A stretch of 64,000 nucleotides of DNA from a virus (taxonomy: Duplodnaviria > Caudoviricetes), in the IMG/VR virus record IMGVR_UViG_3300047557_002530, one strand, 5' to 3'. How positions within the stretch are numbered: the stretch's first letter is position 1; every line of letters starts with the position of its first letter. The notes below the pieces were generated by a model. That model had not been told where the DNA came from, ran no database searches, and worked only from the letters and a program-made list of their open reading frames with translations. Shown here piece by piece: positions 1-64,000 of this stretch. The translations under genes were made by a program, and so were the position numbers.

Positions 1-146
1 CACCGACCCTTACGAGACGACTACTCCAGAAGTGGTTTTTGATTATGTGAAATCTACAGTTCGAGAAACTGCAACTGTTTGAAGAATACTCAAAGCGTCC
101 GAAAGGGCGCTTTTTTAATAAATAAAATATCGAATGAGTAGGAAAG

Positions 147-836
147 ATGAGAGTAGATCTTCATAACTTTTTTCAATATTATGATCCAAAGAATCCTAAG
201 CACGTTGCAGCAGTTGAGCAACTAGAAGTAGATCTTAAGGATTCTCCACTTCTTGACGATAGTTCTAATTGGGTCAAAATTTACAGGACAAAACCAACTG
301 TTCCTGGTGTTCTATCTGTTCCTTTTTATCCACAGACAGATAATTACAGAGATGCGCAAAGAACTTGCAATTCATCTGCTTGTGCTATGTGCTTAGAGTA
401 TTTCAAACCAGGCACTCTCCAAGGAGCAAAGGGCGATGATGCCTACGTTCGAAAAGTTTTTGCGATTGGTGATTCAACTGATCACACCGTCCAGACAAAA
501 GTTTTGGAAGGTTATGGAATTAAGTCACGCTTTAGTTACAATTTATCTTTTTCTGATCTTGATCGTGAGTTATCTGCTGGGAGACCTGTCGTTATTGGTA
601 TCTTGCACCGCGGCTCTTTATCTAATCCTACTGGTGGGCACATGGTTGTAGTGATTGGTAAGAGAGGTGAGGATTATGTTGTGAATGATCCCTATGGTTC
701 TCTCAATGATGGTTACACTGGACCTGTAACAAATGGTAAGGGTGCAGTCTATAAGAAGTCTGATCTTACTTATCGTTGGTTAGAAAGAGGTAAAGATAAG
801 ACTGGTTGGGGTCGTATCTTTGACGCAAAAAAGTAG
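147..836 (+). CDS. C39-like cysteine peptidase (putative endolysin component)
   Basis: Cys motif QRTCNSSACAM, His motif GGHMVVVIG and VNDPYG, the usual C39-like catalytic set; adjacent to a lysozyme. Confidence 0.75.
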   Translation: MRVDLHNFFQYYDPKNPKHVAAVEQLEVDLKDSPLLDDSSNWVKIYRTKPTVPGVLSVPFYPQTDNYRDAQRTCNSSACAMCLEYFKPGTLQGAKGDDAYVRKVFAIGDSTDHTVQTKVLEGYGIKSRFSYNLSFSDLDRELSAGRPVVIGILHRGSLSNPTGGHMVVVIGKRGEDYVVNDPYGSLNDGYTGPVTNGKGAVYKKSDLTYRWLERGKDKTGWGRIFDAKK

Positions 837-883
837 AAACGCCAACTAACATTAATAATGCCAATGAAGTGCCGTTGGTTGGC
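827..883 (+). promoter_or_regulatory. Candidate -1 ribosomal frameshift signal (A AAA AAG plus 3' stem-loop)
   Basis: Heptamer 827-833 in phase just before the TAG; 7-nt spacer; stem gccaactaac (841-850) / gttggttggc (874-883); the -1 frame is open into the lysozyme ORF. Confidence 0.65.
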
Positions 884-1327
884 ATTAATTTAATTAAAGA
901 GTTTGAAGGATGTCATTTGAATGCTTATCCAGATCCTTTAACAAAAGGACCACCTATTACAATAGGTTGGGGAAGCACTAAAGACTTTGACGGAACACCA
1001 TTTAAAATAGGTAGAGTGATTACTCAAAAGTATGCAGACACTCTACTTGAGTTTGATTTAAAGAATAGATTTTTACCAGCACTTCAAAGAATACCTTATT
1101 GGAGCGAAATGAATGAAAATCAACAAGGCACAATTCTTAGCTTTGCTTATAATCTTGGTGCTAATTTTTATGGAAGCTCTAATTTTAATACGATAACTAG
1201 AGTTCTTAAAAACAAAGAATGGACTAAAGTACCTGATGCCTTATATCTTTATCATAACCCAGGAACAAGTGTAGAAGCAGGATTGAAGAGGAGGAGAGTT
1301 GCAGAAGGTAAACTTTGGAGTTCTTAA
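869..1327 (+). CDS. Phage lysozyme (GH24); GTG start without a clear RBS, possibly made mainly as a frameshift fusion
   Basis: EFEGCHLNAYPD...TIGWG catalytic region, SFAYNLG, GLKRRRVAEGKLW terminus. Confidence 0.85.
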   Translation: MPLVGINLIKEFEGCHLNAYPDPLTKGPPITIGWGSTKDFDGTPFKIGRVITQKYADTLLEFDLKNRFLPALQRIPYWSEMNENQQGTILSFAYNLGANFYGSSNFNTITRVLKNKEWTKVPDALYLYHNPGTSVEAGLKRRRVAEGKLWSS

Positions 1328-1569
1328 TCGTCCATCTTTGCTTTTAATCCAAGCAATGCCGTAAACAAAGTAAACAAAGCATCATATCCTCTTCTTTCAG
1401 ATTCTTTGCAATCTAAGGGAGGGGAATTTTTTAATCCACCTAGTGCATCTGCTCTTTCCATAGAACCTGGAACCATAAAGTTACAGTTGGCAAAAGTAAC
1501 ACCAACGTATCCAAGTGTTCCTACTACAATAACGACGATTAACTTATCAATTAGTTTTAAGTTTTTCAT
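1324..1569 (-). CDS. Small membrane protein, hypothetical
   Basis: Two hydrophobic segments; overlaps the neighbouring ORF by 4 nt. Confidence 0.55.
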   Translation of the reverse strand: MKNLKLIDKLIVVIVVGTLGYVGVTFANCNFMVPGSMERADALGGLKNSPPLDCKESERRGYDALFTLFTALLGLKAKMDD

Positions 1570-1757
1570 CTTCCTTCTTGTTTATGAATCCAAGTTTTCA
1601 ATTCGTGCAAATATTGCCTAAGTTCATCTGCTTTACGAAGATGCCACGAATCACCACTCTTGAAATACTCTTGAGTGTGATTATCAATTGCTTTTAGAAT
1701 ATTATGTATTGGTGCGTTCCATCGCTCACGCTTCGGAGTATTCCATTCGCGTGGCAT
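1566..1757 (-). CDS. Hypothetical protein
   Basis: RBS (gaggaatt) before ATG; chained with neighbours. Confidence 0.6.
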   Translation of the reverse strand: MPREWNTPKRERWNAPIHNILKAIDNHTQEYFKSGDSWHLRKADELRQYLHELKTWIHKQEGR

Positions 1758-1763
1758 AATTCC

Positions 1764-1877
1764 TCACTTCTTCTTGCCACCATTCTTTGCTTTTTTCGCA
1801 GTCGCATTACCTTGATTTTGTTTGGATTGCTTGCCCCCAGCAGAACCCTTCTTACCTTTGTTTGCAGACTTTGACAC
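1764..1877 (-). CDS. Small Lys/Gly-rich basic peptide (about 37 aa, GTG start)
   Basis: Read manually: (M)SKSANKGKKGSAGGKQSKQNQGNATAKKAKNGGKKK. Confidence 0.45.
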   Translation of the reverse strand: MSKSANKGKKGSAGGKQSKQNQGNATAKKAKNGGKKK

Positions 1878-1956
1878 TGCACCGCCCCATATGATACAAT
1901 GATATTTAGGAAAAACTGTTCCTATTTATACTGTGCCACCTAGGCAATTCGACCTA

Positions 1957-1990
1957 TTGACACCGCTTTCTGGTCGTGCTATCATAAATA
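1957..1990 (+). promoter_or_regulatory. psbA promoter: sigma70-type plus overlapping T4 late-type box
   Basis: TTGACA-17 nt-TATCAT, with CATAAATA at 1983-1990. Confidence 0.7.
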
Positions 1991-2039
1991 GGTAAACAAA
2001 TGTTACGAAACGCTAACGATTCTTAACATTGTTAAACAC

Positions 2040-2140
2040 CCGCTAACCGAGACCTATGGGTGTATAAAAACGTCTCTCATACCCACAGTGGAGGGTGCTG
2101 TGGGGAATAATCGTATCAGTTCGTCCCCCCGAACTTTTAA
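2040..2140 (+). ncRNA. Structured psbA 5' leader, PhotoRC-II-like RNA motif
   Basis: Complementary segments (gagac/gtctc, tatgggt/(a)taccca, ccacag/ctgtgg) directly upstream of a cyanophage psbA, where PhotoRC-II RNAs are known; boundaries approximate. Confidence 0.55.
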
Positions 2141-2157
2141 CTAACTCTCTTAAACAA

Positions 2158-3237
2158 ATGACTGCTACAATTTCACGTCAACAACAATCGAATACTTGGG
2201 AACAATTCTGCAACTGGGTTACTAGCACTGATAACCGTCTCTATGTAGGTTGGTTCGGAGTCCTGATGATTCCAACATTGCTCGCCGCAACAATCTGCTT
2301 CATCATCGCATTTGTCGGTGCTCCCCCTGTAGACATTGATGGAATCCGTGAACCAGTCGCTGGTTCTCTAATGTATGGAAACAACATCATCTCTGGTGCT
2401 GTTATTCCTTCGTCCAACGCGATTGGACTGCACTTCTACCCCATCTGGGAAGCTGCTTCACTTGATGAGTGGCTTTACAACGGCGGACCTTTCCAACTGG
2501 TAGTGTTCCACTTCCTCATCGGCATCTATGCTTATATGGGTCGTGAATGGGAACTCTCATACCGCCTAGGTATGCGTCCTTGGATCTGTGTTGCTTACTC
2601 TGCACCTGTTGCTGCTGCCAGCGCAGTGTTCCTAGTCTATCCTTTCGGTCAAGGTTCTTTCTCTGATGCAATGCCTCTGGGTATCTCTGGTACCTTCAAC
2701 TACATGCTTGTTTTCCAGGCAGAACATAACATCCTGATGCACCCCTTCCACATGCTTGGAGTTGCTGGTGTCTTCGGTGGTTCACTGTTCTCTGCAATGC
2801 ACGGTTCTCTAGTTACTTCCTCACTGGTTCGTGAAACCACCGAGCAAGAGTCGCAGAACTATGGTTACAAGTTCGGTCAAGAAGAAGAGACTTATAACAT
2901 CGTTGCAGCACACGGTTATTTCGGTCGCCTGATCTTCCAATATGCTTCCTTCAATAACTCTCGTTCGCTACACTTCTTCCTTGCTGCTTGGCCTGTTGTC
3001 GGTATCTGGTTCACTGCTCTTGGTGTTAGCACCATGGCCTTTAACTTAAATGGCTTTAATTTCAACCAGTCTCTGCTTGATAGTCAGGGTCGTGTAGTTA
3101 ACACCTGGGCTGATGTTCTTAACCGTGCTGGACTGGGAATGGAAGTGATGCACGAGAGAAATGCACATAACTTTCCTTTGGACCTGGCTGCTGCCGAAGC
3201 AACTCCTGTTGCTCTAACTGCACCTTCTATCGGTTGA
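2158..3237 (+). CDS. psbA: Photosystem II D1 protein
   Basis: Full-length D1 ([10 protein letters not shown]...HNFPLDLA plus C-terminal extension); no intron; real start at 2158, not 2095. Confidence 0.99.
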
Positions 3238-3260
3238 GTTTCGTAAAAACTGAATAATCT

Positions 3261-3301
3261 AAAAGGAGGGACTTGCAAAAGTCCCTTTTTTGCTATATAA
3301 T
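3261..3301 (+). terminator. Intrinsic terminator that also carries a sigma70 promoter for the downstream endonuclease
   Basis: Stem gggactt/aagtccc plus T run; TTGCAA (3273-3278)-17 nt-TATAAT (3296-3301). Confidence 0.65.
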
Positions 3302-3331
3302 AATTGAAGTTAAGAAATCAAAGATTGAATT

Positions 3332-3760
3332 ATGAAAACTTGCAACATTTGTGGAGAAACGAAATCACTTGATGAGTATTATATCAATAATTTTGGATAC
3401 CCTCACGGTAAATGTAAAAAGTGCTATGTTAAAAAACAGCAAGAAAAATATGACCCAATGAAAAAAAGAAACGAAAACTTAAAAAGATGTTATGGAATAA
3501 CACTCCAAGAATATAATGAAATGTTAGATAATCAAAATGGTAAATGTGCCACTTGTGGAACTACTGAACCAGGAGGTAGAAAATCTGGTAGGGGCGGTGG
3601 TGCTGATGTATTTGTAGTAGATCACTGCCACGATACTGGTAAAGTTAGAGGTCTTCTTTGTCATAGTTGTAATAGGGCTATGGGACTATTAGGAGATAAT
3701 GTAAGCGTTATTGAAAGTATGATTAAATACCTTGAGCAGCACGAAATTAATGTCTCATAA
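3332..3760 (+). CDS. Free-standing homing endonuclease, endonuclease VII/HNH family (F-CphI-like)
   Basis: N-terminal CxxC...CxxC; VVDHCHDTGKVRGLLCHSCNRAMG endo VII motif; lies just downstream of psbA, as F-CphI does. Confidence 0.85.
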   Translation: MKTCNICGETKSLDEYYINNFGYPHGKCKKCYVKKQQEKYDPMKKRNENLKRCYGITLQEYNEMLDNQNGKCATCGTTEPGGRKSGRGGGADVFVVDHCHDTGKVRGLLCHSCNRAMGLLGDNVSVIESMIKYLEQHEINVS

Positions 3761-3872
3761 TACTCAACACGAACCTATGCCTAACTGGGTAATCTGGGTA
3801 GGCGTAGGTATGATGGTATTTACGGTTCTTGTTTTTGTCTTATTCACTCTTGGGCAAATTTACTGGGGATAA
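3750..3872 (+). CDS. Small membrane peptide (40 aa)
   Basis: MSHNTQHEPMPNWVIWVGVGMMVFTVLVFVLFTLGQIYWG; one transmembrane segment. Confidence 0.5.
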   Translation: MSHNTQHEPMPNWVIWVGVGMMVFTVLVFVLFTLGQIYWG

Positions 3873-3940
3873 GTGCTAATACTCATTGACTCTTATTATG
3901 AAGTATTGTAAACTAAATATGAGAAATCACATAGGAGGCT

Positions 3941-4087
3941 ATGACTTCTTCAACACTTTCACAACCAATTCAACAAAGGGGGTGGTTTGATGTCCTGGAT
4001 GACTGGCTTAAACGAGATCGCTTTGTATTTGTGGGTTGGTCTGGACTATTACTTTTTCCCACTGCTTATTTGGCCCTTGACTGGTAG
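3941..4087 (+). pseudogene. psbD: Truncated 5' end of psbD (46 homologous codons, then a stop)
   Basis: [48 protein letters not shown]; GGAGG RBS; homology ends at 4078. Confidence 0.92.
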
Positions 4088-4199
4088 GACTGCTGAATGA
4101 CTTTTCTGGGATTGTATCTAATCTTTATTGGTGTGAAGGGATTGTTTAGAGATTTACAGAGATACAGAGAACAAACTGATAATAGGTAAAAATATAAAA

Positions 4200-4256
4200 G
4201 ACACTTTCTAAACTGGAACAGGGGCACTTCGCAGGTGCCCTTTTTGATGGTATAAT
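4200..4256 (+). promoter_or_regulatory. Early-region-type promoter/stem-loop cassette (copy 1)
   Basis: GACAC-N7-ACTGGAAC, hairpin gggcac/gtgccc, TATAAT at 4251; same layout as copies at 54877, 56835, 61331, 63439. Confidence 0.65.
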
Positions 4257-4280
4257 ACTCTCATATACAAAGAGTTTCAA

Positions 4281-4676
4281 ATGCTAAAAACTAAAACTGT
4301 AAAGATAGTAAGTGTGAGTGATTGGGATGACTTTGTAATCCTTATCTATGGAAAGCATTACAGTTTTCAACAACAAGATGGGTGTAAATCAAGAGGAACT
4401 GCTTATTTTACTGTTCCAAATCAATATGATGCGGAAGAGTTTGATAGTGAGGCAACTACAATCCCATTTGAAGTTAATGGTGAAGAAATGGGTGTGAGTT
4501 TTGAAACTTGGTTGAATACAAATTTGGAGGATACTGCTTCACACTTTGAATCTGATTGGGAGAATAAGTTGTTCTGGGAAAGGAATTTTTATCCAGATGT
4601 AAACACAATTGTTTGGGACTTATACAAACGAGGATTGCTTGAAGAAGGTGAATATATGATTGATATTGATTGGTGA
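4281..4676 (+). CDS. Hypothetical protein of early-gene type, inserted in the psbD locus
   Basis: 131-aa acidic ORF behind the promoter cassette. Confidence 0.7.
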   Translation: MLKTKTVKIVSVSDWDDFVILIYGKHYSFQQQDGCKSRGTAYFTVPNQYDAEEFDSEATTIPFEVNGEEMGVSFETWLNTNLEDTASHFESDWENKLFWERNFYPDVNTIVWDLYKRGLLEEGEYMIDIDW

Positions 4677-4737
4677 CTAAAAAGTAAAAATATTCATTTG
4701 TATAAATAATAATGTAGTTAACACAGTAGTAGTAAGA

Positions 4738-5319
4738 ATGAAACATAAGCACCATATTATTCCAAGACATATGGGTGGTAGTGATGACCCATCAAATCTT
4801 ATTGAACTGACTGTGGAAGAACACGCAGAGGCACACAGAAAGTTGTGGGAGCAATATGGTAATATCAAAGATTATTGTGCTTGGAAAGGTTTAGAAGGAA
4901 CTATTGGTAAAGAAGAGATTGTAAGGTTGCTGATGGACCCAACTGGAAGAGTTCATACAGAAGAAACCAAGAAGAAAATGAGTGAGGCACATAAAGGCAA
5001 ACCAAAGCATACACCTGAAAGTAAAGAAAAAATAAGTGAAGCAAGAAAAGGAAAGCCTTTGAGTGAGGAGCATAAAAGAAAAATAGGTGAGGCAGGTTTA
5101 GGTAATAAAAGATGTCTTGGAAATAAACTAACAGAAGAGCACAAAGAAAAACTTTCTAAAAGTATGAAAGGAAATAAAAATGCTTGTGGTCCTCAAAAAG
5201 TTAGTGAAGAAGCAAAGAAAAATAGAAGTGAAGCAACCAAAGAAAGATGGAGAAAATATAGAGAACAAAAAGGATTTGACCCTAACAAACCTATTGATGG
5301 TAGATACTCTAAAATATAG
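4738..5319 (+). CDS. HNH homing endonuclease with NUMOD3 repeats
   Basis: [34 protein letters not shown] core; repeated [12 protein letters not shown]-type motifs; TATAAATA late promoter upstream. Confidence 0.85.
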
Positions 5320-5419
5320 TGCCCGCAAGGGCACCTGCCGAAGGCAGTAAGTATAAATACACTTCCCTTTTTATCCAGTTTCCATTACAATAAATATGTA
5401 AAGTAATGTAAAGGAGGCT

Positions 5420-6484
5420 ATGACTTCTTCTGTTTTACAGACACCCTCCCAATCACAGCGTGGATGGTTTGATGTCCTTGATGATTGGTTGAAAAGGGAC
5501 AGATTTGTGTTCGTAGGTTGGTCTGGCCTACTTTTATTTCCAACAGCATACCTCGCACTTGGTGGGTGGCTTACTGGTATTACATTTATCACTAGTTGGT
5601 ATACACACGGTATTGCTTCAAGTTTTTTAGAAGGTTGTAATTTCTTAACAGCTGCGTTGAGTACCCCAGCAGATGCTCTCGGACATTCCCTTCTACTTCT
5701 CTGGGGTCCTGAGTCTCAAGGGGATTTCATCAGGTGGTGCCAACTTGGGGGACTCTGGACTTTTGTGGCGCTCCACGGATCTTTCTCTCTGATTGGATTC
5801 ATGCTTCGTCAGTTTGAGATTGCTCGTCTTGTAGGCATTCGTCCTTATAATGCTATTGCATTCTCTGGACCCATTGCGGTCTTTGTGAGTGTCTTCCTGA
5901 TGTATCCTCTGGGTCAATCCAGTTGGTTCTTTGCACCATCGTTTGGTGTTGCTGCTATCTTCAGGTTCCTTCTGTTCCTTCAGGGTTTCCACAACTGGAC
6001 CCTCAACCCCTTCCATATGATGGGAGTTGCTGGTATACTGGGTGGAGCACTGCTCTGTGCTATTCACGGAGCAACCGTAGAAAACACACTATTTGAAGAT
6101 GGTGACCAAGCAAATACCTTCAAAGCATTTGAACCGACACAGGAAGAAGAGACCTACTCTATGGTTACTGCTAACAGATTCTGGTCTCAAATCTTCGGTA
6201 TTGCGTTTAGTAATAAGCGTTGGCTTCACTTTTTTATGCTATTTGTTCCTGTTATGGGTTTGTGGACTTCCAGCATCGGTATCATTGGTCTTGCCCTTAA
6301 TCTTCGTGCTTATGATTTTGTAAGTCAGGAGATTCGTGCTGCAGAAGATCCGGAATTTGAGACCTTCGTAACAAAGAACATATTATTGAATGAGGGAATT
6401 CGTGCTTGGATGGCACCTGTAGACCAACCTGGAGCAAACTTTGTATTTCCAGAGGAAGTTTTGCCTCGTGGAAATGCTTTATGA
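5420..6484 (+). CDS. psbD: Photosystem II D2 protein, with recoded 5' and 3' ends
   Basis: Full-length D2 ending [10 protein letters not shown]; GGAGG RBS. Confidence 0.99.
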
Positions 6485-6513
6485 TATAAATAATTCTATC
6501 GTGCGGTAGAATT

Positions 6514-6960
6514 ATGGAAAAGATGGGAATGCTTACCATTCTTGATGAATGGTCTGATAAGGTTCACAGATACTGTAAAGTTCAGTGTGAATGTGGAACT
6601 ATAAAAACAGTTCGCAGATCATCTATGAAACCTGGACAAACAGTATCTTGTGGATGTTATAGACGAGAACTTGATAGAAAGAAGGGGAGAGATCTTCGTT
6701 CACCTATGTGGTCTCGGGCAAAATATAGAGCAAAACAAAAGGGTCTGGATTTTAATATCACAAAAGAAGATATTGTTATTCCAGACACCTGCCCTTTGTT
6801 AGGCACTCCTATGGAATCGCCATCATTAGATCGTATTGATTCTTCCAAAGGATATATCAAAGGTAATGTGTGGGTCATCAGTAATAGAGCAAATACTTTA
6901 AAAAATGATGCTACATTACAAGAACTCAAAACATTAGTTGAAAATCTGGAGAAACTATGA
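6514..6960 (+). CDS. HNH homing endonuclease
   Basis: SLDRIDSSKGYIKGNVWVISNRANTLKN HNH motif; N-terminal CQCECG...SCGC; TATAAATA upstream at about 6485. Confidence 0.85.
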   Translation: MEKMGMLTILDEWSDKVHRYCKVQCECGTIKTVRRSSMKPGQTVSCGCYRRELDRKKGRDLRSPMWSRAKYRAKQKGLDFNITKEDIVIPDTCPLLGTPMESPSLDRIDSSKGYIKGNVWVISNRANTLKNDATLQELKTLVENLEKL

Positions 6961-7103
6961 AAGATACTTCTACAAATCAACTTCCACCAAATCAAAAATA
7001 CATTGGGTGGAAAGAAGTAAATGAAAAAGAATTTGATGAGTTGTTTCCTCCCATCCAAAAGAAAAATCGTGAGGAAGTTCTACCGCGAGGTAATGCACTC
7101 TAA
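6957..7103 (+). pseudogene. 48-codon ORF ending in a displaced copy of the last 10 psbD codons (7071-7103)
   Basis: MKDTSTNQLPP...[14 protein letters not shown]. Confidence 0.75.
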
Positions 7104-7111
7104 AAATAAAT

Positions 7112-7139
7112 AAAAGGAGTTCTCTGAACTCCTTTTTTT
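7112..7139 (+). terminator. Intrinsic terminator (probably the original psbD terminator)
   Basis: aaaaggagttc-tct-gaactcctttt followed by a T run. Confidence 0.75.
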
Positions 7140-7210
7140 ATGCTCCTTATTCTTATTCTTTTTCAACTCTTTGGAATCCTAATGTTTATATTATCTGTTA
7201 TGCAAGACCT

Positions 7211-7330
7211 ATGATAACTTCTACAACACCATATAAATTGGCAGAGATCATTAGAGATACTTGGCCAAACCTTTACAGACCGCCAATAAAGACTTATAAT
7301 CAATCAAAAGCACAAGAAAAGAATGTATGA
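7211..7330 (+). CDS. Small hypothetical protein (39 aa)
   Basis: MITSTTPYKLAEIIRDTWPNLYRPP..., read manually. Confidence 0.45.
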   Translation: MITSTTPYKLAEIIRDTWPNLYRPPIKTYNQSKAQEKNV

Positions 7331-7607
7331 CTATTGGGTGGTGACAGACAAAACCACAGGTAGAGTAATCGCTCATTGCGGGGAAGAGAATGATGCATTG
7401 ATGTTAGTTGGATTTGATAAAGATAAAAGAAATTATCGTAAACAAAAGTTTATTCTGGATCAGGTCATTACAGTAACATCAACAACAGATAAACAACTTC
7501 CTGGTCAATTGGGTTTACCTGCAGCAAAAGAAGAACTTCCTCCTATGGATCTTCAACAACAAGTATGGTTGCCTGAGGGACAGGGAATTCCAGTTAACGC
7601 TAAATAA
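7323..7607 (+). CDS. Hypothetical protein
   Basis: 94-aa ORF in the operon chain. Confidence 0.65.
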   Translation: MYDYWVVTDKTTGRVIAHCGEENDALMLVGFDKDKRNYRKQKFILDQVITVTSTTDKQLPGQLGLPAAKEELPPMDLQQQVWLPEGQGIPVNAK

Positions 7608-7627
7608 CTTTCAGTTTTATAACAATT

Positions 7628-7864
7628 ATGAAATTTACAGTTTATTCAAAAGACGGTTGCCCATATTGCACAAAGGTTCAACAAGTGCTAGAGTTGGCAC
7701 AACTACAATACGTAGTCTACAAATTGAATACTGATTTTACTCGTGATGAGTTTTATGCTGAGTTTGGAGAAGGTTCTACCTTTCCTCAAGTAATTATTAA
7801 TGACAAACACATTGGTGGGTGTTCGGATACCGTTCAATATCTACAGGAGCAAAAATTAGTTTAA
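7628..7864 (+). CDS. Glutaredoxin (NrdC-like)
   Basis: CPYC active site; TFPQVIIND..IGG. Confidence 0.92.
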   Translation: MKFTVYSKDGCPYCTKVQQVLELAQLQYVVYKLNTDFTRDEFYAEFGEGSTFPQVIINDKHIGGCSDTVQYLQEQKLV

Positions 7865-8223
7865 TGAATACGAACATTCACGAAGTTTACAACGATGTAG
7901 AAAAAGCAATTGATTATGCATTCAATGGTCAGTTTGTTTTAAAATTTTATGACTATCTAAAAGTTCGTGGAACAAAAAAAGTAGAAGTCGAACAATTTAT
8001 TGAAAGTTCTACTGCTACTGAAATTAGTAATCTTGTAATGGATTTGGATGATTATCTTGAAGGTGGATCAGATGAGATTCATAAACAACTTCGCGAAGGA
8101 TACGGGCACATTCCAAAACCACAGGCAAGAAAAATAAGAAATTATCTATATGGTATTCTTGAAGATGCCTGGAGATATAATCATGATAAACGACCAGGAA
8201 GAAGAAAGAAGCAAACTAAATAA
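7864..8223 (+). CDS. Conserved cyanophage hypothetical protein
   Basis: ATG at 7864 overlaps the glutaredoxin stop. Confidence 0.7.
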   Translation: MNTNIHEVYNDVEKAIDYAFNGQFVLKFYDYLKVRGTKKVEVEQFIESSTATEISNLVMDLDDYLEGGSDEIHKQLREGYGHIPKPQARKIRNYLYGILEDAWRYNHDKRPGRRKKQTK

Positions 8224-8386
8224 GTCAGAACCCCAAATCAATAGGGGCGTTGAATTATTACTACGCAATAGGAGGAGATCATCTGCACCAAAGACTTTTC
8301 AAGTGAAGTTTGGTAAAATGATCTCTCTTTTTCGTAGGGAGTTTCATTTCTTTATAGAATTTAACTTTGATGTAAGAAAAAAATAA
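8150..8386 (+). CDS. Hypothetical protein (start uncertain)
   Basis: INRGVELLLRNRRR motif; position in operon. Confidence 0.5.
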   Translation: MVFLKMPGDIIMINDQEEERSKLNKSEPQINRGVELLLRNRRRSSAPKTFQVKFGKMISLFRREFHFFIEFNFDVRKK

Positions 8387-8404
8387 ACTCTCTGGAGAAA
8401 ACAA

Positions 8405-8641
8405 ATGGAAACAGCATATGTAGTAACATTCATTACAATGTTTACCTTGCTCTTTTTTATGGTAGGAGGTATAATAGGCTGGTTAACTTACCGACATTTG
8501 CTGGAATCAAGACCTCCATATTTGCATCCAGAGTTCTTTGACGAAAATGGGCAGGTTATTCCTGACGAAATAGTATCTGTACGATTTGAAAACAATTACG
8601 ACTATGACTACGACGACGAAAACGAAGAGAGCGACGACTGA
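8405..8641 (+). CDS. Membrane-anchored hypothetical protein
   Basis: GGAG RBS; N-terminal TM helix; HPEFFDENG motif. Confidence 0.7.
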   Translation: METAYVVTFITMFTLLFFMVGGIIGWLTYRHLLESRPPYLHPEFFDENGQVIPDEIVSVRFENNYDYDYDDENEESDD

Positions 8642-9176
8642 AAAACCGATTGAAACTCTTCCGACAAACCCCTTTGTTTTTGAGATTCTAGAACTTGCAT
8701 CAAAGCAAAGAAGCGATGCAAAGAAGGTTGAAGTTCTTAAAACTTATGAACATGATTCTCTAAAGACTATTTTTATTTGGAACTTTGACGAATCTGTTAT
8801 TTCTCTTTTACCTGAAGGAGAAGTTCCCTATGGCGATGTGAAAGATCAAAATGTATATTCTGGATCACTTTCAACAAATCTCTCCATGGAAGCAAGGGGA
8901 GGAGAGTCTGCTACCGGTCAAGATCTAGATGGTAGAGGAAGAACTTCTTTGAGGAGAGAATATCAAAACCTATATCACTATGTAAAAGGTGGTAACAATA
9001 CTCTATCTACGATCCGTAGAGAGATGATGTTTATTAATCTTCTCCAGGGACTTCATCCTAGGGAAGCGGAAGTTTTGATTCTTACAAAAGATAAAAAACT
9101 CCAAACTAAATACAAGATAACTCTTGAGAATGTAAAAGAAGCATACCCCGATGTTCAGTGGGGTGGTCGTTCATGA
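8604..9176 (+). CDS. Conserved T4-like phage hypothetical protein
   Basis: RREMMFINLLQGLHPREAEVLIL...K motif; long ORF. Confidence 0.75.
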   Translation: MTTTTKTKRATTEKPIETLPTNPFVFEILELASKQRSDAKKVEVLKTYEHDSLKTIFIWNFDESVISLLPEGEVPYGDVKDQNVYSGSLSTNLSMEARGGESATGQDLDGRGRTSLRREYQNLYHYVKGGNNTLSTIRREMMFINLLQGLHPREAEVLILTKDKKLQTKYKITLENVKEAYPDVQWGGRS

Positions 9177-9511
9177 GTGTAGCAGTAGGAGAAAAGAAAA
9201 AAATGGCAGAAAATAAAACTAAGATTAATAAAGTTCTGCCTCATGAATATGGATGTGAAATTCTTTTAGAAAAAACTACTGTAGAAAAAGCAAAAGATTC
9301 TTCACTTCCTAATGATGCATACTTGATTTGGTATGTTGTGGGGGGTGAAGAGCACATTGATCTAACTCGTTGCCCCAAGCGAGTGAATCTTTTTGATATG
9401 TATTATGATAAGTATGGTCCAGGTGCAGTTAAAAAGATTGATTTTGGATATGGTAGAACTAATCCAAAACTTTGGGGATACAAACAACCAGAGAAGAAAA
9501 AAAGAAAATGA
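9173..9511 (+). CDS. Hypothetical protein
   Basis: ATGA overlap with the upstream ORF. Confidence 0.7.
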   Translation: MSVAVGEKKKMAENKTKINKVLPHEYGCEILLEKTTVEKAKDSSLPNDAYLIWYVVGGEEHIDLTRCPKRVNLFDMYYDKYGPGAVKKIDFGYGRTNPKLWGYKQPEKKKRK

Positions 9512-9687
9512 GTCAAGGATTTGATGTAGAAATTGAAATGCCGAAGTCTGACATTGACAGACTTCTTAAGCAATATAAAAAAGTAAAAAAATATCAAAAA
9601 TCATCTCTGTACGCTATCAAAACAATGGACGGAACAGAAGAGATTGTTAGTTCATTGGTGAAGGAAGCGGAGGAGAATCCACTGTAA
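9508..9687 (+). CDS. Small hypothetical protein
   Basis: ATGA overlap; abuts speD. Confidence 0.6.
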   Translation: MSQGFDVEIEMPKSDIDRLLKQYKKVKKYQKSSLYAIKTMDGTEEIVSSLVKEAEENPL

Positions 9688-10014
9688 ATGGGAAAGCATT
9701 ATCTACTTAACTTGTATGGATGCTCGTTTGTTCTTTTGGACGACGAGCGTTGTCTTATAGACTTATTGGAAAACGCAGCAGTTGCAAGCGGTGCTACTGT
9801 GGTTCAAACTATCTCAAAGAAGTTTGAACCACAGGGAGTCACTGTGATTTGCCTGTTATCTGAAAGTCATATTAGCATTCATACTTGGCCTGAGGAAGGT
9901 AAGGCAGCAGTGGACGTTTATACTTGTGGTGATTGTAATCCAAAGATTGGGTGTGATATTATCATTCAACAACTTTATGCAACTAATCACACGTTAAGTT
10001 ACATAGAACGGTAA
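9688..10014 (+). CDS. speD: S-adenosylmethionine decarboxylase proenzyme
   Basis: MGKHYLLNLYGC, LLSESHISIHTWPE (ES self-cleavage site), DVYTCG. Confidence 0.92.
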   Translation: MGKHYLLNLYGCSFVLLDDERCLIDLLENAAVASGATVVQTISKKFEPQGVTVICLLSESHISIHTWPEEGKAAVDVYTCGDCNPKIGCDIIIQQLYATNHTLSYIER

Positions 10015-10068
10015 CAAAAGTTACAGAACTTTTTGCATAACTATACTAACAGGTCTATAATGACCTTA

Positions 10069-10162
10069 CGTTCATCCCTATGGGACGGAAGTAAGCCGAC
10101 GCGGAACGGAACGTTCATTCGCTATTCGCAAATAGCGAACGCAAACGCCGACTGAAGGAACG
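10069..10162 (+). ncRNA. Tandem glutamine-riboswitch-like RNA (glnA/Downstream-peptide family)
   Basis: Two units, each closed by CGTTC...GAACG (10069-10108, 10112-10162); GGAAGTAAG core in unit 1, GAAGGAACG end in unit 2; upstream of a YRG peptide gene; own TATAAT promoter at about 10056. Confidence 0.7.
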
Positions 10163-10194
10163 CTCTTTAACCTAAACCATTAAGGAGAGCCCTA

Positions 10195-10332
10195 ATGTCT
10201 AAAGTAGTATATCGCGGTGTTGAGTATGACACCCAAAAGCGTCTTGAGTATCAACAACAAATGATGCAGCAACCCCAACAATACAATGAAACCTATCGTG
10301 GTGTTAAGTTTGTAAAGGAGGGGCACAAATGA
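10195..10332 (+). CDS. DUF4278-like small protein (45 aa)
   Basis: MSKVVYRGVEYD...TYRGVKF, two YRG motifs; AAGGAG RBS. Confidence 0.7.
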   Translation: MSKVVYRGVEYDTQKRLEYQQQMMQQPQQYNETYRGVKFVKEGHK

Positions 10333-10427
10333 AAAAACTCAATGTACTTCAACTCATTAAAGAGCAGAAGCAAAAAGAAGAGAGGCGTCGTAAGGCATCT
10401 CTTGCTATTCTGGTAGCAGCAAAATAA
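10329..10427 (+). CDS. Small basic peptide (32 aa)
   Basis: MKKLNVLQLIKEQKQKEERRRKASLAILVAAK; ATGA-coupled to the upstream ORF. Confidence 0.5.
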   Translation: MKKLNVLQLIKEQKQKEERRRKASLAILVAAK

Positions 10428-10430
10428 TTT

Positions 10431-10469
10431 AGAGGAGTGCTTGACACTCCTCTTTTTTTTGTCTATAAT
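10431..10469 (+). terminator. Terminator hairpin with an embedded sigma70 promoter
   Basis: agaggagtg/cactcctct plus T run; TTGACA (10441)-17 nt-TATAAT (10464). Confidence 0.7.
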
Positions 10470-10491
10470 ACCTTTGTCGAGGTTGATAAAA

Positions 10492-10674
10492 ATGGATAGA
10501 GAAAAGATTAAGCTAATTGTCAGAAACCTTGAGTCTCTGGTAGAATGCTTGAAGGCAGAGATTGAACCTGAGATTGAAAATGAGGTAAAGGATCCTGTCT
10601 ATGATGAGATTAAAACTTTTTTAACTGACTACGACGAAGTATTTTATGACGAGGAAGATGAATACGATGTATGA
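10492..10674 (+). CDS. Hypothetical acidic protein
   Basis: MDREKIKLIVRNLESLVECLKAEI... Confidence 0.65.
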   Translation: MDREKIKLIVRNLESLVECLKAEIEPEIENEVKDPVYDEIKTFLTDYDEVFYDEEDEYDV

Positions 10675-11377
10675 TGACTTTGAGTTTATGAAACCAGAAG
10701 TAAAACTCATTAGTGTTACTCCTGACGCAGAAAAGCACATGGCATATTGTGCTCGGGTAAGTAATCCTGCTAATCAGGATAATGAAAAGTTTTCTGGTCT
10801 ACTTAAGTATTGTATTCAACATCAACACTGGAGTATCTTCGAACAAGCTTCAATGACTGTTGAGATCAATACTACTCGTGGACTGGCAGCTCAAATTCTT
10901 CGACATCGTTCATTTACATATCAAGAATTTTCACAACGTTATGCTGACACGAATCTTCTGAATAATATTATTCCTCTTCCTGAACTACGTCGTCAGGATA
11001 CTAAGAATCGTCAGAACAGTATTGATGACATTCCTGACTATTTGAAACTGACTCTGACAGAAGACATTCGCGTTCATTTTGAGCAGGGTCTACGCCTCTA
11101 CAACCGCCTTCTAGAGAAGGGTGTAGCAAAGGAGTGCGCGAGGTTCGTATTGCCCCTAGCGACGCCCACAAGACTCTATATGACCGGTTCTGTAAGGTCG
11201 TGGATACATTACATTGATCTTCGCTCTGCACATGGTACGCAGAAGGAACATATGGAGATTGCAGAACTTGTCCGCTGTATCTTTACTTGCCAGTTCCCTG
11301 CTGTATCTGAAGCACTTGGTTGGACTCGTGATGGGTGTATTGAATGCAATGATGCACCTTCCATTACTATTGAATAA
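10667..11377 (+). CDS. thyX: Flavin-dependent thymidylate synthase
   Basis: HWSIFEQA; RHRSFTYQEFSQRY ThyX motif; start approximate. Confidence 0.95.
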   Translation: MYDDFEFMKPEVKLISVTPDAEKHMAYCARVSNPANQDNEKFSGLLKYCIQHQHWSIFEQASMTVEINTTRGLAAQILRHRSFTYQEFSQRYADTNLLNNIIPLPELRRQDTKNRQNSIDDIPDYLKLTLTEDIRVHFEQGLRLYNRLLEKGVAKECARFVLPLATPTRLYMTGSVRSWIHYIDLRSAHGTQKEHMEIAELVRCIFTCQFPAVSEALGWTRDGCIECNDAPSITIE

Positions 11378-11406
11378 ATATCCTTACATACGATGGAGGT
11401 GTAACA

Positions 11407-11655
11407 TTGGCAACATATCCAGTTTATAATAAAGTTACTGGTGAACAAAAAGAAGTCTCTATGAGTGTTCACGATTGGGATCAGTGGAAACAAGATAATC
11501 CTGATTGGGATAGAGATTGGTCTGACCCATCAACTTGCCCTAACTCTGGGGAAGTTGGTGAGGTTTATGATAGACTTAAGAAGTCTCACCCAGGATGGAA
11601 TGATGTTCTTAAGCGAGCATCACAAGCACCAGGTTCAAAAGTAAAACCAGTTTAA
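11407..11655 (+). CDS. Conserved hypothetical protein (TTG start)
   Basis: GGAGG RBS; MATYPVYNKVTGE; lies before phoH. Confidence 0.7.
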   Translation: MATYPVYNKVTGEQKEVSMSVHDWDQWKQDNPDWDRDWSDPSTCPNSGEVGEVYDRLKKSHPGWNDVLKRASQAPGSKVKPV

Positions 11656-11661
11656 TTCTAT

Positions 11662-12417
11662 ATGGCAAGAAAAAGAAGAGTAGAAGATCAACCAATTGGT
11701 GTTGGAATGACTGCCAAACAAATGAAACGCAAGAAACCAATTGGTCTTGACTTAATGAGAGATATTGAACCTCTCACAGATAATCAGAAACTTCTATATG
11801 AAGCATATGAAAAGGGACAAAACCTTGTTGCTTATGGATGTGCGGGAACAGGTAAAACATTTATCACTTTATATAATGCCCTTCAAGATGTACTAGATGA
11901 AAGAAGTCCTTACGAAAAAATCTATATTGTAAGATCTCTTGTTGCTACTCGTGAGATTGGTTTCCTACCTGGAGACCATGAGGACAAGTCATCGCTTTAT
12001 CAGATTCCTTATAAGAATATGGTGAAGTATATGTTCCAAATGCCAGATGACGCATCGTTTGAAATGCTCTATGGAAACCTCAAAACTCAAGGTACGATTA
12101 GTTTTTGGAGCACTTCTTTTATTCGCGGAACTACTCTGGACAATGCAATCATTATCGTAGACGAGTTCCAAAACTTGAACTTTCATGAACTTGATAGTAT
12201 CATTACTCGTGTTGGTGAGAACTCAAGGATTATGTTCTGTGGTGATGCTACTCAATCTGATCTTATCAAAACAAATGAGAAGAATGGAATTGTTGATTTT
12301 ATGAAAGTTCTTCGTATTATGCCCTCCATTGATACTATTGAATTTGGCGTAGATGACATTGTTCGTTCTGGTCTAGTTAAGGAATATATTCTCGCAAAAA
12401 TGGAAGTTGGTGTATGA
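11662..12417 (+). CDS. phoH: PhoH-family ATPase
   Basis: GCAGTGKT Walker A; FIRGTTLDNAIIIVDEFQNL; GDATQSDL. Confidence 0.95.
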   Translation: MARKRRVEDQPIGVGMTAKQMKRKKPIGLDLMRDIEPLTDNQKLLYEAYEKGQNLVAYGCAGTGKTFITLYNALQDVLDERSPYEKIYIVRSLVATREIGFLPGDHEDKSSLYQIPYKNMVKYMFQMPDDASFEMLYGNLKTQGTISFWSTSFIRGTTLDNAIIIVDEFQNLNFHELDSIITRVGENSRIMFCGDATQSDLIKTNEKNGIVDFMKVLRIMPSIDTIEFGVDDIVRSGLVKEYILAKMEVGV

Positions 12418-13094
12418 CCTTTAATCATTGTAATTTTTTGGGTGATCTTGAACTAGAAAAGAAAGAAACAAATGGCATCCGCTTGTATAATCTTCCCGAT
12501 GGTCAGTGGGTGCCTTCTATCACATCTATAACCTCTTTCTACAATCGACAGATCTTTGTTGAATGGAGAAAGAGGATTGGTGAAGAAAAAGCAAATGCAA
12601 TTACAAGAAAAGCAACTGCAAGAGGAACTGACTTTCACCAAGTCTGTCAGGACTACTTGGAAAATAAAGAACTTGTTTGGGATGATTATCAACCCATGAC
12701 AAAGTTCATGTATATTCATGCAAAGCCTTATCTGGATAAGATAAATAATATTCACGCCATTGAAAGGACTCTCTATTCTGAATACCTTGGACTTGCTGGA
12801 CGAGTTGATTGTATCGCAGAATATGAAGGAGAATTGGCAGTTATTGACTTCAAAACTTCAGACAAGATCAAACCAGAAGAATGGATTGAAAATTACTTCG
12901 TTCAAGAGACATTCTACGCCGCTGCATATTACGAACTCACTGGTCAAGTTGTTAAAAAACTCATCACACTAATGGTAACTCCTGGCGGCGAAGTTAAAGT
13001 ATTTGACAAAAGGAACAAGGGGGACTATATTAAACTATTAGTTCGTTATATCAAAGAATTTGTACATCACAATACTAGGTCAGATGGAGAATGA
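12414..13094 (+). CDS. PD-(D/E)XK exonuclease (Cas4-like fold)
   Basis: PSITSI; RGTDFH; AGRVDCIAEY...VIDFKTS; Q..FYA. Confidence 0.85.
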   Translation: MTFNHCNFLGDLELEKKETNGIRLYNLPDGQWVPSITSITSFYNRQIFVEWRKRIGEEKANAITRKATARGTDFHQVCQDYLENKELVWDDYQPMTKFMYIHAKPYLDKINNIHAIERTLYSEYLGLAGRVDCIAEYEGELAVIDFKTSDKIKPEEWIENYFVQETFYAAAYYELTGQVVKKLITLMVTPGGEVKVFDKRNKGDYIKLLVRYIKEFVHHNTRSDGE

Positions 13095-13341
13095 ATTAGA
13101 GAAAGCATTAGAGAGTAAGTTCTTTTGTCCATCACGTTTTGCTCAAGAGATTGAGAATCTCGTTCAAGTAAACGTTGAGATGAATTATATTGATGCGATT
13201 ATCTATTTCTGTGAACAAAACAACATTGATTTGGAATCAGTTCCAAAACTCATCTCAAAACCTTTGAAAGAAAAGATTAAGTATGAGGCGATGGAACTGA
13301 ATTTTCTAAAGAAAACTTCCCGTGCTAAATTAATTTTTTAA
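13084..13341 (+). CDS. 33: Late transcription coactivator gp33
   Basis: YIDAIIYFCEQNNIDLESVPKLISKPLKEKIKYEAMELNFL; synteny with 59 and 32. Confidence 0.85.
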   Translation: MENELEKALESKFFCPSRFAQEIENLVQVNVEMNYIDAIIYFCEQNNIDLESVPKLISKPLKEKIKYEAMELNFLKKTSRAKLIF

Positions 13342-13937
13342 TGATGCCATACGATGCGTACCGTGAATACCTTGCTCTAAAAAATCATTTTACAAAAGAT
13401 AACTACGATTATTTTAAGTATAATAAAAAAGTAAGAGCAACAGTTCAATCCTTCTATAAGAGGAAGGATAGAATGTGGTTTGAAAAGATTTCTAGGCAAA
13501 AATCAGATAAAGAAGTCGTTGATTTTTTTGTTGCTAACTTTGCATCTTGTCCTGACCCAGAAACACTTTGGATTGGTGAGATGATTAAAGAAGGTGAAGA
13601 AAGATATCAGAACTGGCAAAAGAAAGTTCAATCTCTTTCTTATATCTTTAAAGAAGAAAGTCAATCTTTGTTTGGAGAAAATAAGTTTGAAGAGGTTTTT
13701 AAGTGTTCGAAGGGACATCCGCCTCTTCTAAAGAAGTTCCTGAGCGGGAATATTAGCCTAGAAACTATGGTGATATACGATAGAATATTCCTGTTCGGGA
13801 ACAAGTTTGATAGTAAACTTCAAGACCCGGTGTGGCAAACCGTCAGTCGTCGGATTAAAAAATATAATCCATTTCTAAATATTGATGTATTTCGTTTTCG
13901 CAAAATCTTGAAAGAAATTATTCTGGAGGGTCAATGA
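13341..13937 (+). CDS. 59: Helicase loader gp59
   Basis: YLALKNHFTKDNYDYFKY...FYKRKDR. Confidence 0.88.
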   Translation: MMPYDAYREYLALKNHFTKDNYDYFKYNKKVRATVQSFYKRKDRMWFEKISRQKSDKEVVDFFVANFASCPDPETLWIGEMIKEGEERYQNWQKKVQSLSYIFKEESQSLFGENKFEEVFKCSKGHPPLLKKFLSGNISLETMVIYDRIFLFGNKFDSKLQDPVWQTVSRRIKKYNPFLNIDVFRFRKILKEIILEGQ

Positions 13938-14278
13938 GTTTCTTTAACTCCGAAGTCGTTCGTGCAGAGATGACTGAAATTGCAGAACTTCAGGAACAAA
14001 TCTACGGAAACATTTTTAAGTTTCCTACAATGTCTAAAGAAGAAAAACTTGAGCATGTTGGATTTCTTGAAACTCTCTTAGATAAACAAAAAGTTCTTTA
14101 CACAAGAATGAGTTTGTCTGATGATCCTGAAGCAAAAGAGATGAAGGAACGTGTTATCAATTCTGCTATTATGATGGGTATGCCTCCTGGCACTGATATG
14201 AACATCATCCTTAATAATATGTCTCAGATGCTTGATGTCATGAGGAAACAGATTGACAAAACAGGTTCAGACCTGTAG
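13934..14278 (+). CDS. Conserved hypothetical protein (DUF1825-like)
   Basis: FFNSEVVRAEM...QKVLYTRMSLSDDPEA. Confidence 0.7.
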   Translation: MSFFNSEVVRAEMTEIAELQEQIYGNIFKFPTMSKEEKLEHVGFLETLLDKQKVLYTRMSLSDDPEAKEMKERVINSAIMMGMPPGTDMNIILNNMSQMLDVMRKQIDKTGSDL

Positions 14279-14326
14279 AATAACGAAGTACACAAAAGCC
14301 AAATCCTACTAATACGGAGAAATCTA

Positions 14327-15271
14327 ATGTCATTCGAAAATCTCAAAAAACAATCCAAACTGGGTTCTCTCACTTCTAAACTGGTGAAGGAAGTTGAGAA
14401 GATGAGTACAACTTCTGGTGGTGCTGATGAGCGTCTCTGGAAACCTGAAATGGATAAAACTGGTAACGGTTTCGCAGTTATCCGTTTCCTCCCTGCCCCT
14501 GAAGGTGAAGAACTTCCTTGGGCAAAGATGTATTCCCACGCTTTCCAAGGTCCTGGTGGTTGGTACATTGAAAACTCTCTGACTACCATCGGACAAAAAG
14601 ATCCTCTTGGTGAACATAACCGCGAACTGTGGAACAGTGGTATTGAATCTAACAAAGAAACTGTTCGTAAACAAAAGCGTAAACTGTCTTATTACAGCAA
14701 CATCTACGTTGTAAAGGATCCCGTTAATCCTCAGAACGAAGGTAAGGTCTTCCTCTTTAAATATGGCAAGAAGATCTTTGATAAGATTATGGAAGCAATG
14801 CAACCTGAGTTTGAGGATGAAACTCCTATCAATCCTTTTGACTTCTGGCAAGGTGCTAATTTCAAACTCAAAATCGTAAAGAAAGATGGGTATTGGAACT
14901 ACGACAAATCTGAATTTGGTTCTGTTGAACCACTACTGGATGATGACGATGCTCTGGAAGCCCTCTGGAAGAAAGAGTATTCTCTGACTGCAATCACTGC
15001 TCCAGATCAGTTCAAGTCCTATGAAGATCTTGAGCGTCGTATGAATATGGTTCTGGGTCTTAAGAACTCTTCTCCTGCTCGTTCCCGTGCAGTAGTCGAA
15101 CAAGAAGATGATCTCGAAGAGTTTACACAAACTCCTACAGTCCAAGATCGTGTTGTGGAAGAACTGGAACAGTCTTATGCTCGTTCTAAGTCCCCTTCAC
15201 TTCCCCAAATCTCTCAAGACGATGATGAGGATGATGCACTTTCTTACTTCCAGCGTCTTGCTGAAGATTGA
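14327..15271 (+). CDS. 32: Single-stranded DNA-binding protein gp32
   Basis: DERLWKP; AVIRFLPA; YIENSLTT; INPFDFWQGANFKLK; acidic tail ending LSYFQRLAED. Confidence 0.96.
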   Translation: MSFENLKKQSKLGSLTSKLVKEVEKMSTTSGGADERLWKPEMDKTGNGFAVIRFLPAPEGEELPWAKMYSHAFQGPGGWYIENSLTTIGQKDPLGEHNRELWNSGIESNKETVRKQKRKLSYYSNIYVVKDPVNPQNEGKVFLFKYGKKIFDKIMEAMQPEFEDETPINPFDFWQGANFKLKIVKKDGYWNYDKSEFGSVEPLLDDDDALEALWKKEYSLTAITAPDQFKSYEDLERRMNMVLGLKNSSPARSRAVVEQEDDLEEFTQTPTVQDRVVEELEQSYARSKSPSLPQISQDDDEDDALSYFQRLAED

Positions 15272-15940
15272 TTAAGAATAGAGTCTAATATTATCTCCTT
15301 TCTTTAAGGTGTCGCTTACATATTGAGCGGCACCTTTTTTATATGTCATCAATTCGTTCATATCATTAAAGATTAGATTTAAGTATCTTGCTTTAAGAAT
15401 AAAGATGTTTCTTTTATCATCTTCAATTTTTTGTTCGTATTGATAGTTTGTGATTGGTACTGTAAAGTTTCTTATTGTTACTTTTCTTCCTAAACCATCA
15501 TCATAGTAACTTGTTGAAAAGTTTGATGGAACTACTAACCCAGCAGGAATAATAGTAATGCCATTTGAGTTTACTACTTCTGTTGTTTCATAGTGACGAA
15601 CTGCATTCATATTTTGATATGATCCATACTTTTCTAATAAGAAATTATCAAAACCAGATTGGGGTAAGGGCCATTCTGTCTGAACGTTCAAAATATTATT
15701 AGCAAGTAAAACAACCCAGTCCAAGCTTTCATCTTCATACACATTATATGCAACATTATCTGGTCTTTCATCTCCAACGATCTTATACTTTGTGAAGAAA
15801 TTTAAGTTGCCAAAAATGTCTTCTCTTAACTTCCCTCTCTTAAAAAGATTTTTGACAGTCTGATAGTCAGAGATACTTTGTGCATCTGGAGTTCTATTGA
15901 CATATTGGAAGTCTGGAACTTGTCGAAAATAGCTTGGCAT
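15272..15940 (-). CDS. 53: Baseplate wedge subunit gp53
   Basis: YFRQVPDFQY; GDERPDNVAYNVY...DWVVLLANNI. Confidence 0.85.
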   Translation of the reverse strand: MPSYFRQVPDFQYVNRTPDAQSISDYQTVKNLFKRGKLREDIFGNLNFFTKYKIVGDERPDNVAYNVYEDESLDWVVLLANNILNVQTEWPLPQSGFDNFLLEKYGSYQNMNAVRHYETTEVVNSNGITIIPAGLVVPSNFSTSYYDDGLGRKVTIRNFTVPITNYQYEQKIEDDKRNIFILKARYLNLIFNDMNELMTYKKGAAQYVSDTLKKGDNIRLYS

Positions 15941-15941
15941 A

Positions 15942-17330
15942 TTAGTAACCTATTGGATGACTATCAACGTAATCTGTATTATAAACAGGATCAAGTTCAC
16001 TAAATCTTAAGGTTAATTGATATGATGTTATAGTTTTTTCTTCATCATTAAAAGTCATATAAGTTCCATCTGGAGTGTAATCAACATCACAACTAAGAAG
16101 GGCACACTCTTTTATTCTATTTAATGATTTGTGTGGTTCCAATCCTTTGTCTGAAGTTCCAGTTTGATATTGAATGGAAAATACATAAGGAGCTTTTAAG
16201 AATACCGCAGTATTTGCTCTTCTTGTTGCCATCCCAGCTTTAAAAAAGTATATAATTTCTTTTACTTTTTTTGCTTCACTTTCACTTCTTGGAGATAATC
16301 TGAATGTGAAGTTAAATGGTCTTAGTGATGGTCCAGTAAATAGTAGTTCTAAGTTTGGGTTTAAAACCGCTCCGGTTCCTCTTGAAAATAATCCTTGTGC
16401 TCCAATTGCTTCTTGTGCCAAAAACAGATGTAATGCGCTGGCATATGCTCCATAATTGGTTTTAAATTCCTTAGCAGCAATTTTGGCTTGATTTCCAACT
16501 TCTTGTATAATCTGATCACTTGTTTGCATTGCTAGAGATGCTCTTCCCGCAAAAGCTGAAAGAGGATCTAAAGTAGGATTTCCCCAATCAACACTATTAC
16601 TATCAGTTATTGAGGGTTGTATTGGTAATACCACTGATCCAAAAGGTTGTGAAAGAGATTTTGTTCCAAAAGTAAAATTTGCATCTTTTGGTTGAGTTCC
16701 TGTAAAATCTCTTCCAATTATTTCTTTTAATCTGAATAAAATAGTATCTTGTTTAGTGCTTATATCTTCTGGATATCTTGCATTTATCGCAGATAATCTC
16801 GCCTTTACTGTTGATTCTCTTGGATCGCTTATAATTTTATTTGTTAGTTTATTTATATCTTCATTGGTAGTTGTTAATGGTTCTGTTGCTGGTTGTTGAT
16901 TTAGATCTGGTTCATCTGGAGATGCTGTATTTCCGGCACCTGGAATTCCTAAAGTTTTTGCTTTTTGCGGAGCTCCATGATTATTAAACTGTCCCAATCT
17001 CCCATCATTTAATTGTCCTGTTGGAGATCCAACTCCGGTTCCAGCACTATAAAATGCCGTTGCTAATGCTTCTTTTGTAGAATATGCGGCCGCTAACGAG
17101 GTGTTTCTATATCTTAATTCATTGAATACATTGCCAGAACCTATCCATCCGCTCCAGGTTCCGTCTGCATTTTGTTTTGATTCTAAGTAAATATTACTAC
17201 TTAAATCATAATTTGGACCATCATATGGATACCAGCGCGACTTTCCACTATCTAAGTCGGTCAATACTCTTCCCTTTACTTGAATTCCTTTTATTCTAAT
17301 AGTTAAATCATCATCTCTATTATTTGCCAT
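15942..17330 (-). CDS. 48: Baseplate tail-tube cap gp48
   Basis: NPNLELLFTGPSLRPFNFTFRLSPRSESE; CALLSCDVDYTPDG. Confidence 0.85.
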   Translation of the reverse strand: MANNRDDDLTIRIKGIQVKGRVLTDLDSGKSRWYPYDGPNYDLSSNIYLESKQNADGTWSGWIGSGNVFNELRYRNTSLAAAYSTKEALATAFYSAGTGVGSPTGQLNDGRLGQFNNHGAPQKAKTLGIPGAGNTASPDEPDLNQQPATEPLTTTNEDINKLTNKIISDPRESTVKARLSAINARYPEDISTKQDTILFRLKEIIGRDFTGTQPKDANFTFGTKSLSQPFGSVVLPIQPSITDSNSVDWGNPTLDPLSAFAGRASLAMQTSDQIIQEVGNQAKIAAKEFKTNYGAYASALHLFLAQEAIGAQGLFSRGTGAVLNPNLELLFTGPSLRPFNFTFRLSPRSESEAKKVKEIIYFFKAGMATRRANTAVFLKAPYVFSIQYQTGTSDKGLEPHKSLNRIKECALLSCDVDYTPDGTYMTFNDEEKTITSYQLTLRFSELDPVYNTDYVDSHPIGY

Positions 17331-17332
17331 CA

Positions 17333-17390
17333 GAAATCCTCCCCAACTACAAGAGGATTAGTCATCTCAATTTTTTGTAGAGTATGAGAC
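17333..17390 (-). promoter_or_regulatory. Structured leader of gene 48 (two hairpins with complementary loops, SD sequestered)
   Basis: On the minus strand: tctca/tgaga and aatcctc/gaggatt stems; loops contain ctacaa and ttgtag. Confidence 0.45.
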
Positions 17391-17409
17391 ATTTATAGAT
17401 GTTTTTTAT

Positions 17410-17796
17410 TTATTTAGTTCTAAATTTTCCATATCGAAGAGAACGAAGATAATCAATCTCATTCTTTTTAACTTCTAGTAGTAAACTATTAACTTCAAAC
17501 CAGGTATAATTTCTCACTGTTCCCCAATGAAAATTAAGTCCAGTAAACCCCCATTTTTCTATTGAAAGTGCTGCGATTAAAGGGAACTCATCATATCTTA
17601 ACCCTTTTGTTTTTGCTGAGTATATAAAAGTATAATATTTTCCAACATCAGGAACAAAATCTCCTTCACGGAAAACTTCCATAATAGTCATCATAATATC
17701 ATCAGGTTTTGTATATTTGTATTTCTTTAGTTTCTCTTTTAGTTCATTAACTCTTTTAGAACCTGAACCGACATATTGACCGAATCCTTGTGCCAT
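17410..17796 (-). CDS. Putative DNA end protector (gp2-like)
   Basis: YYTFIYSAKT...YDEFPLI...GFTGLNFHW; adjacent to gene 4. Confidence 0.55.
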   Translation of the reverse strand: MAQGFGQYVGSGSKRVNELKEKLKKYKYTKPDDIMMTIMEVFREGDFVPDVGKYYTFIYSAKTKGLRYDEFPLIAALSIEKWGFTGLNFHWGTVRNYTWFEVNSLLLEVKKNEIDYLRSLRYGKFRTK

Positions 17797-18248
17797 TATT
17801 TTATGCCTAGGTTGTCTTCTGTTATAATCTTGAATTCAATCATACGATCATCACACCATTCTTTAATAGATCTCCATTTTGATTGATTAACTGCATAAGT
17901 ATTTACTTCATTAATATAGGTTTTATTTTTCTTTTTTCCTTGAACTGGAGGAACTGTTTGTTTTTTTGGTTTTATTTCTATCACATATTTTTGGGTTTTT
18001 CCATTATTTTCAAGAACTTCAATAATAAAATCCGGAAAGTATCTACATACTTTTTGTTTTACTGGATTATAATATGGAATACAAAATTCTTCTGATCCAT
18101 ACTTTAACACATTAGGTGTGCGATCACACCACTGCATAAATTTTAGTTCCCAACTACTTCTATACACTATATTTTCGGAGTTTCCAATATATTTTTCTGG
18201 ATTTTTTGGATGAAAATATCCCTGATGATACTTAGAGTCACGAGGCAT
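17796..18248 (-). CDS. 4: Head completion nuclease gp4
   Basis: YRSSWELKFMQWCD; RYFPDFII; EIKPKKQT; NQSKW. Confidence 0.9.
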   Translation of the reverse strand: MPRDSKYHQGYFHPKNPEKYIGNSENIVYRSSWELKFMQWCDRTPNVLKYGSEEFCIPYYNPVKQKVCRYFPDFIIEVLENNGKTQKYVIEIKPKKQTVPPVQGKKKNKTYINEVNTYAVNQSKWRSIKEWCDDRMIEFKIITEDNLGIK

Positions 18249-18675
18249 TTTTCCAACCCCTGTGAAATTTTCTTTTTCCAGATAAGACCTGACCTAGATG
18301 TGTGGGATTTAAATTCAATTTTTTGCATATGTGGGATATACAATCAAATTCAATTATTTCACCTTCTTTTGAAATTATTTTTCCTCCCTTTTGGAATTGT
18401 GGATATTCGCATCCTTTATTAAGTGCTGGTTTTCCTTTTCTTTTTTTAGAAGATGTTTCTATTGCTTTACTCATATCCCTTCCCTTTGCAATTTCACTCA
18501 TTTTCTTTTTTGTTTCTTCGGAGTGTTTTTGTCCTTTCATTCCTGGAAAATGAACTCCAGTTATTATACATTCATAAGTTTCTGATACAATCGTTGCTCC
18601 ATCAACATTGAATGTTTCGCACAATTTAGTTGTATCCCAAATATACGAATGTATTTTTATTTTTTTCATATACAT
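18238..18675 (-). CDS. NUMOD3/HTH protein of homing-endonuclease type, no recognisable nuclease domain
   Basis: [12 protein letters not shown]; C-terminal CKKLNLNPTHLGQVLSGKRKFHRGW; TATAAATA upstream. Confidence 0.6.
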   Translation of the reverse strand: MYMKKIKIHSYIWDTTKLCETFNVDGATIVSETYECIITGVHFPGMKGQKHSEETKKKMSEIAKGRDMSKAIETSSKKRKGKPALNKGCEYPQFQKGGKIISKEGEIIEFDCISHICKKLNLNPTHLGQVLSGKRKFHRGWKNAS

Positions 18676-18704
18676 AATATATCAATAAGAGTATTTATAG
18701 ATAG

Positions 18705-19547
18705 ATGGCATCTCCTAGTTCATCTAATAAGTCGCCTAGATTCAATCCAACTTCCGAACTTGTATCAAAGATAATGCGTCCAGCATTAACTTCTCATTAT
18801 AATGTTTATTTAAATCCTGACCAACTTTTAAGTGAAAATGAAAAAAGTAAGGAAGGTATAAGAAACTTTTTTAACAATAGACAGGCAAATATTGAAGAAG
18901 AAATTTTGGCTCTTTCTTGTTCTGAAGCATCTCTACCTGGATCTTCATTGGCTACACATGAAATCAATAATGACTTTACTGGCGTAACAGAAAGGCATGT
19001 ATATAGAAGACAATATGATGATAGAATAGATTTTACTTTTTATGTAGATCACGATCATAAAGTTATAAAGTTTTTTGAAACTTGGATGTCTTGGGCTGTT
19101 GGAGAAACCCAACTCACCGAGCAATCAAATTTAAATTATTCATATAGAGTTAGGTTTCCAAAAGGTTATAGATGCAATATTTTCGTTCAAAAGTTTGAAA
19201 AAGATTATACTAACTATTCTGAATATACTTTTATAGGAGCATATCCAATATCAATTGCTTCAATGCCTATTTCATATGACTCTTCTCAACTTCTAAAGTG
19301 TACTGTATCTTTTAGTTACATTAGATATTTTATGAATAACTTAAAATCTAATGTTAATTCATTAGTCGATATTCAACTAAGATCAGAAGAAGAACTTCGC
19401 AATAATTTACCTCAGGGAACAACTTTTCTTCAGGGTGGAGTTGATGATATTATAAATTCATTACCGCCCGCATTAAGAGCGTCCTCTGCAGTATTTACTC
19501 CGGATCAATTGCAGCAAAGATTTCCTGGTCTTTTCTCACGTCAATAA
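18705..19547 (+). CDS. Tail-tube-related baseplate protein (gp54/gp19-like)
   Basis: SCSEASLPG; RRQYDDRIDFTFYVD; FIGAYPISIASM..SYD; CTVSFSY. Confidence 0.7.
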   Translation: MASPSSSNKSPRFNPTSELVSKIMRPALTSHYNVYLNPDQLLSENEKSKEGIRNFFNNRQANIEEEILALSCSEASLPGSSLATHEINNDFTGVTERHVYRRQYDDRIDFTFYVDHDHKVIKFFETWMSWAVGETQLTEQSNLNYSYRVRFPKGYRCNIFVQKFEKDYTNYSEYTFIGAYPISIASMPISYDSSQLLKCTVSFSYIRYFMNNLKSNVNSLVDIQLRSEEELRNNLPQGTTFLQGGVDDIINSLPPALRASSAVFTPDQLQQRFPGLFSRQ

Positions 19548-19577
19548 ATAATTATACTGAAATTTCTATAGGTCATT

Positions 19578-20297
19578 ATGCCTTTACCAAAAATCTCTAC
19601 GCCAACATATGAGTTGGAACTTCCTTCTACAGGACAAGAAATTCAATATAGACCATTTCTTGTCAAAGAAGAAAAACTTCTTGTTCTTGCATTAGAAAGT
19701 GAGAATATAAAAGAAATCACAACAGCAATTAAGAATGTAATCAAGAGTTGCATTCAGACAAAAAACATCAAAGTTGAATCTCTTCCTACTTTTGATATTG
19801 AATATCTCTTTTTGAATATTCGCGGTAAGTCTGTTGGGGAAGAGATTGAAGTTAATGTCATCTGCCCTGATGATGGGGAGACTTATGTTCCCGTGAAAAT
19901 TAATATTGACGAAATTCAAGTTCAAAAGAATGAAGAGCATACGAATAAAATTCAAGTAGATGATAATATCGTTATGCAAATGAAGTATCCTTCATTGGAT
20001 CAATTCATTAAAAACAACTTTGATTTTTCTGGTGATACAAATATGGACCAGTCCTTTGATCTGGTCGCTAGTTGTATTGATAAAATCTTTAATGAAGAAG
20101 AAGTTTGGACTTCAGGTGATGTAACTAAAAAGGAACTCATTGATTTCTTGGAGCAAATGAACTCTGCTCAATTCAAGCAAATTGAAAAGTTCTTTGAAAC
20201 AATGCCTAAACTTTCTCATTCGGTAAAGGTTAAGAATCCAAAAACTGAAGTTGAAAGTGAAGTTGTATTGGAAGGGTTATCCAGTTTTTTCGCATAG
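19578..20297 (+). CDS. 26: Baseplate hub assembly protein gp26
   Basis: MPLPKISTPTYELELPS...YRPFLVKEEKLL; FDIEYLFLNIRGKSVGE; ends LSSFFA. Confidence 0.88.
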   Translation: MPLPKISTPTYELELPSTGQEIQYRPFLVKEEKLLVLALESENIKEITTAIKNVIKSCIQTKNIKVESLPTFDIEYLFLNIRGKSVGEEIEVNVICPDDGETYVPVKINIDEIQVQKNEEHTNKIQVDDNIVMQMKYPSLDQFIKNNFDFSGDTNMDQSFDLVASCIDKIFNEEEVWTSGDVTKKELIDFLEQMNSAQFKQIEKFFETMPKLSHSVKVKNPKTEVESEVVLEGLSSFFA

Positions 20298-20315
20298 GTA
20301 TGGTCCATATGGACC
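20285..20315 (+). promoter_or_regulatory. Candidate -1 frameshift signal (T TTT TTC plus hairpin) joining gene 26 to gene 51
   Basis: Heptamer 20285-20291; the -1 frame runs into the gene 51 ORF; hairpin ggtcc-atat-ggacc at 20302-20315. Confidence 0.55.
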
Positions 20316-20476
20316 TAGAAAATTTCTATAAGTTGAACTTTGCTTTGATGCAGTACCATAAATATTCACTATGGGAGATTGAAAATATGATGCCCTGGGA
20401 AAGGGATGTGTATGTTGCAATGTTGAAGAATTATTTGGAAGAAGAAAAATCAAAGCAGCAACAAAATGGAAACTAA
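20300..20476 (+). CDS. 51: Baseplate hub assembly catalyst gp51-like
   Basis: Below the track cutoff; read manually: MDLENFYKLNFALMQYHKYSLWEIENMMPWERDVYVAML. Confidence 0.8.
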   Translation: MVHMDLENFYKLNFALMQYHKYSLWEIENMMPWERDVYVAMLKNYLEEEKSKQQQNGN

Positions 20477-22868
20477 TGCCCCATCTAAATTACCAATAAC
20501 GTGGTTTACCGTAGACCAAATTGGTGTGTCAACATGGGGCAAATTAAAGGCGAAACTTACTGGGATAAAAAGTCAGTTTGGAAATTATTTTTCTCACGTA
20601 AACATATCAGAAAGTGACGCTGATAAATTAATAGAAAATATTAAGAAGTCTGGTCGTTATCCTGTATTGACCGATGAATCTGGAGATAATTTAGAGACAT
20701 ATGAGAACTGGTTAGTCGATACTTATTTAAAATCTGCGTCAACAGAATACAAATCAAATGGTGATAGTGATAATGAAAAAAAGAACGAAATCGTAAAGGT
20801 AGAGTCTAAAAAAGAGTCTGCCCCTCCTTTGTATGAAGGTGTCAGAGAGACCGACTTAGTTGACGAAGAGATTGATGAGAGAATATTAGAAATACTTGGA
20901 TTAGAAGAAGTTTATGACTTCACCTATGGTGAATATAAACAACTTCTTTTTACTGAACTTCAAAAAATAGATAGGGGAGAAGAAAAATCTACTGATAGAG
21001 CAATGCTCCTTCAGGATGAATTTAAAAGAATAAAAGGTAAAGTAGGAAAATTTAAACTAAAGAAGAAAAAAATAACTGCAGAAAGTATTGGTACAACTGG
21101 TCCTATACAGATTTCAAAAGATAAGTTTTTTGTCACAAGTAGAGCAATCGTTCCAACGACTCCTACTTCAATACAAGAGTCCTCTAAAGATATAACTGAT
21201 ATTGAAAAAGCACTTGATGATATTCTAAAAAGTTTAACATTACAAAATAAAGAAAAGAAAAAAAGAGCAGACGAAGAAAGAAAAAAATCAGAAGACCGTA
21301 AAAGAAGACAGAGAGAAGGTGATTTAGAAAAACCACTGTCGCAATTAAAAGCACTAGCAAAAAAAATCATTGCGCCCGCACAGGGAATACTTAATCGCAT
21401 CTTTAGGTTTATCAAGTTTACTTTATTGGGATATGCGTTCAATCAACTTGTAAAATGGTTTAGTGATCCTAAGAATGCAGATAAGGTAAAGGTTCTTGGA
21501 AGATTCTTGTCAGATTGGTGGCCTGCATTACTATCTGCATATGTTCTATTTGCTACTCCATTTGGTAAGTTTATTCGAGTTACTTTAAAACTGTTGAGGG
21601 GACTTATTCCCCAGATGGTTAAGTTTATTGCCAAACATCCATTTGCATTTGCTGGAGTTACTGCTGCTCTTGCTGTTGGTGGCGCTGAAATGTGGAGACA
21701 GCAAAAAGAAAAAGGACAAATAGAAAAGGAATCGCAAAAACGTAACGTAAAACCAGAAGTTGTTCAGAGAGAAGTTACTGAAGCAAAGAGTTCTCCCCTC
21801 GGAATGATTGGGGAGACTTTTTCAAAGATTGGACCTTTAGGTATGTTTAATACCGGTGGTTTAGTCAGAAGAAAGTCATTCTTTGGTGGTGGAGAAATAC
21901 AGAAAGAACTTGATATAAATCAAATCGCATTTGCTGAGGGCGGTGGTGTTGATGATAGTAGTGGAGTAAGAATTAAAGGTGCTGGACCTGATACTCAGTT
22001 GATTGCTGCCGCTCCTGGTGAAGTAGTAATGTCTAAGAAAGCAGTTGATAAGTATGGCGCAAACTTCTTTCTAGACTTAAACAAAAAAGCAGGTGGAACT
22101 AATATTCCAAAGATAGCAAATAATATTCAACTCGCTGCTGGTGGTGGATTAATTAAGAGAACTATAAAGTCATTCCAAGGTGGTGGAATGGTTGGTGGCA
22201 ATAGAAGTTCTATTCCATCTACATCGGGTGGTGGAAGTGGATTTAATCCTATGCGTGGGTTTATGAATTGGTGGAATCGCGGAAGAAATGTTAGAGTTCC
22301 AAATGAAAATACTGCAAAGTTTGGTGGACTTAAACAATACATTAAGAAAAATCCAAATCCAAAAACTTTATTTGGAGATGATGCATTACAGATAACTAGA
22401 GGTAATAAAGCATTTCAATCTGGTGCAACTGGATATAGTGGGTGGAATCCATTCAAAGCATTTACTCCCAATATGGTAAAGACGGGACCAACTCCAGCAA
22501 TTCGCCAAGCAGTTGAAAGACCATTAAGATCTTTCTCTTCTGCTCCTAAAGTTTTAAAAGGTATTGGTGGTGGAGTTGGTAGTATTCTTATGGACATGGC
22601 TTTCCCAGAACCTGCATTTAATCCAACGTTAGATGATGCAAGAAGAATGGGATTCCCTATGGGACCACAATCCAAAGCAATGCCTCCAGGACCACCAACC
22701 ATTATATCAAAAACAACTTTTACTGTCCTTCCTCCAATTAAAGTGCCAAGTAAATCTCAATCTGTTCCTAAAACATCTGAACTTCCTTCTTTTAATATAT
22801 CTGCTAATAGTGATTCTCGTTCTAATATTGCAATTAGCCTTGGTATTAGAGATTTAGTAGGAGTATAA
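20466..22868 (+). CDS. Putative tape-measure/baseplate hub protein
   Basis: 800 aa; coiled-coil and hydrophobic segments; follows genes 26 and 51. Confidence 0.55.
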   Translation: METNAPSKLPITWFTVDQIGVSTWGKLKAKLTGIKSQFGNYFSHVNISESDADKLIENIKKSGRYPVLTDESGDNLETYENWLVDTYLKSASTEYKSNGDSDNEKKNEIVKVESKKESAPPLYEGVRETDLVDEEIDERILEILGLEEVYDFTYGEYKQLLFTELQKIDRGEEKSTDRAMLLQDEFKRIKGKVGKFKLKKKKITAESIGTTGPIQISKDKFFVTSRAIVPTTPTSIQESSKDITDIEKALDDILKSLTLQNKEKKKRADEERKKSEDRKRRQREGDLEKPLSQLKALAKKIIAPAQGILNRIFRFIKFTLLGYAFNQLVKWFSDPKNADKVKVLGRFLSDWWPALLSAYVLFATPFGKFIRVTLKLLRGLIPQMVKFIAKHPFAFAGVTAALAVGGAEMWRQQKEKGQIEKESQKRNVKPEVVQREVTEAKSSPLGMIGETFSKIGPLGMFNTGGLVRRKSFFGGGEIQKELDINQIAFAEGGGVDDSSGVRIKGAGPDTQLIAAAPGEVVMSKKAVDKYGANFFLDLNKKAGGTNIPKIANNIQLAAGGGLIKRTIKSFQGGGMVGGNRSSIPSTSGGGSGFNPMRGFMNWWNRGRNVRVPNENTAKFGGLKQYIKKNPNPKTLFGDDALQITRGNKAFQSGATGYSGWNPFKAFTPNMVKTGPTPAIRQAVERPLRSFSSAPKVLKGIGGGVGSILMDMAFPEPAFNPTLDDARRMGFPMGPQSKAMPPGPPTIISKTTFTVLPPIKVPSKSQSVPKTSELPSFNISANSDSRSNIAISLGIRDLVGV

Positions 22869-22869
22869 A

Positions 22870-25800
22870 ATGGCAACTATAGATTCCAGAAAACTTTTAC
22901 CTCCAAGTAAAGAAAGCAGTGCAATAGAGAAACCAATGTTTCTTGTGCCTGCTAAAAGTATTTCCGCAAAAGAAATAACAGGTCCTGATCTAAAACCTGT
23001 AGATAAAACAGGAACTGATGAACCCGGAAGTTTAGTTGTAGTTAAAAAGAAGGTTGTAAGTTTAAGTAAGATAATAAACAACAATCTTTTACTTGATCAA
23101 AGGGAAGCATCTACAAAAAGAAAAGAAGAAGAAAAATCTAAAAGAGAAAGGAAAGAAAAGGATTTAGAGAAAAAAGTTAAGAAAAATAATATTAAACCAG
23201 ACCTGATAGGATCAATTCCAGGGCAGAGTATTTTAGATAAGATTAATCGTTTCATTGGATTTACTCTACTTGGTTATTTGTTTAATCAATATGGAGAACT
23301 ACTTCCCAAACTTATGGAGTTTGGAAAAGTTCTCGAACCAGTTGGAAAATTTGTTGAAGGATTTGCTAAAAATATATTAAAAGGTGTAGTTGATTTTGTT
23401 GAGTTTGGTTATAAAGCATACGATCAAACAAGAGACTTTGTTAAACAGATTGGTGGAGAAGGCGCAGAAAAAACATTTGATGAGTTCTCAAAGAACTTAA
23501 ACCTTTTATTGAATGGTGCTATTGGCGCCGCAATGTTGATTGCAAGTACTGAACCTAAAAAATCTAATAATCTTTCTGGTAAAGGTGGTGGATATGGTGT
23601 TGGGTATGCGGCTGGATATGCTGCAGGTCTTGCTTCAGGCAAAGGTATTAGACCTGGCGCTGGATTTAGAGACCCTGGTAGATATAGAGCACAAGGTCAA
23701 GCTAGAGCAGGTGGATTTGATCTAGAACAGTCAAGGAAAGCAAATACCAGACAAAATATGCTTTCCCCTACTGGACCAAGAGGACCCTTAGATGGAATTG
23801 GGAGAAGATTTAGGGGAGCATCAGCGCAACTTGAGACTGGAACTTTATTTAAAAGAGGTGCTGGAATTCAAAAAGCATTATATAATGCTCCAGGAAAAAT
23901 AAAGGGCGTAATGCCAAAAGGTGTTGGAAAAGTATTTGGTAGAGTTCCTATTGTTGGTGGACTGATTGATTTTGCATTCTCTCTTGCTATGGGGGAAAAT
24001 CCAGGTAGAGCAGCAGCAAAAGCAGTAGGTGCTACTGTTGGTTCTGCACTTGGAACTTTTATCCCAGTTCCATTTGCAGGTACTATTCTTGGTGGTATTC
24101 TTGGTGACATTGTTGGTGGGGCAATGTATGATACTTTGGTTGGAAGTAGACCAGAACCTGTTAAAGCAAAAGCAGGAGGGGGAACTGTTACTAGAGGTGG
24201 ACAATCTACTGCTGCGCCATCAAGAAAACTTAAAACTGGACCAAAGAAGACTGCGCCAAAGATTCAACTACAAAAAACGCAACCAGGAAAAGATGTTGGT
24301 GGTAAGTTAAAACTAGAGGAACTTTATGGCAAAGAAGAACCTGGAAAAAGAAGTGCATTAAGAGCACTAAGAAAAAGTGCCGAAGATGTTAAAAAAATGA
24401 CATCTTTAAATGGTCTTGCCGGTTCAATGTTTGGGGCTGGTATTGATATGGCACTCGGACAAAAACCAGATAAGAAACTTGCAAAATCAATTGGCGATGT
24501 ATTTGGTTCAGTCGTTCAGAATGCAGTAAACGCAGAACTTAGTAGTTCTTTTGGTGATATTTCTAAAACAATTGCGATGGCAAATGGTGGAGTAGTTCCT
24601 ACAAGAGAGATTGGAAGCGGGCTGAGTATTGGTGAAAGAATAGGGAAGTTTATTTCCAATGCTCTTGCGATTTCTATTGAGAATTCTGCATCAAAGATAC
24701 TTCAGAACTTGAATAGAGAGATGAATTTGGAAGGTGGTCCTCCTGGATCTATGCCAGATACTGGACCTGGTGGAGGACCTTTAACACAAAGTCAACAAGA
24801 AGCATTTGAGAAAATTAGAAAGATTGCTGAAAAAGTTGGGTCTCCAAAACCAGAGGTTACTGCAGCAATTGCTATGATTGAGACTGGATGGTTATCAAAT
24901 CCAAATAGTGTTTATTTCGCAAGTGGAAAAACAAATCCATTTGGGCAAACTGGGAGGGGACCAAAGGGGTCTGTTATTGGTAAGGATGGTCAAGAACACG
25001 CTGTTTATAATAGTCTTGAAGAGGGAGTTAAATCTCATGTTGATAGGTGGAAGAGTTCTTATATTGGAAAAACTCCACAAGAAATTATAGAAAGTATTAG
25101 GACGGGTAGAGGTGCTGGTGCTCCTGGAATGTATAATACAAGTCCAAGTTGGACTTCTAAAGTTTTAAGTGCGCTTCAAAGTGGTACTCAACCACAACCA
25201 AGTGGAAAACCAACAAAAGGCGCATTTGCTTCTGTTCTTCCTAGAGGGAATCCTCAATTTGCAAGTGGATTTGGATCAAGATGGGGAAGACAACATAAGG
25301 GAATTGATATTGGTGTAGATGCAAATTCTCCGGTTACTGCGTTACAAAATGGTGAAGTTACTGACATTTATAAAGATTTTGGTGGACATGGTGATGGAGT
25401 TGTTGTTACTCATTCTGATGGAACTAAAATTGTATATGGTCACGTAAACTCAAAAGTTAGAAAGGGCGAAAAAATTAAAAAGGGACAGATTGTTGCAACA
25501 GTAAAAGGTTGGTATAATGCATATGGTAACAAAGATAATACGCATTTACACTTGGAAAGATATGTTGGTGGAGCAGCTACAGACCCAACAGGATACTTAA
25601 ATTCTTTAGTACCGCAATCACCACCACAACAACCTCCATCAAGGGTTTCGGCATCTCCAGGAACTACATTTTCATCTAATGGAGTTAATTTTTTTAAAGG
25701 AACTGATGGAAAATATTATAAAATGGGAAGAGGAAAACCTGTTGAAATTGATAAGTCCACATATGATTCAAATAAGCGAAGCACCCAAGTATCATTAGCA

Positions 25801-25911
25801 CCATCCCAATCCTCAACTGTTGCCACTTTAAATTCTGGTATTTTAAATGAAAATACGGGTATGGTTATTCTTGAAATCAAAGAAACTCAATATCAAGCAA
25901 TCATAGCTTAA
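22870..25911 (+). CDS. Tail protein with glucosaminidase-like and M23 peptidase domains
   Basis: AAIAMIETGW...NPFGQ...YNTSPSWTSKV; RQHKGIDIG...YGHVN...HLHLE. Confidence 0.7.
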   Translation: MATIDSRKLLPPSKESSAIEKPMFLVPAKSISAKEITGPDLKPVDKTGTDEPGSLVVVKKKVVSLSKIINNNLLLDQREASTKRKEEEKSKRERKEKDLEKKVKKNNIKPDLIGSIPGQSILDKINRFIGFTLLGYLFNQYGELLPKLMEFGKVLEPVGKFVEGFAKNILKGVVDFVEFGYKAYDQTRDFVKQIGGEGAEKTFDEFSKNLNLLLNGAIGAAMLIASTEPKKSNNLSGKGGGYGVGYAAGYAAGLASGKGIRPGAGFRDPGRYRAQGQARAGGFDLEQSRKANTRQNMLSPTGPRGPLDGIGRRFRGASAQLETGTLFKRGAGIQKALYNAPGKIKGVMPKGVGKVFGRVPIVGGLIDFAFSLAMGENPGRAAAKAVGATVGSALGTFIPVPFAGTILGGILGDIVGGAMYDTLVGSRPEPVKAKAGGGTVTRGGQSTAAPSRKLKTGPKKTAPKIQLQKTQPGKDVGGKLKLEELYGKEEPGKRSALRALRKSAEDVKKMTSLNGLAGSMFGAGIDMALGQKPDKKLAKSIGDVFGSVVQNAVNAELSSSFGDISKTIAMANGGVVPTREIGSGLSIGERIGKFISNALAISIENSASKILQNLNREMNLEGGPPGSMPDTGPGGGPLTQSQQEAFEKIRKIAEKVGSPKPEVTAAIAMIETGWLSNPNSVYFASGKTNPFGQTGRGPKGSVIGKDGQEHAVYNSLEEGVKSHVDRWKSSYIGKTPQEIIESIRTGRGAGAPGMYNTSPSWTSKVLSALQSGTQPQPSGKPTKGAFASVLPRGNPQFASGFGSRWGRQHKGIDIGVDANSPVTALQNGEVTDIYKDFGGHGDGVVVTHSDGTKIVYGHVNSKVRKGEKIKKGQIVATVKGWYNAYGNKDNTHLHLERYVGGAATDPTGYLNSLVPQSPPQQPPSRVSASPGTTFSSNGVNFFKGTDGKYYKMGRGKPVEIDKSTYDSNKRSTQVSLAPSQSSTVATLNSGILNENTGMVILEIKETQYQAIIA

Positions 25912-25935
25912 ATAGTATCATAGTAAGAAGTAAAA

Positions 25936-27249
25936 ATGTCAGTAAATACTCAAACATCAACAATACAAAAATTTGAAATTTATTCACACACTCCTGGAAA
26001 ATCTGTTAGTGTAGATGCAGGTAGTCCAAGGATTGAATATCGTGAGAGTATGATAGATAATACTATTCGTTTGACTTCATATTTTATTGAAGGTGGAGAT
26101 AGTGCTAATGATGGATCTAAAACAATCAGTGCGTTAGAATCACTTAACATACAAGGTGCAGAAAAAGTACTATTTAAATGCAGTGATAAAAGGGGAAATA
26201 TTTTGGATCTTAGTAAGGATACTTCTTTAAGAGTATCAAACAGAGTTCATGAATATAAAACACTGAAGAGTACATCTTATATTCTACAGATGGTTTCAAA
26301 AGAATTTTTTGATAATAAAGAACTAGAGAGAGCAGTTCTTAGAAAATATACTGGTAAAATATCTGACTCTGTGAATAAGATTTTAAAAGAAGATCTTAAA
26401 ACCGATAAGGATCTTTTTATTAGTCCAACATTAAAAGATTGTAATGATTTTGGATTAAGAAAACCACCATTTGAAGTCATTCTTGAGTTACAACAATTGG
26501 CAATTCCTGCTTTTAAAAAATCTGAAAATAAAACTGCTGGATTTTTCTTTTGGCAAACTTCAAAGGGATTTTATTTTAAGTCTCCTGATGAGATTTTTAA
26601 TTCAAAACCAATAAAGAAATACATTTATAATTTTGCTGTTGATAGAGAAGTGCCTGATGGATATACTGATAAAATTAAACAACTCTATGTGAATAGGAGC
26701 GTTGATGTTGAAAGACAAATGGACCATGGTGCTTATGGTACAGTAACTGAAACATTTGATTTTTATTCTCTAGAGGTCAATAAAAACGCTCCATTATTAG
26801 CACAGGAGGCAGGAAAAGTTTTATCTGGAAAAGAACTTCCAAAATATGGTGATTATTTTAAAAAACCAACTAAGTATTTGGCAATACCTGAATCTATTGG
26901 TATGGCATATATGACTGGTGATTCTATTGATTTGCAACTTGATAAATCAAAAAAAGAAAACTTTAGTGTTGAGACAATCGCGCAAGCAGTCCAGAACTAT
27001 CGTCAAAGGTTAAACTATATGATTGAGGTTGTAATAGATGCAGACTTTAGTTTACAGGCGGGTGATTTGATTCGTTGTGATTTACCACCTTTGTCTAGTG
27101 CAAAAACTCCGGAACCAAATGCTATTGATAGTGGTATATATATGATATTGGAGTTATGTCATTTCATTTCACCTAGGAGTGCCGGAACAGATTCCTCTTT
27201 TTATACTGGATTAGTTCTGGTTAGAGACTCTTACGGCATAAAAAATTAA
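25936..27249 (+). CDS. Putative baseplate hub protein
   Basis: 437 aa; FFFWQTSKGFYFKS; SGIYMILELCH; position in the tail block. Confidence 0.5.
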   Translation: MSVNTQTSTIQKFEIYSHTPGKSVSVDAGSPRIEYRESMIDNTIRLTSYFIEGGDSANDGSKTISALESLNIQGAEKVLFKCSDKRGNILDLSKDTSLRVSNRVHEYKTLKSTSYILQMVSKEFFDNKELERAVLRKYTGKISDSVNKILKEDLKTDKDLFISPTLKDCNDFGLRKPPFEVILELQQLAIPAFKKSENKTAGFFFWQTSKGFYFKSPDEIFNSKPIKKYIYNFAVDREVPDGYTDKIKQLYVNRSVDVERQMDHGAYGTVTETFDFYSLEVNKNAPLLAQEAGKVLSGKELPKYGDYFKKPTKYLAIPESIGMAYMTGDSIDLQLDKSKKENFSVETIAQAVQNYRQRLNYMIEVVIDADFSLQAGDLIRCDLPPLSSAKTPEPNAIDSGIYMILELCHFISPRSAGTDSSFYTGLVLVRDSYGIKN

Positions 27250-27261
27250 TTTAAGAAACTT

Positions 27262-27477
27262 ATGGAAAAGTCACTTCAGCAACACATTAACGATGATCGT
27301 GATGAGATAGATAATCCAAATACAAGCAGTCAACGCCGCCGTCATTTAGAAGATGAACTTGATTCTCTTGAAAAATATCAGGCAAATCATCCAGATGACG
27401 ATCACGATCCAACATCATTAGAACTTTACTGTGACGGACACCCAGATGCTCTTGAATGTAGAATTTACGAAGATTAA
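27262..27477 (+). CDS. cp12: CP12-like Calvin cycle inhibitor
   Basis: C-terminal PTSLELYCDGHPDALECRIYED (CP12 cysteine-pair motif). Confidence 0.85.
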   Translation: MEKSLQQHINDDRDEIDNPNTSSQRRRHLEDELDSLEKYQANHPDDDHDPTSLELYCDGHPDALECRIYED

Positions 27478-27479
27478 AA

Positions 27480-29789
27480 ATGACCTCAAACTTGTATCAA
27501 CCCTATGTTTATGATCCCGATAAAGAATATGAATTTATAGGTATAGGTCAAATTGTCGATCCAAAAACCTATAAACTTTTTTGTGTTCCTAATAAAGGAG
27601 ACACAAAAGGTGAAGATGCAAAAGGTTGGGGAGAAAGATATAAAGTAAGACTTTGTTTTAGGAATTCAAATGAAACAAAGGATGAAGATTTGATTGATGC
27701 AACTCGTCATATGTCCTTTCCATCAGGACATGCTGGATTGCAGATTTATGTTCCACTAGCACCAAATACTTTTGTTAATATTCATAAAAACAGACTGAAT
27801 AGGCAATACGTTATATCAAGTGTAATTGGTAGTTCATTATGTTCTTTTAGTGATAACAAAGATCCGAAGCAAGGTTGTGCTCCAAGGTCTGGTTTTGGTG
27901 CAGGGATTGGTGGATTTACTGTACCAGATACAAATACTGACGGCGGAAAAGTAGTCAATGAAAATGGTGCTGGTGCCGATTGTACTATTTCCGCAGCAGA
28001 TAAGCAACAGCAAGATTTAAACAAATATATTTTTGCACCATCTGCTTGTACTCCCGTAGATTCTAATGCGATTAATCGCGATTTAATCAATCTCAAAAAA
28101 GATATTGAAGGTTTAAGAAATAAAATTAATGGTCCAAATAGTGCTCTCTCTAATGCAGAAAAGTTTTTAAGTGAGGCACAACAAAAAGTAAGTTCATATG
28201 CAGATAAGATTACTGGTTGGATTAAATGGTTAATTGATGAAATAAAACTTAGAGTAGAAAGAGGTGTTAACTGGACTGTCAATAAAGCAAAGGCAGCATT
28301 ATATTTAAATCAAAGAGTTCCTTTGCAAGAAAAGAAAACAACCGCCTTGGACTTGATTGCTTGTTTATTCAATAAGATATTAGATAACTTGAGCTCTTTG
28401 ATAGAGCAGTTTTTGAATCAAATTATTGGTCGTTATGTTAATATGGCAGTTTGTGCCATTGAAAAATTTTTAAATGAATTAGTAGGTCAAATTCTAGGGC
28501 AAATTTTAGCAGCAGTTAATGGAATACTTGGCGCAGTACTGGGAACTATTGCTGGTATCAAAGGTCTTGTTGATTCTGTTTTAAACGCTATTGTTTCTTT
28601 ACTGGACTTTTTATCTTGCGATGTAAAGGCACAGTGTCCGGATGTAAAGGAATGGAATTTCCTTGAAGGTGGTAAACCATCTAGCGTGGCTTTAGATGTA
28701 AATGCTATTTTTAATTCTGCCAAGTCAATTATATCTTCAGCAAAATCTATTGTTGATCCAAATAACTTTAAGTTTAATCTTGATATCAACTCAATGATTG
28801 TTGGTGTTGGTGATGCTTGTAATGTTGGACCTATTCTGTGTGGTCCTCCTAAAATTTCTTTCTGGGGTGGTGGCGGACAAGGCGCTACAGGCAATGCAAT
28901 TGTTAGTGCTGCAGGTGACATTCTGGGTATTGATATTATTTCTCCTGGATTTGGTTACACCAAAGCACCATTTGTAAGCATTGAAGACTCTTGTGGAAGA
29001 GGAAAAGGTGCCACTGCTGTTGCTGTGATTGGTGACGTTCCGTATGTTCCACCTGTTACTGGAATTGGAAGCACAGTAACTGTCGGAACAACTGGAATAG
29101 GAACAACAGGAACAACTGGAATAGGAACAACAGGAACCACACCAAACCTAGGAGACATTGTAAAGGGAATAACGAAAATTGTTATGATTGATAATGGAAC
29201 CGAGTATCTACCAAGACCTGATGGCAGTAAAGGTGGTGATGAAAGAACGTGGGCTACAAGGTGCCAATCAACAATAAGAAGAGCAGATGGCAACTGGGAA
29301 TATCCTTATAATCCTGGGGAGATTATGAATATTAAAGTTGGAGATTACGTTCAACTTGCAGGAGAATCTCCATTCGTTTCTATTAATGAGGAAAGTGTCA
29401 CTGCTCCGCAGTGTCCGCCAGAAGACATTCCAATTACTGGACCAACAATTCCTAATGGATCTTATCCAGTAATCATTGAAATAGTTGATACCGAAATCAC
29501 TAATCCTGGATTTGGTTATACTTCTGGTGATACTATAGTGATTAATCCAAGTAATGGAACCCAGATGACCCCGCAGTTTGGATACAACGGACAACTCACT
29601 GGCATTACTATGGTAAAAACTGGAATAGGATTTACTGAACTCCCTGAAATAGGTATAGATAGTAGTACAGGTCATAATGCGGTTATCAAACCAGTCTTTA
29701 AAGTTCTAAAGGGCGATGGATTGATTACAAGACTTGGTGCAGTAGATACAATTATAAACGTTGTAGATTGTGTAGGTAAACCTGGATGA
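27480..29789 (+). CDS. gp5-like baseplate hub/spike protein
   Basis: N-terminal OB-fold-like region (RYKVRL...PLAPNTFV); repeated PGFGYT motifs. Confidence 0.55.
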   Translation: MTSNLYQPYVYDPDKEYEFIGIGQIVDPKTYKLFCVPNKGDTKGEDAKGWGERYKVRLCFRNSNETKDEDLIDATRHMSFPSGHAGLQIYVPLAPNTFVNIHKNRLNRQYVISSVIGSSLCSFSDNKDPKQGCAPRSGFGAGIGGFTVPDTNTDGGKVVNENGAGADCTISAADKQQQDLNKYIFAPSACTPVDSNAINRDLINLKKDIEGLRNKINGPNSALSNAEKFLSEAQQKVSSYADKITGWIKWLIDEIKLRVERGVNWTVNKAKAALYLNQRVPLQEKKTTALDLIACLFNKILDNLSSLIEQFLNQIIGRYVNMAVCAIEKFLNELVGQILGQILAAVNGILGAVLGTIAGIKGLVDSVLNAIVSLLDFLSCDVKAQCPDVKEWNFLEGGKPSSVALDVNAIFNSAKSIISSAKSIVDPNNFKFNLDINSMIVGVGDACNVGPILCGPPKISFWGGGGQGATGNAIVSAAGDILGIDIISPGFGYTKAPFVSIEDSCGRGKGATAVAVIGDVPYVPPVTGIGSTVTVGTTGIGTTGTTGIGTTGTTPNLGDIVKGITKIVMIDNGTEYLPRPDGSKGGDERTWATRCQSTIRRADGNWEYPYNPGEIMNIKVGDYVQLAGESPFVSINEESVTAPQCPPEDIPITGPTIPNGSYPVIIEIVDTEITNPGFGYTSGDTIVINPSNGTQMTPQFGYNGQLTGITMVKTGIGFTELPEIGIDSSTGHNAVIKPVFKVLKGDGLITRLGAVDTIINVVDCVGKPG
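29085..29137 (+). repeat. 24-bp tandem repeat (about 2.2 copies) encoding GTTGIGTT
   Basis: ggaacaactggaataggaacaaca repeated exactly. Confidence 0.9.
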
Positions 29790-30400
29790 GTAAAAGATTA
29801 GAAACGAGTTGGGACTATTCCCGCATTGGTACAACTCAAGGTGAATTGAGATTTGGTGATGTAATGCTTAATGGCACTAAGCTTGCCGCATTAATTCGTA
29901 ATTCAAATCCAGCAAAGCCATCAGACCATTTTATGGCATATGGTAGTTCTGGTAAATTTGCTGGTTCAACTTGGAATCAATGTCCTGGAGTTTATCAGAT
30001 TATCTGTGGAACTACTCCCGTTGATGGTGTTGCTTTTGTTACTTATGCAGAGAACGGAGATGTAATCATCGGTGCTCCTGGGGGCAGATTGAGACTTTAT
30101 GCTAAGGACATAGATCTTATTGCAACTGGAACTGATACTAAAACTGGGTATGTAAATATTATAACCAACCAAGGAATAGAACTTCAGGCTGGTTCGTCAA
30201 TCAATATACAATCAAAGACAAATCTTACTATTGCTGCAGAGAGACAAGTTCAAATTGCTTCTCCTGGGAATATTAAAATTACAGGTCCAGGTGAATGGTT
30301 TGAAGATTGTGACTTTACCTTTGGTCCTACAGTAGGAACAATTACGGCATTGAAATTTTTAGATGGTCTTAAAAAAATGATAGGTAGTATCGGAGGTTAA
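29786..30400 (+). CDS. Putative structural (beta-strand-rich) protein
   Basis: ATGA overlap; Gly/Ile-rich beta repeats. Confidence 0.65.
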   Translation: MSKRLETSWDYSRIGTTQGELRFGDVMLNGTKLAALIRNSNPAKPSDHFMAYGSSGKFAGSTWNQCPGVYQIICGTTPVDGVAFVTYAENGDVIIGAPGGRLRLYAKDIDLIATGTDTKTGYVNIITNQGIELQAGSSINIQSKTNLTIAAERQVQIASPGNIKITGPGEWFEDCDFTFGPTVGTITALKFLDGLKKMIGSIGG

Positions 30401-30401
30401 T

Positions 30402-31361
30402 ATGGCTGGTTTTGGAAATCTCTTAGTCGGAGGTCAGTTTCAAGTTACCGCAGGTCTTCCTAAAGGAGTTCCTGGACCACCTGCAACAGCACTTGGTGGT
30501 AGTGCTGCTGGTCCTCCAGTAAATGGTAGTGCTTGGATTGAAGGTCCTGCGTTAATTGGTTCACCTCTTACATATCCTTCTCCAAGACCTCTTGCTACTA
30601 TGATGTTAGGTAGAACTAAAAACTACCTGGCACCAGAGGCAAATGGATTGCCTATTTTGATGATAAGTAGTAGAGCATCTGCACCCACTCCAACAGATCT
30701 TTTGATTGGAGATCCATCAGGACCAGTTGGACTTACTGCTACTCTTGCGCCAAAAGTTACTGTTACTGTTCTGGGGAAAACAACTTATACTTGCCCCAAA
30801 ACAACTGCGTTAGGTATACTAGAATGGTCTGGGAAAATAGATGTTAAAGGAAATACTATTTTTAAAGGTCGTAGTGTTACGACTGGCACGAAAGTTATTA
30901 ATGGACCAACAACAATTAATGGACCTTTGACAGTTAAAGGTTTATGCAATATTAAAGGTTTTCTTAAGTTTGAACGTTCAATCGTCGGTACTACCAAAAA
31001 GTTTGATATTCCACACCCAACCAAAGAAAATCATCGATTAGCGCATTCTTGTATTGAAGGTCCAGAGAATGGAGTTTACTACAGAGGAAGACTTACAAAC
31101 TCAAATGTAATCAATCTGCCTGATTATTGGAGAGGACTGGTAGATCCGGAAACAATCACAGTTACATTGACTCCACATAGTTCATATCAAGAGTTATATG
31201 TAAAAAATATTGAATGGGGCACTAAAATTAATGTGTTAAATAATTCTGGTGGACTTATTGACTGTAGTTATACAGTATTTGCAAAGAGAAAAGACGTTGC
31301 AGATTTAGTTGTTGAATATGAAGGAAATGAATCAAAAGAATGGGGCACAGTAGGAAAGTAA
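30402..31361 (+). CDS. Putative structural protein with a C-terminal FDIPHP...EGPE...RG domain
   Basis: KKFDIPHPTKENHRLAHSCIEGPENGVYYRG. Confidence 0.65.
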   Translation: MAGFGNLLVGGQFQVTAGLPKGVPGPPATALGGSAAGPPVNGSAWIEGPALIGSPLTYPSPRPLATMMLGRTKNYLAPEANGLPILMISSRASAPTPTDLLIGDPSGPVGLTATLAPKVTVTVLGKTTYTCPKTTALGILEWSGKIDVKGNTIFKGRSVTTGTKVINGPTTINGPLTVKGLCNIKGFLKFERSIVGTTKKFDIPHPTKENHRLAHSCIEGPENGVYYRGRLTNSNVINLPDYWRGLVDPETITVTLTPHSSYQELYVKNIEWGTKINVLNNSGGLIDCSYTVFAKRKDVADLVVEYEGNESKEWGTVGK

Positions 31362-31364
31362 ATT

Positions 31365-32723
31365 ATGGATCCTAGATATTATTCAGTTGTTAATGACGAT
31401 TTAAAGGCAAAGTTAGATGGTTCTTATTCTGCTATTGAGGATTCTACAGAGGCAATCATTGAAACTGATGCAACAAAAGGTGCATATGACGATATTATAA
31501 CTTCGTTGGACGTAGATATTTTTAATGAGATTCAAAGCGTAAACTCAAATATTGTTGATGTTGCTAGTGCATATCAAGATAGAATCAATGTTGGTTGTAG
31601 GACTGATGTATTTTGGAGACTGACTGGGACTGCAGGAACAACTTATACTTTAGTAGCAACTCAACTTTCTCTTGCTGGTTATGCAGGAACTCTTCCTAGT
31701 GTTGAATATTTTAATGGCGTTGGGTTTGTAACTTATGGCAACTACAGTACTTTTGGTTTTAGTACAGAAAGTGCATATGGAGTTAAGTATTATAATGAAC
31801 CAGTAACAGAAGATTTTGAAGATACTTTTGTCACTAGTTTTATTGGAACAATTTCTACAGGTTCCAATAAACTCATTGCTTTATCTGTTGTAGGTTCTTC
31901 TTCAACTCTTGGTATCACCACAGGACAGTTAGTTACCTCATCAAAATCTGGTGTTCTTCCCTCTTCAAGTAATATTGTGGGTATTGGGACAACTACATTG
32001 TCTCAATCTATTCTGGGAATATCTACAGAATCTCCAGTCACTATTTTGACATTAGATACTACAGCAACTGGAACTGCATCAGCACCAGAATCTGATGGAT
32101 CTTATGTGTCCTTTACTATTTCAAAATCAACAACACAATTTACGTATGATGATTATGAGATATTTGCAGAAAGTGATCCATTTATTCCACAAACCATTGG
32201 TATTATGACGACTGGTGATATTGGTATTGGTGTATCAATCAAATATGATAACTCTGGATATCTTTCCAATCCAATTTCCTGGAATCCATACCTTGTTGAT
32301 CCAGAAGATCCAAATACTTTTGAACCTAATGTTGGTGCAGGTACGTATTATCTAAAAGTTGGATTTTCTTCTTACCCAGTTACTTTAAGTGGACAAAGGG
32401 TTGCTGTTGGTTTTGTTACTACTGTTGATGCAACTCAATTTAGTGGTATTCTTTCAGCAACTTCTGCTTGTCCTACTCAAGAGACAAACTTGACTAATGC
32501 AATTAATGCCCTAAATACTGCGAAGTCTGATATAACCTCTGGTATTAGCACACTTAATTATAAAATAGACGTTGCAAATACCTTTAGAGAGCAAAGAAAA
32601 GAGTTCCAATCCGAAATTTGGGGATTGAGACAACAAATCGCATCATATCGCGCTGATATTATTAACTACGAAAAAGCACTCAACTATCTTGGTGTATCTA
32701 CAGTAACAAATGTAATCTTATGA
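31365..32723 (+). CDS. Putative virion structural protein
   Basis: 452 aa, Ser/Thr/Gly-rich, coiled-coil C-terminus. Confidence 0.65.
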   Translation: MDPRYYSVVNDDLKAKLDGSYSAIEDSTEAIIETDATKGAYDDIITSLDVDIFNEIQSVNSNIVDVASAYQDRINVGCRTDVFWRLTGTAGTTYTLVATQLSLAGYAGTLPSVEYFNGVGFVTYGNYSTFGFSTESAYGVKYYNEPVTEDFEDTFVTSFIGTISTGSNKLIALSVVGSSSTLGITTGQLVTSSKSGVLPSSSNIVGIGTTTLSQSILGISTESPVTILTLDTTATGTASAPESDGSYVSFTISKSTTQFTYDDYEIFAESDPFIPQTIGIMTTGDIGIGVSIKYDNSGYLSNPISWNPYLVDPEDPNTFEPNVGAGTYYLKVGFSSYPVTLSGQRVAVGFVTTVDATQFSGILSATSACPTQETNLTNAINALNTAKSDITSGISTLNYKIDVANTFREQRKEFQSEIWGLRQQIASYRADIINYEKALNYLGVSTVTNVIL

Positions 32724-33043
32724 AATTTCAACATCCAATAGACAAGTCCAAAACTCTTCATTACGAACACCCATTAACTAATAAACACCTTGTATTCACT
32801 CAAGGTCGTATTTCTAGTGGAAAATATATTCAACTTCCCCCAGAATGGGAAGGTTTAATCAATCCATCAACGATTACCGTCCACCTAACGCAAGTTGGTG
32901 CAGATCAAGCACTCGTTGTAAAGAGGATTGAAGACCTTAAGGTATATCTAAGCACTAATGGTATGCCAGCAAATTGTTACTATTTGGTGTTTGCCGAAAG
33001 ACGTGACCTGCCTCGCCCTGAAACGCTTGACACTGACCTCTGA
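32720..33043 (+). CDS. Paralog of the C-terminal domain of ORF 30402-31361
   Basis: IQLPPEWEGLINPSTITVHLTQ vs INLPDYWRGLVDPETITVTLTP. Confidence 0.65.
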   Translation: MKFQHPIDKSKTLHYEHPLTNKHLVFTQGRISSGKYIQLPPEWEGLINPSTITVHLTQVGADQALVVKRIEDLKVYLSTNGMPANCYYLVFAERRDLPRPETLDTDL

Positions 33044-33080
33044 TCGTGTTATGATAATTGGGTAATCAAAGGACGACCGA

Positions 33081-33263
33081 ATGCAAGACGAGTACCTCTC
33101 ACGCTGCGTTGTGGACCCCATCAAGCGTACAGTGTATCTGTATTCTAATGAAGGTTCAGAAAAGCAAGTGACCTGTGATACAGTAGATGAGTTTATGAAT
33201 GTGCTAAAGTTCGTTCGTGCTACAGTGGATGAAGAGACACTTTCTTATGCAAGTCCTCTCTGA
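33081..33263 (+). CDS. Hypothetical protein
   Basis: Preceded by TTGACA...GATAAT promoter and RBS. Confidence 0.65.
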   Translation: MQDEYLSRCVVDPIKRTVYLYSNEGSEKQVTCDTVDEFMNVLKFVRATVDEETLSYASPL

Positions 33264-33343
33264 AACCAAAATGGACTTTTAATTCCATTTTAGGTCCAAA
33301 AAAATTCCCGGTAAAAATTGCCTCTATTACTTTTTTGAAAACT

Positions 33344-33547
33344 ATGGTTTACAAAATCTCATACAAAGACCTTAAAGAAGAGACTGTTAAAACCACTCCT
33401 GAAAATGTAAAAGAGGCAAATGAGGCACTCTTTTCTGCAAAGTGGAATCTTCCTAAAGCCGCAAAGCACTGTGGAATGAGTATTAAAGAGATGCGCTTGA
33501 CATTCTTTGAGTATCTGAAGTATAATGATGTAACTTACAAAGCGTAA
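33344..33547 (+). CDS. Small HTH-like hypothetical protein
   Basis: WNLPKAAKHCGMSIKEMRLTF. Confidence 0.6.
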   Translation: MVYKISYKDLKEETVKTTPENVKEANEALFSAKWNLPKAAKHCGMSIKEMRLTFFEYLKYNDVTYKA

Positions 33548-33554
33548 GTTTTTT

Positions 33555-33992
33555 ATGAAAATATATGGTCCTTACACAGCAAAAGACGGAAGACAAAGAA
33601 TTGTTCTCTATGAAAATGGTAAAAGAACAACAGTTTCTTATCCAAAATATCTTTTAGAACAAAAACTTGGTAGACCACTTTTACCTGATGAAACCTGCGA
33701 CCATATAGATGGTGATTTTACCAACAACTCACTTGACAACTTACAAGTTTTGAGTAGAGTAGATAACATAAGGAAACACGCAGCAGTACATAACAGAGCA
33801 GAAATGATTTGTTGTGTATGTCCTGAATGTGATAAATCTTTCTATAAACCAGCAAGAGACATTAGACATAACAATCTAAAACAACAAAAAGTTGGTCCAT
33901 TTTGTTCTAAATCTTGTGCTGGAAAATATAGTCAAAGGTTAAATAAAACTTTTAGAGGAGGAAAACCAAATCTAAACTACAAGCCCGTGTGA
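33555..33992 (+). CDS. HNH homing endonuclease overlapping tRNA-Leu
   Basis: CDHIDGDFTNNSLDNLQVLSRVDNIRKH HNH core; C-terminal CPEC...FCSKSC. Confidence 0.85.
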   Translation: MKIYGPYTAKDGRQRIVLYENGKRTTVSYPKYLLEQKLGRPLLPDETCDHIDGDFTNNSLDNLQVLSRVDNIRKHAAVHNRAEMICCVCPECDKSFYKPARDIRHNNLKQQKVGPFCSKSCAGKYSQRLNKTFRGGKPNLNYKPV

Positions 33993-34056
33993 CCCAGCGG
34001 AATGAGGTTCTCGACTTAAAATCGAGCAGTCGGCGGTTCGAATCCGCCCACGGGTA
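33983..34056 (+). tRNA. tRNA-Leu(UAA), short variable loop
   Basis: Cloverleaf: gcccgtg/cacgggt, anticodon arm ctcga-cttaaaa-tcgag, ggcgg-ttcgaat-ccgcc; no encoded CCA. Confidence 0.88.
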
Positions 34057-34098
34057 TGAGGTTCTTCCTCTAAATAAACAAAAGTAAAGGACTATTCT

Positions 34099-34368
34099 AT
34101 GAAATACAGAATAGATGCCAGATACGTTTGGTATAATCGCGGAACTCAAATAGTTCTATTGTACTTTATAAATCAGATTCCTTTTACTTTTGACGATCTT
34201 CCAAAAGACTCTTTGTTCGATTTGGAACTGATCAAATTGGCAGATAACGAAAGAAGGTTTGAACCAGAAGACCTTTATCAAGCATCATACTATTTGATGC
34301 TTGAAGAATGTCATCCACTCTTATATGAGTTGGAACTGGAAAATCCAGAAATGTTACCTGCTGATTAA
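34099..34368 (+). CDS. Hypothetical protein
   Basis: 89 aa; AAGGA RBS. Confidence 0.7.
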   Translation: MKYRIDARYVWYNRGTQIVLLYFINQIPFTFDDLPKDSLFDLELIKLADNERRFEPEDLYQASYYLMLEECHPLLYELELENPEMLPAD

Positions 34369-34369
34369 T

Positions 34370-34441
34370 GCCCTTGTAGCTCAGTGGTAGAGCAACGGTT
34401 TTGTAAACCGTTGGTCGCTGGTTCAAATCCAGTCGGGGGCT
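34370..34441 (+). tRNA. tRNA-Thr(UGU)
   Basis: gcccttg/cgggggc acceptor; TAGCTCAGTGGTAGAGC D arm; aacgg-tttgtaa-ccgtt; GGTTCAAATCC T arm. Confidence 0.93.
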
Positions 34442-34459
34442 CTGAGTTCTATAACTCCA

Positions 34460-34618
34460 ATGTCACTTATTTCACAAACCGACCGTCAAATGGTCATTGA
34501 AGCACTTGAATATTATGTTCAAAAACTTAAGGAAGATAACTGCACTCCTGCCTCTATCGGTGCATTCCAAACCCTCCTTAACTGGATCGAACTTGAGCAT
34601 TTCAAACATGCGGATTAA
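34460..34618 (+). CDS. Small hypothetical protein (52 aa)
   Basis: MSLISQTDRQMVIEALEYYVQKLK..., read manually. Confidence 0.55.
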   Translation: MSLISQTDRQMVIEALEYYVQKLKEDNCTPASIGAFQTLLNWIELEHFKHAD

Positions 34619-34787
34619 TTTATGGTTCTGTCCGGAAATGAAACAATGGCGCTGGACACTTATAAAGAATGATGTTCCCATTTGTAAACAAGAATCTGGA
34701 CAAAGACCAGATTTACATACTGCTATGGAAGATATAGCAAACACTGTAAAATACTTAATGAGTCAAAATATAAATAATGATGCCTGA
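34608..34787 (+). CDS. Small hypothetical protein
   Basis: MRINLWFCPEMKQWRWTL...; overlaps the upstream ORF. Confidence 0.6.
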   Translation: MRINLWFCPEMKQWRWTLIKNDVPICKQESGQRPDLHTAMEDIANTVKYLMSQNINNDA

Positions 34788-34788
34788 A

Positions 34789-34860
34789 GTTGACTGCAAT
34801 CTCTACAGGTTGGAGAGGAGAAATCCTCTCCTTTGTATTATAAATATTAATGCAGTCAAC
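34789..34860 (+). repeat. Nested inverted repeat with a late promoter upstream of the GIY-YIG ORF
   Basis: gttgactgca (34789-34798) / tgcagtcaac (34851-34860), inner ggagagg/cctctcc, TATAAATA inside. Confidence 0.8.
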
Positions 34861-34874
34861 TAAAGAGCAGAGTT

Positions 34875-35669
34875 ATGTATTCTCCAAGAATATACACATA
34901 TAAGATTACCTTTGAAGAAGTTCCTTATTACTATTATGGTAGTAAGAAAGAAAAGTATTTTGATGAAGAGTATTGGGGTTCTCCTATAACAAACAAATGG
35001 TGTTGGGAACTTTATACTCCAAAGAAGCAGATACTAGAAATATTTGATTATACTGATGAAGGATATATAAAAGCACAAGAAGTTGAAAAAAGATTAATTA
35101 GACCAGTTCTCAATGACTTTTGGTGTTTGAATGAAAATGTTGGTGGAATAATTTCAATAAGACTATGTAAGGAAGGTGGTAAAAAGGGTTATGAGCAAGG
35201 TATTTTAAAGTCAAAACATTTGTTAAGTGATTATGGGAAAAAAGGTGGAAAAATCGCAGGAGAAAAGAACAAACAAAATAAAATAGGAATATGTGGATTA
35301 AGTTATGAGGAAAGGTCTTCTTACGGAAAAAAGTTAAAAGAAAATAAGATAGGAATTCATAATTTATCTTCAAAAGAATTATCAAGTGCAGGAAAAAAAG
35401 GATATAAAAACGGTTTAAGTAAATTGAGTAAAGAAGAGAGAATAGAGAAAATAAAAAAAGCACATTTGAAAAATCATAAGTTTATATTTACTTTAATATC
35501 TCCTACTAGTGAAGTCATTGAAACAATATATTTGTCGGATATTTGTAAAAAATTTAATTTAGACAGAGATTGTATGTGCAGAGTTTCTAGAGGAGAAAGA
35601 CCTCAACATAAAGGATGGAAAGTAACCAGAAAATTAAAAGATGCCAACAAATATGCACAAACCCCATAA
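34875..35669 (+). CDS. Putative GIY-YIG (Seg-like) homing endonuclease
   Basis: IYTYKITF...YYYYGSK...YWGS; E..LI; C-terminal CRVSRGERPQHKGWK DNA-binding motif. Confidence 0.7.
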   Translation: MYSPRIYTYKITFEEVPYYYYGSKKEKYFDEEYWGSPITNKWCWELYTPKKQILEIFDYTDEGYIKAQEVEKRLIRPVLNDFWCLNENVGGIISIRLCKEGGKKGYEQGILKSKHLLSDYGKKGGKIAGEKNKQNKIGICGLSYEERSSYGKKLKENKIGIHNLSSKELSSAGKKGYKNGLSKLSKEERIEKIKKAHLKNHKFIFTLISPTSEVIETIYLSDICKKFNLDRDCMCRVSRGERPQHKGWKVTRKLKDANKYAQTP

Positions 35670-35691
35670 ATACTCAAAATCATTGAAAATT

Positions 35692-35895
35692 ATGACTGAA
35701 CAACAACAACATTTATCTCAAGCACTTGAACAACAAAAAGACGTTGTTAATGACATCAACAATCTTACAAATCAACTAACAGTTAAAAAAGAACTTGCTC
35801 TTAAACTTCAAGGTATTATTGAATATCTAGATCAGATTGGAGTGACACTTCCTGATGGGGAAGAAGAAGAGGAAACAGAAGAACAAAGTGCTTGA
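35692..35895 (+). CDS. Small coiled-coil protein
   Basis: CATAAATA late promoter upstream; heptad pattern. Confidence 0.6.
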   Translation: MTEQQQHLSQALEQQKDVVNDINNLTNQLTVKKELALKLQGIIEYLDQIGVTLPDGEEEEETEEQSA

Positions 35896-35990
35896 CATTC
35901 GACTAAATTATGTTATAATATAAGAGCGATACAATTCGCAGTGACCCAAAAAGTGTGACTTCAGAACCCTCTTTTAGAGGGTTTTGTTGT
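35892..35990 (+). ncRNA. Candidate small RNA unit (promoter, about 60 nt without an ORF, terminator)
   Basis: TTGACA (35892)...TGTTATAAT (35911-35919); terminator aaccctct-ttt-agagggtt (35965-35983). Confidence 0.35.
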
Positions 35991-36051
35991 ATGTAAATAC
36001 CAATAATAGATGGTGATAAATAATCTATAACGGAACTTATAAAAAAATAAA

Positions 36052-39000
36052 ATGGGATTAAGTCGTCTTGATAATTTTCTCAAAAACACCCGAGGGGAAA
36101 TTTTATATGTAGATCCTTCAAATGCTGACTCTACAGATTCTGTAGAAAATCGTGGAAATAGTTTAACAAGGCCATTTTCCACAATTCAGCGTGCTTTAAT
36201 TGAAGCATCAAGGTTCTCCTACCAGCGTGGTTTGGATAATGATAGATTTGGTAAGACTACCATTATGCTCTATCCAGGAGAGCACATCGTTGATAACCGT
36301 CCTGGATGGATTCCACTAAGTCCAAATGGTGGAACATTCCAGACAAGATCTGGGGAGATCGCAACAGACTTCCAACCATTTGACTTAACAACAAACTTTG
36401 ATATCAACTCAGATAGCAATATCCTTTATAAGTTCAATAGCATTAGTGGGGGTGTTATTCTTCCTCGCGGTACTTCTCTTGTTGGTCTTGATCTAAGAAA
36501 GACAAAGATTCGTCCTAAGTATATTCCAGATCCACAGAATACGAATATTGAAAGAGCAGCAATCTTTAGACTGACTGGTATTTGCTATCTCTGGCAGTTT
36601 AGTGTTCTTGATGCAGATCCAAATGGTTCTTGCTATAAAGATTATACCTCAAACTCATACGTTCCCAACTTCTCCCACCATAAACTCACTGCATTTGAAT
36701 ATGCAGATGGTGTGAATAATATCAATATTAATGATGCCTTCCTAACATACTCTTCAAATAAAACTGATCTTGATGCATACTATGAGAAGATTGGTATTGC
36801 ATATGGTCCTTCGAGTGGCAGAGAGATTCCACCTGAAACCACTGGTTCACCACTTGATATTCAACCAAAGATTGATGAATTTCGTATCGTTGGTTCAAAG
36901 GGAGGTAATGTTGGAATCACAAGTATCAAGGCAGGTGATGGTGTAGTATCAACCAATGTTATTACAGTTACACTAGAACCAAATGAACTTGGATTAGATG
37001 TAGATACACCAATTCGTATTGAAGGTATTAACTCTACAGGTTATGATGGACAGTTTGTTGTCAGTGAAGTTTTAAGTTCTACTCAAATTAAGTATCAAGT
37101 ATCAAACCCACCAGTTACTGCACTTCCTGCGGTAACTGGATCAACTCTGAATATTACTGTTGATACTGTTACATCAGCATCTCCATATGTCTTTAATATT
37201 TCATTGCGTTCTGTTTATGGAATGTGTGGTCTTCATGCTGATGGAAATAAGGCAGATGGATTTAAGTCAATGGTCGTGGCACAGTTCACGGGTATTGGAC
37301 TTCAAAAGGACGATAATGCATTTGTAAAGTATAATACAACATCTGGTCTTTATGAAGATAATACTGTAAGTGGTAATGAGAATATTCATACAGACTCTAG
37401 AGCAAGATTTAAACCAGAGTATGAAAACTATCACATTAAGTGTTCAAATGACTCATTTATCCAGGTAGTTTCTGTTTTTGCGATTGGTTTTGCACTTCAC
37501 TTTGTTACCGAAAGTGGCGGTGACCTATCAATCACAAACTCCAACTCAAACTTTGGCGCAAAGTCTCTAGCATCTTCTGGATTTAGAATCGATTCCTATC
37601 CAAGAGATGATGTTGGTTACATTACACATATCATCCCACCAAAAGAGTTTGAACCCACAGAAACTGCTCTTGAATTTTCTTCAATTGATGTAGCAAAAAC
37701 AGTTGGTATTGCGTCTACTAATAGACTTTATCTTTATAATGAAATCAACCCATCTATTCCTCCTGATAATGTCATTGAGGGATATCGTATTGGTGCAAAA
37801 ACAAATGACCAACTGAATGTTCTTCTGTCGCAAGCAGGAGTTACAACACAGTACTCGGCAAGAATCATTATGCCAAGTACTCAATATAGTGGAAATGAAA
37901 TATCTTCTGAGAAATCGTATCGCGTTAATATTAGCGGCAGTTCTAATGATATTTCAAGCAATATTATTACTCTAACGACAACTCATTCACTCATCAATGG
38001 TGAGACTGTAAGAGTAATTAGTAGCAACGGACAACTCCCAGATGGTCTATCTGCAAATCAAGTGTATTATGCAATTACTAGTGGACTATCTGCAAACCAG
38101 TTGAAGTTAGCACAAACATTAAATGATGCTTTGGATGCTTCTGCAATTACAATTAATAATAAGGGTGGTATTCTCACAGTCATAAGTAGAGTATCTGACA
38201 AGAATTCTGGTGATATTGGACATCCTATTCAATATGACACCACCCAAAATCAATGGTATGTTAATGTTGGAACAGCAGCAACAGATAATAGCATTTATTC
38301 CACATTAGTTGGTCTGGGTACTGCAGGTCTTGGTGCTGCAACCCCAAGAACATTTATTGTTCGTAAATCAGATACGAGACCACTAAACGATTCTATTTAC
38401 AGAGTTCGTTATGTAATTCCAAAGGATGCTGCAACAACTGCAAGACCACCATCAGATGGATTTATTCTTCAGGAGTCTAGTTCTACTTTAGGATCTACAA
38501 ATACTGAAATCGCATATCAATTTAATCCATCACCCGTTACAATTGCAAATGTAACAAATCTAAGAAATCAAAGAATCATTGCAAATGCAACTTGGGATGG
38601 TAGCAATGTTAATGTTATTACTGAACTTCCTCATGATTTGAGTGTTGGTTCTCAGGTTAAGATTGTGAACGTAACCAGCACAGCAAATCTTGCTGGTGTT
38701 GCTAATTCTGCATATAATGGAACGTTTACAGTTGCTGGAATCAGTAGTTCTAAGCACTTTAGTTATGCTCTTACTTCTAATCCTGGATCATTTACTAATA
38801 ATATTTCTGATCGTACCACATCTCTTCCATACTTCCAGAGAAAGAGATACAATAATACGTATTTGATTTACAGAACACAAGAAGTCAAGAAGTATATTAA
38901 GAACGAGCAAGATGGAATTTATCATCTAACACTAGTTAACTCTTCCAACTCACCTAATGTATCCCCATTTACTAATTTAAAATTTATTCAGCCAGTTGTA

Positions 39001-41508
39001 AATCTATATCCACAATTAAATAGGGATAATCTTGTTTCTGATCCAGATCAATCTGCAAGTTATGCTCTTCCAGAACCAATCGGTCAAGTTGTTATTGATG
39101 AACCACAGAATAGTCTCACGAAAGAAACTATTCAAAAAGCGATTGGAGACTTTAACGTTGGGTTTGGTATTACAAACGTAGTATCAAATGCTACAGGAAC
39201 CGCTCACACAATTTTCTCCGAAATCGATCACGGTCTGAATAGAGCAACTGGTCTGAGTATTGTTACTGGTGGTTCCGGTTATGGGGTTGGAGTTGGTACA
39301 GAATACTATTATAATGTAAAACTTGTGGGCGAACCTGGAACAGGTCAGAATGCAACTGCAAGAATTAAAGTTGACTCTGGTGTTATCACTGGCGTCAAGA
39401 TTATGGATGGTGGTAGTGCATTTGGTATAGGAAATACACTTGCTGTTGTTGGTGTTGCAACCACTACAGGATATTCTGTTGGTGTTGTGAGTGTAACATC
39501 AATTTATAGTAACACCGATGAGATTATCAAGATTAGTGGAATTTCTTCTCTTGGATATAGGAGTTACAATACTCTTTATCGTATTACTGGTGTTACCGCA
39601 GGAAACACAAAACAAGTCGAAGTTGCTCCTATTTCTACAGTAAGTCCAGAAGCACAATCTGGTTTGGGGGCATTAATTACTTCAGACGCTACTGGTTCTC
39701 TGATTGGTAAAGCAATTGGTGTTTCTTCGCTTACTTATAATGCAACAACTGGAATTGGAATTGTTACTACATCTAATAATCACGGATTCCAAGTCAATAA
39801 TGTTATTTCTTTAGGTGGTGCTACAAATTCACTTTACAATGGATCATTCATTGTAAAGCAAGTTAATAGTCTTACTTCATTCTCTATTAATGTTGGAGTT
39901 GGTACAACAGCACCAGTTGGATCTGGTGCAATCTATGCTTATAGAAGAGGAGTTGCTGCGAATGCAGGAACAATATCAGTCGAGAATGAAAATATTGGTG
40001 GACGTTTAGTTACTAAGTATGATAATGTAACAACTAATCTTTCCGCTGCTGTTACTGGTCCTACTGTAGGAACCATTACAATTCCAGTATCTGGTCTAGA
40101 TCTGAATGTTGGAGATTATCTTGAGATTGATGATGAGATTGTAAGAATTAAAACAACTGTCAGTAGTGATGTAGTCTCTGTTTATAGGGGTGTTCTTGGA
40201 ACTCCAAGTGCCTCACATCTATCTGGCGCAACAGTTAGAAGAATTAAACCACTTCCTGTTGAACTAAGAAGACACTCAATCATTCGTGCTTCAGGACACA
40301 CATTTGAGTATGTCGGTTATGGACCTGGTAACTACTCAACTGCATTCCCAGATCGTCAGGATCGTCAGATTTCTGCACAAGAAGAACTGATTTCTCAATC
40401 ATTTAAGTCTGATGGTGGTATCAACTTCTTCACTGGAATGAATGATAAAGGTATCTCATATTCTGGTAATAAGAAGTTAAGTACGATTACCGGACAAGAA
40501 GAAATCTTTGACACTCCAATTCAAACAGTAACTGGAGAAGACATTACAAGTCAGGCTTCTATCAACGTTATTAATCCAGTAGAGGGTAACTTCAGCAACT
40601 CAATCCGTGTTGAAGGTGGTCCAAACAATAAGGTTGTTTCTAAGTTTGATGGTCCAGTAGTCTTTACAAATAAGGTTACTTCAACCTCATCAAAAGGAAT
40701 GGAGGCAACTTCGCTCTTCTTACAGGGCGATGCAACTATTTCCAGAAAGTACACTGTTGGTATTTCAACTCCAACAAATGCGGGTAACCCAGGAGATGTT
40801 GTTTATCAAGCAACACCAGAAAGTGGGGGAACTGCTGGATGGATTTATACTGCAGATAATAACTGGAGAAGATTTGGTCCAGTAAGCACTTCAACTACTA
40901 GTGTCAATCTAACAGTAAATCAAGTCACATCCAACTCATTTATTGGAACATTTAGCGGTGATGGTTCTGGTCTGACTAATGTTTCTGACATTTGGAGAAC
41001 TGATCCTGTTGGCGTCCACACGTCAACTCCGATTGGTATTGGCACTACTGGCGCAAAAGCAGGATTTGGTCTATACGTTGAAGGAAGCACTTCAATTAAT
41101 GGTACACTGAGAGTTTATGAAATTATTGAAACTGCTACGATTAGTGCTGGTATTTTAACCGCAACCACAGTTCAGAATATTGATCTGGGTGATAATAATG
41201 TTTATTACTTTACTTCAGCGGCACAAGGTAACTGGACTCTGAACTTTAGAAGTAATGCATCACAAACCCTAAATGACTTTTTGAATGTTGGCGAATCAAT
41301 GACCGTTGCAGTAATGACAACTCAAGGTGCAACTCCATATTACAATAACATTGTTCAAATTGATGGGGCAACTCAGACAGTTAAATATTATGGTGGTGTC
41401 CCAATTACTTCGGGCAATGCAAACGGAATTGACTTGTATACCTACGTAATTATTAAGACTGCGGCAAATACATACACCGTTCTTTATTCACAATCTCAAT
41501 ACAGTTGA
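36052..41508 (+). CDS. Giant virion structural/tail-fibre protein (1818 aa)
   Basis: Begins MGLSRLDNFLK; beta-rich; GSGYG repeats; FSGDGSGLTN shaft motif. Confidence 0.8.
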   Translation: MGLSRLDNFLKNTRGEILYVDPSNADSTDSVENRGNSLTRPFSTIQRALIEASRFSYQRGLDNDRFGKTTIMLYPGEHIVDNRPGWIPLSPNGGTFQTRSGEIATDFQPFDLTTNFDINSDSNILYKFNSISGGVILPRGTSLVGLDLRKTKIRPKYIPDPQNTNIERAAIFRLTGICYLWQFSVLDADPNGSCYKDYTSNSYVPNFSHHKLTAFEYADGVNNININDAFLTYSSNKTDLDAYYEKIGIAYGPSSGREIPPETTGSPLDIQPKIDEFRIVGSKGGNVGITSIKAGDGVVSTNVITVTLEPNELGLDVDTPIRIEGINSTGYDGQFVVSEVLSSTQIKYQVSNPPVTALPAVTGSTLNITVDTVTSASPYVFNISLRSVYGMCGLHADGNKADGFKSMVVAQFTGIGLQKDDNAFVKYNTTSGLYEDNTVSGNENIHTDSRARFKPEYENYHIKCSNDSFIQVVSVFAIGFALHFVTESGGDLSITNSNSNFGAKSLASSGFRIDSYPRDDVGYITHIIPPKEFEPTETALEFSSIDVAKTVGIASTNRLYLYNEINPSIPPDNVIEGYRIGAKTNDQLNVLLSQAGVTTQYSARIIMPSTQYSGNEISSEKSYRVNISGSSNDISSNIITLTTTHSLINGETVRVISSNGQLPDGLSANQVYYAITSGLSANQLKLAQTLNDALDASAITINNKGGILTVISRVSDKNSGDIGHPIQYDTTQNQWYVNVGTAATDNSIYSTLVGLGTAGLGAATPRTFIVRKSDTRPLNDSIYRVRYVIPKDAATTARPPSDGFILQESSSTLGSTNTEIAYQFNPSPVTIANVTNLRNQRIIANATWDGSNVNVITELPHDLSVGSQVKIVNVTSTANLAGVANSAYNGTFTVAGISSSKHFSYALTSNPGSFTNNISDRTTSLPYFQRKRYNNTYLIYRTQEVKKYIKNEQDGIYHLTLVNSSNSPNVSPFTNLKFIQPVVNLYPQLNRDNLVSDPDQSASYALPEPIGQVVIDEPQNSLTKETIQKAIGDFNVGFGITNVVSNATGTAHTIFSEIDHGLNRATGLSIVTGGSGYGVGVGTEYYYNVKLVGEPGTGQNATARIKVDSGVITGVKIMDGGSAFGIGNTLAVVGVATTTGYSVGVVSVTSIYSNTDEIIKISGISSLGYRSYNTLYRITGVTAGNTKQVEVAPISTVSPEAQSGLGALITSDATGSLIGKAIGVSSLTYNATTGIGIVTTSNNHGFQVNNVISLGGATNSLYNGSFIVKQVNSLTSFSINVGVGTTAPVGSGAIYAYRRGVAANAGTISVENENIGGRLVTKYDNVTTNLSAAVTGPTVGTITIPVSGLDLNVGDYLEIDDEIVRIKTTVSSDVVSVYRGVLGTPSASHLSGATVRRIKPLPVELRRHSIIRASGHTFEYVGYGPGNYSTAFPDRQDRQISAQEELISQSFKSDGGINFFTGMNDKGISYSGNKKLSTITGQEEIFDTPIQTVTGEDITSQASINVINPVEGNFSNSIRVEGGPNNKVVSKFDGPVVFTNKVTSTSSKGMEATSLFLQGDATISRKYTVGISTPTNAGNPGDVVYQATPESGGTAGWIYTADNNWRRFGPVSTSTTSVNLTVNQVTSNSFIGTFSGDGSGLTNVSDIWRTDPVGVHTSTPIGIGTTGAKAGFGLYVEGSTSINGTLRVYEIIETATISAGILTATTVQNIDLGDNNVYYFTSAAQGNWTLNFRSNASQTLNDFLNVGESMTVAVMTTQGATPYYNNIVQIDGATQTVKYYGGVPITSGNANGIDLYTYVIIKTAANTYTVLYSQSQYS

Positions 41509-41519
41509 GGAGAAAATAA

Positions 41520-44500
41520 ATGAGTCCACTTCTAGGTGCTTTAGGCGATTCATCGGAATATGCCTATAGAGGAACACTTGATGATGTACCTGCTGATTTT
41601 AACTTTACGGATGTAACTAATGCAGAACCTGGAACTGCACACACAACAGGACCAGTTACAATCACTGGTCTTAATAATAAGGTCAGAGTTTCAGTGAGTG
41701 CAGGTGCATCAATTGCTGTTAATAGTGGCATCTTTACAAGTGGACCTTCATTTGTAAGAAGTGGAGAAACAATTGCACTTTACATTCCAACAACATCTGG
41801 AAATGATGTTGATTTTGGTAAAACATACTCAGTAACTGCAACTGTAGGAAAAACTTCAAAAGTTTGGACAGTAAAGACAAGAGATAAGGATTCTTTACCT
41901 GATGCATTTTCTTTTACAAATTCTACAAATCAAGAACTTGGTATTACTTCAACAAGTAACGCCATTACAGTTTCTGGTTTAGATTCCACAGTTTTTTCAA
42001 ACGCATCAATTACTTCTGGTATTGGTTCATTTAGAAAAAATGGCGGTGTTCCAGGAACAGCAACAACTATTGGAAATGGTGATACCATCGCAATTGTATT
42101 GCAAGGACCTACTGATTATTCAAAAACAAATACAACTGCAATTACTGTTGGTACTTATACAACAACATATTCTGTTTCTACAAGACCAGCAGATACAACC
42201 GTAAATCAATTTGTGTTTAATAACTATACAAATGTTGCCATATCATCAGCATTCGATAGCAACTCGATTACATTGAGTGGAGCAGACCCTGATACTTTCC
42301 TTGCACCTGTTCCTTTAACTGCGACAGTCTCTGGTGGATTTTTAAGAGTTGTAAGAGGTTCTAGCACTGTAAGAGACTTTAGTGCCGACTCTACAACAGT
42401 CTATAATGGAGATATTCTCACTTTAAAGGTTAATTCTTCTGCAAGTTATAGCACAACAACAAGTGCAACATTAAGAGTCACTGGAGCAAATGATGCTGTC
42501 GGTATTTCGAGTACCTTTAGTGTCACCACAAGACCTATTGTAAGTGATACTATTGTTAATCAATTTCAGTTAGTTGATAAATCCGGACAAGGAAGAAACA
42601 TTGCAGTAATCAGTGATCCAATTACTATTTCTGGTATTACAACTCACGCTGATGATTCTGCATTTGTTTTTCTTACAAATAATAATGATGGTGCTCAGTT
42701 TAGAATCAGAAGAAATGGTGTAGTAGTTAGAGATTTTAGTTCAAGTGATGGTAGTGTTCGTAATGGTGATGTTGTCGATGTAAGAATTACAACATCACCT
42801 GCATCAGAAGGCACTGTTCTTACTAATGTTAATATTGCAGGTACAGATAATAGTGATATTAATAATATTATACAGCAAACAAGAAGTGATACTTGGGTTG
42901 TCCAAAGTGCTAGAAGAAATTGTCCCCTAGTTGCTCCAACTTTAAATAGTATCACTGGTATCGAACCATCATCATTGCAATCAGTTACCTTTATTCCAAC
43001 AAGTTATGATAGTGATTGTAATGTAGTTGTTAATACATCAAATGCGAACTCATATCTTAGTGTCAATGGAACGACCGGTAATAATCTTGTAGTTCTCCCT
43101 GGTGTTGCTTGTACTGTTTTTATGACAGCAGGTACGTTTTCTGAAACAAGAACAACTACTGTCACATTAACTGCAAATAATAATGTCCCAACTCCAACAT
43201 CAACATCAACAACTTGGTCAATTACTCCCAGAAGTATTACCAATCCAACAGTAACACTTACCGCAAGTCCGGCAAGTGTTACTTGTAATCAAAATACTAC
43301 ACTTATTTGGTCTTCTACTGGCGCAACTAAAATTACAACAAATGGATTCGTTGGAGTTACTACTTCCGGTTCATTATCTGTTGGGCCACTAAAAGTAAAT
43401 ACAACATACTCTATTACTGCAACTGGAACTGATAACACGACGACAACAGCATCTGCAACAGTTTTAGTAAATACAACAGCTACTGCAACATTACAAGCAA
43501 GTTCAACTAACATTTCATATAATGGTAGTGTGACATTAACTTGGTCAACTTCAAATGCAAGTAGTGTAGTTTCTAATTTTGGTGCAACCGCATCTTCAGG
43601 TTCTATTACAATAAACAATTTAAAATCATCTCAAACTTATACACTTCGCGCAATATCTAATGGTGGTTGTGCGGATTCTCCAACTCAAAGTGTAACGATT
43701 AATGTTGCTGCTTGCGCTGAAGACATACAAAATGATACGGATTATCCTGGTATTAATTTGAGATATACTTATGCAGATCCTGGAAATGGATTTAATTATT
43801 ATTTTTCTGGATTGAGTGGTAGTGGAACTGGCAATGCTTCTAGAACTGCAAGAAGTGATACTGGCGATTTTTATGCTAGTGGAAATACTCCTGGATATGC
43901 TTATCAATGCTATTCCCAAAATCCATATAATGATAACTCTCCGGATTACGGTGAATGGACGGTCCCCCAAGGCGTAAGTTCAGTTTTGATTTATGCATCT
44001 GCCGGAGGAGGAGGTGGTGGTGGAGGAGGACCTGTTTTACCTGGGGGTAGAGGTGGAAATGGATCATTAGCAATCTTTACATATCCTTGCAGTCCTGGGC
44101 AAAAGTTTTATTGGAATTTTGGTGCAGGTGGTGTTGGCGGTAATGCAATGTCATCCGGCAATACTCCAAATAATGGTGGTAGCGGATGTTATGCAGGACC
44201 TGGTTGGAACTGTTATGTTCGTAATAATGATGGACAACAACTTGCTGGATGTCAAGGAGGAGGCGGTGGAGGAAGAAATATTAATGGTCCTACTTTTGGG
44301 GGCAGTGTAATATCAGGTGGTTCTTTTTATCCTGGCGGTGGATCAAACGGCGGTAACGGAGGTGAATTAAATTCTCCAGGAAGTCCCGGAAGTCCTGCTT
44401 ATGTCTACTTCCAATACACTGTCAACATTGAAGGTGCTTCTTGGAGCACACTAATAAATGCAATTAATAATCAATACAGAAGTTCTTTTGGTCGTCCACC

Positions 44501-44645
44501 ATCAATAAGTGAAATGGACTATTGGATAGGACAATATATTTCTTATAATATAGATAGTGTTTCTCAAGTTCAATCCCTAATATCTACATCAGGCGCATAC
44601 AGATCATCGACAGGTGCAGTAAGTGAATGCGGTAGAACGTTGTAA
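41520..44645 (+). CDS. Tail-fibre/adhesin-like protein with Ig-like repeats and a Gly-rich domain
   Basis: Repeated D..P..F.F modules; TLTASP..V...TL.WS repeats; GGGGGGGGP. Confidence 0.75.
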   Translation: MSPLLGALGDSSEYAYRGTLDDVPADFNFTDVTNAEPGTAHTTGPVTITGLNNKVRVSVSAGASIAVNSGIFTSGPSFVRSGETIALYIPTTSGNDVDFGKTYSVTATVGKTSKVWTVKTRDKDSLPDAFSFTNSTNQELGITSTSNAITVSGLDSTVFSNASITSGIGSFRKNGGVPGTATTIGNGDTIAIVLQGPTDYSKTNTTAITVGTYTTTYSVSTRPADTTVNQFVFNNYTNVAISSAFDSNSITLSGADPDTFLAPVPLTATVSGGFLRVVRGSSTVRDFSADSTTVYNGDILTLKVNSSASYSTTTSATLRVTGANDAVGISSTFSVTTRPIVSDTIVNQFQLVDKSGQGRNIAVISDPITISGITTHADDSAFVFLTNNNDGAQFRIRRNGVVVRDFSSSDGSVRNGDVVDVRITTSPASEGTVLTNVNIAGTDNSDINNIIQQTRSDTWVVQSARRNCPLVAPTLNSITGIEPSSLQSVTFIPTSYDSDCNVVVNTSNANSYLSVNGTTGNNLVVLPGVACTVFMTAGTFSETRTTTVTLTANNNVPTPTSTSTTWSITPRSITNPTVTLTASPASVTCNQNTTLIWSSTGATKITTNGFVGVTTSGSLSVGPLKVNTTYSITATGTDNTTTTASATVLVNTTATATLQASSTNISYNGSVTLTWSTSNASSVVSNFGATASSGSITINNLKSSQTYTLRAISNGGCADSPTQSVTINVAACAEDIQNDTDYPGINLRYTYADPGNGFNYYFSGLSGSGTGNASRTARSDTGDFYASGNTPGYAYQCYSQNPYNDNSPDYGEWTVPQGVSSVLIYASAGGGGGGGGGPVLPGGRGGNGSLAIFTYPCSPGQKFYWNFGAGGVGGNAMSSGNTPNNGGSGCYAGPGWNCYVRNNDGQQLAGCQGGGGGGRNINGPTFGGSVISGGSFYPGGGSNGGNGGELNSPGSPGSPAYVYFQYTVNIEGASWSTLINAINNQYRSSFGRPPSISEMDYWIGQYISYNIDSVSQVQSLISTSGAYRSSTGAVSECGRTL

Positions 44646-44682
44646 GAACCATAAATAAAGAAAAGGTAGGCGTTCTCCTCCA

Positions 44683-47049
44683 ATGGCAGTTCAAAAGAAT
44701 TTCGTCATTCGCAATGGTCTGGAAGTAAATAACAATTTACTCGTCGCTGATAGTGCAACAGATTACGTTGGTATTGGTACATCAAGTCCGAAATACACCC
44801 TTGAAGTCATTGGTGGAATTGGTGTTACGTATGCGAATATTCTTGGTATCGCTACAGTAGGTCAAGAGTTTAATGTAGGAACTGGTGGTACTGTAATCAC
44901 CTCATTAGACTCTGGACTTACCGGTTTTGGTACAGCAACGCCAGCATATATTGTTGACATACGATCTCCAGTCTCAACAGGGCAAACTGCACTTTACGTT
45001 CAAGGTGATGTAAGAGTTACTGGAGACGTATACGCAGATGATATTTCACTGGACCAGGCAACTTTTAATAACATAGAAGTTTCTGGTGTTGGTACAATTA
45101 GAACTGCTTCTATTGACCTTGGATATGTAAAGACCGGTATTGTAACCAACTTAAGTACGAGTGGTATTGGATCTATTACGATCGCAGCAATTCGTGATGG
45201 TTATATCAATACTGGCATTGTTACAAATCTAGTCACAACCGGAATTGCAAGCATTAATACTGGTGTTGTTACAACAGCATATGTTAACACCGGCATTATC
45301 ACGACTTTAAGTGGTTCTAACCTTTCTTATAGTGGCATTGGTTCTTTTGGAAGTATTAACGCTGATACTGGAAGAATTAATACTGGTATTGTAACTAATT
45401 TAGTAACTACTGGTATTGCATCAGTCAATACTGGAGTTCTAACAAGTGCTTATGTAACAACAGGTATCGTTACTACAATCAGTGGTACTACGCTAAATTA
45501 CACTGGTATTGGTACAGTTGCCAACTTTAACGCAACAAATGCAACAGTATCTGGACTTACTACTACGGGTTCTCTGGCAGTTGCGACCGGATTTGATGTT
45601 TATGCAGCAGACTCAACTTTCCACGGTAGCGTAACTATTGATGGAAACCTATCAATCGGTGGTACTTCTGCAATCCTGAATGCAGTACAAGTAAGAGTAG
45701 AAGATAAAGATATTATTCTTGGATTTACTACTGCAATAACACCATCCGATGATACTGCAAATCACGGTGGTGTTGCTATTGCATCAACTGAAGGGTATCC
45801 ATTAGTTTCTTTTGCAGTTGCTGGTATTAATACACTACCCGACACATACAAGCAAGTTATGTGGGTGAAGCGCAATACAATGGGATCTGGAACCACTGAT
45901 GCTTTCTTATTTAATTATGCTGTTGGTGTTGGAAGTACTCAAGTACCCAATGGAGTAAGATTTGCTGCTGGTAGTATTCAGTTTACTGAGAATGTAATCA
46001 ACACCCCAAATCTAAATGTAACTGGTGTTAGTACTATTGCCACTGCATCAGTTGACCTTGGATATGTAAAAACTGGTATTATCACTACATTAAGTGGATC
46101 TAATCTTTCTTACAGTGGTATTGTAACTGCAGGATCTGTTACTATTAATGGAACTTCAGTTATTAGTTCTGGCAGACAACTTCAAAACATTGCTTCACTT
46201 GATGCAACGACAACTGCAACGATTGAAGCAGCGATTGCTAATGCACCAAATACTTCTCAAGATATTGTAGTCACTGGTATTGCAAGCATTAATACTGGTG
46301 TATTTACTTCATTCTTCTCACCAACAGGTATTATTACAACTCTAAGTGGTTCTAATATTAACTATAGTGGTATTGGTACATTTGGAACAGTATCTGTTGA
46401 CCTTGGATATGTAAAAACTGGCATTGTAACTAATTTAACGACTTCTGGTATTGGTACAATTACCACTGCAGTAATTGAGACAGGTAATATTGTAACTGGT
46501 GTTGTTACTACAATCACTGGTACTACACTAAACTATAGTGGAATATCAACTGTTGGTAACTTCAGAATTACTCCAGTTGGTTCTGGTGCAACTGTAGGTA
46601 ACTCTGGCATTGTTACTTATTATGGTGACGGTTCTCAACTTTCCAATATCATTTCCGGTGTTGGTATTCAGTCAGCAGGAACTCTAGTTGGCACTGGATT
46701 TACTACACTCAACTTCATTGGCGCAGGAAATACTTTTGCAGTCAATGGAACAACGATTGATATTAGTATTTCTGGTGGCGGCGCAGGTGCTGGTGGAACT
46801 TGGACGACTTATAATGCTGGTATTGCAACCAGTAAATCTGTTGGAGTTCATACTTCTACGATTGATAATGCAAACCTCACAGGTGTTGGAAACTCATTCC
46901 AAGGACTCTATGTTGGTAATGGTATGATTATTGTTGATAATCAGTTAAATGGAGATCATTACATTGGAACTGCTTATAATGGTTTAATGGCAGGTCCTGT
47001 CACCATTAACGGAATACTGACCGTTGATGGTAACTATGTTGTAGTCTAA
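44683..47049 (+). CDS. Tail-fibre protein with degenerate TG(I/V)(V/I)T repeats
   Basis: Many GIVT/GIIT repeats; YYGDGSQLSNI; C-terminal AGPVTING.LTVDG. Confidence 0.8.
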   Translation: MAVQKNFVIRNGLEVNNNLLVADSATDYVGIGTSSPKYTLEVIGGIGVTYANILGIATVGQEFNVGTGGTVITSLDSGLTGFGTATPAYIVDIRSPVSTGQTALYVQGDVRVTGDVYADDISLDQATFNNIEVSGVGTIRTASIDLGYVKTGIVTNLSTSGIGSITIAAIRDGYINTGIVTNLVTTGIASINTGVVTTAYVNTGIITTLSGSNLSYSGIGSFGSINADTGRINTGIVTNLVTTGIASVNTGVLTSAYVTTGIVTTISGTTLNYTGIGTVANFNATNATVSGLTTTGSLAVATGFDVYAADSTFHGSVTIDGNLSIGGTSAILNAVQVRVEDKDIILGFTTAITPSDDTANHGGVAIASTEGYPLVSFAVAGINTLPDTYKQVMWVKRNTMGSGTTDAFLFNYAVGVGSTQVPNGVRFAAGSIQFTENVINTPNLNVTGVSTIATASVDLGYVKTGIITTLSGSNLSYSGIVTAGSVTINGTSVISSGRQLQNIASLDATTTATIEAAIANAPNTSQDIVVTGIASINTGVFTSFFSPTGIITTLSGSNINYSGIGTFGTVSVDLGYVKTGIVTNLTTSGIGTITTAVIETGNIVTGVVTTITGTTLNYSGISTVGNFRITPVGSGATVGNSGIVTYYGDGSQLSNIISGVGIQSAGTLVGTGFTTLNFIGAGNTFAVNGTTIDISISGGGAGAGGTWTTYNAGIATSKSVGVHTSTIDNANLTGVGNSFQGLYVGNGMIIVDNQLNGDHYIGTAYNGLMAGPVTINGILTVDGNYVVV

Positions 47050-47077
47050 ATAGTAAAAAATAGGGGATAGTGAACCT

Positions 47078-47956
47078 ATGACGGTTATCAGGCCAAATAG
47101 CATCGCTGGTATTACTTCTATTGCCGCGCTGGGAGATAATATTAGTTTCTATAACTCCGATGGAGTAAACATTAGTCAGTTTAATGCAAATATTAACTCA
47201 ATAAGTGGCGTTAGTACTATTGCAAACTTAAGAGTAACTGGCGTAAGTACTATTTCCAATTTAAATGCCACTGGCGTTAGTACTATTGCAAACTTAAGAG
47301 TAACTGGCGTAAGTACTATTTCCAATTTAAATGCCACTGGCGTTAGTACTATTGCAAACTTAAGAGTAACTGGTGTTGTTACTGCCAGTTCATATTATGG
47401 TGATGGGAGCAATTTAACAGGCATTTCCTCTGTTTCATTTGCTACAACTTCATTTGGATTATCAGGTAATCCTTCAGTATTGGTTTCTGGTATTGGCATT
47501 AATACGACATCTGCATCACAACAATTTCAAGTTGGATCTGGAACATCAATTGTAGTTATTGATAGTTCTGGCGATTTGGGTATTGGTACAGTATCAGTAC
47601 CTTCAAGATTTTACGTTCAAGGAAATGCAGCGGGCAATATTGTAAGTATTGGAAATACAAACGCAACGACAACTCTTGATTTTACAAGAGGAAATAATTT
47701 TACTTTGACACTAACTGGAAATATTACAATTGCTAATCCAACTGGTGTTACAACCGGACAGTCTGGAGTTATTTTGATTCAGGAAGATGGTACTGGCGGA
47801 TATACTTGTGCCTGGGGAACCAGTTGGGACTTTGCAAGTTCTACTGCACCAACTTTAACAACAACAGCAAATGCACTAAATGCACTTCCTTATTTTGCAA
47901 GAAGTACTACTAGTATTGTAGTTGGTTCTGTAATCGCAGGTATTGGTACTCTTTGA
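47078..47956 (+). CDS. Short tail-fibre-like protein
   Basis: YYGDGSNLTGI; LDFTRGNNFTLTLTGN...GQSG C-terminal domain. Confidence 0.75.
   Translation: MTVIRPNSIAGITSIAALGDNISFYNSDGVNISQFNANINSISGVSTIANLRVTGVSTISNLNATGVSTIANLRVTGVSTISNLNATGVSTIANLRVTGVVTASSYYGDGSNLTGISSVSFATTSFGLSGNPSVLVSGIGINTTSASQQFQVGSGTSIVVIDSSGDLGIGTVSVPSRFYVQGNAAGNIVSIGNTNATTTLDFTRGNNFTLTLTGNITIANPTGVTTGQSGVILIQEDGTGGYTCAWGTSWDFASSTAPTLTTTANALNALPYFARSTTSIVVGSVIAGIGTL
47207..47373 (+). repeat. Perfect 66-bp tandem repeat (about 2.5 copies)
   Basis: Units start at 47207, 47273, 47339; encodes GVSTIANLRVTGVSTISNLNAT. Confidence 0.93.
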
Positions 47957-47971
47957 TAACGGAGAAAAACT

Positions 47972-50380
47972 ATGAGTATTCCAGGTAGCCTTACTCCCCT
48001 CTTTAATTCTGGTGGTGGAGCGGGGTATCAGGTGTCCAGATCAATTCGGCTGAACGCATCGGACTCGGCCTATCTCAGCCGCACCCCCGCATCAGCCGGC
48101 AACCGCAAGACGTGGACCTGGGCGGGGTGGGTGAAGCGGAGCAAGTTCAGCCAAAATATGCCGATTTTTGGAACCGATTACAATGGGGCCAGTTACTTCA
48201 CCTTGTATTTTACAGGTGGAAATAATTTTGCTATTGAAAATTATAACGCAAGCTATCAACTTCGAGTTCAAACGACACAATTATTTCGAGATCCATCAGC
48301 ATGGTTTCATCTGGTTGTCACTCTTGACACAACTCAAGGCACAGCTTCCGACAGGTGCAAAATTTACGTCAATGGATCTCAGGTAACGGCATTAGATTTT
48401 AATACCTACCCGTCTCAAAACGCTGATTTGCTTATAAACAACAATCAGTATCACGAAATCAGCACGACAAACAGCACTTACACGTTTGGCGGCTACCTAG
48501 CCGACATCCACTTCATCGACGGCCAAGCGCTAACCCCCACCAGCTTCGGCGAGTTCTCCGCCACCACCGGCGTGTGGATGCCCAAGGCGTACGCCGGCAG
48601 TTATGGCACCAACGGGTTCAAACTCAACTTCTCCGATAACAGCACCGCCGCCGCATTAGGAACGGACACTAGCGGGAATGGGAACACGTGGAGTGTCAAC
48701 AACCTATCCGTCACCGCTGGTGCAGGCAACGACAGCCTCGTAGACGTTCCCGTCAACGGCAGCGAGGTTGATACCGGAGCGGGCGGGCAGGTGAGGGGAA
48801 ATTACTGCACGTTGAATCCACTGGATAAGGGAAGCAACGTCACGCTGACCAACGGCAATCTGGACGTTTCTACAAACTCAACCTGGAACTCAGTTAGAGC
48901 GACTTTCGGTATCACATCAGGCAAGTGGTACTGGGAATACACCATGACTGCCGCCGGATACACAATGGTCGGCATAGGCTCTCGTGTCATTGATCTTGCT
49001 GGATACATTGGCCAGAGTTCTGCCGGTTACGCCTACTATTCACTGAACGGCAATAAATGGAATAGCGGTTCAGCAGCAAGCTACGGCAGTTCCTTCACCA
49101 CTAACGACGTGGTTGGTGTCGCTTTTGATGCAGATGCTGGCAAGATCTGGTTTTCTAAAAACGGCACTTGGCAGGCCAGTGGTGATCCCGCTGCAGGCAC
49201 AAATGCTGCGTACACCAGCATCCCAAGCAGCACTTACTTCCCCACCATTTCGCAAGACAACTCTCTACCTGCTTCCACTGGCGGAACACTGAACGCAGGC
49301 GCTCGTAGTTTCGCCTACACCGCCCCCAGCGGCTTCAAGGCGCTCTGCACGGCAAACCTGCCCGCACCCACCATCGTGAAGCCGAGCACGGTGATGGATG
49401 TGAAGCTGTATACGGGCAATGGCAGCACGCAGACTATTTCGGGGTTGGGGTTTAGTCCTGATTTGGTGTGGATGAAGGTCCGCAGCATTGGCTATAACCA
49501 CACGCTGATTGACTCAGTTCGTGGAGCGACTAAGACCCTTAGCTCCAGTATGACCGTGCAGGAATACACCGAACCGACAGGTCCGACAGCTTTCACCTCA
49601 GATGGCTGGTCGATGTCGGGGGATGTAACTTACGTCGGCTCTGTTAATGCCAACGGGCAAACATATGCGGGCTGGTGCTGGGACGCCGGCAGCTCCACCG
49701 TCACGAACACACAAGGCTCCATCACTAGTCAGGTGAGGGCTAATGCCAGTGCGGGGTTCTCGATTGTTACTTACAGCGGCAACAGCACTGCAGGTGCAAC
49801 CGTGGGACATGGGTTAGGTGTTGCACCAGCATTTGTTATTGCCAAAAGCCGCAATAATTCAAGTGAATGGATGTGTTATCACCAATCACTCGGAAATGCG
49901 CAGTCAATCATTCTCAATACAACTGCAGCAGCGGGAGGCTCTTCTGGTTGGAATAGCACCAGCCCCTCATCGACAGTTATCACACTCGGCGTTTCGGGTG
50001 CTGGTAATTTCTCCGGCTACACGCATGTGATATACGCCTTCGCCCCAGTAGCCGGGTACTCTAGTTTTGGTTCATATGTAGGGAATGGATCGTCAGATGG
50101 GGTTTTTGTGTATACCGGCTTTAGGCCAGCAGTGGTTATTATAAAGTCAACAGGCGTAGAAAATTGGTTTATTTTTGATAACGATAGATTAGGATACAAT
50201 CCTGATCACAGCTATTTGCTTCCAAACAGCAGTGCAGCAGAAACCTCCTTTTCTGGTTTCGACTTGTTATCAAACGGTTTCAAATGGCGCACAAATTCTG
50301 TAGCATTAAATAACAATGGAACTTCTTACGTCTACGCCGCCTTCGCAGAATCGCCCTTCGCCTACAGCCGCGCTAGGTAA
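47972..50380 (+). CDS. Tail fibre with ConA/LamG-like and SPRY-like lectin domains; high-GC mosaic
   Basis: RKTWTWAGWVKR; WFHLVV; GYLADIHFIDG; GKWYWE; GVAFDADAGKIWF; FKALCTANL. Confidence 0.8.
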   Translation: MSIPGSLTPLFNSGGGAGYQVSRSIRLNASDSAYLSRTPASAGNRKTWTWAGWVKRSKFSQNMPIFGTDYNGASYFTLYFTGGNNFAIENYNASYQLRVQTTQLFRDPSAWFHLVVTLDTTQGTASDRCKIYVNGSQVTALDFNTYPSQNADLLINNNQYHEISTTNSTYTFGGYLADIHFIDGQALTPTSFGEFSATTGVWMPKAYAGSYGTNGFKLNFSDNSTAAALGTDTSGNGNTWSVNNLSVTAGAGNDSLVDVPVNGSEVDTGAGGQVRGNYCTLNPLDKGSNVTLTNGNLDVSTNSTWNSVRATFGITSGKWYWEYTMTAAGYTMVGIGSRVIDLAGYIGQSSAGYAYYSLNGNKWNSGSAASYGSSFTTNDVVGVAFDADAGKIWFSKNGTWQASGDPAAGTNAAYTSIPSSTYFPTISQDNSLPASTGGTLNAGARSFAYTAPSGFKALCTANLPAPTIVKPSTVMDVKLYTGNGSTQTISGLGFSPDLVWMKVRSIGYNHTLIDSVRGATKTLSSSMTVQEYTEPTGPTAFTSDGWSMSGDVTYVGSVNANGQTYAGWCWDAGSSTVTNTQGSITSQVRANASAGFSIVTYSGNSTAGATVGHGLGVAPAFVIAKSRNNSSEWMCYHQSLGNAQSIILNTTAAAGGSSGWNSTSPSSTVITLGVSGAGNFSGYTHVIYAFAPVAGYSSFGSYVGNGSSDGVFVYTGFRPAVVIIKSTGVENWFIFDNDRLGYNPDHSYLLPNSSAAETSFSGFDLLSNGFKWRTNSVALNNNGTSYVYAAFAESPFAYSRAR

Positions 50381-50428
50381 ATAATAACCACTGTGTTCAT
50401 AATAAATATTTAAAAAGTACTATCTAAA

Positions 50429-50932
50429 ATGTTTATATTAAACGAAAAACCATTAGCATTAGATGTCCCATTTACTCATAATGGCGTACAGTATCCTGCA
50501 AATTGGTTAAGATTAACTACTTTTGAAGAAAAACAAGCAATTGGAATTACAGAAGAACCCGATCCTATTATCCACGATCAAAGGTATTATTGGGACATTG
50601 GAATTCCAAAACAACTTGAAGATGAAACAGTTACTACTGAAGATGGGAGAACTTATATTCAAACAGGACTAAAAACTCAACATATTACACAAACCAAAGA
50701 AACTGCAAATACACTTCTACAACCAACTGATTGGTATATTATAAGAAGTTTTGAAAGAGGTATTGATGTCCCTGTAGGTGTTGCAACTTATCGTGCTGCT
50801 GTCATTTCAGTTGCAGAAGAAAGAGAAGAATTAATTTCTGCAGTAACCACTGTAGAAGAACTTAAAGCACTTTATGAATCTTCTGCAAACGGTAGTGCAA
50901 TGCCAAGTTGGCCTTCTCTTGAAAATATTTAA
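50429..50932 (+). CDS. Tail-fibre assembly/chaperone-like protein
   Basis: YPANWLRL; LLQPTDWYIIR..E; YRAAV; follows a fibre gene. Confidence 0.65.
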   Translation: MFILNEKPLALDVPFTHNGVQYPANWLRLTTFEEKQAIGITEEPDPIIHDQRYYWDIGIPKQLEDETVTTEDGRTYIQTGLKTQHITQTKETANTLLQPTDWYIIRSFERGIDVPVGVATYRAAVISVAEEREELISAVTTVEELKALYESSANGSAMPSWPSLENI

Positions 50933-50993
50933 AAGAAATCCTAGCAGCATAAAACTAATAAATAGTAAAAAGTAGGGGGAGAGTGAACCCGAG

Positions 50994-53042
50994 ATGGCTG
51001 CAGAAATCAGAGTAGATACTATCAAATCTAGGAGTGGTATTAATACTATTTCCTTAAACAATAATTCATTTTCTGTTCTTACTAATGTTGGTATTGGTAC
51101 TACAGTTGCAACATCTAAATTAGAAATCGTAGGTTCAGTTAATATATCTGGTATTACAACTATTGGTACAGTATTAATTACTTCAGGTATTGTAACTGCA
51201 ACTTCACCATCAGGAATTGTTACTTACTATGGTGACGGTTCTGAGTTGCTTGGTGTAATTGGTGGTATTGGTATTCAATCAGCAGGAACTATCATAGGAA
51301 CCGGAGTAACCACACTTAACTTTATTGGTGCTGCAAATACAATCAGTGTATCGGGTTCCACGGCAACAATAAGTATTACTGGAAATTCCGCACCAGTCAC
51401 AAAGATTTCAACAGCAACATTTAATCCAGTTGGTTTTGCAACAGCAACAATCAATATCAATAATTCTACATCAGTTGGTTATGCAATCACTGGACTTTCA
51501 CCATCCCAAGTAGTGACATTTGATATTAATAGTACTGGTGGAACAGCAACATCTCCTGCAGTTCAGTGTGGAGCAGCGGGAACAGTATCAGGAACAATTT
51601 CATTTACTGCCGCTGGTACTGCATATACATCAGGTTCTCCAGCAACTCAAATCATAAGATTCATTTCTGGTGGCGACATTGTAACCAAGAACTGGAATAT
51701 TGTAATTAATCCAATTGAAGCAACAACGGCACTTGGTTGGGATGCATCTGCTGACACTTATGCTTACTATACCTACGGAACTTCAACACAAATATTAGGT
51801 ATTGGTGTAACAACAAGAGATTATAAGAATCTTGATGTTCAATCCAGAATGAGACGCTGCGTGATTAATAACTCTGGTGTTGTTCAATATTACTTAGATG
51901 CTGATGATAGTACTAAAAAAGCAGGTGATTGGTTAAGAATTGTAGAAAGAAATGGACTTAATGTAGAATACACTGGAGTTCATACAGAAGAATCACATCC
52001 AGGTTTAAGAATGGGTGTTTCAAATTGGAGTGCTGGTACTTATACGCAAGGTCAAAGAGTCATTCATAATGGTTCTCTATGGGAATGTATTGTCGCATCT
52101 ACCACAGCAACACCAGCAGCAGGAAGTGTATCATCAAATCTTTCTGGTACTGATGGTCAGGTAATGGTAGAAATACCGACATTTAGTGTAAGACATACAA
52201 AATCGGGAAATGTGCATACCTTCCAAGTTGGTTTAGGAACTACAGTTTCTGGTTCTGGATATGAAGTTCATCCAGCATTTGTAAAGAGTGATAATTCTTA
52301 TCGTACTCATATTTACTTGGGCGCATATCAAGGAACTGGAGGAACCACAAGTGGAGCACTGTCTTCAGTTTCTGGTGTCAGTAATGTAGTCAATGCAACT
52401 CGTGCAACCTTTAGAACTGCAGCATCAGGAAGAGGAACTGGATGGCATCAATTGAGTTATTATGAGATGGCAGCTGCGTATCTGCTGATGGTAACAGAGT
52501 TTGATAGTGTGAATATTCAAAGAAGACTTGGAAACGGCGCTCAAGAAGGTTCTGTTTATGTCGTGAATACTGGACTTTCTAATTCCTCTGGTAATAAGTC
52601 ACAGAACAATTATACTGCTGGTGGGAGCGCTGCAAACTATATTACCTATCGTGGTCTTGAGAACATTTATGGTCGTGCGTGGCAGTGGGCAGATGGATTT
52701 AATGCAAACACAACTTCAGCATATCTAAACAAGAACTGGACAACTTGGTCAGATGATACTTCTACCAATTATACATTAGTTGGAACTACTGCATCAGGAG
52801 GTGGTTCTTATCAAACTGATTTCTTAAGTATCAATAATGTTCTTCTACCATCCACTGCATCTGGTGGTAGTGCAACAACTTATATTGCCGATGGTTTATG
52901 GACTTCTACTGGTTGGCGGGTGGCCACTGTGAGCGGCGCTAATGTTGGTTCGCTTGTTGGTCCTTTCTGCTTGGATCTGGGTAATGGTTCTTCCCTTGCT
53001 AGTGCCAACGTCGGCGGTCGTCTTTCTTGGGCGCCTGTTTAA
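50994..53042 (+). CDS. Tail fibre/receptor-binding protein, DGR target (Mtd/CLec-like C-terminus)
   Basis: DGQVMVEIP; YRGLENIYGRAWQWADG; the last 45 codons contain the VR. Confidence 0.88.
   Translation: MAAEIRVDTIKSRSGINTISLNNNSFSVLTNVGIGTTVATSKLEIVGSVNISGITTIGTVLITSGIVTATSPSGIVTYYGDGSELLGVIGGIGIQSAGTIIGTGVTTLNFIGAANTISVSGSTATISITGNSAPVTKISTATFNPVGFATATININNSTSVGYAITGLSPSQVVTFDINSTGGTATSPAVQCGAAGTVSGTISFTAAGTAYTSGSPATQIIRFISGGDIVTKNWNIVINPIEATTALGWDASADTYAYYTYGTSTQILGIGVTTRDYKNLDVQSRMRRCVINNSGVVQYYLDADDSTKKAGDWLRIVERNGLNVEYTGVHTEESHPGLRMGVSNWSAGTYTQGQRVIHNGSLWECIVASTTATPAAGSVSSNLSGTDGQVMVEIPTFSVRHTKSGNVHTFQVGLGTTVSGSGYEVHPAFVKSDNSYRTHIYLGAYQGTGGTTSGALSSVSGVSNVVNATRATFRTAASGRGTGWHQLSYYEMAAAYLLMVTEFDSVNIQRRLGNGAQEGSVYVVNTGLSNSSGNKSQNNYTAGGSAANYITYRGLENIYGRAWQWADGFNANTTSAYLNKNWTTWSDDTSTNYTLVGTTASGGGSYQTDFLSINNVLLPSTASGGSATTYIADGLWTSTGWRVATVSGANVGSLVGPFCLDLGNGSSLASANVGGRLSWAPV
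52908..53036 (+). repeat. DGR variable repeat (VR, 129 nt)
   Basis: 17 substitutions relative to TR, all at TR adenines, plus one in-frame 3-nt deletion. Confidence 0.95.
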
Positions 53043-53163
53043 TATTACGGAATATTGTGGAAGCACACGGAGACTTGCGGATTTTTTGCTCTTCGTTTAT
53101 AATACATATATGAATTGAGGAAACTTCCATTGCAGTAACTTTTGAGTAGGTTTGGTCTATGTC

Positions 53164-53295
53164 ACTGGTTGGCGGGTGGCCAATGTGAGCGGCAACACTA
53201 ATAATGGTTCGCTTGATGGTCCTTTCTACTTGAATCTGAATAATGATTCTTCCAATGCTAATACCAACATCAGCAGTCGTCTTTCTTGGGCGCCT
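53164..53295 (+). repeat. DGR template repeat (TR, 132 nt)
   Basis: 10 AAY codons; 30 adenines, none at third codon positions. Confidence 0.95.
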
Positions 53296-53486
53296 TGGTT
53301 TGAGTCTCAGTTGAGTTTCAGTTTACTTCAGTGAGTTTCCAGTGCTCTTTCACTTCTCTTCGGTTATAGCAAATCTTTAATCGCATTTAGACAAACCTTA
53401 CCACTCGGTAAAAATACACAGCAACGACAATAAGGATTAGTAAGTCTTTATGAATTTGAAAATCCTGTCACGACAGAGAAAATGTT

Positions 53487-54533
53487 ATGAAACGAATTGG
53501 ATTTCTTTACGAAAAAATCTATTCATTTGAAAATCTTCTAACTGCATATGAAAATGCAAAAAGAAATAAAAAACACTATAAACAAGTTCAAGAGTTTGAA
53601 AAAGAAAATGTAGAACAAAAACTTTTAGAACTTCAACAAATACTTATTAACCAACAATATAAGAGTTCACAATATCGTACATTTAATATTATAGAAAGAG
53701 GTAAAGAAAGGACAATATATTCACTTCCTTTTTATCCGGACAGAATTGTTCATCACGCAATTGTTCAAGTACTTGCTCCTATTTGGATTAAGAGTTTCAT
53801 TAGAGACACTTATGCATCTATACCAAATAGAGGAATACACGACGCAGTAAAAAGAATACAAAAAATCAAACATAACTGGAAAAATCACTATGTTCTTAAG
53901 TGTGATATTTCCAAGTTTTACCCATCCGTAAATCATCAAGTATTAAAAAATATACTAAAATTAAAAATTAAAGATAAAAAACTAATAACACTATTAGAAG
54001 AAATTATAGACTCCGAAGAAGGTATACCTATTGGAAACTATCTTTCGCAATATTTTGGTAACATTATTCTTTCTCCACTAGATCATTATATCAAAGAAGT
54101 CCTAAAAGTCAAATACTACTATCGTTATTGTGACGATTTTGTTTTAATTCATTCAAACAAAAGACACTTACACTACCTTAAAAATAAAATAAATGAATAT
54201 GTAGCAACACTCAATCTTAAATTAAAATCAAATTGGCAAGTATATCCAATAGAATCAAGAGGACTTGATTTTGTTGGATATGTCTTTTATGTATCTCACA
54301 CAATCATAAGAAAAAATAATATTCAAAGATATAAAAAACGAATTAAATATAGAAAATATAATTTAATATCCAACATAATCATTCTAAATCATATCAAATG
54401 TTTCAAAGGTTGGAAAAAATATGCAAACACAAGAAATCTAAATAATACTATAGAAACTCCAAGATACTTCAATGTCCAATCATATTTTAGTCAATTACGG
54501 AGGAGACTGTCCAGAGATACAAAAGTATCGTGA
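53487..54533 (+). CDS. DGR reverse transcriptase
   Basis: GKERTI; PFYPDRIVHHA; KCDISKFYPSV; GIPIGNYLSQYFGN; YYRYCDD; LDFVGY. Confidence 0.96.
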   Translation: MKRIGFLYEKIYSFENLLTAYENAKRNKKHYKQVQEFEKENVEQKLLELQQILINQQYKSSQYRTFNIIERGKERTIYSLPFYPDRIVHHAIVQVLAPIWIKSFIRDTYASIPNRGIHDAVKRIQKIKHNWKNHYVLKCDISKFYPSVNHQVLKNILKLKIKDKKLITLLEEIIDSEEGIPIGNYLSQYFGNIILSPLDHYIKEVLKVKYYYRYCDDFVLIHSNKRHLHYLKNKINEYVATLNLKLKSNWQVYPIESRGLDFVGYVFYVSHTIIRKNNIQRYKKRIKYRKYNLISNIIILNHIKCFKGWKKYANTRNLNNTIETPRYFNVQSYFSQLRRRLSRDTKVS

Positions 54534-54876
54534 TGGTTGGTTAGTTCCTGTAAATATAACAGAAACAACTCGTGAAGATAGTTCTGTTTCTTATGATGCT
54601 TATCAGGTATTTGTACCAGTTCTCACAGAACATGAACTTGAAAAAGCATTTGGAGACCTTAAAGACTTATATCCAGAAGACTTTAAGAAAGCAGCATTTT
54701 ATCATATAAGACAAAAGAGAGACCAATTACTTGTAGAAACTGATTGGTTAATCACAAAAGCAAAAGAAACAGGAACTAATATTCCAGCAGCACTTAAAGA
54801 ATATCGTCAAGCATTAAGAGACCTTCCCGATACTTATGAGAGTGCTGATGATGTAGTGTTTCCAGTGAAACCATAA
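54472..54876 (+). CDS. Phage tail-fibre assembly chaperone-like protein
   Basis: IRQKRDQLLVETDW...EYRQALRDLP...FPVKP; overlaps the RT 3' end. Confidence 0.75.
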   Translation: MSNHILVNYGGDCPEIQKYRDGWLVPVNITETTREDSSVSYDAYQVFVPVLTEHELEKAFGDLKDLYPEDFKKAAFYHIRQKRDQLLVETDWLITKAKETGTNIPAALKEYRQALRDLPDTYESADDVVFPVKP

Positions 54877-54933
54877 GACACTCCAAAAACTGTCACATAA
54901 ACCTCCCAGAACACAACTAGGAGGTTTTATAAT
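54877..54933 (+). promoter_or_regulatory. Promoter/stem-loop cassette (copy 2)
   Basis: GACA-N10-TGTC dyad; aacctcc/ggaggtt stem; TATAAT at 54928. Confidence 0.65.
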
Positions 54934-54955
54934 ATCTGGAGACACACGAAAACCG

Positions 54956-55060
54956 ATGAGGTTCTCCAACCTGGACAGATTACTCTTTATAATTTCTTTT
55001 ATGACTTTTATGAATTGGTGTGTTAGGATCTGTAACGTAGCAATCAACGCAGTATTCTGA
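54956..55060 (+). CDS. Small hydrophobic peptide (34 aa)
   Basis: MRFSNLDRLLFIISFMTFMNWCVRICNVAINAVF; TGATG coupling. Confidence 0.45.
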   Translation: MRFSNLDRLLFIISFMTFMNWCVRICNVAINAVF

Positions 55061-55497
55061 TGCTTACATTATATACCAGTGGATACGCTTATAGCAAGCG
55101 TCGCTGTGAATCAATTGTAAACTGGTTCATTTCCAAACATCTTCCAAGACATCATCTTGAGATTGTTGTCAATCATCGCGGTATGTTGCGCGATGGTGTT
55201 TATGGTTGGGTTGGAGTGACTGATTGTGATTGGCGTCCAAGATCTTTTGAGATTGAACTACACAATCAGTTGAGTCCAGAACATTACGCCGTAGTCCTCC
55301 TACACGAACTCTGGCACGTAAATCAACACGTCAAGGGTGCTCTAAGGGATAAGTATGGAAGGAGGCACTGGAGGGGCATAGAGCACTCAGATACTGACTA
55401 TTCTGAGCAACCTTGGGAACTACAAGCATTTCAAATGGAAGCGGTTCTTTATGAAGAATTCCTAAACCACTTGACAGACACCCAACAATCCCTGTAG
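55060..55497 (+). CDS. Zincin-like metallopeptidase
   Basis: VLLHELWHVNQ (HExxH); QPWELQAF. Confidence 0.75.
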   Translation: MLTLYTSGYAYSKRRCESIVNWFISKHLPRHHLEIVVNHRGMLRDGVYGWVGVTDCDWRPRSFEIELHNQLSPEHYAVVLLHELWHVNQHVKGALRDKYGRRHWRGIEHSDTDYSEQPWELQAFQMEAVLYEEFLNHLTDTQQSL

Positions 55498-55548
55498 ACT
55501 ACCTTTGTTGGGTTTGATGACGATCATCTAAACACTTTCAAAAACACA

Positions 55549-55749
55549 ATGAAAACCAAGAAAAAACTTATCAACATTCAACCAAAGAGTTCAAAGGCTA
55601 AGAACAGATTTGTGAATCAAATGGATAAACTTCATGCAATGGAGGTAGAACAAGAGACTGAGACTCAACTCTTTGTTGTTTCTATTAATCGTAAGTATTG
55701 TTTTTGGATGAATAAAGAAAACGATCCTCATTGGGAGGTGATTAAGTGA
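55549..55749 (+). CDS. Hypothetical protein
   Basis: TTGACA...TAGACT promoter upstream. Confidence 0.65.
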   Translation: MKTKKKLINIQPKSSKAKNRFVNQMDKLHAMEVEQETETQLFVVSINRKYCFWMNKENDPHWEVIK

Positions 55750-56057
55750 TTGGATTGATTGCAGCACTTACTTGTGGAATTTCTACATACTATGGTGTCG
55801 GAGATGGATTTCATGGAAAAGTTACTGCAAATGGTGAGCGGTTTGACGCTTATCGTTGGACTGCAGCTCATCCTTATCTACCTATGGGTTCACGCATACG
55901 GGTAACGAATCAAGATAACGGTAAACAAGTTATCGTTCGCGTAAATGATCGTGGACCCTATTCTCATGCGGATCTAGATCTTTCTTATGCTGCTTTTGCT
56001 CACATTCAATCTGTAAAAAAAGGTAACGCTGTCGTTTGTTGGAGGGTTGTTGGATGA
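55746..56057 (+). CDS. RlpA-like (DPBB) lytic transglycosylase/expansin-like protein
   Basis: TANGERFD...TAAHPYLPMGS..RVTN..NGK.V.VRVNDRGP. Confidence 0.85.
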   Translation: MIGLIAALTCGISTYYGVGDGFHGKVTANGERFDAYRWTAAHPYLPMGSRIRVTNQDNGKQVIVRVNDRGPYSHADLDLSYAAFAHIQSVKKGNAVVCWRVVG

Positions 56058-56407
56058 AAAAACTGATTGTTTTTGCTGCACTTCTGTTCTCTTCTCCTGT
56101 CTTTGCTCAGGAAACACATCGTCCATTTCGTTATGAAACTGCATGTGGAATTGAAACTCCCACAGAATTTTTTGAAGATACCTGTGTTGTAATTGAAACA
56201 AGGGAACCTAGTGGGGCACTTCGCACTCGTAATGTATTCTCTAATAAACATCGTCTGACAATTAAAGGGCGTTTTGATAAAGAAAAAGGTTATATGACTT
56301 GGGATAGCCATAATCAAAGAGAATATAAGTGGGAATATAAACTTGGTGGAAGTGGTTGGACGTACATTATGCCTGGGGTACTTTTGGAGAACGTTAGCTG
56401 GGATTAG
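56054..56407 (+). CDS. Secreted hypothetical protein
   Basis: Signal peptide MKKLIVFAALLFSSPVFA. Confidence 0.65.
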   Translation: MKKLIVFAALLFSSPVFAQETHRPFRYETACGIETPTEFFEDTCVVIETREPSGALRTRNVFSNKHRLTIKGRFDKEKGYMTWDSHNQREYKWEYKLGGSGWTYIMPGVLLENVSWD

Positions 56408-56440
56408 TCTATTAAATAGTAATCAAATACAAAAGTAAAA

Positions 56441-56614
56441 ATGAACGAAGAATCTCAAATCGACAAGTGGAATCGTGGAGTAACTCTTTTTGAGGAAAGT
56501 GTATTGAAACCTGATTCAGAACTTCGTAACTGTGCTCACAATCAACTTTGTTTTCATGAGTTGATGGCAGTTCGTGAACAAGTGCTACAATATCTTAAGA
56601 CTTTAAGACAATGA
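56441..56614 (+). CDS. Small hypothetical protein (57 aa)
   Basis: MNEESQIDKWNRGVTLFEESVLKPD..., read manually. Confidence 0.55.
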   Translation: MNEESQIDKWNRGVTLFEESVLKPDSELRNCAHNQLCFHELMAVREQVLQYLKTLRQ

Positions 56615-56847
56615 ATTCTACATACATATATTTCATTATTTTCTTTTGTATTGCTTACTTGATTGTCACAGACCAATCTGTAGCGAGGGCATTCTATATG
56701 CTTACTCAACTGGCAAAAGTAGAATATGAGAAAGTTAAGTGGTGGATTTTGCACAATCCTGCAAATCCAATCGTCAAGTATCTTATTTGGCGTAAATCCA
56801 TAAAAATGGCAGAAGAACTTATGAAAGAATTTGAGGACAAAACCTGA
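56611..56847 (+). CDS. Membrane-anchored hypothetical protein
   Basis: N-terminal TM; WWILHNPANPIVKYLIWR. Confidence 0.6.
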   Translation: MNSTYIYFIIFFCIAYLIVTDQSVARAFYMLTQLAKVEYEKVKWWILHNPANPIVKYLIWRKSIKMAEELMKEFEDKT

Positions 56848-56892
56848 ACTGGCACAAGACCCCTTGATTTTTCTGTCAGGGGGTTTTATAGT
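56835..56892 (+). promoter_or_regulatory. Promoter/stem-loop cassette (copy 3)
   Basis: GACA..ACTGGCACA; acccc-ttga/tca-ggggg stem; TTGATT-17 nt-TATAGT. Confidence 0.65.
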
Positions 56893-56914
56893 AAGTACGT
56901 ACAAATTCAGAACA

Positions 56915-57481
56915 ATGACCTACACAGCAAAACTCAAAGTTTCTTTTGATACTGAATGGACTCCTACTTATGGTGGGTCTGGAATTTATGATGATGACAC
57001 TCTTCCAGAAGAGCATTATACTTTTGAGATTCCTTGCGAAGATATTAACACCATTCAACTATTTCGTTTCTTTGGTACGATTGCTCGTGCAATGGGACAT
57101 AATGAAATCGGTATTATGAAAGGTGCTTGTTCGCTTGCATTTAATGATATGCGTAGTGAAGAAGATATGAAAAAGATTGCTTATGAATTTGATCTTAAAC
57201 TCTCTGAAGAGTATTCAAAAGAATTTTCTGAGATGCAAGATGAGATTTATGATTTGAAAGCAAAACTGTCACGTTGCCAGCAACCTGATAATCCACAATA
57301 TACTGAAGAAGAAATGGAAGCAATGACATCCGAGCAGTATAAAGGATGGAGTGGTCTTGTTCCTGGTTCTTCTGAAGCAGTTGAAAAAGGTTGCAAATGT
57401 CCTGTAATGGATAATGAAGATATGCCCGATGGTCGCAAATGGGTGAATGGTGATTGTCCTCTTCATGGTAAAGCAAAATGA
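56915..57481 (+). CDS. Hypothetical early protein
   Basis: ATG behind the cassette; C-terminal CKCPVMDN...CPLHG. Confidence 0.65.
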   Translation: MTYTAKLKVSFDTEWTPTYGGSGIYDDDTLPEEHYTFEIPCEDINTIQLFRFFGTIARAMGHNEIGIMKGACSLAFNDMRSEEDMKKIAYEFDLKLSEEYSKEFSEMQDEIYDLKAKLSRCQQPDNPQYTEEEMEAMTSEQYKGWSGLVPGSSEAVEKGCKCPVMDNEDMPDGRKWVNGDCPLHGKAK

Positions 57482-57756
57482 AACTCATTCAATTTGGTGT
57501 AAGAAACGATTATGGAAAAGAGTATTATATGACTCTTTGTACTGGAAAACGATATTCACTTTTTCAGGCTGCCATTGATGTAGGAGAACTTTCTAAATGG
57601 AATGAACCACCATACATTCAGATTTCTTCTGGTTATGGGAAACTTTTTTCTTTTCTCTTCACAATTTCTAAATTTGGATTTTGCTTTGATTTATTTGGTC
57701 GCAACTGGAGAGACGAACTTTTTTATTCTCAACCAAACGAAATTACTAAAGACTAA
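57478..57756 (+). CDS. Hypothetical early protein
   Basis: ATGA-coupled; resembles ORF 58321-58590. Confidence 0.6.
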   Translation: MKLIQFGVRNDYGKEYYMTLCTGKRYSLFQAAIDVGELSKWNEPPYIQISSGYGKLFSFLFTISKFGFCFDLFGRNWRDELFYSQPNEITKD

Positions 57757-57759
57757 ACT

Positions 57760-58050
57760 ATGAGTTTTTCGAAGACTGTTTCAATTTTTGCTGCACTCGC
57801 TAGTATTTTTGGTGCTGGTATTACTGGTTGGAAACTTGCTGAAGAAAGTAAAAATCCACCCCCAGTAGAAGCACCAAGTATTAATGCATTTGAAGAAAAG
57901 ATTAGTGAACTTGAAAAACAAATTGAAGAAACTAAAAAACCAGTTGAGCAAGTGACACAACCTCAAGTCCAAGAAGTTCAACAACCTGTTATACTACCTC
58001 CTGTAGCACCACCAGCGCCACCCCAAGTACCAACGGAGGCACAACCATGA
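57760..58050 (+). CDS. Membrane-anchored Pro-rich protein
   Basis: N-terminal TM, coiled coil, Pro-rich tail. Confidence 0.6.
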   Translation: MSFSKTVSIFAALASIFGAGITGWKLAEESKNPPPVEAPSINAFEEKISELEKQIEETKKPVEQVTQPQVQEVQQPVILPPVAPPAPPQVPTEAQP

Positions 58051-58334
58051 GCGGCGGACATTTTGGCGATTGCGGTTACGATTACTACAAGGTAGCACAG
58101 TTTGCTGATGAGTTGGAAGTAGAAATCCAAAACAACAACAAAAAACTAGATGAGTATGAGTATGCTCCCAATTTTTCACCAGAAACTATCAAATATTTGA
58201 GGAAGCAACTTCGTCTGATGCGTAAGGTATCAGAAATTATGAGACACGTGGACTATTTGTATAGTGGAGACCACGGAGAGGATAGTTTCATGGCTCGTGT
58301 AAAAGAGGTGGAGGAAAAATATGAAACTCTTTGA
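58047..58334 (+). CDS. Hypothetical early protein
   Basis: MSGGHF...DYLYSGDHGEDSF. Confidence 0.65.
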   Translation: MSGGHFGDCGYDYYKVAQFADELEVEIQNNNKKLDEYEYAPNFSPETIKYLRKQLRLMRKVSEIMRHVDYLYSGDHGEDSFMARVKEVEEKYETL

Positions 58335-58590
58335 TTATGAAACCTACGAGGACTTTGGAAAAGAATGGTTCTTCCAAGTCCTTAGATTCCAAAAGTTTGC
58401 TCTACTTGATATTACAGTCCAGTGGGATGATTTTGGTTCCGATGCCATCCTCCCAGAATTTTCTTTGTGCATCAGTTCGGGTTTTTTGCTTGGATTTTTT
58501 ATTCAATACAAACGATTTCAATTTTATTTGGATGTAATTACTGCTCGCCCTAGGGATTTGCAATGGTACAGGAGAAATCACGATGACTGA
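58321..58590 (+). CDS. Hypothetical early protein
   Basis: Overlapping ORF chain. Confidence 0.6.
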   Translation: MKLFDYETYEDFGKEWFFQVLRFQKFALLDITVQWDDFGSDAILPEFSLCISSGFLLGFFIQYKRFQFYLDVITARPRDLQWYRRNHDD

Positions 58591-58909
58591 CATTTCTAAA
58601 CTTTCTTTCAAAGAACTTCAACAACTTGAAAGGCAGATTGGTGAACGCAAAGAGGTATTGTGCAAGTCAAAGGATTGTGTTGAAGGGTATAAAGTAACTT
58701 TCTGTGTGAAGTTCAATCCTGCTAAACACGAATTTGATGAATTGAATAGTCCAGAAGAGTTTGGTGATTACTTGGCAAATGATGTAGCAAATTACATTAT
58801 TAAAGATGGTTTTCCTGATTTGATTGTGAGCGGTTTTGAAGTTGAAGAGATGAATGACGAGTATAAGGTAGAGTGGAAGGACTTTTGGGAGGATGGAAAT
58901 GACAACTAG
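58583..58909 (+). CDS. Hypothetical early protein
   Basis: Overlapping ORF chain. Confidence 0.6.
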   Translation: MTDISKLSFKELQQLERQIGERKEVLCKSKDCVEGYKVTFCVKFNPAKHEFDELNSPEEFGDYLANDVANYIIKDGFPDLIVSGFEVEEMNDEYKVEWKDFWEDGNDN

Positions 58910-59090
58910 AGCACTGCAAATCTTGGAATGCACGATGGAACTCTCTATGAGACCCAAAAGTAAAGATAGGCAGAAGTTGATTGCCCGTGTAATCAATGAA
59001 GTTGCTGATAGGTTATGTACTGATTGTGGTGAACTTGAAGACCCTGTATCTGTGTTGCGTGAAATTGCTAATGAGGTAGAAGCATTATGA
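58893..59090 (+). CDS. Hypothetical early protein
   Basis: Overlapping ORF chain. Confidence 0.55.
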   Translation: MEMTTRALQILECTMELSMRPKSKDRQKLIARVINEVADRLCTDCGELEDPVSVLREIANEVEAL

Positions 59091-59335
59091 GTAGAAAAAA
59101 CCGAGCACAACAAGTAATGAATGAGTATTATGCTAAGTTGGGTCCAGGTCCATATTACTATGATAACTCTGCCGTTGCTACTGCTCTTCGTGAAGCAGTT
59201 AAAGGTCTCAATATTGAACCAGACCCTGACCGAGAGTTGAGTGCGGAAAAACATCATTTCATCAAAGGACAAAACTGGGTAAAGGATGCTATACTGCGTC
59301 TTGCTAATGAGTTGGAGAATACTGATGAAATTTGA
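59087..59335 (+). CDS. Hypothetical early protein
   Basis: ATGA-coupled. Confidence 0.6.
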   Translation: MSRKNRAQQVMNEYYAKLGPGPYYYDNSAVATALREAVKGLNIEPDPDRELSAEKHHFIKGQNWVKDAILRLANELENTDEI

Positions 59336-59546
59336 CCCAGATTGGATGTTTTTGACTATCCCTGTTTGTGTAATCGTTGCTGCTGGTGTTCTCACCTATG
59401 ATGCTCAACAACAACGAATAACATTCCAACAAACATACAATAAGAACTTGGAGTGTCGTCAATCACTCAAAACCCAAACGATGGTAAGAGTGAATGATAT
59501 TTGTGGTCCTGTTCCACAAATCAAAGATTTTACTGGAGGAAACTAA
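59325..59546 (+). CDS. Small membrane protein A1 (paralog of 59909-60127)
   Basis: DWMFLTIP...VLTYDAQQQR..FQQTYNKNLECRQ. Confidence 0.7.
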   Translation: MKFDPDWMFLTIPVCVIVAAGVLTYDAQQQRITFQQTYNKNLECRQSLKTQTMVRVNDICGPVPQIKDFTGGN

Positions 59547-59547
59547 A

Positions 59548-59745
59548 ATGAATGATAATGATGATTTCTTTGGAATTATTGTTCTATTTGTTCTTATTGC
59601 GTCTTTTATGGGTATGTTGGTATTTGCTCACGGAGAAGGATATAAAAGGGGAGTGGATGAAACTCTTGTTTTGTGTATGGAAAACGCAAAGGATTGTAAA
59701 ATCAAGTATGATTATTTGAAGTTGGAGGAGCAGAAGGGATTATGA
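59548..59745 (+). CDS. Small membrane protein B1 (paralog of 60124-60324)
   Basis: TM segment followed by C.E..K.CKI.YDYLKL. Confidence 0.65.
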   Translation: MNDNDDFFGIIVLFVLIASFMGMLVFAHGEGYKRGVDETLVLCMENAKDCKIKYDYLKLEEQKGL

Positions 59746-59912
59746 TATTAAAAATTCTCAAGTTCTTATTCTCAAGAGAAATTGAAGTTGCTCCTGGAGT
59801 TTTTTGGTTAGGTGGAGTATTATATGAGAACCGCAACAAACCAACAACACCACGACCACTCAAATGGAGAACAGCACCATATGTAAATGTAAAGGAGATT
59901 GAAAAACTATGA
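59742..59912 (+). CDS. Small hypothetical protein (56 aa)
   Basis: ATGA-coupled on both sides. Confidence 0.5.
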   Translation: MILKILKFLFSREIEVAPGVFWLGGVLYENRNKPTTPRPLKWRTAPYVNVKEIEKL

Positions 59913-60127
59913 AATTTGAAGGATTTGATTGGGTATTTTTGACTATCCCTATTTTTATAATCGTTGCTGCTGCTGTGCTTACCTATGATGCTCAACAACA
60001 ACGAGTATTATTCCAACAAACATACAATAAAAACGTGGAGTGTCGTCAAGCACTCAAAGACCAAACAGTAGTAAGAGTGAATGAGATTTGTGGTGAAGTT
60101 CCTGTGATTGGAGATTTTGTGAAATGA
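59909..60127 (+). CDS. Small membrane protein A2
   Basis: DWVFLTIP...VLTYDAQQQR..FQQTYNKNVECRQ. Confidence 0.7.
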   Translation: MKFEGFDWVFLTIPIFIIVAAAVLTYDAQQQRVLFQQTYNKNVECRQALKDQTVVRVNEICGEVPVIGDFVK

Positions 60128-60324
60128 TTGAACCAGGTATTATTATTCCTTTTATATTGGGTATTCCAACGATTGCTACTGTGATATTCTTTCTTGGTTT
60201 CAATATCGGTGGGCATAATGGTATGAGTGTAGGAAAGAATGAGGGTATTGTGTATTGCATAGAGAAACCAAAAGAGTGTAAGATTTCTTATGATTACCTG
60301 AAACTTCAAGAGAACCAGAAATGA
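60124..60324 (+). CDS. Small membrane protein B2
   Basis: TM segment followed by CIEKPKECKISYDYLKL. Confidence 0.65.
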   Translation: MIEPGIIIPFILGIPTIATVIFFLGFNIGGHNGMSVGKNEGIVYCIEKPKECKISYDYLKLQENQK

Positions 60325-60602
60325 ACCAAATACTTGAAGGTTGGAAAATGGTTCTCAAAGATTATCGGCACTGGAAAATGATAATCAAATATCCTTATGA
60401 TGCTTTTGATTGTGCTGTTTTCTTTGGTAATCTTGCTCAACCACCAAACTCACTTGATGATTATATCAAAGAATTGAAAGAACTTGACCCAGATTGGGAG
60501 AAGAATTATTATGATAATCTCTGGGTTCTTTATGATGGTATTGAGGAACGAATGGAAGAAACAGATAAGTTGCTTGAAGAAGTTGATGAGATATTGAAAT
60601 AA
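60321..60602 (+). CDS. Hypothetical early protein
   Basis: ATGA-coupled. Confidence 0.6.
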   Translation: MNQILEGWKMVLKDYRHWKMIIKYPYDAFDCAVFFGNLAQPPNSLDDYIKELKELDPDWEKNYYDNLWVLYDGIEERMEETDKLLEEVDEILK

Positions 60603-60604
60603 CT

Positions 60605-60787
60605 ATGACTGACCTTACACCAGAACAAGTTGAGTTTTTACAAGGCAAACTAAAATCTCAACTTGAGTTTGCCGATTTACTCAAAAAACTCAATCAAAAC
60701 GACCCTGAAACGCAAGAAAATCTTTCAAGATTAGAAAAAGATATTCAACTACTTCAAACTAAATTAAACTTGGAGAAACTGAAATGA
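60605..60787 (+). CDS. Small coiled-coil protein
   Basis: Operon chain. Confidence 0.55.
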   Translation: MTDLTPEQVEFLQGKLKSQLEFADLLKKLNQNDPETQENLSRLEKDIQLLQTKLNLEKLK

Positions 60788-61035
60788 AACTCACACGAAT
60801 AATCTTTGATAAATGGAAAATCTGGATGACCCTTCCAGATAGAACTCTAATGTGGGCACTCAAAAGCAAAGAGAACTTGGGGTTTTATGATTGGTATTGT
60901 ATGAATTTCTGGTGGTGTCTCAATCACGATTGGTATAAGATGAATAACAAAATGTATGCCTATACTGGTTGTGAAGACCCTTATACTGAACCCAGAGATT
61001 TTGATGATTATGAAGAGTATTGGAGTGAAAAATGA
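60784..61035 (+). CDS. Trp-rich hypothetical protein
   Basis: ATGA-coupled. Confidence 0.55.
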   Translation: MKLTRIIFDKWKIWMTLPDRTLMWALKSKENLGFYDWYCMNFWWCLNHDWYKMNNKMYAYTGCEDPYTEPRDFDDYEEYWSEK

Positions 61036-61205
61036 TTGAACTTCGTATCGTTGAGAATGAACTGGGAGTGAAACCAGATATTCAGTATCGTTTTATGTTG
61101 TTTTCTGTTGGTCAGGGTGGTTATTTGTGCCCACCAAATCCTGATATGAAATGGTCTGAATGGAGAACTGCCGAATATGTGAAGGCAGAGGAGATTGAAG
61201 AATGA
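61032..61205 (+). CDS. Small hypothetical protein (57 aa)
   Basis: MIELRIVENELGVKPDIQYR..., read manually. Confidence 0.5.
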   Translation: MIELRIVENELGVKPDIQYRFMLFSVGQGGYLCPPNPDMKWSEWRTAEYVKAEEIEE

Positions 61206-61339
61206 GTATTCTTGAAGATTTTAGAACTTGGTTGTGGATTATGAAAAATAACTATAATCCACATATGAGTGAATATTTTTTCAATCGTGTTGGTTCTAAC
61301 CTTCCAGAACAAACATTTATAAAAGCAGAGGACACTTGA
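61202..61339 (+). CDS. Small hypothetical protein (45 aa), stop codon inside the cassette
   Basis: Ends AEDT* within GAGGACACTTGA. Confidence 0.45.
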   Translation: MSILEDFRTWLWIMKNNYNPHMSEYFFNRVGSNLPEQTFIKAEDT

Positions 61340-61386
61340 AGAACTGGCACAAGACCCACCATCCAGACCTCTGGGTGGTGTATAAT
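61331..61386 (+). promoter_or_regulatory. Promoter/stem-loop cassette (copy 4)
   Basis: GACACTTGAAGAACTGGCACA; ccacc/ggtgg stem; TATAAT at 61381. Confidence 0.7.
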
Positions 61387-61412
61387 AGTAGGAACAACAA
61401 AGGATAACTCCA

Positions 61413-61622
61413 ATGATTACCGAAGAACAAATCCTTGAACTTGCTTCATCATATTTGAGAGAACTGTATTCTGGTGATGTTGGTGATGTAGTGTGGCAAC
61501 CTTTACGAGAAGATGCTCTTTTGAAATTTGCTCAACGAGTTGCTGAAATTGAATATGAAAGAGGTTATACTGATGGTTGGGATAGAGAAAAATATTCTGG
61601 ACTTGTAGGAGACCCACAATGA
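61413..61622 (+). CDS. Hypothetical early protein (paralog of 63267-63437)
   Basis: EEQILELA...LLKFAQ...YERGYTDG. Confidence 0.6.
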   Translation: MITEEQILELASSYLRELYSGDVGDVVWQPLREDALLKFAQRVAEIEYERGYTDGWDREKYSGLVGDPQ

Positions 61623-61928
61623 TTGAAATTCAAAAGAACTACAAACTCACACTCACAGAGCAACAAGCAAAAGAACTCTACTGGATTTTGAAAGATGTAA
61701 ATTTGGATGTTGATAATGAGTTGAAACTTGTTTATCACGAACTCAAAAAGCTCTTTGATAGTGGTATCCGATGAAACACATTATTTCTTTTTTACTTAAA
61801 TTTCCACTTTACTATGTGGTAATAAATGGTCTTGTAGCACTCACAGGACTTTCAATTTGGTGGTGTATTCCAATCTGCACCGTGATTGGTTTGTCTTATG
61901 ATATTGGTGAGATGGTGAGGAAAAGGCA

Positions 61929-62147
61929 ATGAAAAAGTATCGTATCAAAAAACAAACTTATGGTGACACTACAAAGTATTTTCCACAAGAGAAATTTTTG
62001 TATTCTTGGTATAATATCTTTGCCTATGAGGTTTATTTTGATGGTGGATATGATACTCTAGAAGAAGCACGGAAACGGCTTTGTGAGTATTGTAGAAAAC
62101 CTGTGGTAGAATATCTGAACTTTGACCCTAATGAGGACTGTAAATGA
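61929..62147 (+). CDS. Hypothetical early protein
   Basis: MKKYRIKK...YFPQEK. Confidence 0.6.
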   Translation: MKKYRIKKQTYGDTTKYFPQEKFLYSWYNIFAYEVYFDGGYDTLEEARKRLCEYCRKPVVEYLNFDPNEDCK

Positions 62148-62491
62148 CTAACTACAAACAACTTGCCGAAGAACTTTACGATACTCTCAAAAGAGTTAGA
62201 TGTTTCTCTACTTCCAACGCAGAAATGGATGATGTCATCTCAAAATACGAAGAAGCAACAACCAGAGGAACTGGAAGAACTACTGCTCTGTATATGAAAG
62301 CAATCACAGAAGCACTTGAAAATCCTGGTAAGAGTGTGGAGTTTATTGACCATCACCCTCATCGTTGGGATAGTGCTCAACATCACGCAAGTAATTTGAT
62401 GTATATTATCAAGAAACTTGGTTATGATATTGTGGTTACTACTCCTGCTGGGTCAAACCAAGTGTTCCTTTACAATAGGTTTGGAAAATGA
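62144..62491 (+). CDS. Hypothetical early protein with a degenerate P-loop-like motif
   Basis: RGTGRTT; ATGA-coupled. Confidence 0.6.
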   Translation: MTNYKQLAEELYDTLKRVRCFSTSNAEMDDVISKYEEATTRGTGRTTALYMKAITEALENPGKSVEFIDHHPHRWDSAQHHASNLMYIIKKLGYDIVVTTPAGSNQVFLYNRFGK

Positions 62492-62829
62492 AAGTTTATT
62501 CACTCTACTATAAAGACACATTCGTAGTAGCATTTCCAAATCGGGAAGATGCTATGGATTATGGTAAGAAGTATTATGATGAGTATGCTTGGGATTGTAA
62601 TATCCTTGAAGAGTATTTGAATAAGACACCTTATCAAATGTATACTCCTCCTTATACTCCACCTAATACTATTCCTTGTGTTTCTCCTAATACTACAAAG
62701 ATTGTTCATACTGCTCAACCTAATGACCCTAAACCTTATTTTGATACTTATGGTGGAGTAAAAGCAGAACCTTATAAAGATGTGAGTATAAGTTGGTATG
62801 GAGGTTATAGAGACCATTTGGGATTATGA
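62488..62829 (+). CDS. Hypothetical early protein
   Basis: ATGA-coupled. Confidence 0.6.
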   Translation: MKVYSLYYKDTFVVAFPNREDAMDYGKKYYDEYAWDCNILEEYLNKTPYQMYTPPYTPPNTIPCVSPNTTKIVHTAQPNDPKPYFDTYGGVKAEPYKDVSISWYGGYRDHLGL

Positions 62830-63116
62830 ACGAAACACTTAATAAGAACCTCACACTCATTCAAGAGGTTGCTACAAAGGCACTTGAAGAACTCAAGAAT
62901 TCCACAGAACGATTTAGTGGTGTAAATTATGCTGACCTACGAGTTGTGGATGTATGGGTGAAGTATAGTATTCACGAAGAAGATTTGGAGTATGGTGTGT
63001 TGATTGAAGAGTGCTCACCAACTGCTTATGATTTACAGGATTATATGTTAGAATACTTGAAAGACAATCTACCTAATAATTTGGGGTGGAGCATTTATGT
63101 GGAGTTGGATTGGTAA
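62826..63116 (+). CDS. Hypothetical early protein
   Basis: ATGA-coupled. Confidence 0.6.
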   Translation: MNETLNKNLTLIQEVATKALEELKNSTERFSGVNYADLRVVDVWVKYSIHEEDLEYGVLIEECSPTAYDLQDYMLEYLKDNLPNNLGWSIYVELDW

Positions 63117-63118
63117 TT

Positions 63119-63286
63119 ATGACTAAAACCCAATCAGCATTAGAACGAGTTATTATTGAGCTTGATAGTTGGTGTGATAATTGGACACCCACATCTTACA
63201 ATGACCCTCGCATTAGTTTGAGACAGATTGCTGACCGTGCTCGTAATGTTTTAGAACAGGAGAAAAATGACTATGATTTTAAATGA
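63119..63286 (+). CDS. Small hypothetical protein
   Basis: MTKTQSALERVIIELDSWCD... Confidence 0.55.
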   Translation: MTKTQSALERVIIELDSWCDNWTPTSYNDPRISLRQIADRARNVLEQEKNDYDFK

Positions 63287-63437
63287 AGAAATCCTCAAAC
63301 TTGTAAAAGAACACTTTGAAGAAGATTGGGATGAGAATGATGGTTGGGAGTATTCTGGAAACTTTGATGCCTTTGTGAAGTTTGCCCAAGAAATCTATGA
63401 TAAGGCTTATGATGATGGTTGCTTTGACAATTATTGA
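63267..63437 (+). CDS. Small acidic hypothetical protein (56 aa)
   Basis: NEEILKLV...FVKFAQEIYDKAYDDG, read manually. Confidence 0.5.
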   Translation: MTMILNEEILKLVKEHFEEDWDENDGWEYSGNFDAFVKFAQEIYDKAYDDGCFDNY

Positions 63438-63438
63438 G

Positions 63439-63494
63439 GACACTTGAAGAACTGGCACAGGGGATGCTCTGGGTGCCTCTGGATGCCCTATAAT
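63439..63494 (+). promoter_or_regulatory. Promoter/stem-loop cassette (copy 5)
   Basis: GACACTTGAAGAACTGGCACA identical to copy 4; TATAAT at 63489. Confidence 0.7.
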
Positions 63495-63519
63495 ACTCTT
63501 GTACACACAGACACCTGAA

Positions 63520-63705
63520 ATGACTAATCTTCTTCAAAACTATACTCTTGAAGATTTCGTAAAATGTCGTAATCAAAAAGAGTGGGTTTGTGATAATTGT
63601 ATGAAATGTGGTGATAGAGATTGTTGCTCTGGAAATCACATTATGTTTAGAGTTCCTAAAACTGATGATTGTCTTTGTTCTATTTGTTTGGATGGATTGA
63701 AATGA
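63520..63705 (+). CDS. Small Cys-rich (zinc-finger-like) protein
   Basis: CDNCMKCGDRDCC...CLCSIC. Confidence 0.55.
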   Translation: MTNLLQNYTLEDFVKCRNQKEWVCDNCMKCGDRDCCSGNHIMFRVPKTDDCLCSICLDGLK

Positions 63706-63872
63706 AACCCTTTTTGGGAGAAGAAATGACTTACGAAGTTCAAACTTGGGATGATGCAGATAAAACTGTGTATTATGAAACCGTAAAGGATGCTATTGAT
63801 TATGAGAGTGCTCGTGATATAATTGTAGAGAAGTATCCAAATCGTAAAGTAATTGCTGTGATTAGAAAATGA
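63702..63872 (+). CDS. Small hypothetical protein
   Basis: YEVQTWDDADKTVYYE...; start could be 63726. Confidence 0.55.
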   Translation: MKPFLGEEMTYEVQTWDDADKTVYYETVKDAIDYESARDIIVEKYPNRKVIAVIRK

Positions 63873-64000
63873 ATTTACTTGAAACACTTGAATACTTTCT
63901 CACAGAAACCGCAGCAGATATGGATGGTTTGTCTTGGGAAATCCGTGAGGAAACTAACTATGAGGACAACAACATAGAATATTTGACTGAATGTTATGAC

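Follow-up and report, generated by a model that had tools for sequence, protein, structure and literature searches.

We identify what is very probably a complete and recently active diversity-generating retroelement (DGR) among the clustered fibre genes of a T4-like cyanomyovirus from freshwater. The element lies in a window of 64,000 nucleotides (the whole stretch of DNA that was analysed) from the IMG/VR record IMGVR_UViG_3300047557_002530, a 92-kb record that is ~43% complete. In the proposed mechanism, a transcript with a 132-nt TR and a downstream structured spacer RNA would be copied by the adjacent 348-aa reverse transcriptase (RT), which would misincorporate opposite template adenines, and the mutagenised cDNA would replace the homologous 129-132-nt VR at the 3' end of the fibre gene, guided by adenine-free 3' homology. 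In this way, as many as 20 codons could be recoded, located on the ligand-binding face of a predicted C-type-lectin (CLec)/FGE-type domain, with stop codons impossible and ~10^18 variants within reach, and the outcome would be a virion population with differing receptor-binding tips; no Avd helper would be involved. The mechanism itself is the well-known DGR mechanism and is not new.

Components of the cassette and the virus that carries it

The features of the cassette are listed in Table 1. The preliminary description placed the VR at the 3' end of a 682-aa fibre open reading frame (ORF), with the TR downstream, and alignment of the repeats reproduced these coordinates, with the VR in frame and ending 6 nt short of the stop-codon end of the target ORF. 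The 17 substitutions between the two repeats (12 A>G, 3 A>T and 2 A>C) were found again, and all 17 fall at TR adenines (P ~3e-14, hypergeometric, for 28 aligned A columns among 129). The VR is one codon shorter than the TR, the gap being a single codon, and ends in a G/S-R-L motif. The TR contains 10 AAY codons, and its adenines are found in codon position 1 (17) and position 2 (13) and never in position 3. The avoidance of stops, which had been described as large, is in fact complete, as none of the 20 adenine-containing codons can be converted to a stop, and the theoretical repertoire encoded by the TR is ~10^17.8 (about 10^18) proteins. The 20-nt adenine-free 3' end is identical in the VR and TR, as noted earlier, and the two sequences diverge instantly after it (GTTTAA vs TGGTTT); by analogy with the Bordetella model, this segment is compatible with an IMH/IMH* function. 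An adenine-degenerate pattern search of the record (~43% complete) yielded no repeats beyond the known VR and TR, so the record contains one TR and one VR.

Table 1. Features of the retroelement cassette (positions in the window)
Feature	Position	Strand	Basis or remark
DGR target gene, 682-aa fibre-type protein	50994..53042	+	ORF; PHROG 5302; fibre/baseplate cluster
N-terminal anchor module, residues 1-272	50994..51809	+	tblastn
Predicted C-terminal CLec/FGE-type variable-protein domain, residues 273-682	51810..53039	+	AlphaFold, Foldseek, VIA-align
VR, 129 nt (last 43 target codons but one)	52908..53036	+	repeat alignment
Adenine-free GC-rich 3' segment, candidate IMH-type homing/priming homology	53017..53036 (TR copy 53276-53295)	+	
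TATAAT box, candidate -10 of TR-spacer-RT transcript	53098..53103	+	L085, L003 and S-EIVl have a TATAAT in the same interval
TR, 132 nt, 30 adenines	53164..53295	+	repeat alignment
Structured spacer RNA, Rfam RT-17-like, between TR and RT	53394..53480	+	Rfam, covariation
DGR-type RT, 348 aa, pI 9.9, 26.6% GC	53487..54533	+	RVT_1, PHROG 1423, motifs
Tail-fibre assembly chaperone gene, overlaps RT 3' end	54472..54876	+	Pfam Phage_tail_APC 4.4e-13

The target gene is located inside a cluster of fibre and baseplate genes, and residues 273-681 of its product match PHROG 5302 ('tail protein', E 3e-76). The N-terminal part (~272-275 aa) has tblastn matches in 38 phage records, 37 of which are Synechococcus or Prochlorococcus phages and the remaining one a marine single-cell virus record; the matching proteins are annotated as baseplate wedge, fibre or structural proteins, and this region resembles proteins of the cyanomyovirus baseplate and fibre only. 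For the C-terminal 410 aa, an AlphaFold model with a pTM of 0.85 was obtained, and its best Foldseek match is TaqVP (5vf4, E 3.6e-9), followed by Mtd, with VIA-align Z scores of 22.7 for TaqVP, 11.4 for TvpA and 9.1 for Mtd. The CLec fold that had been proposed for this end of the protein is thus borne out at the level of the model, which matches variable proteins of DGRs. According to these comparisons, the target is predicted to be a fibre-type protein in which a cyanomyovirus anchor is fused to a variable-protein tip with a CLec/FGE-type end. It also carries an insertion of ~70 aa with a CBM5/12-like motif.

The RT is intact at 348 aa, as described previously, with the SQ motif in IGNYLSQ (residues 182-188) and YCDD at residues 214-217, and matches Pfam RVT_1 (2.8e-17) and PHROG 1423 (4.6e-114). 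An adenine-specific VR/TR pair in the same VR-TR-RT layout is present in 70 of 80 homologous RT loci. Between the TR and the RT gene, we detected a structured RNA with stems at 53399-53402/53407-53410 and 53434-53437/53462-53465 and an additional pair at 53443/53457. Like the Rfam family RT-17 (RF03020), it is located directly upstream of the RT gene and has two stems around a conserved UAGUA...GAA core; in contrast to the family, its inner stem is shortened and its score is sub-threshold (35.1 bits, E 2.7e-5; gathering score 40.4). Four relatives exceed the gathering threshold with an RNA in the same position. In the covariation test, 84% of the cells pair, compared to 27-47% in slid controls, 7 of the 9 pairs are compensatory, and none of 500 shuffles equals the observed value. 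The minimum free energy of the spacer shows no advantage over shuffled sequence, so the claim of a structure is based on Rfam and covariation.

The TATAAT box between the VR and TR might be a promoter element. A consensus promoter scan of the region preceding the TR gave no strong sigma-70 match, the box being missed because its -35 is weak. The chaperone encoded at the 3' end of the RT gene is 82% identical in a second cyanomyovirus context (L085), and its N-terminal part is kept in four other relatives (L002, L003, L005 and L006); most likely, it folds the fibre and has no role in retrohoming. A 167-aa acidic ORF (50429-50932), similar in size and pI to the 'CH1' accessory class of Wu, was considered as a further DGR component and dismissed because a homologue is found beside none of the related cassettes.

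T4-like cyanomyoviruses are among the most abundant and best-studied phages of picocyanobacteria. The assignment of the virus to this group, with photosynthesis genes, agrees with the gene content of the record: its gp32 is 75% identical to that of S-SM2, and it encodes psbA and psbD, along with baseplate genes of the gp5 and gp48 types, including a tail-tube cap and a gp5-type hub, and fibres. The phage comes from freshwater, not marine, metagenomes. A lytic lifestyle is probable by analogy with the virus family, and no Phage_integrase domain was detected in the 92-kb record (~43% complete).

Relatives and class of the element

The cassette recurs in other cyanophage-type contigs. In L085, it has its own VR/TR pair (17 of 18 mismatches adenine-specific) and is linked to a cyanomyovirus helicase and to another cyanomyovirus fibre N-terminus; the other L085 genes have no matches in the 92-kb record. 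L087, a further related contig of cyanophage type, also contains its own pair (19/19 adenine-specific). The cassettes of the window, L085 and L087 are fused to different cyanomyovirus anchors.

In the RT tree, L002-L005, which have the cassette type of Synechococcus phage S-EIVl (KJ410740.1), form the sister group, and RTs of crAss-like phages are outside the cyanophage clade. A low GC content of the RT gene is common to the whole clade, and the nearest cassettes outside it are found in non-T4 backbones. S-EIVl itself resembles the window in the target tip (52% identity over ~400 aa), in the presence of a VR/TR pair, 27 of whose 30 mismatches are adenine-specific, and in the spacer motif. However, its RT is cut to a 29-codon stump, with the RT domain absent throughout the 79-kb genome, three VR/TR mismatches are not at adenines (none in the window), and the S-EIVl backbone is not T4-like. 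What S-EIVl holds is a clearly decayed, unannotated copy of the cassette that lacks the RT. P0052, located on a 79-kb contig, was examined as a possible intact S-EIVl-like phage and rejected, its neighbourhood (primase-polymerase, dCTP deaminase) being unsupportive.

The preliminary description assigned the element to the architecture of Bordetella phage BPP-1 (mtd-avd-TR-brt). This assignment does not stand, given that no avd gene was found and that relatives do not share a conserved hairpin 3' of the VR. There is no PF05635 match at E values up to 1 in the 92-kb record (~43% complete) and no NCBIfam match in nine neighbouring ORFs; the small proteins that flank the cassette are acidic (pI 4.5-6.3), in contrast to the basic four-helix bundle of Avd, which is likewise absent from the records of five relatives. 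Instead of a GC-rich hairpin 3' of the VR, there is only a 6-bp A/T stem (53041-53056, folding z-score -0.17), with no hairpin in L085 and none conserved across the other relatives. The window shares with BPP-1 the adenine-specific transfer from TR to VR, the location of the VR at the 3' end of a (predicted) receptor-binding protein with a C-type-lectin fold, the order TR, spacer RNA and RT, and the GC-rich adenine-free 3' homology. The spacer RNA of the window, however, belongs with another Rfam family (RT-17), and BPP-1 is a temperate podovirus, whereas the virus described here is a T4-like myovirus of lytic type.

By gene order and the missing avd, the element is classified as an Avd-less TG-VR-TR-RT DGR (Architecture A of Wu 2018), and is therefore closer to the DGRs of crAss-like phages than to the Bordetella prototype. 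The Avd-less target-VR-TR-RT layout has been described for Wu lineage 3 (PMC5758913) and for crAss-like phages (PMC7290462), and the RT of the crAss-like phage LMMB has been assigned to lineage 3 by its authors (PMC7290462). As in LMMB, the target, VR, TR and RT are encoded on one strand without avd, the target is of the tail-fibre type, the VR ends in G/S-R-L, and the host phage is (probably) non-temperate; in GenBank, the LMMB RT ranks with the top phage matches to the window RT, at 43% identity. Conversely, RTs of crAss-like phages are just 43-50% identical to the window RT, and they lack the setting seen here, namely a freshwater T4-like cyanomyovirus, a target with a cyanomyovirus anchor and a CBM5/12-like insertion, and an overlap between the RT 3' end and a fibre chaperone gene. 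The closest structural counterpart of the tip, TaqVP (PDB 5VF4; 262 residues aligned, rmsd 3.2 A), shares 16-20% sequence identity with it and differs in being a cellular DGR target rather than a virion component; the cyanophage protein adds an N-terminal fibre anchor.

VR alleles and alternative explanations

Variation at adenine positions in the VR only, which had been predicted for an active element, is seen in low-depth Logan contigs of two runs, X4 and X5 (depth 2.8 and 4.8), from studies other than the possible source of the record. The contigs that flank the VR and cover the TR show no differences from the window, whereas the VR contigs carry 10 (X4) and 13 (X5) substitutions relative to the window VR. 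All 19 listed differences, 10 in X4 and 9 in X5, where the other 4 of the 13 are too close to the contig end for listing, are at TR-adenine positions (P 5e-8 and 3e-7). Each of the three substitution types is represented among the changes, as are reversions to A, and the X4 VR regains the codon that is missing from the window VR. Several adenine-specific VR alleles thus exist on one backbone, and given that different VRs are found on a matching backbone with all 19 differences at TR adenines, we conclude that the element has been active in nature. Two further assemblies, L083 and L084, match the window at 100% identity, including the VR; they might come from the source samples and were therefore used for contiguity only.

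The identity of the L083 and L084 VRs with that of the window, together with the decayed copy in S-EIVl, would fit a DGR that was active in an ancestor and is now a fossil, the differences between samples being old alleles kept by selection or drift. We consider this unlikely: the RT ORF is unbroken and keeps its catalytic motifs, the window has no non-adenine VR/TR mismatches compared to three of 30 in the decayed copy, and at least 9-10 adenine positions differ among the three VR alleles against flanks of kilobase length and a TR that show little or no change, which indicates that the VR changed far faster than its background. Tips of phage fibres are often hypervariable without any DGR, so that strong positive selection on normal point mutations, or recombination between strains, might be invoked in place of reverse transcription. 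Neither process predicts that all of the 17, 10 and 9 differences would be located at TR-adenine positions or that they would comprise three substitution types and reversions to A, and such an origin is highly improbable.

An equally slim chance attaches to an assembly artefact that linked the cassette of another phage with cyanomyovirus sequence. The record was assembled from a metagenome, the RT gene has 26.6% GC against 37% for the window, and the nearest cassettes outside the clade belong to non-T4 backbones. Yet the low GC content is typical of the RTs of the entire clade, and the junction between the cyanomyovirus N-terminus and the DGR tip is within one unbroken ORF. Moreover, L083 and L084, although possibly from the source samples, span positions 49723-55877 identically, this region is also tiled by contigs of other studies, an identical RT protein is recorded on a 210,923-bp contig, and the coupling of the cassette to cyanomyovirus genes is repeated in L085. 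An RT of a different class (group II intron, retron or Drt/UG defence) that functions in mobility or (counter-)defence, with the repeats incidental, has a very small probability. HMMs for group II intron RT, Drt3a, retron and UG do match weakly, but the scores are far under the curated cutoffs (127.6 vs 300, 72.8 vs 200 and 57 vs 235), the region contains neither a maturase or endonuclease domain nor an RNA family of the intron or msr/msd type, and homologues of this RT are nearly always accompanied by VR/TR pairs. A complete, recently active DGR remains the strongly favoured reading.

Implications for cyanophage host range

Reports of DGRs on lytic phages date back to 2020-2021, and what is new in the present case is therefore the cyanomyovirus host and not the lytic lifestyle. 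The host range of cyanomyoviruses is usually explained by mosaicism of fibre genes and point mutation. In agreement with the preliminary description, which knew of no characterised DGR in cyanomyoviruses, we found no published report and, in the literature, no description of a DGR in cyanomyoviruses, cyanophages or S-EIV1; in the supplements of Roux 2021, cyanophage-related words occur in benchmark tables only.

It is conceivable, at somewhat less than even confidence, that the CLec tip, TR, spacer RNA, RT and chaperone together constitute a portable host-range module that, by fusion to different fibre anchors, has passed from one freshwater cyanophage lineage to another, unrelated one (S-EIVl-type phages and T4-like cyanomyoviruses). 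Such a module would give large lytic cyanomyoviruses programmed hypervariation of the tip, including occasional changes in loop length, and would represent a previously unrecognised route of host-range evolution in an ecologically dominant phage group.

The cassettes of the window, L085 and L087 with their different anchors and the decayed copy in S-EIVl, which is isolated and culturable, provide material for follow-up, and a compact Avd-less RT combined with a defined covarying RNA would be a convenient system for the study of Avd-independent mutagenic retrohoming. A working DGR would mean that some lytic cyanomyoviruses can make ~10^18 receptor-binding variants from one template, and would alter the modelling of host-range breadth, resistance arms races and "kill-the-winner" dynamics in lakes.

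Components of the cassette

The preliminary description placed both repeats correctly, and its account of the substitutions was reproduced in a gapped alignment, in which VR differs from TR by 12 A>G, 3 A>T and 2 A>C changes, 17/17 at TR adenines (P = 3e-14, given that 28 of the 129 aligned columns are adenines), and in which a single 3-nt gap accounts for the different lengths of the repeats. As also described there, TR contains 10 AAY codons and no adenine at third codon positions; its adenines are divided between positions 1 (17) and 2 (13). The final 20 nt are identical in the two repeats, lack adenine and are followed directly by divergent sequence. A stop codon is reachable by mutation in none of the 20 adenine-containing TR codons, and the theoretical repertoire is ~10^17.8 proteins.

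Coordinates of the cassette features in the window and of the related element in phage S-EIVl (L082, a stretch of KJ410740.1)
Feature	Coordinates	Strand	Description
VR	52908-53036	+	129 nt; in frame at the 3' end of ORF 50994-53042 (682 aa)
TR	53164-53295	+	132 nt
RT ORF	53487-54533	+	intact; IGNYLSQ and YCDD motifs
S-EIVl DGR	L082 4500-6610 (KJ410740.1 19498-21608)		target, VR, TR, conserved spacer motif, RT remnant; unannotated
S-EIVl VR	L082 6083-6211		
S-EIVl TR	L082 6275-6403		27/30 mismatches at adenines, 3 elsewhere
S-EIVl RT remnant	L082 6521-6610		29-codon ORF annotated 'hypothetical'

The RT, with the SQ-type and YCDD motifs reported at the outset, matches Pfam RVT_1 (2.8e-17) and PHROG 1423 (4.6e-114). 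Assignment to another RT class is opposed by group II intron, Drt and retron scores that are far under the curated cutoffs. PADLOC yields generic RT matches alone. Among 80 IMG/VR loci with homologues of this RT, 70 show the VR-TR-RT layout with adenine-specific mismatches.

The likeness to the Bordetella BPP-1 architecture that had been proposed did not hold. No Avd was detected when all 92 kb of the record were searched for PF05635 (E up to 1) or nine ORFs near the cassette for NCBIfam families, and the small flanking proteins are acidic, in contrast to the basic Avd; Avd is likewise absent in the records of five relatives, of which two have a completeness of 95% or more. The hairpin located downstream of VR in the Bordetella element is weak and not conserved here. 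The Avd-less state is already known: Architecture A, TR-RT without an accessory gene, comprises 29% of DGRs, and one whole RT lineage is without avd (Wu et al., 2018; PMC5758913). The DGR of the crAss-like phage LMMB is arranged as TG-VR(IMH)-TR(IMH*)-RT without avd (PMC7290462), and its RT is 43% identical to that of the window.

The spacer between TR and RT matches Rfam RT-17 (35.1 bits, under the gathering score of 40.4; E 2.7e-5), and four relatives have a match above this threshold at the equivalent site. In an alignment of 16 cassettes, the two-stem structure of this spacer is 84% paired compared to 27-47% for shifted controls, 7/9 pairs show compensatory changes, and the observed covariation was reached by 0/500 shuffles. 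A TATAAT box that may mark a promoter lies between VR and TR in the window, L085 (a second cyanomyovirus contig), L003 (a related locus) and S-EIVl.

A composite target in a freshwater cyanomyovirus

The window is part of an IMG/VR record of 92,435 bp (estimated completeness 43%). The genes of this record include psbA, psbD, a gp32 with 75% identity to the S-SM2 (Synechococcus phage) protein, a long fibre cluster, a gp5-type hub and a baseplate tail-tube cap, in agreement with the earlier identification as a T4-like, photosynthesis-gene-carrying cyanomyovirus; no integrase domain was found in this partial record. Window DNA occurs in runs from freshwater, lake and drinking-water metagenomes, so the virus is a cyanomyovirus from freshwater.

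The N-terminal 275 aa of the target match 38 phage records, 37 of them from Synechococcus or Prochlorococcus phages; the genes concerned carry baseplate wedge, fibre or structural protein annotations. Residues 273-681 match PHROG 5302 'tail protein'. The AlphaFold model of residues 273-682, built with 17 orthologues (pTM 0.85), bears out the suspected C-terminal CLec-type fold in that it resembles DGR variable proteins: two of these, TaqVP (E 3.6e-9) and Mtd, lead the Foldseek matches, followed by FGE and TvpA. An independent all-against-all structural search gave Z-scores of 22.7 for TaqVP, 11.4 for TvpA and 9.1 for Mtd, with FGE-family enzymes and C-type lectins ranking below these. A cyanomyovirus-type N-terminus and a DGR-type tip in one ORF make the target a single-ORF fusion. 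The gene overlapping the RT 3' end encodes a tail-fibre assembly chaperone (Phage_tail_APC).

Several other features were observed in this region. A CBM5/12-like carbohydrate-binding motif at target residues 345-371 (window 52026-52106; 24.8 bits, Pfam cutoff 26.2) lies within a ~70-aa insertion that, in the target family, is confined to the cyanophage sub-lineage (the window and the related loci L002-L005). The neighbouring 802-aa fibre gene 47972-50380 (SPRY and DUF7483) reaches 53-57% GC over 48500-50000 compared to 37% for the genome, and the 103-aa ORF 55746-56057, two genes downstream of the cassette, matches TIGR00413 (RlpA-family lytic transglycosylase/DPBB domain; 99 bits, NCBIfam cutoff 82).

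VR alleles in other metagenomes

Contigs from four runs of other studies were mapped onto 50994-54876. Those of run X4 at 52584-52779 and 53095-53302, the latter spanning TR, and those of run X5 at 52642-52852 and 53238-53410 show 0 differences from the window. By contrast, the X4 contig over VR carries 10 substitutions and a 3-nt insertion relative to the window, and the X5 VR contig carries 13 substitutions, with none in its TR portion. All 10 differing positions in X4 are TR adenines (P 5e-8), as are all nine listed for X5 (P 3e-7), the other 4 of its 13 differences lying near the contig end; several differences are reversions to A. These alleles derive from contigs rather than reads, at depths of 2.8 and 4.8. 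Together with the window, they make three VR alleles that all trace to a single unchanged TR, in backbones that are nearly identical; this is the signature expected of repeated mutagenic retrohoming and the adenine-specific variation that had been predicted. Contigs of X5, X7 and X10 also end at the VR borders, which hints at within-sample heterogeneity. Outside VR, an in-frame 6-nt insertion (ATTAAT) at 51704, in the middle of the target, in the X4 and X7 populations and a C>T change at 51505 common to X4, X5 and X7 are ordinary strain differences.

VR is also polymorphic in length. At 52926-52950, the window VR has one codon fewer than TR, reading AGC GGC and then directly GCT, whereas the full-length X4 allele reads GGC GGC GGC against AGC GGC AAC in TR and thus retains the codon as GGC. 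The simplest account is probably slippage: an A-to-G change of AAC to GGC would create tandem GGC GGC, one unit of which could then be dropped by the RT or by a DNA polymerase.

Contiguity, relatives and a decayed copy

Mis-assembly joining a cassette from another phage to this genome appears extremely improbable. The switch from cyanomyovirus-type to DGR-type sequence occurs within a single ORF, the same region is tiled by contigs of other studies, the identical RT is also recorded on a 210,923-bp contig, and two Logan assemblies, which may come from the source samples, are exact copies of 49723-55877 and 51441-55877. Both of these contigs stop exactly at 55877, within ORF 55746-56057, where a repeat or strain variation may have interrupted the assembly locally. 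At 26.6%, the GC content of the RT is lower than that of the window (37%) and of the target's C-terminal half (41%), and the RTs of the related contigs L085 and L087 likewise have 27-28% GC in genomes of 35-37%; this shared composition argues against mis-assembly and suggests a foreign, unameliorated low-GC origin of the gene.

Closer RTs in a large protein collection are 69-92% identical to that of the window. The L085 RT (82% identity) belongs to a cassette of ~83% nucleotide identity that has its own VR/TR pair (17/18 mismatches at adenines), a target with a different cyanomyovirus N-terminal module, and an adjoining helicase whose matches come nearly all from cyanomyoviruses, the best being freshwater S-SRM01. 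An IS605-family OrfB/TnpB (Cas12f-like) gene is located at L085 2870-3988, directly upstream of the DGR target. L087 (RT 69% identical) carries a similar cassette with 19/19 mismatches at adenines. In the RT tree, these eight RTs make up a clade (support 100/99) whose sister group includes L002-L005 (joint support 100/100), and the crAss-like RTs fall outside. The L002-L005 targets are 52-67% identical to that of the window, but their backbones differ: the neighbouring genes encode either a head-tail adaptor or a fibre together with an endolysin.

In S-EIVl (KJ410740.1), an isolated polar freshwater phage, the target tip is 52% identical to that of the window, and no RT domain is present anywhere in the 79-kb genome; this unannotated copy is a decayed DGR.

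A literature search found no account of a DGR for either cyanomyoviruses or S-EIV1, and there is no cyanophage among the best 30 of 154 RT matches in 50,697 GenBank phage records. DGRs of lytic phages are on record (PMC7981956, PMC7290462). More than 30,000 DGRs have been catalogued from metagenomes, and three phage lineages diversify attachment proteins by DGR (Roux et al., 2021), so the cyanomyovirus element may sit in that catalogue unremarked. The element is a genuine DGR of the known Avd-less class, complete and active in the recent past; what is new is its placement in T4-like freshwater cyanomyoviruses. Its interest lies in the host group, the evidence of natural activity, the modular spread of the cassette and the relic that a cultured phage carries.
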